A stretch of DNA of 60,672 bases, counting the filler, from Platydemus manokwari (taxonomy: Eukaryota): assembly GCA_037951405.1 (NCBI GenBank). It is 6 parts of 6 records of this genome, joined end to end, with 100 filler letters (N's around TTAATTAATTAA, not from the genome) between each part and the next. Parts side by side here need not be neighbours in the genome. Positions count along the whole stretch, not along the records: positions 40,123 to 50,543 come from JBBMOY011134884.1; 5 more parts are not named here. One strand, given 5' to 3'. Made by a program: the position numbers and the translations under genes. The notes under the pieces are model-generated. The model was given only the letters and a program-made list of their open reading frames with translations, did not search any database and was not told the origin of the DNA. Every line of letters begins with the position of its first letter. The stretch's first letter is position 1. Positions 1-60,672 of the stretch are shown here, piece by piece.

Positions 1-250
1 TTATAAAAATTTAAATTAAAAAACTCAAATAATCATATAGAAGTGTTGTGATTAGAATGGGAACTTGGTTTTAAAACCATGTTTTATCTCTGTTTGACAT
101 CTTAAAAAGTGAGATATTAACTGAATCATACGAATAAATCAAACATAGCAGTTATATATAAAGTTAAGTTATGAAATCATCTCACGCGCGAAAATCCATT
201 ATTACGAAAATAGGTCAAAGAACCCCTTTTCTTAACTTAAGCCAAATATT
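1..250 (+). repeat. Interspersed repeat family A, copy 1
   Basis: Aligns by eye over ~250 nt with the reverse complement of 21840-22090 (shared CATATAGAAGTGTTGTGATTAGAA and AATCAAACATAGCAGTTATATATAAA). Confidence 0.85.
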
Positions 251-333
251 TTTATCAAAACATTAAATTGAATAATTTTATTAATATGTTATGCGATTGG
301 ATTTTTCTAATGTTTTAATTGTTATCATTTCAG

Positions 334-3300
334 GTGTGACGCTTTGGGAAATATTCACGTTCGGCAAAGTACCATATGAAGATCAAGCAACTCATGATAT
401 ATTTGATTTTGTCCTCAAAGGAGGTCGACTTTCACAGCCCGATATTTGCTCATTGGATGTATATATTATGATGATAAATTGTTTGTGATTTGATCTGATC
501 GTGATATCGATTGTTAAGAAAACATTTCTGATTCAGGTTGGCTGGAAAGTCCAAATCTTCGACCAGATTTTCTGAGTTTAATGAAGAGTTTTATGGATTA
601 TTGCAAAAATCCTGGAAGATATTTGAGTATTCAGGTTATATTTTTGTATTGACTTTTTTTTACTATGAGGAATTTAATCAACTTGTTGTCGATGATTTTT
701 TGTGTTGTGAATTTATTAAGATAAACATTGTTATTATTGGAGCGATTTTTCTGTCAAACAAAATCGTTATTGATGTGATATTGATATGTGATGTAATCAA
801 TTGATTCTCTCATTCATCTCCAATTCTCATTGGTCGCCACCATTGTGCTGTCGTTGAGTAAATTGAGATTTTCTTTATTTTTATCTGACATCTTTCTCGT
901 ATTGTGTTTATTGTGTATCGTTTTTGTAATAATTGTCATGAAATGAATCCGCTAGATTCAGTATTCAGCTAATTCTATAAGCTTACAATTCATCTCCGTT
1001 TCACTTTACTGTTTGTGATTTGGACGTTTTATTTTGGCTTTATTTTCCGTTAGCCAGGCTTAAGTCTTCCAAAATCAAACAAGTGCTTGGCATAAAAGTC
1101 GGTTTTGAATAATCTGGTTTATGTGCCCAATTTGAGCGGCAAATTAAGATGAATTTTCCTTGAACGAGAACATTGTGTATTCAGTATTTATCGATTTATT
1201 ATTTCTTTTCTAATTTACTATTTTATTAGATGTTATGATATTTGCTGGTTTTCTGATCGTCTTTTCGATTGGACGTCTCTTATTGAGAAGTTGAATGTTT
1301 TCGAATGGTGAAAATATTTTTCGGTTTAGATTTTCAATATCGATTTGTTGATAATTCTGTGGTATTGAAAATCATTAGAAGGGAAACTGGAATTTACTAT
1401 ATAGGAACATAGACTGGAAAATCATTTTATATTTGTCTTGTATTATAAAAAATATTAAAAAAAATATATTATTATTAAAAATGTATAATTAAAAATATTA
1501 ATTGATGAAAGAAATAAATTTGTTAAAAAAAATAATAAAATGCGATCAACGTTTGAAAAATATCATTGGCAATTCGATTCATTTGTTTTATAGTATCGAT
1601 ATCGATATTTATAAACATCATTATGAGGTATGTTTAAAAATACGATGAATTATTAAAATTTACATTAAGATTAAAATTATTAAAAATTAAAAATATTAAA
1701 CAAAAGAAAATATCGAAAATTAAAAATATTGAAAAAATTAAAATATTAAAAATTAAAAATATTAAAAAAATTAAAATATTAAAAATTAAAAATATGTAGA
1801 AAAATTTAAATATTAAAAATTAAAAATATGTAGAAAAATTTAAATATTAAGAATTAAAAATATTTAAAAAATAAGATGAATAATTAAAATTTACAATAAG
1901 ATTAAAATTATAAAAATATTAAAAATATTTAAAAAAAAACTAAAAAATTAAAAATATAAAGAAAAAATTAAAATATTGAAAATTAAAAAATTTTAAGAAA
2001 GTTTATATATTTTTAAAATATTAAAGATTAGAAATATTTTAAAAATTAAAATATTGAAAATTAAAAATATTTTGAAAAATTAAAATATTAAAAATTAAAA
2101 TAGCAGGTTAATATTTATAAAACTCTCAGTTTTAAAATTATTAAAAATAAAATTTACATCTTTTAAATCAAAAATAAAGATTTAAAATTTAAAAATGTGG
2201 GCATTTTATTTAAAATTGAAAAATGAAGACAAATCAGATGGAAATAAATTTAAATTAAATATTTTAAAAAAATTTAAAAATGTTGTGTTGACGAATAGAT
2301 TTCCTGTTGTGTTGTAAACATGACCGTTGATTTGAATATCACAAGAATGAGGACATTTTGGCCAGCTGGATGACACTGGCAGTCATCTTTAATTATTTCT
2401 ATCATTATTCATTTATCATATTTTCACTTTTTCATTCAATATTATCGATTTCTTGTGAGAATTATATAAAATGAATATGATTTGTACCATGTCACGGACT
2501 ATGTGCCAGAAAATAAGGTTTTCAATGAGATCTTTTTGATTGAATTTTAGAGGTCTTTTACTCAAATATTTTCATTTGGAGATTAGAATAAATATTGTTT
2601 TATTGAAAGTGATAAAAATGGTATTGATTTTGATGTGTTTTTAATAATTATTTGATTTATTGATTGCAAACAATATGATATTTTAAGAAAAATTGATATC
2701 ACAATCCGGAGATATTTATTCTATTATTTCCACGAGAAATTAGTGTCTTTAACTGGCATATCACGTGATTATATCGACATTAAGAAAAAAAAACATGTTT
2801 TGACTGAATGTTATTACGTTCAACATATTAATGAGAAAATTTTATAATTTATTTAATAAATATTTAATTTCATTGGTACATATATATATGTGTGTGTGCG
2901 TGTGTGTGCGTGTGAGTGTGTGTAATTTATTATAATTATATCATTTTAAATCAGAAAATTATCATGAATGAAATTTATTTTTCCCTGTATCTGTATAGTA
3001 ATCGGTCCTTCTTGATCAGATAAGTCGTCATAGAAAACTTCACTATGTCGAAAATAAAGCCAATATTTTAATAAATCAATAACAATCTTCATGTTGTTTA
3101 TATTCGGTTTTTTGTCGAGAGGTTTTAGCGATAAAAATAGTTGTTCTGTCACAATACCAGACATGTGAGAGGTTCACTCGTTGAATTTCCCATTTGGTGT
3201 TGATCACGTTCTGAAATCGTCCAATGATAGAAATAAGGACTCAATGTATATGCCTAATCATCATTATATGTATATAAAGATAACTTATCAATTAATGATG

Positions 3301-6208
3301 TAAAGTTACAGCACATACCGATCATGACAATCGGAAAACGAAACAATTGACAGTGATTTCTGTAATTGCCTTTATCGATTATTTTAACAGAGCGATGCTG
3401 AATTATCAACACGAAAATTATGTTTTAGATACAATCGGGCGACGAATAATTAATCCATATTCGACATTGAATCTAGCAATTTTTCCCGAAAATATGCGGG
3501 TTTTTTTTAAACATGTTTGCATCCAATCATTTCGACAGATCTCCATGACAATTGGCAAAATTAATTTCATATTAATATCATAAATGATAAAGCCAGTCGA
3601 AAAAGATTTTGTTTATCTATCAAATCAACTTGTACGAATTCAATTATCGAGATGAAAATGATGAAAGCAACTGGGGTGAGTTGCGTTGAACGAGTTGGTT
3701 GTGAATCATATGAAAATATAGACGAGAAAAAAGATATTAAAAGATCAAAAAAGAGCTAAAAAAGCGAAACATTGAAAATATTATTAAAATAAACCTGGTA
3801 GAAATATGGTAAAGAAAAGCTAAAACAACAAACTGGAACAGGTATTGCGAAAGACAACTCGGAGATGATAATCAAATTAATGAAATATAGAATTCACATG
3901 GAAACGTTGATTTTTAGAGATATTTAATGCAATATTCTTTTATCCAGATAAAATAATTTTTCCCATTTATTGATTTTTTCAAATTTAATGGTGCAGATCA
4001 ATCGTGAAATGATTTGTAAAAATGAAAATAATCACAAATCGGATTAACTTATTTGATAATAAAATACGCAATCTATCGATTTAGTAATGTCTTTTTGGAT
4101 ATGTTTGTATGTTGTTGTCACTACTAAATATCTGATTGATGAACCATATATATGACAATGAAAACACACTGGATCTTTATTGTGAATTTTGTTTTAATCT
4201 TTATAAATCAATATGATCGATCGATAGAAGATTTGAGAAAATATGTTTCAAAATTTCCAATTAATGAGCCAAATAATGATCACTGTGACCATTATGGGGT
4301 TGGCTGATTGAATTGATGATAAAACCATTTGATGACCAATTATAATTATTGATTTATATATGTGTGTGTGTGTTCTTGTATATTTAAAATAAATGGAATT
4401 GGATTACAATTTTGCTCCGGGAACGAGCTGATTATGAAACATCAGTCGAAATGAAGTCCGTTGCATTTCTCCTATCAATTGCTACCGTTCCCATAGCAAA
4501 TAATTATTATTCGAAATTATTTGATTAATTATCAAATGAGTAGACCAAATTTTATCAAATTTTCCCGCTTGATATCCAACTGTTTCCATTGACAATCATT
4601 TCTTTAAGAGTCTGCGATAATTTTATATAATTTCTATTCAATATGATTTTTATATATTATAATTTTATAATTGGATAATATCGAATGTTACAAGAAAATT
4701 TACAAGTTAAATAAATTTAATTATCTTTTTTATGATTTTTGATTGCTTTTTTCCTTGGTTGTTCATTAAACGTCATGGAGAACATTCTGAAGAACTAAAA
4801 TTGAAATTTTAATTTTATCACAATAAATTAACTACTGTTAAAATTAAGTAGATAATATTTATGATTAAATTAATTTAAATTACTATTTTAGTTTTAAATT
4901 TGATATTAGTGGTATTTATAGTTATATTTTTTGTATTTAATAATTCCTTATAGTATTGAATTGGTACATACTTTGTGAATTTTGTTAACTATCGGTCTTA
5001 ATATTTATTCTCATTTTAGGGCGATCCATATGAAATTCCAACGCCTAATAATATAGAAATGACAAATCTAAATAATCCATACTATGGCGATCATTTTAAT
5101 TTCTCCCCGAACACTGCAGAAACAATGTTACCTTTGCTTCAAAGTGGTGATTCGGTCGATCATGAAGTGAAAGATTTCACTCAGGACAGTGAGAGAGACA
5201 ACTTAATGTCATCGATGTCCGATAAAGAACCACTTCCTACTCGATCCATCAATAGAACAAGTAATATTTTCAAACGATTTCAGGAAAATCGTAAGGATTT
5301 TTTACTCGAAATTAAGATCAATATTAAGATCGATTTTATCTTAGGCCAACCACACAATAACAATACTCGTAGCAATATTACTAACAATAATAATACTCCT
5401 CGATTAGTTTCATTAGCATCTCAAGAAGAACCCGTATTTAGAAATCAACCTCTCACCACTGATGAAGACCCTCGTTATGTGGCCGATCCTACGGACAAAT
5501 CTATAAAAATGAGACCGCAACCATTAAAGTCGGGTAATTTGCTGCGAGAAACGCCTCGTTTTCACAGCAATAGCAGCAGAGAAAACAGTACCCCGAATAA
5601 TCATTCATCTATTTCACAATCGCCCAGAATCACACCAGAAGCCGATGGTTATTTGGAGCCTATCAAATCAAATAATAGTGCAAATATCGATTCGGAGGGG
5701 TATTTAGAGCCCGTCAAGAGCCCAAACAAAGACTCACTATTCTCTGCAGGTTGAATTATTATTCGTCTTTTTATAGAAATTCCCAAATATAAATGAATAT
5801 GAAATTATTAATGTGTTAATAAAAAAACAATAGAAAAACAATTCCAACAATAGAAGGAGTATTGGTTATTCGACCTTTTTGTATTCTACACCAATCATAA
5901 TTTATTTCTCTGATAAATGATTCGAATTTCTCAAAACAATTCCCATATAATTTAATCTCACTTTATCTGATTTACCATTTTTTTAACTAGATGAATATCT
6001 GGTGCCTTCTCAACCCAATACTCCGAGAGAATCCATGATGAACAACAAGCCAGTGAAAATGTCGAACGCATTTAAACAATCGAAAAACTATATAACGATG
6101 GATGAAGATGACAAAAGCCCTGGAGACAATTATCTTTCGAATACAGCTGATGATGGATATTTAGAACCTGAACCGAGTCGTCGACTGATAAATTCTTCAA
6201 ATAAATGA
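334..6208 (+). CDS. egfr: EGFR/ErbB-family receptor tyrosine kinase, 3' part (kinase C-lobe and C-terminal tail). Exons 334-480, 537-634, 5020-5290, 5345-5749, 5991-6208; upstream exons lie outside the window.
   Basis: GT-AG splicing gives GVTLWEIFTFGKVPYE...GGRLSQPDICSLDVYIMMINC/WLESPNLRPDF...NPGRYLSIQ/GDPYE, matching EGFR GVTVWELMTFGSKPY...CTIDVYMIMVKCW...DPQRYLVIQGD. All phases are consistent. The tail contains RYVADPT and DEYLVP. The TGA stop overlaps AATAAA. The paralogue cannot be assigned. Confidence 0.92.
1655..2290. repeat. AT-only degenerate minisatellite (AAAATTAAAA(A)TATT-like units) in the EGFR intron
   Basis: Many imperfect copies of aaaattaaaaatatt; the block gatgaa..aaaatttaca.taagattaaaattat is duplicated at ~1644 and ~1875. 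Confidence 0.8.
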
Positions 6209-7066
6209 ATAAACTTTGTGTTTCTTGATTAGAGGATTGTGGAGTAAATTGTCTTCCAACCGAATAACCTCTAGTCAACAAGTGTTGGAATTATCTGTGA
6301 AAATGTGTGTATGTGCGTGTGTGTGTTTGTGTTTTATAATTGATTTCAATTACATATGCAAGAGTTTAATGCTGTCTTCTTTCATTGTGTATAAAATCGA
6401 AAAATCCATTTATCAAAAAATAACGTAATTATCTGCATGTGAATTCTCCAATTATATCGATACTTATCAAATGCATACATACCAATATACATACGTATAT
6501 GTATTATAGAATCGATATTATCCTCTCGAATATAATGTTTGACACAGCAAAATTTATCGCGTATCCGATTTAAGGATTCAACGAGAAAAATCGAACGGTT
6601 GAAATCTTAATACTAAAAGACTTATTCCCGAATGGAAAGCTTTACTTTTATTTGAAGATTTATTATTATAAAGGGTTCCACAAATATTATGTTTGACTTG
6701 TCGTATCTTTAGATTGGAAATTATGTTTCGCATTTGTTTTTTTTTCAAAAATTCTGTTTGTCTGTGTTGTGTTTGTAAATGATTTTTTTATACGGGAAAC
6801 CAATGATAACATTTATTTGTATCGATTTTGTTGATGGAATTTTTGATGATTTGAAATTGTGCAGTGACAAACAAAATCGATCATGCCAGCAGGATTTCAA
6901 ATAATAAATTCAATCGATTTTTATTTGTGTGAAAAATCAATATGAAACTGATTTCTTTTGAAAAAATGTTTTATTTTGTTTCTGCATCCAGTTTATCGAA
7001 AGTTGTACAATTTTATTTTTATAGAAATATAACTTTTATGAACTCTTTTTTGATTGTTGTTCGCGT

Positions 7067-8136
7067 TGTGAGATATTTTATATGAATTAAATTTTTAACT
7101 CAAATTTAATTCTAATTTTATATAAAATTAAACTTATTTGTTTAAATACTTGTATTGAAATAGATTTGTGGTGTCTTGACTTTTCAGTTCGTTTTTAATG
7201 TGTGGTTTTTAAAATAGTAGCGGCTGCCATGGCGACCACTCATCTGGATTCGATTCTGAAAAGATCAACGACTAAATATTATAGTAAAGAAGGAGGAAGA
7301 TACTGAGTCTATATTGAGAACATATAAAGAAGATATAAGGAAGATATAAAGCGGTTGTAGAAGAGATAAAAAGTGGATATAAAAGAAGATATTAAAAGAT
7401 AGAAGAATTAGAGTTTTCGTGTAATGAAATATTATTGGTTTTTCTTATATATATACATTTGGTTTTTGGATTGGATGTGTTTGGTTGCGCTTTATTCCTT
7501 ACTAATGTGCTCGTTGATTCCAATCGGACTCCAAACGATTGGTTACGTTCGATAGAAGTAGTTCATAATGTAAATAGTAGTGTAATAATAACTGAATAAC
7601 GATAACGCACTGAAATCATATATAATTATGAATCAAAATAATACAAAGAATTTATTACAATTAGTTAATGTGTTTGTTAACAAAGAACTGGCTTGCTCAA
7701 CCAGAGGGCAAGAATCACGATACGGGTGAATCGTACAATGAAATAAAATCTATTAAAAAGATGGGAGAAAAACGAAGAGTCAATTTTGTTGATACCGAAT
7801 CTATCGACATGGTATAGAAAGAATACTCAAATATTTCGGTCTTTACCTAACTGATCAACTGTTCGTCTGATATGTTGTTTATGATTCACTGTGGGTGGAT
7901 TCGGATCCAAACAATATGTAGAGTATTCGATGCAGAGACAATTGATAAAATCAAAGATTTTAAAGAAAGAGGGTGTGAGATATTTTAAATGAATTAATTT
8001 TTTAATTATAATTTAATTATAATTTTATTCAAAATCATATTTATATAAAATTAAATTTATTTGTTTAGATATTTGTATTTAAATAGATTTTTGGAGTCTA
8101 AGATTTCGAGATGAGAGAAAGAATTTTCGCTTTACG
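7067..8136 (+). mobile_element. Internally deleted LTR retrotransposon (Gypsy-like, TRIM-sized) with two short ~150-nt LTRs (family B)
   Basis: Direct repeats begin TGTGAGATATTTTA at 7067 and 7974. The second is immediately preceded by a polypurine tract AAAGAAAGAGGG (7962-7973). The first is followed by a PBS-like AAAATAGTAGCGG and ATGGCGACC..., a decayed E/K/I-rich gag-like frame. No TSD is discernible. Confidence 0.6.
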
Positions 8137-8609
8137 TGATAATTTAGAGAAGAGCGGTTGAATTTTTCCCTGCAACATTTTATAAATTCTTTACCCTAAA
8201 TAATTATCTATCGGATTTTTGTATTTTTCTTTTAATATTGGACAATTCTACAAGCATTCCCAGAATTACATTTTTAATTTTTCAAACGAAAATCACTGAA
8301 TTTTGAAAATAAATTTCATGAAATCAGTATTTTTATCTGATCTAAATTTTGACAGTTGAAATTCCCCCAATGAAATGCCAATAGTTTTCTGCAAATCTCT
8401 GGCATTTTATTGGATTAAATGCCATCATTAAAATCTTTAAATTAAATTTTTTAGACATTAAATTATTTAAAAAATTTTATTTCACTTTATACCTTTTGAA
8501 ATCAGTCATGGAGTTTTATTGATTTTTTAAAAACATTTTGCATTGATTTTCCATTCCTGCTATTTTTGAGTTTCGTTTATTACATTTTACTGCCATTAAC
8601 CTTGTAATT

Positions 8610-8732
8610 TGCTGCTATTTTATAAAACACGCTTCGAAAACTAACCGGAAAAACGCGACCATCCATACAACTTAATATAATTTTATATAAAATTTAATGT
8701 TTAAAAATTTATTTCAATTTAAAATTCTGACA
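8610..8732 (-). mobile_element. Family B LTR copy
   Basis: Reverse complement starts TGTCAGAATTTTAAA, contains TTTTATATAAAATT and ends TTTTATAAAATAGCAGC. Confidence 0.55.
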
Positions 8733-8828
8733 AACCAACTGATATATTATTAACAAAATTCCCCATACAATCGTTCTGACATGATCGATATTGAATGTAA
8801 ATATCAGAAGTAACGTGATCGAATAATC

Positions 8829-8996
8829 CAGGGGTCTCCAAACTTTTCAGCAAAGGGCCACATTGCTGATTTTTTAAAATTTGGAGGGCCAAACTGTTGC
8901 ATTTCAGCTAAATTCTATCAAATTGTGGTTCAAAATGAGTAGTTGAAATCATTAATAAGTCATTTGAATGTTCATCAGACAACCGTGACCTGTAGC
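8829..8996 (+). mobile_element. Left end of a hAT (Charlie/Buster-like) non-autonomous element, truncated by the contig end
   Basis: Starts CAGGGGTCTCCAAACTTTT...AAGGGCCACA, typical of hAT-Charlie termini. Confidence 0.6.
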
Positions 8997-9096
8997 NNNN
9001 NNNNNNNNNNNNNNNNNNNNNNNNNNNNNNNNNNNNNNNNTTAATTAATTAANNNNNNNNNNNNNNNNNNNNNNNNNNNNNNNNNNNNNNNNNNNN
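8997..9096. other. Artificial contig spacer 44N-TTAATTAATTAA-44N
   Basis: Identical 100-nt structure at five places; the 12-mer has stops in all six frames. Confidence 0.97.
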
Positions 9097-10783
9097 CTTT
9101 AAGCTTTGGTTTTCTATTTATCTATAATAATAATTATTATGATTATGTTTATGATTATTATTATTATTATTATTAATCTATTACATATGAGAATTTAATT
9201 ATAACCATGTTAATCTTTTAGATAATCAATATTACAATCTATGATAATAAAGCGAAAATATTTGTCATTTTATTTGTTACTTATAATTGAGAGTGAACAA
9301 AAGTCAAATTAAAAAATTAAATTTTTTCATAAATTATCGTTGCTTTGAAGAATTTTCGATTTTTGCAAAACAGAAAATTTTGATTTTCTTATTTGTTCAA
9401 TGCCTTGATTAAAATGCATTTGCAAATTGATGTTGTATCGATTTCAATTAAGGATACTGAAATATGAAGTGCTGTCTAGCTAATTGGAGATAAATATTCA
9501 TAATACTGATAATTACGTTGCGTAATAATATTTATCAGGCCTCTTATCATTACTAGATTATCAGTCTGCATTGGCCAACAATCCGCGTAGCCATAAACAA
9601 TCATGTTTAGAATCAAAAGCACATTAATTTTATCCATTTTATATCAGACTCATTTGTAAGGCTTTGTAAAATCAGGTGTATTCTAAAATGTTGTCTCTAA
9701 TTTCGATTTGTTTTATTTTCTGAATTATATGGACAAATTTAAACAAATAGTACAACGTGTTCGAAACTAAGCTATCAATTTGTGTGGTTCTGTGATGTGA
9801 CTCAAGAATTAATTAAAAAAATAATCCGAAAACGAAAAGTTTTCCTTATCAGCAATCATCAATAATTATCTGAAATCTTTATAAGAGAACATATATGAAA
9901 TCAAAATAATGATATATAAGAATCTCCAGCAAAACAATGATTGGAAATGAAGTTCAGTCGAACTTAGTTAATATATGATCACAATCGAAAATGCATTCGT
10001 CATTCTCTTAAGATCACTGATAACTTATTATTACATCGCTAAAGATCCTATTAAAAATCATTTCAAAAGATGCAGTTAAATTTGATTGGATGAAATGTTA
10101 GAAAAGACATTACGTGGTTTAAAAACAGTCCACTTATAATTTGCAATCATATACTGACAATTATAGTCATAGTGTGACTGGTAAAAATAACAAAACCACT
10201 TTTAATAATCGATGAATGCCAGATGTAAACCCGAACAATGTCAGTAATCGGTTAAAAAAACATTTTACTTAAATGGAGTTCGTGTCATTTACCGAGCTCC
10301 TTTGTATTAAGCCAATCAAACGTGGATAATAACTGTTATCAAAAGATAAAAAATAAATTCAGAAAACTATCATAATAATCCAAATAAATAGGCGTAACTA
10401 CAGATATATAATGATTCTCTTTGTCGAGTTCATAAATCAGTTTTCATACTGGGATCATATCATGCACGAAATCTAAAATTTCATCGACAAAACTTTATAT
10501 TCAAATCATAAATTATTTCATTGATGGAAAACAGGATTTCAGTAATTATCAAATGGAAAGATCGGATGAAAATAGGTTATGTTTGAAAAAGAAATTGAAT
10601 GTCGGAGCGTTTTCAATGAAGCAACAACAAATCAGATTGTTAAGAATGGCAACATGTATGCTGGTGACTGCTATTTATTGCTTCCTAATCAGATTTAACG
10701 ATTTTATATTATAAAAGTACTCGTCAAAAATCGAATATTTTCAATAAATTAATATTTTAATTAATTCATGCCTTTATCTAGAG

Positions 10784-11138
10784 CAGTGGCTCTCAAATTC
10801 GGGGTCGAGACCCCACATGAGGTCGGCAAGCATTTTTAAAGGAATCGCAGAATTATGGTAGGCGTAAATTCGTGAAAATTGTGAAAAATCGTGTTTTATG
10901 ATGCTGATTAAACTCCTTCTGTTCACAATTACCTTGACTACTACAGTTAAGTATTTTATAGGTAATGTTATTATCTGATAATCTTATTATTATAAGTAAA
11001 TCAATGAAATATTGCAATTGGTTTTATTAAATATGGTGAGCTTTGACTCATTCTTTGTTATATTGATTTTCTTTGGGTTTGTCAAGATCTTAAAATTGGG
11101 GAAGTGGGTCACCACAGAAAAAAGGTTGAGAACCGCTG
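10784..11138. mobile_element. hAT (Charlie/Buster-type) MITE, 355 bp
   Basis: TIRs CAGTGGCTCTCAA and TTGAGAACCGCTG; perfect 8-bp TSD ATCTAGAG at 10776-10783 and 11139-11146 (NTCTAGAN target). Confidence 0.93.
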
Positions 11139-11559
11139 ATCTAGAGCCATAAACTTTTTCATCTTGTTAATCTCTTCAAGCTCGATTGTATTTTCTTAAA
11201 ACGATAATTAAATTAATGTATTCGAAAACAAATAAAAGGGCAGTGTATGTTGTAAAATAAATTACAAAATCATCTTCAAAATTTTTATTTTCTTTAAATT
11301 TGGCACAAACTTATTCTAGAATTCTTTGAACCTTGATAAAATAAGCATTTGTCAACTCCATATACCGTTTGTGCTTTACCATGTATTGATTGAGTCGCGA
11401 TTTATTACGTGAAATTATATATTTTTATCGATCACAATGTTAAATTCGAGATCAGCATAAAAAATTGAATTTCTATTACAGAAAAGCCCAGTAAATAAAA
11501 ATAATCGATAATAGTAGAGTAATAGAAACAATTAACTAAAAGAATTTCATAAAAATTGA

Positions 11560-25000: not shown

Positions 25001-25259
25001 TCGAAATTATATTAACTTGACATGTGTAACGACTTGTTGCAAAGCAGACGTGAACCCGAACATGAAGTGATTTACCAGAAGAAAATTCAAAACCCGATGC
25101 CAAATCGACACATAATATAATAACATAGTTCTGTAATACATTCCCATTTACATTGGAGAGTCAATTATTAATTGATCGTGAAATCAACCACCACCTTTCT
25201 TATTAGTGATAGTTATTTGATTTGCTCACCTTTTGTGATTTGATGAAAAATTTTTGTAA

Positions 25260-25700
25260 GCTATTACTATTTTATAAACCATTCATTGAAAGCGAGCTGA
25301 AAAATCACAACATCAAAATATATTTTTAATCGCAATTATTGAAATTCTCTAGATATTTATCTATTTAAAATATTTTAATTCTTCTTTATACAAATTATCT
25401 ATATAGTTTAAATATTTGCTTTATTTTTTTCTCTATAACCTCTATCTTCTTTATTTTTTCCACTTTTTACCATATATCTTTGATTCAACCTCGCTATATG
25501 TTCTTTACATCTTTTCCATAATTTCAAACTTATATATTGTCATACAATAGACATTCTCAGAATCAAATCCAAACTATTTAATAAAGCACCCATTTAAAAC
25601 TGACCAAAAAGTCAAGACATCAAATTATGTTTTTAATTATAAATATTCAAACAAATTAATATTTTATATAAATCTTATTTTAAAATTTTAAATTTCACTT
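25260..25700 (-). mobile_element. Two family B LTR/gag-start fragments
   Basis: AAAAGTCAAGACATCAAAT (~25610), CTCAGAATCAAATCCAA (~25560) and CTATTTTATAAACC...CTGAAAAATCACAACATC (~25270-25312) match family B reversed. Confidence 0.6.
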
Positions 25701-26064
25701 TATTGTAAATAATTATGGTTTGAATGTTGAAGACTGCACAAAATGGTGAAATTTTGAGAAAAAATTAATTAAAATCTGTACAATTAGAATTATCAATAAG
25801 TTTTAATTAAATTTTAAAATTAAACATTGTAATGGGTAAAAATTACTAGACATAAATGCCCTAATACCAGCCGAAAGCATAGGAAAGAATATTTGTATTG
25901 ATTTTTGAACTGTCACTGCTGGTTTGCATTTTTGGTTACCAATTAAAACTTCATTTGCAACATTCATTATTATTCATTCAAAAATCAAGATAGGAGAATA
26001 ATAATTATTGAGAATATTTTATCATAAACTATTATACATTGAACAATACAAAATTATATTAAAT

Positions 26065-26495
26065 TCACATTCCACTATATGCTGGTCCGCCACCACTTTC
26101 AGGAGTCACCCAATTTATATTTTGTCCTGGATCTTTAATATCACACGTTTTACAATGAATACAATTTTGAGCATTGATCACCAAATTTCGTTCGCCTTTA
26201 TCGTTCTCTACATATTCGTAGACACCTGCGCAACGGCGTGATATTATTTTGGTTATATCTAATTTCATGTTACCTGCTGGACAGAATCTTTGCTCAGGGC
26301 CATCATATATCGTCAAATTAACTTTATTAGGAACAGAATCGTCCTTTAACGTAAGATGAGCGGGCTGATCATGATCGTGATTTGTTCCGGTCAATGACAC
26401 GGAACTCAGTAGATCAAAGCTAAGAACACCATCTGGTTTTGGATAGTCGATTTCTTTTTGGGTATTCGCAGGTTTCAATTTTGTATGGTCGGCTC
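26065..26495 (-). CDS. etfdh: Electron transfer flavoprotein-ubiquinone oxidoreductase, last two exons (26495-26274, 26225-26065)
   Basis: (G)ADHTKLKPA...[36 protein letters not shown]...RFCPAG/VYEY...[37 protein letters not shown] is the 4Fe-4S C-terminus of ETF-QO. A 48-nt GT-AG intron lies at 26273-26226. Confidence 0.97.
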
Positions 26496-26854
26496 CTTGG
26501 TTTTAAATGTGGTATTTAAGAAAAACAATAATTCAAAATAGGAACACAAATATAATAATAAGAAAAATTCTTAATAATTTATCGAGAATTTTCCGTCATT
26601 TTAAAGTGGACTTGACAATTACCCACTTAAAACGAGAGAAAACATTTTATTTATTGTAGAAAAATTTTTAGTAATGAAGTAAAATTGTATAGGGAATTTC
26701 AGTGTTGATTAAGATTTTATTAAAATCCAGTATATCATTTATTTATCGACAACTTCGAGAGAAATTTATTCATCTCTATATTACAACTATCAATGATGAA
26801 ATATTATTTTGCTATTATTTGTTTGAACATTGTAAAAAATACTGTGGTAAAATA

Positions 26855-27330
26855 CAGGCTGGGCCAGAAATTAGGGGGCAGTGATACTTAAATTATTTAA
26901 TCACTCACATACTCATCTAACAAGCACTGAGATTAATAATATTGATATCTAGCTTGTTTTATTAAATTAAGCTTGTTTATATCCACACGCGGGGAGTTTG
27001 AAATGACTCGAGTGGCTCCCAAGATCCGCTAACCTTACTCCAATATGAAGCTGTGTACTGAACAGACCACGTTTATTGAAAGAATTGAAAAAAGAATAAC
27101 CAACGGTTGTTTTTTAATTACTCCGGAGCTTTGTCACAAAGTATGCTCATCGATGTAAAACAGAGTTTTGAAGTGTATCCGAGTAAATGGTGGACAATTT
27201 GAGTATTTGTAAATAAAAATGTCACTTTTAATTCATTACATTGTTGTGCATGGGTATAATGCCTTAAATAAACTGAACAGATACTTCAGCCAACATTTTT
27301 GGTATTGCCCTTAACTTCTGGCCCACCTTG
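26855..27330. mobile_element. Tc1/mariner-type MITE in the ETFDH intron
   Basis: TA|CAGGCTGGGCCAGAAATTAGGGGGCA ... TGCCCTTAACTTCTGGCCCACCTTG|TA: imperfect ~25-bp TIRs with a TA TSD. Confidence 0.85.
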
Positions 27331-27717
27331 TATTATAATTTTTTGTTAATGAAACAACAACAGCTAACATAGTGACGACGAATTTGATCACGCTTCTGAC
27401 AATATTAATCCCCGAAAAATATTGAAGAGTAGATTTTCTACAAGAAACATTTGAAGGGAAGATTTACAGAGTTAACTTAGATTTCATGAAATTGGATTGG
27501 AACAAGGGATTGAGCAATAGTTTTTATTTTTGATAATAATAGTTTGAGTTAAAGTAGTCATGTTAATATTTATAGAAATGGACCTGTTACACAATATCAA
27601 TAGAAGTTCTATAAATATAGTGTGAAAGAACAGAAAGAATAAAAAGAGAATTCTATAAATATAAATATGACGAAAATCAAATTTATAAAAGAAAAGGAAT
27701 GCGTGAGGATTATTGAA

Positions 27718-27817
27718 NNNNNNNNNNNNNNNNNNNNNNNNNNNNNNNNNNNNNNNNNNNNTTAATTAATTAANNNNNNNNNNNNNNNNNNNNNNNNNNN
27801 NNNNNNNNNNNNNNNNN
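27718..27817. other. Artificial contig spacer
   Basis: 44N-TTAATTAATTAA-44N. Confidence 0.97.
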
Positions 27818-27838
27818 TTGCTATAATACTTAAATTAC

Positions 27839-28574
27839 ATTGCATGCAACATATTTTTCTGTTAGGAATAAGATCTTTGATGGAAGCATCAAACATCTCT
27901 TCTAATTTATCGTACTAATTTAAATAATAAATTACAGTCGAATTATTTCTAATCATTATCAAATCTCTAATTCAATGAATATGACAGAAAATATTCAAAA
28001 AACTTATGAGTCACCTGGCAAAACAATCTAATAGATAGGTCGCAATTGACATAAATCATATGGATTGTAGAATTCCAATCAAATCCAACATCAGTGGGTA
28101 TGACTACATTTAATATTTTATTATTTTAGTAATACATTTTCTATTATCCCTTAATTATTTAATTTTCATATTTAACTCCTCTGCTATTTTTCTTTACTGA
28201 AAGCCATGACGAATGGAAACAGCATTTAATTAGCGAATACAATATTGAAGTACTCAGTAATTTTCTATTCGCGTGCTTATTAGCAAAAACGCTATGATCA
28301 AATGAACACTAGTGCCAACAATCATTATTCATAAAATATTACAAGATGGAGAAAGCGATTGCATTTGGTTAGCCCACAGTTGATTGGTTGAAGGTGTGCT
28401 GAGAAATGGATCCGATTGGCACTGGATAAAGGCACAGAACCTATTTGGGTAATATTTGAGAATGTTGACGTGAAGATATTGATAAAAAATGAAAAGGATA
28501 TTGATATACCGAAATACGATATAAATATAAATAATTATCATAAGCAACAGCCATCTTCCCACTGGATAGAGCAT
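27839..28574 (-). CDS. N-terminal exons of an unidentified secreted or membrane protein (28574-28510, 28440-28343, 28103-28015, 27901-27839); truncated by the contig end
   Basis: Four GT-AG-linked segments with consistent phases give an open MLYPVGRWLLLMIIIYIYIVFRFCAFIQCQSDPFLSTPSTNQLWANQMQSLSPSFIPTDVGFDWNSTIHMIYVNCDLSIRLFCQKRCLMLPSKILFLTEKYVACN, with a hydrophobic leader, an NST sequon and Cys residues. Likely 5'UTR intron at 28762-28671. Confidence 0.65.
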
Positions 28575-30069
28575 TTTAGTTCTTAAGATATATATTTCTG
28601 GTCCTCGATCATTTCTAATGATCGTATGAAGACGAGATGAGGGTTTTTAGACGGTGTATTTATAAGTAATCTATAATTTAAACCTATTAACTCGTCTTTC
28701 AAATTATCTCTAACATCTCCAATTGTGATTTATAAAACTTATGTACTGGCTCTATATTTAACCTTTTCAAATAGCCACAGTTAAAAAGATGGTGCGATGT
28801 TAATGATAATTGTGGGTATGTTCCTTATATAACAACATGTTGGGTACAGAAGAATTGCAAAACTGTATTTCACCCCATCGTATTAATTGGTGCGCACATC
28901 AACAACTCCAAAATGTATCAAAATACTCCACAAATCAAATATGTCATATTACTCGGGTTTCAAATGACAGCTGGACATCTCTATATCAGTGTTTTGATCT
29001 GATCTTTTGTTTTTCAAGTTTCAATTGGATTTATCGATTTCCTGTGATCGAGATCGGTCAATCTCTCTGTGTGGATTGCTCGAATTATAATCTTTTATTT
29101 AATTCCTCTTTGATTGGCTGATTGCTATATATGTGTGGTTATGTAGGCATGCATATGCGTAAAATGTCGAAATAAGGGTTCCAAGGCGCAAAATGTTTTT
29201 TTCTGATTTCGTCATTACTCAACAGAAAGAACAACTCGCTTTTGATAATAAACGCTTATCGTTTATGAACAATTGTGCAAAACTTATAATTATGAACACC
29301 AATGCAAGATTATAATTTTAAAACTGTTTCTATACGCTCAAACGGAAGATCAATTCAATTATCGGAAAGTGTTGGATGATAAACTCCATTATGGAGTAAC
29401 CTTTTAACAAAACTGAAATTAAATTTATAAATAGGGAAAATATGTGAGAATATAGATTCGTATATGCGCCTTACTTTAACTGATGACATATTCATACCTT
29501 TGAATATGGGCACTTTCAGAACTTCTTGGCAACATCTTCCAGAGATGACAGTGAGCAAATATGAAAGTTTGACCCTGGATCTATTTTCAACGATGTCAAA
29601 TGATCTTGCTTTATCTTCTTATAATAAAGGGCTATTTACTAGTCATTTCAAACGTCAAAGGTAAACTGTAAATGATATGGCGTATTAGACAACAAAAATA
29701 AAATTACAATCGGTTTCATTGTCATTATATTTTCGAAATTTCTCTTATATTTCCTGCTTTGGATTTTTGGATAATATCGACTAGTTGTTAAATGCATTAT
29801 ATTTTTTATTTTTAATTCATAGTGATAATTATAATACGTTTTTATTATCCACGTTATTTATTCCCATGTGAGTATTACATATTGTTTAAGAATAAGAAAA
29901 TATTTTAAAAGGCTTGTATAGTTGAGTTTATCAAACAATTTTTGCTTAATTAATACTTTGAATAAATTCATATTTATAAATTTGACGGGCAAATAAAAAT
30001 TACAAATAATTAATAAATAATTTTTAACTAAAATAAATTTATGAATATTGAATTTAATATATTTAAAGA

Positions 30070-31010
30070 TCAAATAAATAAATAAAACTGAAAGAAAATA
30101 AAAATTGTTAAAATAAAATTTTTATTATTAAAAATAAATTTTAAAATAAAATTATATTAAAATTAGAGACCAAAATTAAATATTAAAAAAAATTCAATTT
30201 GTTTATTTAAATTAAAAATTTTATTTAGTAAATAAATTTCCAAATTAGAAAAAAATATTAATAATTATTTTCTTATATTTATTTATAAATATAAATCCGT
30301 TCCCCGTAACTGCAATTTTCTCCACGGACTCGGTCTGCTTTTCTTGACAGACTTGTTTAAGGACTACTTCATTGGGATTGAATTTTGTACAGTGAGAAAG
30401 TTTGTACATTGTAATATCAAATATATCTTTGTGATCAACTTATTGTCTTTTGGAGTGAAATTAATCAGTTAACGAGAGATAAAAAACTAAGATTTATTTC
30501 ACATAAACATAATTTTTTTGGCGATGCGGGGCACATGTTCTCACATCAATATACAGTATATACAGTTGCATTCTTTGAATGATTCATTCATCTTCGAGAT
30601 TCTTTGCTCAGTTTTCTCATGTTTCATTCGATAGATATCTATCAATCCGTGGTCGTTGCGCTCGGTTTGTTGAAGGCCCTTGTTTATGATGGTGGCTTCA
30701 GTTTCCTTTGATCAGTGTGCGCTTTGTATGTTGCAAAGGCATCTTTTAATAATGTTGCAATCAGGAAGCCTGCAATGTGTGTAATCTGCTTTTGTCTAGG
30801 TCGATATTTTTGAGAAAGTTGTTGTTTTTGGGGTCGTATGAGCCAAGTACACTTATGCAAAGTAGATCCAGTGAGGTTTCATATCTGGTCTTTGTTTTAA
30901 TTTCTGATGCAATCGATCTGTATTTCTCGTAGTTCAAGATAAGGTGCTATTCGAAGTTTGCACTGAAATCGAAGGGGTTCTTCAGATCGATGATGTAAGC
31001 ATGAGCACAT
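30070..31010 (-). mobile_element. 5'-truncated RLE-type non-LTR retrotransposon (endonuclease C-terminus plus 3'UTR), related to 11560-15260
   Basis: AYIIDLKNPFD (core 30991-30968)...EKYRSIA...VLGSYDPKN (core 30844-30824); the AT-rich tail TTGTTTATTT...AAATAAATTTCCAAA is shared with ~11650-11690. Confidence 0.82.
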
Positions 31011-34000
31011 TTCAATATATTATTAACACTTTCACTTTCTGTTAAAAACCAAGATTACATAATTATACAAAAATGACTCGTAACATGGTCACTTTATATA
31101 TTCATCAATGGATCTGTGGAATTTACCTTACTCGAGCCATTAAAATATAACATGTACAAATTATATAAGAATAAGAAGAATTTGAAAAAAAACAAAAAAT
31201 TTACATTTAAAAATTTTTTACTTTTGACTGAAAAAATAAAACAAATAAAATTCAAAATTTTTAAAAAAATAATTTTAAAAATAAATAAAACAAAAATTTT
31301 GTTTATCCACAACAAATTCTTTTGTTTAAACTACGTCTAGGTCAACCAGATAAGACTTGAGGTCAAAAGAAGAAAATAATTTCAAAAATCTTTTTTTAGC
31401 AACTACGTCATTGCTAAAAATAGTGTAGGTCAATTTACCAACTCAAGTAGCTAAAAACAGTAGGCTGTTGCTAAATTTAGGCATGACATCTAGAGTTTCT
31501 AAATATAGAAACAAAAGAGAGCAAAAAATAAACACACAGATATGAAGCATGCGATCTATAAAATCAGTATATAAGAGCAAGCAAATTCAGTTTGATTGCA
31601 CTTTATTATACTCGCAGTTAATAGTTTAAACAAACGATTTTAAATTTTCTGAAGAAGCAGTTATCTGTTGGGAGCAGATTCTGTTGAGAACCAAATCGCA
31701 ACCTACCTTTATATTATATTAAATTCGATCGCTATATTTTATCGAATACTTATAACACCAGAATTTTGATTTAACTTCACTTAATATTATCTTATCTCAT
31801 AAAACCCCAACAGATCTCGAATACAAAGTGCATGCAAAGCAATTGTCAATCTCTCACAATCCCAACAAGTCTTTAGGCTCTGTGGAAGAATTTCTTTAAA
31901 TAAATTGACGATAAACCTGTAAATGCGATATTGGAATTTTGTTCTACCAATTAGAGTGATAGAATATCTGAGCAAAAATACAGAAAAAATCTTAACCTTA
32001 ACCTAAACAGAAGTCTTTTAATTATTATTATTACTATTAGATGACACGGATTACGCAAAAAATATAGATTTTATTTTAAATTTGTCAATTTTTAGGCCCT
32101 TATATTCAAGAAACCATTAATATTGTTCGGTAAATACTGTTTATATAATTATGTCATACATACCCGCTGAAAATATCACATTTGTGTAGCATCTATAAAA
32201 TGTTAAGATAGTAAATAATAAGAGTGAAGTAATCTGTAATTCAGCAAAACTATACGAGACAAAATAGTATGATAACAGTGACAAAGTATCTGACTCTAAT
32301 TACCCTTTCATTATCAGAAGATTGGCTAGTGTAGCCCGAGAATGATAAGTTGGTTAAGTCACTGCACCTTTACTTAAAATTCAAGATTTTTTATTAATAA
32401 ATCAACCTTAAGGAATCAAATGATAAATCTAATTCAAAGTGTTATTAGCCCAATAATCAAATATCAAAATAAGGTAATGAATAAAAATACTTTTATTATT
32501 GATTATGTATTGGACTCGATAAAACAAAAATTTAATTATATGTTAAGTGTGCTCTATTCTCGAGACAAAAACTACCGATGTCCCTAACAACCGCCCATGA
32601 GCTACCTCTAACTAAAGAAAGCTAAAGCTAAAAGAATTTAAGACTTTAATGATTTAAAGGCAAACAGATCTAGCTGTTGATGATAAATCTGTGTCAACCG
32701 GCATTACAATACAGAATAGATAAATTGATGAATGCATAATAAAAAAATTTGTGAGCAACACTCTGAAAGCTTCTGATTGGTTAGATTAATAATTGAATTC
32801 GGGTTGAATGACTGCCGTGCAATTAATAATATTAAGATAAGAGATGAATGTGGAAATTATTAATGGAACAATGTAATTTGATTAATCAATTAAGTGAGAT
32901 CTAACTCATAAAAGTTGTGCTAATACTTTGTCCAGTATAAATTGACTTTTCATTGGCACAATTTCTATCACGACAAACTTTGATTATCTTAATTTATGAA
33001 ATATGATTGCCACTTTTCAATTTAAGCGCATAAAATTCATTCGCATTATTTTATCAGTTTGACGAAAGCAACTCGATTATAGGAAAATCAGAATCATCTA
33101 AAACCATGATAATTTGATATGTTAAATTTTCAATAAATATATTTTTAATATAATTGAAACCTGACTATTTCAATAATCATATGGTTTTACTATAACTAAA
33201 AGACTCCATTTCAAATTATCCAATTTATGTTTTAAATGACGAGAGTTTTCTTTAATTTTATTTAATCTTAAATATTACCATATTAATTATAGGTCGCAGC
33301 TTTTGCAAATATGAAGTCAGATATTCTAGGATTATCATAATAAAATCACTTATTTTGCTGTAAAACCATGAGATTGCGACCAGGTTAAAATTTAAAAAGG
33401 AGTTTACAAAGATTTGAGGTGGTTGTTATATAAAAGAAAAGGAAATCTTTAGGTTGTTGCCTAAACCTCGGTATGTGATGTTTTGAATAAAATTTAACAA
33501 AATCTAATGTTTATAGACAATACTAATAATTATTATATCCAGTATTATTACATCCCCTTATAAAGTAACAAAAAATAATTATAATTTCTTTTGAGAATGA
33601 AGTTTCTTGAAACTCACAAATTCTAAGTGGTTTTCACTGAGACATCACTGGGATTGTACAGAAATAAACGTGTTATTTTGTTTGTCTTAGTGTTGATAGG
33701 ATGGTAAAATTTACATTTAACAATTTATACAATTACACTGTTTTTATATCAAGTATTTCTGAATACTTCTTGAATGCGTTCATTTTAGCTTAACTAATAT
33801 AATAGCTTTATAAGTATGTTTTTGATAAATCAATTATTTCAGTTTTTTCAAGTATGCTCATTTTGCATACTTGTCTGCGTTTTCTAGTACGTGCAGATAA
33901 CTGTTTTTCATTTCATGTTATCGAATTCAGAGCTGATACTTATTATTAGAGTATTATCTCTACTTTTTCTAGATTCATTGTTTCATTATCAGTAAATTCT

Positions 34001-35129
34001 ACTTTTTTTCATGGAAAAAAGTTAAATTCTCAAAGTGCGTAAAGAACAATATGCTCATTTCAATAATGCGCTAAAAATATTAAATGAAATTCATAAAATC
34101 CAGTTTTGTAACGGTTTGTGTACAGAATAAAATTATCGAAGAAACATCTCAGTTTGATATATTAAATCGTTGCATGAACTTGCTTAGATATGTGTTAGAA
34201 AAAACAATTCTTAAAATTTATATCATTAAATTTTGTAATCAGTTTTCAGAGCTTAATTAACAAGAATATTATCCGCGTAATACCAAGAGCTTTGAAGTCA
34301 ATTTTACTACATTGAAATATTAAAACAATCATTATATATCTTAAATTTCTTATTAAGAATTTGTTTATTGTGTGATTCTTTCATTTTAAAATTTAATTAA
34401 CTTGTTTTTCATGTTTCCTTATATCTCATTTATTTTTCGTTTATCAGAATAAAGTTGAACCAAAAAATTATTTCTAAATTATTAAATTATACGTAAAAAT
34501 TTCACTAGCATGAAAGTGAAATTAAATTTTGCTTTTCATCTCCATTGAATTAAGATATTGAAGAAGCAAAAAATAAATTATAAACTTGCATGTATTAGTA
34601 AAATTTTAAAAATTATTTAATCTAATATTCTGAGTTTAATCACAAACAAGTTGCAAATTAAAATTTAGGAGTAAATTGCGAATCACAAGTCGGAAAATTT
34701 AGTTCTGGTGAGTTTCAGGCTACCTAGTTTATTAGAAAAAGTTGAATATAGATTCTAATTATTCGAATGATACATTCTATTGAAGTTACAGAAGCAACTA
34801 ATATTTTAAAAATCGGTATGAAATCTAATTCAAAGTGAATAGTTATATAATTCCAGGTACTTTTTTAATTTATGCGTAAAACTTATGTTTTAATAGCTGT
34901 TGTAAAATAAGTAGTGAAATGGTGAAAATTTTATAAATATTCAATTATTTTACAGTTGTCTCTTTATTCTGAATCTTTTATGCTAGGCTTAAATCTTATG
35001 AACTTCATTCAAGCCCGATTTCAGAGAGATGTTGAAGGTGGAGGAAGTCCCAAAAATCTCAAAGCTTCCATAAAATGAAACATAGTGATAACTATAATCC
35101 AGAATATCACTAAGTCCCGCTTACTGGTT

Positions 35130-36500
35130 GAGATCTGACGATAAATTTACTAGAAGATAAAACACATGTAGTGTTGCATACAGTGAGCCGATCACTGTCA
35201 ATGAGATTCGAGAAGGAATAACCTAAAATATGGGGAGAAATAGGATAGGATAATCTTTCTTCAAATATTACAAGAGAGCAGTAATAAGCTTGTCCGATAT
35301 GGTAGTTGAACCAGTACTTCCAAAAAAATCCCAGAAAAACCTCTAATTTCGTCAATGCCATTTGAAGCGGCTAAAAGGCACATTTGGTTCTTGAGAAGAA
35401 GCCTAACCCTAAAAGAAGAACGAAGAAATATCATCTTCTTGAATGTCAAGATGGGAATGAATTTCTACAAAATATACCACCCCTCATGGGTAGGAATAAT
35501 GGGTTACAAGGGTAGTATGCTCTTCAGCTCGAACATGGACCCAAGAGCTGAAATAAAAGAATATTATACCGAAATTAGGGGGTTTAGTGATTATGAATTA
35601 CGGAACAGACCAATGCGGAAAAAGTAGAGGTTCGTAGAATGCAGTTGTGGAGAGGCCGAATCATCATAAGCCAAGAAGTCTCCAAGGGCTTGTGTGTCAC
35701 GATTGATAGATGTCTACTACAGGGTCATAAGAAGAGCTCTGAAGAAAAACCCCATCGCATATCATTTGGACGATGCAAGAGATATTTATTGGAAGCTGGA
35801 ACTCAGCTGGAGAGACTATGAATGGGATAGCCAACAAAAGAGAAAAGAAAAGATGTTTGAAGAGATAGAGACGCAGGAGCTAAGAAAAGCAGCCAAAAGT
35901 CTAGATTTGGTATCAATTCTAGCTTCGAAAACAATAATCAAGGAGTAAAGGGAGCAGAGGATATGGAAGCTGATCCCTCTGGACGAAGAACAAAAGAACA
36001 AAACGACGATGGCAGGGAAGAAAAGATACGATTATATGACCCGTCTACATCTAGGGGAAGAATACCATCTACACAGGAAAATTTAAGAATGGTCCCAAAA
36101 AGATCAGAGCCGGAAAACAAAGCAAAAGAAAGCATAATGGACATGAACAAAGAAACAGTAGTGAGTAAAGATCTTCAAGAAGATGAATATATGTCTGACA
36201 TTCTAGAGTTGCTGAAAATAGAAGAGTCCCATCATGAAAAAAAATAAAAGAAGAAAAGAGGCACCCATGAACTACTCAGCACCAACCCAAAAAGGCAGCA
36301 AGAGCAGTCAAGTAAACAACACATTCGACAAACAGAAAAATCTACGAATACTCCGAAGTGACACTAGATTCGATCTGGACAGTCAAGTCCAATGAGTATA
36401 TTAGTTCATACCTCCGCTACGAATAAGAGTCGGAAAACGTGGAAGAAGCCCAGTAATAAGGCAAATAAGAGGAAAGCCGTCTTCAATACATAGGTACGGC
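35130..36500 (+). pseudogene. Intronless decayed ORF of unknown origin (probable TE ORF or endogenous viral relic)
   Basis: ORFs 35355-35627 and 35694-35948 are in the same frame, separated by isolated stops, and 35963-36247 follows in another frame. The region is purine-rich, higher in GC than its flanks, and has no evident splice signals. Confidence 0.45.
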
Positions 36501-37477
36501 TACGTCTTTTTGACCCTTCCCCATGTATTGTTTAGGATAGCACTCAAAACAAATAATTTCTATAGAACTCAAAGCAAAAAATTTTTAAAAATTATCTGGT
36601 CTAAAGAAGGAGTAGGTCAGAAAAGCTGATCACATAACTATAAACAAGTAAAAATAGTAACTCCCGTTATACCGGTAAAACACAAATAATATATTTTTGT
36701 ACACAGATTAAAAGTAGTGCCATCACAATAAATGCACCAGGAATAAAAACCTATATAAAGACATAACATTTTGAAAGGGAGACCACTGAAAAAATTCACC
36801 GAAAGAAGAAGTATCTGCAATAAATTCAATTAGCGAGTTCAATATTTTTTCTAGTACAACTACAGTCATAATCGTGAGTTCTGTTCTATTTGTTTGAGCC
36901 CTATCATAATGATCATAGTTTAATTAATTTATAATTTATAATTATCTGTCGCTTCCAATCGTCATCTTCCGGTAACCATTGTGCGAATATTACTTAGCAA
37001 ACTACTTGCGTAGTGTGTTACATATTTTGGCAAAACTTTTTATTTTTTAATACTCACACTGTTTTCATTTTTCCTAAATAAACATTGCTGGGAATATATA
37101 ATACAATATACTAATAACAATAATACAATGATAATATATAATACAAAATAATGGGTCATTAAAATAGGATATATAGCACATATACTCCCCTCACATCCTA
37201 GCCCACACAGGAAATTTTCATAATTTTCACATAATCGAATGGTATATTAATGCGTTGCCGGGACAACACCCTTGGGGTAATAAATCACCATGGTAAATTT
37301 TAAAAAGTAAAAGAATCCGGGGAAACGGTAAAAAATTTTCAAAATAATAATTAACTCCCACAAACGCTCAAGCGATGAAACAATATATCAGTGAAGACAA
37401 ATAATGGGATTGGCTCTCAAAAATTTACGACAAAATCACTGCTAACCAAGCTCCGAAGTAGGACATTACTTATTACT

Positions 37478-37590
37478 CTCATTCATCAAATTGTTTATCG
37501 GAATTAACATTTATTCATTAAATTGCTTATCGGAATTTAGAGTCATTCATCAAATTATCATTGGCAATCAAGCCCAGTCATCAGTAACTG
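37478..37590. repeat. Degenerate ~33-nt tandem repeat (3-4 units)
   Basis: ATTCATCAAATTGTTTATCGGAATT / ATTCATTAAATTGCTTATCGGAATT / ATTCATCAAATTATCATTGGCAAT. Confidence 0.65.
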
Positions 37591-40022
37591 CGATTAGTAT
37601 CAGAATCAATTTTTCTCGACTGTGATTAGATTCGGGAAGCAGAAATCATCACCGATACCGCTTGGAACGATCTTCGAAATGTTCAGAAGGAATCTCATCT
37701 AACTATAAACAAACCATGATGCACGCGGCAAATTTACTTATTTTTAGTCTGTATTAGAGTATAAAGCATCAAGAATTTGCACTTGATGCTTACACTTAAA
37801 TTAAATCGCGATCCTCATTAACACTGCGGTACAAAGACGAAAGAGTTTGTATAACAGTGTCGTTACGCTTCAAAGCCGCAAGAATTTGTAGCCACTAAGA
37901 TTAAAGCAACTAAAATCGTATCTTCTTTAGTTTTCTATCTGAAGTAAGGCGGCACTTAGTTTCTTAAGTCGGTTTGTTTTAAAACTCTACATGCCATAAA
38001 ACTTCCTACAGTTAACAATACAGCATCACATATTTGTTAATTTTTATTATAATAAACATATTCATCTTATTATTTCGTTATTCTATTATATTATTATTAT
38101 CCTATCCGAATTACACGCAACCTAATTACTGATTAAAGTCGGATTATTGGTGGAATCATCATTATTCCGGTTGTCATCATCATTTAAAAGATCCACGGAT
38201 AATTCATCGCGTTTCTGCTGGTTGAATTACCTCTCATAAGTAATCATCAAATACTACTTAGTATAGGCTAGTAGGATTCTATCAACCTTTATATTAAATC
38301 ATCGCGTTGTTAATAACTATAATTATTAATCTATTGATTATTAACTTACTGTTGTGTATGTCTAGTAAAGCCACAATTGCTAATACGGGAAAACTAAAAC
38401 CCTTGTTGTAACAATCAATCAAATTACTGTTAACCCGAAGCTCTCATAGGACCAGCGTAAACAGTAAAATCAACAACCGAAAATCATATTATTTCATATT
38501 ATGAAGTGGAGACGATTAAAAATCAGTATTGATAACTATTACCATCCAATTCTGGTGAAAAAGAGGTATGTGGAGATTTAAAGTTAGAAGGATGTCTTCA
38601 AATGTTCATTGATAACTTTGACTTGGTAAATTTAGGATTTAAAAATCCCTTTCTGGAAATATTAACATTAATTATAATTAATAAAAATTATTAATGACTA
38701 TCATGCTTTGTTCTGGTGGCTCTCTAATTCTATGATTACCAAAACTATTTGTGCAATTTTTCTGCATTTCCATTATATACTGAATTTTTGTAAGTTGTCA
38801 TGGAAACTCATGAGTTGTCGTGACTCCAATGTTTATATTTTTATTTCCCAAAATTAAATTGTTTATTATCCATAGAACGAAGTTTTTATTGTTATGAGAA
38901 TTTATAATACTTTTAGAATGTATATTTCTAAGCTTTATTTATCATAAGATAATATTTATTTATCATAATTTTTTCATTACACAATATTATTTTTAAAAAC
39001 ATGTTATTTCCCAAAAATTATTTTCGAAAGTGCTACCTTGAACTATTAGCTTATTTTAAATTTTCAGTATGTCAGCGGTTTGTTGTTTTCGTCTCTTATT
39101 TTAAGTAGCTTACTTCTGCAAGTATGTTTTATTTATTTTAATTAGTTTCCATATCTTTTGTTTTTTGAGCTTTGTTGTGCTTTTAAAAAATTCAATAATT
39201 TCTTAAAACTTCTTACAAAATATTTTAAAACAGTTATTCAAAATTCTATGTATGAATATTTATTAAAGAATTATAATATTTCACTAGATTCTCCCAGAAT
39301 ATATAAAATTTTATTTTAAATCGGAAGAGGTGCTTTATAATTTATTTGATTTATTATTAATTTTCATTTTCATTAATTAATTTTCATTTCCTTTATTAGT
39401 ATTATTATTAGTCATATTCTTGTTATTTATTATTTATTTTATAAAGATGTTCTTTAAATTTTCCTGAGATGTAAAAGATTGAATAATTTTAAAAGTAATA
39501 TTACAAATTTCGAATTTCTTCGTTCACTTGTATTGATTATTTTTGATGTTTCTTAAATTATTAAGATTTTCATTGTTATGAAATTTTTTTATTTTAAGCT
39601 TTTTGTTTTAAATTTTCTACAGTTACTACCATATCTAATAAATCTGATGAGCAAAGTTTTAAAATCAATAATTATAGTATAGAGAACAGAAAGGGCTCGC
39701 TAATATATAAATTGCCAATCCTTATATGTAACCAAAATATCTATCGATTTGCAGTTTTTTCTATTTATCAATAACGAATAGGATCACGATTTCTTGCAGT
39801 TTAAAATTGTTAACGATTATTTTATTGTGTTACATATTCTTTGGTAGCAGTATGAACCTTTGTTACACTTTCAATTCAATAATATTAAGGACTAAAATTA
39901 TTTTTAAAAGCCGAAACAAAGAAATAAATAATGAATATTTAAGTTGGGTTTAATAAAAATTCATTATTAATTATAAAACAGATTTAAACGAAATAAAATA
40001 CTTAAACTCCTGTTCGTAATAA

Positions 40023-40122
40023 NNNNNNNNNNNNNNNNNNNNNNNNNNNNNNNNNNNNNNNNNNNNTTAATTAATTAANNNNNNNNNNNNNNNNNNNNNN
40101 NNNNNNNNNNNNNNNNNNNNNN
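40023..40122. other. Artificial contig spacer
   Basis: 44N-TTAATTAATTAA-44N. Confidence 0.97.
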
Positions 40123-40195
<73 letters not shown>

Positions 40196-40196
40196 G
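40123..40196. repeat. (TAT)n microsatellite at contig end
   Basis: About 24 perfect units. Similar tracts at ~50460-50543, 51665-51713 and 59935-59955. Confidence 0.95.
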
Positions 40197-43100
40197 GTCC
40201 AATTTTCTCTTGTTTTCATTTATTACAAATCTTAATCCACAACGGATTTTATTGTTTGTCTGTATTGATTATTTCAATAATTAGATTATTTTATATTTTT
40301 ATCTTATTTATTTCTTTCATGTCTACCTCTTAATTAATTGCCTTTTATCTTTAAAACGGTTAAATCTTTCACGTCACTGTGCTCCTTTTCCTTATTTAGT
40401 CCAAATCAATACTCTTAAATAAAAAAAAACTAAAACAAAAAGTTTTATTCCAGCAATTTATGGAAAAAATTCAAATATGATTATAATAATATCGATTTCA
40501 TATGTCAAAGAATAATGCGATAAATATACATATGATATGCAATTCAGTAAGCCTCAATATTAACGGTTGAATTGAATTTGAAAAATGCAAACAATAACGA
40601 TATATTTGCAAAATCGCAACCGGTTATGGAAAAACATGTTGTGACAATATTTCTGCACCAATAAAAAACCCTAATATTTGAATTTCAAAATCCGACCAAT
40701 CGTAGCAATCCATTTAAACAATCACAATTAAATTTGGAAAAAATTCCTTCACTGCTGAGCATGTGTGTATGTCAATTCTGTCAATGAAGTATGTGTGATT
40801 TTAAATATTTTTCTCATTTGTTTCTCATGATCATTATCCTTGATTTTGGTTTCAACCGTACTCAACGATTGCATTGTTTATGCCGACATTTAAATATATA
40901 TATATATATAGATTATTTCCCTCTAATTTGAGAGAAGATAATCGATTATATTTCTGTCAGTTTTATTTTTGTTTTAATAATCGACGAACAATATCCGGAT
41001 CGAGTGTTAACCATCTGCGCAATTCAAAAAGCTAACCAGATATTTCAACCCCCCCTCGATAAAAACATTGCTATATTATTAAATATATCGATAATGATTT
41101 CTTGTTTTAAATGGGGGTGTTTTGAATCACACAAAAACAAAACCAATTATTTAATAATCGATAAAAAATATTTGTTGAATCGTACGAAAATATTCCAAAA
41201 TGTCTATGAAAACAATGCCTTGTAAAACCATTGGATAGAAACCCATCAATAATTCATGGCATTCATCAATTCATAGACAAATTCCAAATTTAGGACATAT
41301 TCTTGAATGATAAATTCATAATTGTGGACTTTATTATTGATTTTAATGTGAAATGATATAATTTTTATGGATCATGCTAATATCGATCCATTGGTAATTT
41401 TCAAGGATTGATTTTCTCCAATAACTAGTGCTCGATGATTTTATCGATATTTTAATAATTTGTTTTAATTTACAATTATTCCATCACCACCAATAACAAC
41501 AACAACAACAACAACAACAAATCGTTCATCATCAAGGAAAAAACTTTTCTCCAGACTGGAAAAATCGTATACCAATTTCAACTGCCCCCTCCCCGATTAT
41601 TAATTCGTTAAAAATATTTATTATGCTGCCAACAAACACTCCCCAGCTCTCATTATCGAACATTGAAAATAGCTTGTTTTTTGCGAAAAGAATTTTGATA
41701 AAAAGCTTTGAAAAAAAAACTCAGTCATTAATTTATTCAAAAACCAAATCTCTAATTCCACGGCTTTGTTTTAATCGAACGCAGGTTTAAATATTATATT
41801 TCTAACAAATCGATAGAATTTGTGAAACAAACAAAAATTCCATTGAAATTTATTGTTCAGTGGTTGCTATAATTAAAATTCAATAACAATCAACATGTAT
41901 GGATATTATCGATTTTGGATTTTTTTTTATTTTGTTCCAAAAAAAATAATATTTTCTTTTTAATATTATTAATTCGAGACGGCTCCGGTTTTATATTAAT
42001 GAAAAAAAAATTGTTGAGATCATTTGTAAGTTGTTTACCATGCACACACGCACGCAATAGCACTACACAGAGGCACACACACCAACACACATAATACAAA
42101 GATTATGCATGTACAAGATGTTTGTGACTGGCTAAAACGGTGTGTGTGTGCGTGCTAGAATGTGTAGGTTGTAAATTGATGTGATGAGTACAATTTTATA
42201 CTGTATTCAATACACAGAGACGAAAAGACCAAAGCACAAAAGAACAGCTATAAGGCACAGTTACTAAATCTGGTCTCTTTACAGCACATGAGACCAACAA
42301 TCAAATCCACTAATCTCGCTCTCTCTCTATCTATATATCGCTCTACCTCTCTTGTAGTTCTAAGTGTCGGTAAGATCAAACGAGCCGCTATTGGCAAGCG
42401 TGCACCGCCCATTATAATGTAGCCAATGTGAATAACATTATTGATTGATGGCAATTATACAACCCAATTCTCTAACACTATCTGCCTGTCTGTCGGAAAT
42501 AGAAAAGGCTGTTTATGTTCTTCATTATAATGGCAGATAATTAAATACGACTGTCTCACGCTATGGACTCTATTTTCATAGTAAAACAAAATTTCGGACA
42601 GAATAATATCATAAGTAATTGTTTAAATTAATAAAATTATTTCATTTCATTATTTAATATACTGAACCCAAACAAACAAACAATCATAACGACGATGACG
42701 ACAACGATGATGACGACAACGAAGCGAATAAAAAAAAATGTCAACTATCGAAATTTTTACAATATGAATTTGTTGATTGATTTTTTGTTGTCATCGTGGG
42801 CATGGAAATTGACTTTTCTCCTTCTTTTTCTTCGTGTTTCCACCGAGTGTAGCCCGATAGAAATATTGCATAAAATAAATATATATATATATATTTTAAT
42901 GTCTTTTAACAATTCAAAAGCAACAACAGAAAAATAATAATATTTATTAGAAGATTAAAAACCAATTAAAAAAAATTGACGTTTTGTTTTAATTATTGGT
43001 GATTTTTATATTAATTACGCAATTTAAGTTTATTGGAGAGAGTTTGTCCCAACGCCTGGTTTCCTTTTTTTATCCCGAGGAATTAGTTTGTCATAAAATT

Positions 43101-43619
43101 TTCCAGATAACAATCTCGGGTTTTTTCTTTTTTGTCTTTTTCCTCAAACCCAGTAAAACAAAACACACACAACAAATAATAATAATAATAATATTATTCA
43201 ATACATTGAAAAATTGGAAAATCTATTTTTTCCTTTTTTAATCAACCATCAAAATATTTTTCCAAAAACAAATATAATAATTAAAATAAAAATATGAAAA
43301 AAAAAAGAAAAAAAAACTCATCATCAGTATAAAAAATTAAGAAAATCCGGCCTTCAAAAATTTCAACTTAATGCGTCGCGCGGGTGCTTGAAGAAAGAAA
43401 ATAAAATCAAACACAAAGCAGCAGAATAAGAAGAAGAAAAAATAATCATTGACGTTAGTTGTGCCAAACTGAGAATAGTGCTAGTGCTCACTATATAAAA
43501 TTGACTTTGAAAAACAACAAGCTTCAACCAAGTGTCTTCAGCCTAAAATTTAGTCATTGAGAAAAAAAAACTTTTTCAATTATTTGTGTGTACTGAGTGT
43601 GTACCTCCTGTAATTAGAT

Positions 43620-43808
43620 CGGCGGCGCATATCAGGAGATCAAAGAATCACTTTGATGAAGCCGCCATCGTAACCACCTGATTTAATTGGTTAGCTAGAT
43701 ACCGGCATACAAACAATAACCCGCACTCTCTCAATCGGTCTTTGATGCCGGTCCCGCCTCTCTGCAGCCGGTTTTTATGTCTCTAGAGCGGTACGCCTAC
43801 TTTGATCT
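43620..43808. promoter_or_regulatory. Candidate Wnt response element of sp5: four TCF/LEF sites with GC-rich Helper sites
   Basis: AGATCAAAG 43637-43645, CTTTGATG 43651-43658, CTTTGATG 43740-43747, CTTTGATCT 43800-43808. Helper-like CGGCGGC 43620-43626, GCCGCCA 43661-43667, ACCGGC 43701-43706, GCCGG 43747-43751 and 43767-43771, GCGGT 43788-43792. Confidence 0.8.
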
Positions 43809-44059
43809 AGATGATAAAGTTATGATTAGAAAATTCATAGTTGAAATCGTTTGCATGATCTCTAACACTGACTATTTTTCGTGTCGGTGTGTATATGTGT
43901 CTGGGTGTGCATTATAGTGTGAGAGTATGCAGGCTGTTTTGTGTGCGTGTGTATGTGTATTCGACAACACAGTAATAAAATGCCTGTTAGCTATGGCTGT
44001 ACTTTTTTCATAGCTGTTACTGAAATAAAAAGGCCTCATCTTGCGTTTACTAGTTTTTG

Positions 44060-44238
44060 ATTGGTCGGTTTAATTTACAAAGTCGTTTAAATTTATAGCG
44101 ACCATATATAAATTATCCATATATAGTTGTGAACAATATTATTTCATGTTTTTTCAAGACCTTTCATTCAAGTTCTCTACTGAACATTGAAGTCATTGGA
44201 AACCGTTTTATCACAGAACCAATCAATTATTTCTCAAG
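44060..44238 (+). promoter_or_regulatory. Putative sp5 core promoter and non-coding exon 1
   Basis: Inverted CCAAT (ATTGG 44060-44064), TATATAAA 44105-44112, strong donor AAG|GTGAGT at 44239, and acceptor TTTTAG ending at 44790, 33 nt before the ATG. Confidence 0.6.
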
Positions 44239-44823
44239 GTGAGTTTGTTAAGATTGTTTATTGATGTGTAATTTTTTTTTTAATATTTTTCAATCATCAT
44301 TATAATTCGTTATATTTCTTTAATATATTAATATATATTGATGTACATGTAATGATAGTTTAATTCGATATTTATAAATCGCTATAATAATATTCACACT
44401 GTATTTTTTGAAATGATTTCGAATCAAATATTACCTTGGTTTTGTTTTCAAATATGCCGCTCTACTGAAGGATTTTAATAAACACGTAAGAGCCATAAAA
44501 AGGAGATAACGAACAAAAATATTTGACATGAAAAATCGGAAGACTAACTCCAATTGTCGATAACAGGATGTTGTGAGTAGTAAAGCATAACTTGTCAATT
44601 TATTGTCTGTAAAAGCCCTGAGAATGATGAGGAATTCTAATTTGGCGCCATTACAGATAGATATGAGGCTGTGAGATTCGCAATAAATTAGGATGATTTC
44701 TTAGATCGAATCATTTGTTTTCTTTTATCAGTTGTTTTTTTTGGTTGGTTTCGACAACTTCATTGAAATTGATAATTCTATTCGTTTTAGATATATTATT
44801 CCAAAAACCAAAACAAAAACCCA

Positions 44824-46253
44824 ATGAACTCCGGACCTGCAATCATCAACATTCCTTCTGCACTGCACATTATTCCGAATTCACCAAGCTATTTCAACAA
44901 CAAAACACAACATCCATTGAATTGCCAGATCTCCCCATCCATCGATATGAGCTATGTGCAATCGCCGACCAATTGTTCGTCGAGATTCATGACGAATTCG
45001 AACGATTTCTGGCAAAGTCCCGAAATGGCGGCTCTTCAAAGAACGACTGAAAAGTTTTTCGTCAATCAAAATCTGATCACCAACAATCAACAACAAACCA
45101 TTCCCGTCAACTCGATCATGTCCAATGTTTGTCAGAATACACCAATCAGACCGATTGCGAGAAAACCGTGCATCGAACTCTCATCGCTTGATTCAAAAAA
45201 CCAAATACAATTACTGAATTCTCTCTCTACTCACAGTATAGAAGATTGTGTCGACAATTTCTTTCGTAGATCTATGAATTGCTTTTCTTCTCCATACACT
45301 CTACCCAGTCTATTAGGTTGTAAAGATTTCTCTTTAGATTATCCATCGGTCGACAGTATTGGAAGTAGCCCTTCACACATATCTGGTCTTTTGACGAATT
45401 CCAAAGCCCTGCCCACCAATCGAACAAGCATTCCACAAATCGGGCAGAGAAAATGTCAGAAGTGCACTTGTCCCAATTGCCATCAAGGTTTGAATTCGCG
45501 AGCCAATCTGAACGGAGCGAAAAAGGTCCATATTTGTTATATTTGTCACAAAACGTACGGAAAAACTAGTCATTTGAAAGCCCACATCCGGTGGCATAAC
45601 AACGATCGACCGTTCGTTTGTACGTATCATTTATGTTCCAAATCCTTCACGAGATCCGATGAATTGCAACGACACATGAGAACCCACACCGGTGAAAAGC
45701 GATTTGTATGCACGTTGTGCTTCAAACGATTCATGCGAAGCGACCATCTAGCTAAACACAAAAAAACCCACGAAGGCGTCGATCCAATTGTACTCGGAGC
45801 AGTAATGCAAAAGGACTCCACCTCGACCATAAAACAACAGAAATTGATCAATATAGATAAACCATATAAGGTAGGTAGTTATTTTTTTTTACCAAAACCA
45901 AATACCGCCTTTATGATTGAATGCGTTGTTTAATATGTTGTGATGGTTAGAAGTGTATTCATCTCATAAACTACTGATTTGTGCACCAGTGGTCATCATC
46001 ATCATTTAATGATATCAAAGGATTGAATGTTCTGAAATGTCGGTGATTTAAAAATAAAGAGTGGTTGATGGTTACTTTAACGATCATCAAAAGCAAATCG
46101 ATTTTAACCATTTTAATATTTTTCTAGAAGCAGCAGAACTGTAAAAAATCCAAATCAGGTCTTTCGGCGACGAACAGTACGATAAATTCTCCAGACCATA
46201 ACGGTAAAGAAAACATCATCATCGATGAAGATATTGACATAGAATCTATCTGA
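44824..46253 (+). CDS. sp5: Sp5/buttonhead-like C2H2 zinc-finger transcription factor; coding exons 44824-45870 and 46128-46253
   Basis: Btd box CTCPNC; three fingers [24 protein letters not shown] and [11 protein letters not shown] (LKAH, KSF and LAKH together fit Sp5); Sp-box-like SPEMAAL. Donor AAG|GTAGGT at 45871 and acceptor TTCTAG at 46127 give the tail KQQN...DEDIDIESI*. Confidence 0.9.
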
Positions 46254-49200
46254 TTATTCTTTTCGTTGTGTATAACAGTGTGATTATTATTATTATCATT
46301 ATTATTATTATTATTTCTTCGAATTTATTAGAATTTGCAGTGAAGTTTGACTTGTTTATTTGCTCATCAAGATATAGGTTACACTTCCATAATGAACCCC
46401 ATCAAAACCGCATCTACCGCTAGCTCTCTAACATTACCGCAATGAAATCATGATCATTTCAGCAACCAAAAGTGGTCCAATCTCTAATTGCTGTGACAAC
46501 ATGAATTCGCATTAAAATATGATAGAATCCCTCTTAATGGTGGGTGTGAGGGAATTCTAAATGATATTATTGAGGAGGATGATTGGGTGATTTCATAAAT
46601 AGGGGTCTTTATAATGGGGATAAAATAATATTTGATATAATCGTAACTTGGTTTGATGTTTGCTGCCTTTATCAAACTAGTGGTTGTTTGAATGAAGGAT
46701 AAAAACGCGGGAAATTGGTGCGAAAATTTGAAAATAGAATAGAAAATGTGCTTTATTTTTATTAGATAGGAAAAATGCCAGTAAACAATGTATTCCTTTG
46801 ACAAGGGAATGTATAATGAGACCTCTATTACTATCTATCGTTATTTGAAAGGTTAACAGAAAGACATAAAGACCAAACATATTTTTAACGACATTAATTT
46901 ATTCAAATTACCTTTTGCTAAGATGTGTTTTGTTGCTTGGTTTGATGGGAGTGATGTGCGAATCTATTTCATTTATCGAACAGTTCCAATCCAATAAGAT
47001 CTTCAAAAATCCATATGTACCGCATTTGCCAAAACAACACATATCGATACTTAGGAGTGTTTTGGAAAACCAGGTGCAATGAATTGTAGATGGCATAAGT
47101 CTTTTAAAGCAAAGGATTCGACGTGATTATCAGAAACTTTTTATATGATTTACAAAAGGTTTTTCACAACTTTTTATATGAAATAAGATAATTATATATA
47201 ATGATAAACAAATTTCTTGAGATATGCATAGAGGAGATAATGATATGTCAAATGAAACCTCGAATCTATCATTTTAGTGAGTCGTGGTTGGCAGATTCGA
47301 AAGAACACCGACATCATTCACCATTTTAATATGAGGATGTGTTAGGATTTCGCTTCATAAAATTAAATCTCTCACAGTAGACAAAGTTATACCATTGTTA
47401 TGATTGGGGGGGGGTAAATATTACCCCCTAGAGGTATGCGGACATTTTATTTAGGAATTTCTTTGTAAAATGTAGCAAACACTTCTTATGCCTTCCAATA
47501 ATCACACAACAAGTATGAAATCGCATATATTTATCGCTTCAACAATATATCAAAGCTCAAATGAGAACCGAACACGAGAAAAAACGAAAATCAACAGACA
47601 ACGGTATTCCAACCATATACTTCTCACCAAAATCCGCTCACTGAAAACTGCTTTTTCACGGCTTTGTTTAGCCTTTCACTCTTTTGAACTCGAATTCATC
47701 TCAATTCATGCATTTTATTTATCAATGGAAATATTGAATTCAACGAAGAGCGGATATCTCAACTCATTTTTAATAAAAGATTATGACTAAAAGGTGGCGG
47801 CATGTGCCGAGAACAGCTCTGGCGCTAAGGCTTTGCTTTGTTTGTGGATGGCTGCAATTCTGTTGTTTATATGTTGAATATGATTTGTAAATCGATAATA
47901 AAAAAAACTTAATTAAATTTACTTTCAATGGTTTCATCACCAATCGGTTTTTTGCGTTTTTGTCTGTTATTTTTATGGATATCAACTTATGATTATTATT
48001 ATTATCCTTTCTTAAATGGAATAATGAACCGAGTATGGAATTGAATTCATCTTTTATGAAATATACACAATCATCGTTAATCGTTCATCAAACTATCCTT
48101 ATAAAATGATAAGCCAATTTTTCTATTTTTATTATTTTGTTTAAATCATTGCAATTATTTAAATCGATAACAAAATAAAAATTAAATCAAGCATTAAAAC
48201 CGGGATGTTAAATTAATGGAGAAATTAACAAATATATTTATTTGCTGCTTTTCAAAACGAATAATTAAATTTTTTTTTCATTAAAAGAAAGGCAATTGTT
48301 TTTTTAAATGAACTAAAAAATTGAGTTATTTTTACAAATTAAATTATTCATCCATAACTTCCTATTGTTTTAAGATATTGTTGATATTTGAGATAAATAA
48401 ATATGATCACTTTTGATAATTTTTTTTTCGTGTAACGATTTTCGACTTGGAAAATCGACTACTTTTCCTCAACGATGGTGCCTTTCAATGTTACCTTCTG
48501 ACAATGTATTGATTCGACAAAATGAAATAGTTGTCTGAAAAAATTTGGTGACTTTACGACACTATGATGTCTTTTGTATTGGCGATATCATGAATTATTT
48601 CACAATCTTGGTGAAGAACTTGAAAGTTTTTAATGGGGAAAGTGATTTTTTCGAATTTTTATCAGAAATTAATCTACCAAGAAAACCTTGAAAATCCATG
48701 TGTTGAATTTATTTCAATTTATCAAAATATAGAATGTCTCACAACGGACAATCCACAAACAAAATCGCCAAGAAATCAATGAATATTTGAAAATGGTTTT
48801 GAATCGCAATAATTCTACTAGCTTTAAAAATTCGAATTCTATTCCATGATTGATGGCTTGATCAGTGTGTGTGTCTTTTCAAGTGTGCTACGATGTCAAT
48901 CGACAAAACTGTGCGTATTTTATACAACCGTATTTTTACAGCACATCAATCGATCGCATGGCAATTCCTTCTTTAATTAAGAGACCTTAATCGATTGAAA
49001 GTCTTAATACGCCTATCGATTTTTAAATTTCCGAGGATAGTTGTCAATATCATTTTTACTAATATCGACTTTTAACATTAATATTTTAGCTTCCTTCCGA
49101 CAACTTATAAAAAACCTCAATAGAAAATTATCCCGATAAATAAATAAATAAATAAATGTTTAATTTATTCTGTGATGGTTTTTTCTTTTTTGTTGTGCCT

Positions 49201-50494
49201 ACAAATGAGGATGAGTAAAACACAATACCATTACAAATATCAAGCCAATATGATTGCAAAAAATTAATTACTTAAATAATATAAATGCTGAAATAATTTT
49301 TACTCTTCATTGTTGAAAGAGAGACTATGAATTGTCCAACATCCACAACGCGGCATCTGTGGAAATTATCTCGTTGTAGATAGTTCTGATATGAAATTCC
49401 TCTAATTATAAATACACGAATGAGGTCTTGAACCGCCATTGTTGACAGGGACTAATATGAAACAACTAAAATAAATGATATCATATTTATGCTACATTTT
49501 CTTTTGCATATATTTCTTTTTAATTTCCCCCACAATTCGAATCAATTAAATTATTTTTTTTCTCTAATATTAATAAGCTAATCCAACATATTTCTCAATA
49601 ATGTTGTCGATTCGGGTTTTTTCCCCCTATTTTGACAAGTGGGAAACAAAGAAATTCGAAAGAAAATTTGGTTTCTGGAGACAGATTTTTCGTACTTTCT
49701 ATAAGCGACGAACACAAGAAACAATATTGTCTGGAAATCATAGGAAATTTGAGGAATAGTAGAAAAAGAAATCAAGTATTTATTGATTTTTGGGAATGAA
49801 TTTTCGTGTTGTAAAATGTCGTTATGAGTCATTCTGATCGAATTTGTGCGGATCGACAATTGGAACAATTGACGATTGAACGAGATCTAAATTAGCGACC
49901 ACTAATTCTATAATAATCCGCACCAGTGTTCTGGGTTATTATAATCATTCGAAAATTCAAATAATGTGATCGCAAATGAATCGATAGACAATAAACTGAT
50001 AAATAAACTCAATTGTGACCTTTACAAAGAAAGAAAAATCTCATCAGATTGGTTTTGAAAAACTTTACATAGCTTTGTTCCTCATCATTAAATAACTTTC
50101 GATAATGTACTTCTAGCGATGTCCCGAAATAAGTTTCTAGTTGGCTATCATGATTTCGATTATTTATGTTGTAAACATTTTCGAAATTTGATTCGTGCCT
50201 GTCGCAATAGTAATTAAACGACTCGTTTCCATGTTGAATGATTATGTTGGTTTTCAGGTAGAGATGCATACGATTTATTTGCTGTGTGTTGTGAATTTGC
50301 GTTTGTGTATAACAATGGATTGCTCTATTTTGACAGTAGAAAATTATTTATAATATGTTAATAATAGTTCTGTATTGTATTGCATTGCGAACAAAGTTGG
50401 CAGTCAAAAAGTGATTTCAATAAATTATAACGGATTATTTCATTTATATTATTAATAATAATTAATATAATAATAATAATAATAATTATTATTA

Positions 50495-50543
<49 letters not shown>

Positions 50544-50643
50544 NNNNNNNNNNNNNNNNNNNNNNNNNNNNNNNNNNNNNNNNNNNNTTAATTAATTAAN
50601 NNNNNNNNNNNNNNNNNNNNNNNNNNNNNNNNNNNNNNNNNNN
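50544..50643. other. Artificial contig spacer
   Basis: 44N-TTAATTAATTAA-44N. Confidence 0.97.
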
Positions 50644-51673
50644 AAATTATAAATAAAAATTGTCATTATATTTTCTGTAATACTTCCAAATGAGTTATAT
50701 ATTTATATATTATATATCTCCATTATATCTTCATAATATCTTCTCTTATATCTTCCTTTATATCACCTTTATATCTTCTTTTATATCCCCTTTTTATAAT
50801 GTCAAAAATCTATCAAAATAAATCCATAAAATAAATAATATTATGCTTGACAAACCAGTGTAAATTATTTGAATTAAATTTCTGGTGTCACTTCATCGAA
50901 TGATTTTTTAAATTCAAAGAAGATACCGAACAACACACAAACGACGGAATGTTAAAATGAAACTGATTCGACAACTATTGGAGATATATTCACTCAAACA
51001 TTACAAAAATAAATTAAGCTCACAATTTCTAAACAAAATTGTTTTGTTAGAACGCATGGATGACATTTTATTTTTGTTTAAATCAAGAATTGTGAATTTT
51101 TATATTTGTATTTCTTGATGTTCTTTACGATCAATAACTCTAATACTCGTATGTCACTTGATCTTACTTGAGATTTTTTAAAAAGATGAGAGAGACAACA
51201 CTTAAATGAGAAAATTTATATTAGTAGTCAAATAAACATTGTACAACGTTGTACATGTTTTGTACAACATTTTTGTTTCGCCCGACAATAATATTTAAAT
51301 AGATATTAAAGTCTTAATCGATTTGAGATGAGGCAAGGGATAGTGGGGCAAAGTGATGCGGTTTGGGTTTCGAATTCTTTAGATATTGAATTATTGAATC
51401 TGTGAGGTCGATGTCACATCTTGTACTGATGAGTATGAATCACAACAAAATAAATATAACAGAATGAAAGCTGTTGTCAGCGGATTTATGAACAAGCCTT
51501 TACAATTATAACAAGATTTAATAAGTAATTTAATTTTGATCAGTTTGAGAATTTAAAAATAGGTAATTTGAAATGTACAATTTACATAACGGGAACTTCC
51601 TTATTAGACAAACTGTGTTCCATGTTTTTGTCGATACTTTTCGAGAGATCAAAATAACAAAAACAATAACAAC

Positions 51674-51715
<42 letters not shown>

Positions 51716-51764
51716 CGCATTATCGATTAAATAATCCAGAAATTAAAACATAAAGATGTTTTAC

Positions 51765-54700
51765 TTTATTCTAGACAGGCTTTCAGCGGCCATTGTTCGG
51801 GTTTCGCAATTAGGGAAATCACTTCCTAAAAGTTGCAACGCCAATTTAGTATCAATGGGCCAACCACAAGCTATATGGTGCATTTTAGCAATGTTCTCAA
51901 AATTATTCCAAGGCCTTGAATTCAAAATTTTCGGTAGCGATTCCTGATAGCTAAATATCATGATCAATATATTCAATCATGTTGATAAACTGACTAGTCG
52001 CGTATATAATAACGATATTTCCATATGATATTTTGTTCGTCTTCCATTATATCATCAAGGGAAGTCATTCCCACAATTCCAGCTATTTTCTTTCTTTCAG
52101 CTAGCGACGGATTCAAAGTGATATCGTTTCCAAGAAGGCTTCCAGCTATAGGAATCAACTAAATTGAAATAGTTTCTTTTCATTTTTTCAAATTCATTGG
52201 TAAATCATGTATTAAATTGATATATTAGTGTGTATTGTCCGCAATAATCATTATTGATACAAAAGAGGTTTAAATCAAGGCTAATAAATAGGCACCGAAA
52301 CTGCAAAAATTGAAAAATCTATATTTAAATGTTGTTTATTTTATTAATTTCAATTTCTTCAAAGGATATTTAATGAATAGAATCAGTAATGAAATGAAAG
52401 CTTTGTTTTATAAAAATGAATTCATGTTCTAAGCATGGTGCAAATATTAGTTTCTAGGCAAATATGAAGAATTCGTAAGGATTTTTAGAGATAAAACAGA
52501 CAGCAAGACTCGAAAGAAATACACACGTCATAATCGAATATATATGTATATGAAAACTATTTTTCCAGCAATTATATTGAAGATTATTGCAAATGTTGAA
52601 AAAATGGTTATGTAAGGCTCATTTTAGAACAGTTTGGTAGGATTATTAAACATCTTTTGGAACTAGAATAGCTTTTTAAAAAGATTTTATTTTATCATAA
52701 AATCGAAACTGGAGACGAAATTTTTTGTTAAAAATATTTTTCGTTGGATAAAACAAACAAAACAGAATCTCTAATTGAAAAATATAAAAAATCATTACTT
52801 CTGGTCGCAAGAAAATTACAAGTCATAATTAGTCTCTCTTCAATGGCTTATGAGCGTAAATGCCAATCACAATGTTGTTATTTTATTTTATTTATGCTAA
52901 TTCGAGACCGATATTTATTGGAAGGAATTCGTTTAAACGCACATATAATCCATATCAATAAATGAGAATGTAAGTCGCTACTATTTTATAAAATACGCAT
53001 CAAAAACGCATGGAAAAGACAAGACGCCGAATTAAGTATTTAAATACGATTATATAAACAAATTAATATAATTTTATATAAAATTTGAATTAAATCTTTA
53101 AAAATTTAGCTCAATTTAAAATTCTCGCAGAGAGAATTCAATGCACAATGAAATGCAATCTGTAGTCCGCATAAAATTTGTTTTTCACAAAAAGTGGTTC
53201 AAAGAGTTATGTGATAAAAAATACGGTAATAAAATTGAAAATAATTATGTAAGTGATAGTGTTGTGAAAGATCTTGACAATTTCTATGCTTTGCTAATAA
53301 AGAAGATTTTCGACCATCATTGGTGTGTTGTTCGATCCACTAATAATGGGATAAAATAAAAGGATGATTTCTAAAAATTTTGAGTTCTCAATGAAAGTTT
53401 TTCCGTCATATCGAAATCAAATGATTAATAATCGATATAATGGAGGAATTTATGAGGATTTAATAAAAAATATATTTGGATCCCAGTTTTATTTTATTCT
53501 ATCCGACAAATATCATATACTTGATTTGGAAAGAAATGAATTATAATATTATCAAAGATAAAACACAAAATCTAACAATTTCCATTGGTGGATAAACGAT
53601 TTTCTTGAACGTTGTCAATTTGGGAAGCAATTGGAAGGTTATTATTGGGGTGACATGATCACCATCAGGGTTGCTATAAATCGAGCCTAAATAGATTATT
53701 AAGAAAAACAAAATAAAGAGTTCATTGCCATATTAATCACTCACCAATTGGATTCAAATTCGGTCTAACATTTGGCCATAATCTATAAACGAACTCTCCA
53801 CATCTTAACACACCCCGGTGATCATAAATCATAGCATTACCCCAACCAATATATTCTTTCTAAATATAATTGTTTATATTTTATCTTTTTTTTAATAATA
53901 TTTTGCAATCAATTAAACAAAATTCCATAAAAATCAATCATCAATCGTTTTAGTTAATAAATCTTGGTCAATGACAGGATTATCGTACACTACAAAGGAA
54001 CATGTTGAAGTGGGTCTTAGATGGCCAATGAATTTTGTAGAGATGTACCGACTTTTTATTTTCAAAACCTGATCAAATAAAGCCTCTTTTATTAAATTTT
54101 GATAATAAATTACACAGTATGTATAAAAGAAAAAATGATGGGTCATGATTTTTGATTAATATTTTTACAATGACACTTGTATTAATATATTTGATATCAG
54201 TTATGTCATTATTTAATATTCAAAATAAAAGATATCTGAACTGGTTCTCACATTTTCATATCCATTTATCCAACTTGTCATGTATTTTGAAAGAATGGAA
54301 AGAATTTAATAGATGAAATTTCGATTACAATGCGTGATGGACTGGTGAGACTGCTAAAGAATTAGTAATTATCCGATGAAAGAAAATAAATTATAAATAA
54401 GTTAGATAGAAACATTATATGTTCCGAAATTGTTTCGAGACTTCCAAGTGCGAAGTTTTTCTAAAAACATAATATTTTAAAATGAATGGATTCATTATGA
54501 AAGAAAGTGGTCATCGAATAAATTTCAGAAATAATCTACAAATCTCATACCTGAGAAGTATTGAAAAGTTCTTTCATCGATAACGATTGTTTGACAACAA
54601 TGAGAGCGAAACTCAATCTCGCCATTCGTGGAAGATTCCAGATAACAATTGGAAATACAATTTCACAAACGACATTGTCAGAGGTCCATTCTTCATATTG

Positions 54701-57700
54701 ATGTTCACATAATGCCTTCTCACCATGATATAATCCAGCTACAATCACAACCTGGACAATATAAAAATGATCCCATTGTTTAATAATGCTCCTATAAATT
54801 ATTATTTCACTTTTAGATCTCCGAATAATACTGGGAACTCGATAGAGGAAATCTTTACCATATAAGACAATTTGATATGTTTAAAATCATTTACAAGTGT
54901 TCCATCAACCGAATCAGATAAATCCAAGTAATCCTCAATAAATTCATATCTACCAAACTGTTTCCACAGATCATTAACATATATGAAGTCACTCTCATCT
55001 ATCGAATGTTTGAATAGATCTAATAACGAAAACGAAATTCCAATAAACACTACAACACAATAATTTATCACCATAACTATTCCGGTTATTTCCCTTGGCA
55101 ATCGGTAGTTTGGAACCCCTTTTTATTTTGCTGTGTAAATTTGGTTCAATGAAACTTTTTCTTGGAACAAGGATCAAATTTGGAATTTCGTTCCTTCGGT
55201 TACATGTGCTAATGTGCTATTAAAATAGATTATTAAAATTACTATTGTAAAGATAGGATAGAACCATGTATATCATCACTGTTCTAGTATAAAAATAAAT
55301 TTTCAAAGCAAAAGAGTGAATTTCAAATTTTGATTTTGGGTTACCAATACATCAAGTTCGTCTTCCGTGTTGAATTATTAAAACTGACTTGATATTGTTG
55401 ATTATAGAGAAAGTCAGTCAAAATTCAAACATCCAATCAAAAATTCAGAGCACAACGGACATGAAATTTCTAGATTTACTAAATGAAATTTGCATAAATT
55501 CTACAAGTCTCTAAGGACTTGTTACAAAGTTGATATAAATTCTTCAATACTACAATCAACAAACAACTACAATCGAATGACAAACACATACACTAGAGTC
55601 CAATATAAGCTGATAACGATAGTACGAATAATGTGTTCATTTTCTGTAATTCATGCTCTTATTTATATTCAATAGAGTTTTTACTTATATGTAAGCGGAT
55701 AACTTTTAGAACCTCAAATTCACATTCGCTCAAATAACTTTGTCAAATATAGCTAATATTTTTATGACCCAGCGACTTTTAGATATCAAAATGTCACCAG
55801 CTCATAAATATTGGCTTATTTAGCTAATTTTTTACCCAACCGTAGCATTGTTGATATTTTAAGGTCAAATAAATAGTGAGAATAATCAACTAGCTCTATT
55901 TATTGAGCACTGAATATCTATGGGGACATTGAACTAGTTTAATAGAATAATGTATTGATATCACGATATCATCAAAACAAGTAAGCCGAATGACCAACAA
56001 TCGAAATACTACTTTTTTGTAATAATAAAACCAAGGGTTTATATAAAACTGTAGGGAACCGCCCGAGACTAAATTATCTCGAAAAATAATAAAATCAATT
56101 ATTAAAAAATTTTACATAAATATGCATTAAAATACTTCCTGAAATATAATAAATAATTTTTCTATAAAAACAAAATAATTTTTCACTCAAAAACGCATAT
56201 AATTTTTTCAAAAACATAAATAAACAACATGTGTAACTATATCAAAAAAGAAATTGTTTCACCAACCTCAAGGTTATAAAAAATTTAACCGTAATCTAAT
56301 TTTAGTAACTACATTGTTATTAAAAATGTACTGACTCAATTCAGTAATTATTATCTGCAAAAATTGTGTGTTGATACTAAATTTAGTACAAATATTAAAT
56401 GTTGCTAAAAATAGGGACAAATGTTGCAGTGCACAGAAAGTGATGTATAAGCGAGTGAGACTAATCACTCATAGTTCAAATTCCAGTTGAACAAAATTTG
56501 TCCAAAAAATCAATATTACAATCTGCGAAGCTTATTTCAAAAAAATTTATTATTGCTAAACATTTTATTCCGTATCCGTTTTACTATTTCAATTATTCAG
56601 AAGATTTGTAGGATTCTATGATGAGTAAATTCTTTATTGTCATTGTAACTAACCGCAGATACACGATTATTTCTAACCTCGTGATCTTTTAAAATCCACA
56701 CTTTCATTTTTATAGAGGCTTGTACGCCCACCTATGGGTACGCCCTTCACTTTTCTATCGAGATTACTGTACTTATACAATACAATAATATATCACCTGC
56801 TAATTGTCATAAATTTATATTTAAATAAATCAAATATATTTTATCAAATTATCTCAATTATCATTGGTTGCAAAATGATTAGTATTTATATTTTAAATAT
56901 TTGATTATATTATCCGGGAATTATTTTGTAGTAGCAACATTTACACTAACTTAAAGATTTAAAATGTAATTATAACATGTGTTCATGACTCAGCTGTGAG
57001 GGATAATGAAGCTGAGTGAGGTGAATTTGAATCTAACTGTGGGTAAATTAGAGCATGTGTGATATTTATGAGTAAAAAGGGATACTAAGGCGATCTGTCA
57101 GTGAATTACGTGTTGAAGTTATCGATGATTCCATTATGGAACACTTACATCCCTGTGAATGATAAATAATCAATATAATAAAAGGTATAAACACAATAAT
57201 ATTATAATAGAAAAATCACTTGGAATTTTATTATCTCAGTGGGTTCAACAGACACCAAATATTCTTCTCTTTCAGCGATTTTTAGTAAATAATCCTTAGA
57301 CTCTAGAGATGAATCAACACAGTCTATAAATTTTGCAAGGATCTTCTTTATAACGATATCTATTGTGTCACCAGCATGTACCACAATGCATTTTATTGAA
57401 TTCTAAAATGTTTCTCCATCATTCTAATATATTGACAATTGCAATCACAATTACCGATAATTTTGATTGTGTATCTGTCGATGGGTAATTATCGTTTACA
57501 AATACCCTGATGCTAATATTTCCTTGGTAATGTTTTTTCACATTGCTCATTTCTGTCGGGTGTTCAATGAGCATTTTCTGATCTATTGACTGAAATATTA
57601 TTTTGATTAGAGTTTATCTATGCCTAGATAATTTTTCTGCGTATATCAAAGGTATAAGGTAGAATTTTTTGATGGAATAAAATATTTTTATGTTGTATAT

Positions 57701-58566
57701 TGTGTCGGTTTATTTGGTTTGTATTTCTCACAATTCTTATTCGTTATTAGAATTAATCATTTTAATTTTATTTTTTAAATATTTCCTTTAAATAAAGTGA
57801 TTTATTCAATTGCATTTAAGATAACTGATAGAAAAATCAATAAAACTTGTTTATTATTTCCAGGTCGATATAAACCTTTTGAAGAAGCCGAACCTTCGAT
57901 TATTATAAACTTAAAAGTAACATCAAGAGTTTTGTTGAAAATCTGTAAATTAATATTACTGATTTTGGAAAATTAGAGAAAAAATAGAGGGAAAAGAGTT
58001 GGTTATATATATATATATCAGGAATTCATTAAACCAAGTTACAAAATATCAACAAATTATGACAGACAAAATTTTGTTGTTAAATCAGGCATAATTATTT
58101 TTGTTTTAATTTTTTAACACGTGACTTCATCTAAATGTTATTAATACGGTTTGTAAGATAAACGATATGTCCGCACAGGAATAAATAAGCTACAATCAAT
58201 TGTCATCTAGTTATGGCATTATGAAGACCACATGTAAATCAAATATAATTATATAATTAAATAATAGAAATAATAAATTATAATATATAATTTAGTGGGA
58301 ATGTCTAGTAGTTAATCACAAACATAATTCCATATTCGCAATGAAAATTATTATGAAATAATGAATCGATTGTTGATAATATTTGGTAATAGTTTAGATT
58401 TGTTTTTGTCGATATTATCGATAATAAAATGATATTATATTCGATAATCAATAAGCCACAATTACCATATTGGAAAATGATCTAATAGAATCCACTAATA
58501 ATCGTTGACTCGTCTCTTTGAATTGAACAAGTTCATCCTCAGGAATAACTTTGGCGATTAAGTCTT
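51765..58566 (-). CDS. Class I PI3K catalytic subunit p110 (beta/delta-like), RBD, C2 and helical domains. Exons 58566-58466, 57589-57455, 57402-57220, 55216-55078, 55019-54811, 54751-54551, 54460-54414, 54353-54329, 53859-53745, 53686-53577, 52158-51995, 51950-51765. Kinase domain not in this contig; N-terminus unresolved.
   Basis: Phase-consistent GT-AG chain with DYLLKIAEREEYL (RBD); AGLYHG...NLPRMARLSFAL and IGWGNAMIYDHRG...LWP...LNPIG (C2); IIWKYR, ESLPKIL...W and ALQLLGSDFPNCETR (helical). Confidence 0.9.
52975..53129 (-). mobile_element. Family B LTR copy in a PI3K intron
   Basis: Reverse complement starts TGCGAGAATTTTAAA and ends TTTTATAAAATAGTAGCGAC. Confidence 0.65.
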
Positions 58567-60672
58567 CTAAAAATCATATGATGGATTTTTCCATTAAAAT
58601 ATTGGATAAGTAATTATATAAATAAAACGTATAGATTAATCACCATTTATAGCGGACTAGCTTGAGAATCAACATTTTCAAATATATGAGCGCAATCCTA
58701 ATTTGAATTAGGAAATTAATAGATGGAATCAATAAATCAGTCATTCACACACTATTTATAATTATTGTGTTTTAATTGTGTTTAAAAAAAATCAATAGAA
58801 TCAATATGTTAAAAGATAAAAACAGATATAGGAAATGAACAAAATCACATCAAAACTAAAATGAGTATGAGTTAATAATATTGGCATATTGTACTGAATG
58901 AATGTATATATTATCATGTACCTTGAATGAGATTTTATTAAATATTGGAATAACATCAATAATGGTTTTTCTCATATTTCGTTTCAGTATATTTTACAAT
59001 ATTTTTTTTAATAAATTCTTTATTATATATTGACAATTATTTGATGGAATTTATCATTTGATCTAATGTAATAATTATTTATGTTCAAATTATCAATTTA
59101 TTATGTCTACTTTATGACCTAGTTTTGCAGAAAGTTTTCAGAGATTTTAATCAATTATTTGTAATAGCTCACATCTTATAAAATATAAATAGAAATTATG
59201 TGTATCAGTGATGTATAATTAGCCATCAAATATCTCAATTTAGTTATTAAAAATTAGTCGTGATGATGAAATAAAATAGATGCTAAAATAATTCAATGAC
59301 CAGAAATAAGTGTTATTGAGTTATTATTCTATCTATTAAAGAAAAACATGCGAAACTCTGCATTTATGCATAAACTTGTTAGAAAACTGGATTTCATGGA
59401 TCCGCTAACTATAAAATAAAACTACACTGACTCAAAGTCAGCATAAATTGGATGTTTCAAGCTCTAATCAACAAGAAATTCCTGATTAATATTTTATATT
59501 CGAGTTATTTGTCATTTAGGCATATTTTTATCATAAAGGCATATTTTAAATGGTGGCTTGACAACCAATATGATCGATTATAATAGATGATTGATGTTAT
59601 CGATAATTTAATATATTGAAACAAAAATGACTTCACATTCAAAATATTGATAAATCTAATAAATCGTTTGTGTATGAAAAATGATCTGATTGAATAACAA
59701 TAAAATACATGGCAACAATCATAATTTGACAGTAATGATATGTTGATAATGCATCGTTGAACAGGCGAATATAATCAATGCTGTAAGTGTGCTACGATCA
59801 TCACAAATCATAGAAAACAATAAAAATAACACTTTCGTATGTGAAAAAATAAATAAATAATATTTTAACTAAAAATATTGGCTATTAGCAGCTGATAAAA
59901 GATATTAATATATTATTATTAACGTTATTGTTAATATTATTATTATTATTATTATTTTAGTGGTTGGTATACCACCACAAGCTCAACAACTAACTTTTCA
60001 CACCAATCATTCTCTCCAAATTGTGTTGATTGATATCAACATGTTCTAATGATTGTTCCAACTTTAATGTATGAAACAAACTCTTCGTACTTTGATTTTC
60101 TGAACTGGAGTTGATATTACCAAATATCGTTACAAAATATATTATAATAATGTCTTTAATATCTTGTATTTAAATTTTTATTAAGTATAAAATAAATACT
60201 AATATTAACACTCGTTTTGCTTATAACTACAAGTCGATTAAAACAAAAAAATCATTAAAATAAAATTGTTAAAAATATTAATGTAAAAAAATTTTATAAT
60301 AAATTACCAATAAAATTAAATTATAAAAATTATTAATTTGATTTATATATTTCAAATTATATATAATTGCCCAATAAAATAATTTATTATGTATTTATTT
60401 TTTATTTAGATTAATAATTTTCTAATATTTTATTATAAATTCAAATTTTGTTTACCTTTATCAGTCTTAATTTTTTATTGTGCATAAATATTATATTTTA
60501 TTTCATATTTGTTTTCATATTGTTATAATAAGCTTTTAAATTAATATATTTTAATGATAAAATTAATAGATAAATAAAAAATATTAAATATAAAATAAAA
60601 TTATATCAATATCAAACAGATATAAATAAATAAAATATTATAAATTAATAAAGAAATATTATTATTATTACG

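Follow-up and report, generated by a model that had tools for sequence, protein, structure and literature searches.

The sp5 gene of the planarian Platydemus manokwari is preceded by a compact cluster of TCF-type sites and associated GC-rich motifs, and the interval at 43577-43809 is, with a probability of roughly 0.6, a Wnt/beta-catenin-TCF response module close to the promoter of this triclad gene. All coordinates refer to the window, that is, the whole 60,672-nucleotide stretch of joined genome parts that was analysed, in which sp5 lies on a 10.4-kb piece (JBBMOY011134884.1). Sp5 is among the few Wnt targets common to cnidarians, planarians, acoels, sea urchins and vertebrates, and to our knowledge the cis wiring of the Wnt-Sp5 link is understood in detail only in mammals. 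In the P. manokwari locus, four CTTTGAT cores fall within 168 nt (43639-43806), about 1.0-1.2 kb upstream of the sp5 ATG; a CCAAT/TATA-like core promoter follows them at a distance of about 0.3-0.5 kb. We consider it quite likely that the cluster is a TCF-dependent Wnt element; whether the neighbouring GC motifs are functional parts of that element is a nearly even question, with the balance slightly against them.

The gene downstream of the cluster is sp5, a member of the Sp5/Btd clade of the Sp/KLF family. The ORF at 44824-45933 encodes a Btd box and three C2H2 fingers (Pfam zf-C2H2), and its product shares 76-89% identity with four Sp5 proteins of triclads, among them one from Dugesia japonica that is named as Sp5 (80%). 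It forms a pair of its own with one triclad protein (P0001, 89% identity), and is 77% identical to P0004, which is presumed to be Schmidtea mediterranea Sp5 because an in situ hybridization primer encodes its SVRNSP; the published Smed-sp5 qPCR primers each show 3 mismatches in 20 positions to P. manokwari. More distant matches are mostly annotated as Sp5. The N-terminal Sp box, present in comparison locus L004, is absent here and from the other triclad proteins. These searches used the ORF of exon 2 alone as the query, not the joined model of 349 + 41 amino acids. In that model, a coding exon of 349 codons from the ATG occupies 44824-45870 on the plus strand (acceptor at 44790/44791, donor aag/gtaggt after 45870), and the last coding exon, at 46128-46253 on the same strand, supplies 41 codons plus the stop and ends with the conserved ...EDIDIESI tail.

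Upstream of the coding region, a putative core promoter can be read on the plus strand at 44060-44113, with an inverted CCAAT at 44060-44064 and the TATA-like TATATAAAT at 44105-44113. Transcription probably starts near 44140, and a putative non-coding exon 1 would run on the plus strand from there to 44238 (donor caag/gtgagt at 44238/44239). In a comparison with the 5'UTR of a triclad sp5 mRNA (L002), the similarity of this putative exon was no higher than that of shuffled controls. An earlier note on this DNA had named the gene as sp5 and placed the cluster about 300-480 nt upstream of the TATA-like box; the gene assignment is borne out by the domains and identities above, and the measured distance is 297-485 nt. 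The same note had described a local GC-rich island, and the GC content is indeed 0.42 around the cluster versus 0.31 across the 10.4-kb piece.

The first two TCF sites form the core of the cluster, in the order CGGCGGC, 10 nt, AGATCAAAG, 5 nt, CTTTGATG, 2 nt, GCCGCCA, with every motif and gap as the note had given it, to the base. In the FF/AK naming, and with HMG sites taken as 11 bp long after Archbold 2014 (PMC4154663), HMG site 1 is TCTTTGATCTC on the minus strand at 43636-43646 (with AGATCAAAG at 43637-43645), and its Helper-type motif, GCCGCCG on the minus strand (CGGCGGC on the plus strand) at 43620-43626, lies 9 bp to its 3' side, which is FF9. HMG site 2 is ACTTTGATGAA on the plus strand at 43650-43660 (with CTTTGATG at 43651-43658) and is directly abutted by the plus-strand Helper GCCGCCA at 43661-43667, which is FF0. 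The published definition of a bipartite site asks for GCCGCCR or RCCGCCR at a distance of about 0-12 bp from the HMG site and in AK or FF orientation (PMC4154663), and both pairs fit it. An inverted CCAAT box (ATTGG, minus strand) follows at 43686-43690, 18 nt past the Helper. HMG site 3, TCTTTGATGCC, is on the plus strand at 43739-43749 (core CTTTGAT at 43740-43746), and 3 bp to its 3' side (FF3) the plus-strand CCCGCCT at 43753-43759 agrees with the Helper at 5 of 7 positions; this imperfect Helper could equally be an Sp/KLF-type GC box. HMG site 4, ACTTTGATCTA, also on the plus strand (43799-43809, core CTTTGAT at 43800-43806), has no Helper. Against the HMG consensus SCTTTGWWSWW, the CTTTGAT core is perfect in all four sites and two of the four extend to AGATCAAAG, while the first consensus position is A or T rather than G or C in every one of them.

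Chance is a poor explanation for this combination of HMG sites and Helper-type motifs. The 10.4-kb piece contains six CTTTGAT cores, four of them in the cluster, and at least four cores fell within 170 nt in only 0.02% (2e-4) of 5000 dinucleotide shuffles of the piece; none of 20,000 shuffles of the local 601 nt yielded four cores. For the Helpers, the four HMG sites were held fixed and the remaining 257 nt of 43560-43860 were shuffled 200,000 times. Two sites each with a same-orientation GCCGCCR at most 12 nt to the 3' side never arose (0/200,000, below 5e-6), and two Helper pairs in any orientation arose at a frequency of 2.5e-5. Enrichment over shuffled background, which the earlier note had proposed to check, is present both for the cluster and for the two FF pairs. 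No direct or inverted repeat family accounts for the sites, and the cluster overlaps no ORF longer than 46 amino acids and no Rfam family.

A further line of evidence comes from the Sp5 promoters of three animals of other phyla, the limpet Patella vulgata, the brittle star Amphiura filiformis and the tortoise Gopherus flavomarginatus. All three share a module consisting of CCAATCAG (in Gopherus, CCAGTCAG instead), 15 nt, CTTTGAWGWW, 1 nt, a GCCGCC-like S-CCGC-Y-R and CCAAT, and each contains an FF1 HMG-Helper pair. They also have a distal TCF site followed by CCAATTATTTRT; this distal CCTTTGATC site, with CCAATTATTTGT 5-9 nt on, is oriented opposite to the proximal module and separated from it by about 170 nt. 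The P. manokwari sequence at 43628-43667 is collinear with the shared proximal module, reading CATATCAG, 15 nt, CTTTGATGAA, 0 nt, GCCGCCA, and the 15-nt spacing is exact. Here CATATCAG (43628-43635, plus strand), identified by alignment, is a degenerate counterpart of the NF-Y-type CCAATCAG box, its CCAAT part reading CATAT, and CTTTGATGAA, the last ten bases of site 2, is identical to the proximal Sp5 site of Amphiura. The pattern ATCAK-N15-CTTTGAWGWW matches once here and in none of 100 shuffles, and among 131 loci only the Patella and Amphiura Sp5 promoters match it.

In the three promoters the distal TCF site is followed by a box, and this too has a counterpart, CAATTATTTGTGT (43577-43589, plus strand, aligned with all three). 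Lying 40 nt upstream of the P. manokwari module, this CAATTATTTGT box contains CAATTATTTRT, which occurs once in the 10.4-kb piece and as the same 11-mer at the Patella, Amphiura and Gopherus Sp5 promoters. When nhmmer profiles built from the three other species, with P. manokwari excluded, were searched against the piece, the top match of the proximal profile was 43630-43669 (E 0.059, a weak value that rests largely on motifs already picked), and the other best match, over the box, was 43576-43599 (E 0.18, individually weak). The region of site 4 (43781-43812) was the second match of the distal profile (E 0.9), which makes for a weak alignment between site 4 and the distal CCTTTGATCTC site that the other phyla have. 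The alignment with these Sp5 loci pairs site 2 and its Helper with the mollusc, echinoderm and reptile module.

What P. manokwari has in common with these promoters is ATCAG, 15 nt, CTTTGAW GWW, 0-1 nt and a GCCGCC-like Helper, with a CAATTATTTGT box nearby, in the same few hundred bases upstream of Sp5. The arrangement otherwise differs. Box and module stand about 30 nt apart here versus about 170 nt in the other three; relative to box and gene, the module is turned round; no TCF site adjoins the box at 43577-43589, unlike in the reference promoters; and up to three TCF sites are extra, although site 4 may instead correspond, weakly, to the ancestral distal site. The CCAAT that directly follows the Helper in Patella, Amphiura and Gopherus does not do so here: neither flanking CCAAT box of the shared module is present, and the closest is the ATTGG 18 nt downstream of the Helper. 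The Helper at 43620-43626 takes the place of a GC motif that stands beside CCAATCAG in the other phyla, on the opposite strand. Site 1 lies inside the ancestral 15-nt spacer and is therefore probably a lineage-specific gain. This bears on the mirror symmetry that the note had seen in the first two sites: the sites are placed as it described, but the symmetry is loose (Helper spacings of 10 versus 2 nt), and the left half looks like a lineage-specific addition within that spacer rather than half of an ancestral palindrome.

Closer relatives contribute less to the comparison. The one genomic contig from a sister species (Logan SRR33002330) breaks off within intron 1, leaving 527 nt before the ATG; two triclad sequences, L002 and L003, are spliced mRNAs, and the proteins P0003 and P0004 come without a contig. 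The upstream 10 kb of Sp loci from three neodermatan flatworms, Calicophoron, Mesocestoides and Paragonimus, and from Manduca contain no TCF cluster or Helper pair, which is weak evidence because the orthology of these loci to sp5 and their start sites are uncertain. A scan of metagenomes for the core module gave no match.

The arrangement of sites can be set against several well-studied Wnt elements. Human SP5 is published as a C-clamp/Helper-dependent Wnt target whose promoter carries a functional FF1 pair, and its reader is the C-clamp of TCF1E/TCF4E, as established by ChIP-seq and mutagenesis (Hoverter et al. 2012, 2014, summarised in PMC4154663, PMC4999783 and PMC4267635). The likeness to P. 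manokwari extends to the same gene, several proximal TCF/HMG sites, Helpers a few bp away and an FF pair. The differences are that the pair is FF1 in human SP5 and FF0 in P. manokwari sp5, that site number, order and orientation are unlike, and that the human C-clamp reader is known whereas flatworm TCFs are reported without a C-clamp. FF0 is one of the two optimal HMG-Helper configurations for Drosophila TCF/Pangolin (PMC4154663), and human TCF1E prefers FF0-11 in vitro (PMC4154663, PMC4999783, PMC4267635). Drosophila W-CRMs such as nkd-IntE (Chang 2008; Archbold 2014, PMC4154663) pair the same GCCGCCR closely with SCTTTGWWSWW, although they belong to other genes of another organism. By fly rules the FF9 pair would be weak, because fly FF pairs lose activity quickly with spacing.

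In S. mediterranea, sp5 is a posterior, beta-catenin/wnt1-dependent gene whose expression goes down after wnt1 or beta-catenin-1 RNAi (PMC9849279). Its cis-regulatory elements are reported to include a TCF motif (Pascual-Carreras 2023, PMC9849279), and annotation of the locus shows a marked peak at the promoter together with an enhancer some 3 kb upstream (PMC9849279; Ivankovic 2024, PMC11410931). The Hydra Sp5 promoter contains five putative TCF sites in 3 kb and yields a Wnt-responsive reporter (Vogg 2019, PMC6338789). Sp5 in these two animals resembles the P. manokwari gene in having TCF motifs in the regulatory DNA of a Wnt/beta-catenin target; Helper motifs and site grammar are absent from both accounts (PMC9849279, PMC11410931, PMC6338789).

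The motifs are short, the region upstream of a known Wnt target was singled out, which implies some selection, and the cross-phylum profile E-values are weak, so one could suppose that short motifs have simply aggregated in a GC-richer patch without any regulatory role. This is very improbable given the shuffle probabilities (2e-4 for the cluster, below 5e-6 for the two FF pairs) and given that two features, the exact 15-nt distance to ATCAG and a CAATTATTTGT box that occurs only once in the piece, do not depend on the motifs picked first. Alternatively, the sites might be bound by beta-catenin-independent or repressive HMG factors, either SOX proteins or TCF paralogues that have no domain for binding beta-catenin, that keep sp5 off anteriorly or in certain cell types. 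SOX-preferred sites are ACAAAG or ACAATG, whereas ATCAAAG preceded by AG or C, as found here, is the classic TCF/LEF site. Such repression gains some plausibility from the domain content of the S. mediterranea TCFs, three to five in number, of which only some carry a beta-catenin-binding domain (PMC5643146, PMC8651982), but the drop in sp5 after wnt1 or beta-catenin-1 RNAi (PMC9849279) fits activation and the homologous human module is an activating element, and we regard this reading as hardly probable.

A different question is whether the HMG sites work without the GC motifs, which would then be relics of ancestral Helpers or sites for an Sp/KLF protein (including Sp5 itself, in autoregulation) or a YY1-type factor. 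CCCGCCT at 43753-43759 looks like a GC box, and GCCGCCATC at 43661-43669, overlapping the Helper GCCGCCA, presumably resembles a long YY1-type motif. Sp5 of Hydra and mouse binds its own promoter and interacts with TCF (PMC6338789), and flatworm TCFs have been reported to lack the C-clamp (PMC5996498). Yet GCCGCC is a poor Sp-type box, the HOMER Sp5 motif being RGKGGGCGGAGC (PMC9849279), and the three GC motifs share one orientation, on the 3' side of an HMG site at 0-9 bp, as in bipartite TCF sites. A pure relic is also unlikely to have retained seven bases and an abutting position in a fast-evolving, AT-rich genome. On balance we think this TCF-only reading unlikely.

The presence of Helper motifs at this locus is odd, because the domain that reads them is reported to be missing from flatworm TCFs: according to PMC5996498, planarians and other Platyhelminthes are the exception among invertebrates, whose TCFs otherwise all have a C-clamp. 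Three S. mediterranea TCFs are described by Su et al. 2017 (PMC5643146) as having regions for beta-catenin binding and Groucho binding, an HMG region and an NLS, and nothing further is listed, and of the three to five TCF genes in that species only some have the beta-catenin-binding domain (PMC5643146, PMC8651982). A metagenome scan with a degenerate WSARDNYG pattern returned about 120 loci. Many are TCF genes of other animals, mostly with a C-clamp where the C-terminus is present, as in all the full-length or C-terminally extended TCFs that were checked (nine loci and others); none of the roughly 120 loci is recognisably from a flatworm, and none is from the sample with the triclad sp5 mRNA. 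We find it doubtful that a C-clamp reads the GC motifs of the sp5 cluster. The bipartite Wnt element proposed in the earlier note is supported as far as the arrangement goes, FF0 and FF9 being orientations known to work for C-clamp TCFs, but the C-clamp that it assumed for this lineage goes against the published statement (PMC5996498).

Returning to the Wnt/beta-catenin-TCF response module as the favoured reading, high Wnt would stabilise beta-catenin, which would join TCFs bound through their HMG domains at the four ATCAAAG sites, and these TCFs with their bound beta-catenin would drive transcription at the CCAAT/TATA-like promoter, which lies about 0.3-0.5 kb downstream. The Helper-type motifs on the 3' side of three sites, all in one orientation (FF0, FF9 and the imperfect FF3), could make binding tighter and more specific by acting as a second half-site. 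In this species we infer TCF/beta-catenin occupancy, Wnt responsiveness and the Helper reader alike. As to its history, the core of CATATCAG, 15 nt, CTTTGATGAA and GCCGCCA, together with the CAATTATTTGT box, may descend from the module seen in mollusc, echinoderm and reptile Sp5 promoters; the planarian lineage would then have gained TCF site 1 and perhaps also sites 3 and 4, and the module would have become more compact and changed its orientation with respect to box and gene. The comparison suggests that the TCF-Helper pair at Sp5 is older than the bilaterian radiation. A more tentative extension is that planarians still use Helper recognition at sp5, through an overlooked C-clamp TCF isoform, paralogue or stand-alone protein or through another GC reader, and that the module is bilaterian-wide.

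The finding offers a compact, 230-bp candidate for a planarian Wnt-response element with an explicit and testable site grammar, of possible use in heterologous reporter assays and as a point of reference when planarian ATAC and ChIP data are read. It also sharpens the question of whether flatworm TCFs truly lack the C-clamp and, if they do, what reads a perfectly placed Helper. Because the TCF-Helper pair at Sp5 may predate the bilaterians, Sp5 would be a good locus for following the survival of enhancer grammar under extreme sequence turnover. If Helper use at planarian sp5 proves true, the combination of NF-Y box, 15 nt, TCF site and Helper, with the CAATTATTTGT box, would be recognisable in a vertebrate, a mollusc, an echinoderm and a flatworm.

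The gene downstream of the cluster had been called sp5, and this identification holds. The open reading frame at 44824-45933 (+) encodes C2H2 fingers, and its product is closest to four triclad proteins (P0001, 89%; P0002, 82%; P0003, the named Dugesia japonica Sp5, 80%; P0004, 77%), followed beyond the triclads by Sp5 from many phyla. Because an 11-residue N-terminus is common to the window protein and all four triclad proteins (5/5), 44824 is the start codon. An intron is entered after codon 349 (donor after 45870), and the last exon (46128-46253) ends with the conserved ...DIDIESI tail; the joined model is 390 aa long, and the homology search used the exon-2 ORF. P0004 is probably the Schmidtea mediterranea Sp5 protein, because an ISH primer encodes SVRNSP, which is present in P0004. 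The published Smed-sp5 qPCR primers (supplement, PMC9849279) each mismatch the window at 3/20 positions, and the window belongs to a triclad other than S. mediterranea or D. japonica.

An acceptor (44790/44791), a donor (44238/44239), a TATA-like box (44105-44113) and an inverted CCAAT box (44060-44064), all read from the sequence, suggest that the first exon is non-coding and that transcription starts at about 44140. The 5'UTR of a related triclad sp5 mRNA (L002) did not align with the window above chance. On that exon model, the cluster would precede the start site by 0.33-0.52 kb; it precedes the ATG by 1.0-1.2 kb. Within intron 1, a 250-nt block (44446-44692) is 82% identical to L001:36-289, from a sister-species contig, and the rest of the intron gave no alignment between window and L001. 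The block holds an E2F-like TTTGGCGCC along with GATA- and SOX-like cores, and is a possible intronic enhancer. Another candidate regulatory region, perhaps a distal enhancer or an alternative promoter, is a GC-richer island (42370-42470) that precedes the putative start site by about 1.7 kb; in it are a pair of CCAAT boxes, the GC box CACCGCCCA and, next to GCCGC, the near-TCF sequence AGATCAAAC. L002 itself (JGI 3300030569, Ga0247628_1009607) is a full-length mRNA, also found in Logan run SRR7686494, and its occurrence in a JGI metagenome/metatranscriptome sample means that planarian transcripts are present in a dataset filed as environmental.

The motifs reported in the earlier note are exact and in place when the sequence is read: CGGCGGC (43620-43626), 10 nt, AGATCAAAG (43637-43645), 5 nt, CTTTGATG (43651-43658), 2 nt, GCCGCCA (43661-43667), and two more CTTTGAT cores (43740-43746, 43800-43806). 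The local GC-rich island that it described is also real, with 42% GC in the cluster patch and 31% in the surrounding piece (40123-50543, zero N). No repeat family covers the cluster, its longest ORF is 46 aa, and the piece matches no Rfam family. In the scheme of Archbold et al. (2014, PMC4154663), an HMG site is the 11-bp SCTTTGWWSWW and a Helper is GCCGCCR. HMG site 2 (43650-43660, +) is abutted by Helper GCCGCCA (FF0), and site 1 (43646-43636, -) has GCCGCCG 9 bp off (FF9). Site 3 (43739-43749, +) has an imperfect CCCGCCT 3 bp off (FF3), and site 4 (43799-43809, +) is without a Helper. FF0 is among the two best-bound and most active configurations for Drosophila TCF/Pangolin, and human TCF1E prefers AK2-9 or FF0-11 in vitro (PMC4154663). 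All three GC motifs (3/3) lie on the same side of, and in the same orientation to, their own HMG site, as expected of bipartite sites but not of binding by an unrelated GC-reading factor. Between the cluster and the core promoter lies a TG-rich imperfect microsatellite (43877-43958) that includes a 22-nt direct repeat, its two copies separated by 60 nt.

That such a cluster arose by chance is improbable. The piece contains 6 CTTTGAT cores versus 3.1 expected, 4 of them inside 168 nt. The cluster stands out from shuffled background: of 5000 dinucleotide shuffles of the piece, 0.02% had 4 or more cores in a 170-nt span, and of 20,000 shuffles of the local 601 nt, none did. When the four 11-bp HMG sites were fixed and the other 257 nt of 43560-43860 shuffled (200,000 trials), two sites with a same-orientation GCCGCCR no more than 12 bp 3' were seen in 0/200,000, and two with a Helper in any orientation at a rate of 2.5e-5. 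The motif definitions were picked after inspection, which somewhat inflates these figures; the margin over chance is still large.

Comparison with other phyla points to an older arrangement. Among triclads, L001 is the sole sister-species genomic contig and ends in intron 1, the other records being mRNAs or lacking a contig; the core module was also looked for in metagenomes, with no match. The annotated Sp5 loci of Patella vulgata (L126), Amphiura filiformis (L127) and Gopherus flavomarginatus (L131) were therefore compared, together with L004, a Logan contig of invertebrate origin encoding a typical Sp-box Sp5. Two promoter-proximal modules, lying 250-640 bp before the ATG, recur in the three annotated loci, and the distal one is also present in L004. 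The distal module reads CCAAT, ~20 nt, CCTTTGATC, 5-9 nt, CCAATTATTTGT, its TCF site in L004 having an AK6 Helper, ACCGCCA. The proximal module, inverted and ~170 nt downstream, reads on the minus strand GCCGCC-like, CCAATCAG, 15 nt, CTTTGA(T/A)G(W)(W), 1 nt, (G/C)CCGC(C/T)(A/G), CCAAT, and is an FF1 HMG-Helper pair between NF-Y-type boxes. The two ~80-nt modules align mutually across phyla (L126:9325-9625, L127:9505-9806, L131:5500-5800), with nhmmer scores of 54-67 bits from profiles built from those same three sequences. The three species share the CCAAT boxes, a pair of opposed TCF sites, the FF1 Helper and the CCAATTATTTGT box. This collinearity seems to be undescribed in the literature searched; for the human SP5 promoter, a functional FF1 pair and C-clamp-dependent TCF1E binding have been reported (PMC4154663, PMC4999783, PMC4267635). 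A second near-copy of the CCAATTATTTGT box, CCAATCAATTATTTCT (44217-44232), ends putative exon 1 of the window just before the donor. The 5'UTR of the triclad mRNA opens with a perfect CCTTTGATC followed by GAAGCCTG (L002:18-40), L004:3865-3890 reads CCTTTGATC, ATC, GAAGCCTG, and HMG site 2 of the window reads CTTTGATGAAGCC; this may be a common 3' flank of the Sp5 TCF site.

The window is collinear with the proximal module at 43628-43667, where CATATCAG, exactly 15 nt, CTTTGATGAA and GCCGCCA follow one another, the CTTTGATGAA stretch being identical to that of the Amphiura site. ATCAK-N15-CTTTGAWGWW has one match in the window and none in 100 shuffles (0/100); in the 131 fetched loci (809 kb), its only matches are at the Patella and Amphiura Sp5 promoters. 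The sole CAATTATTTRT of the 10.4-kb piece (43577-43587) precedes the module by 40 nt. With profiles built from the three other species alone, the top matches in the piece are 43630-43669 for the proximal module (E 0.059) and 43576-43599 for the box/distal module (E 0.18), and the other loci (809 kb) seldom reach such scores. The proximal match leans largely on already known motifs; what is independent of these is the 15-nt spacing to ATCAG, and the box. Unlike the other phyla, the window has lost both flanking CCAAT boxes, has no distal TCF site adjoining the box, carries the module inverted relative to box and gene, and has a box-module gap of 30 nt rather than ~170 nt. HMG site 1 looks like a planarian gain, since it falls within the ancestral 15-nt spacer, which holds no TCF site in the other species; its Helper is on the opposite strand from the GC motif at that position in other phyla. 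No comparable module was found at three neodermatan flatworm Sp loci or in Manduca.

We consider the cluster, with a probability of about 0.6, to be a promoter-proximal Wnt/beta-catenin-TCF response module of sp5, which would descend from an old bilaterian Sp5 promoter module and would have been enriched with extra TCF sites. In S. mediterranea, RNAi of wnt1 or beta-catenin-1 lowers sp5 expression, and a TCF motif is present in the sp5 regulatory elements (PMC9849279); an enhancer ~3 kb upstream and a marked promoter are annotated (PMC11410931). The Wnt-response reading fits these data. Repressive or non-Wnt use of the HMG sites is improbable beside that RNAi response; of the three to five S. 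mediterranea TCF genes only some have the beta-catenin-binding domain (PMC5643146, PMC8651982).

An element read by TCF alone is possible, if doubtful: the uniform placement of the GC motifs is set against the statement that invertebrate TCF genes all encode a C-clamp 'except Planaria and Platyhelminthes' (PMC5996498). Smed-TCF-1 to -3 are described with only beta-catenin-binding, Groucho-binding, HMG and NLS regions (Su et al. 2017, PMC5643146). The earlier note presupposed C-clamp TCFs in this lineage. A degenerate HMG-box scan of metagenomes yielded TCF genes of many other animals, most with a C-clamp where the C-terminus was present, and no flatworm TCF. Checked full-length or C-terminally extended contigs (e.g. 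L006, L014, L022, L045, L046, L051, L055, L106, L116) carry, C-terminal to the HMG box, a C-clamp of the CRA[RVI][FY]G type, with a linker of ~50 residues or more between the two in some of them. Many of L006-L125, filed as metagenomic, hold host-animal TCF/LEF exons or cDNAs.

The absence of a flatworm C-clamp is a claim of the secondary literature, and it sits uneasily with the Helper of the window, which is complete and perfectly placed, at the position where mollusc, echinoderm and reptile (by the literature also human) have one. The GC motifs may have no reader and be relics, or may be read by a YY1-type factor on GCCGCCATC. Further candidate readers are an overlooked C-clamp or an Sp/KLF factor, possibly Sp5 itself, for which self-binding has a precedent (PMC6338789). 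The literature searched apparently has no description of an optimal Helper pair in an animal with TCFs said to be without the domain that reads it. Both the HMG-Helper type of Wnt-response module and the status of Sp5 as a target preferred by C-clamp TCFs are already known; the window cluster would be such a module in a new lineage.
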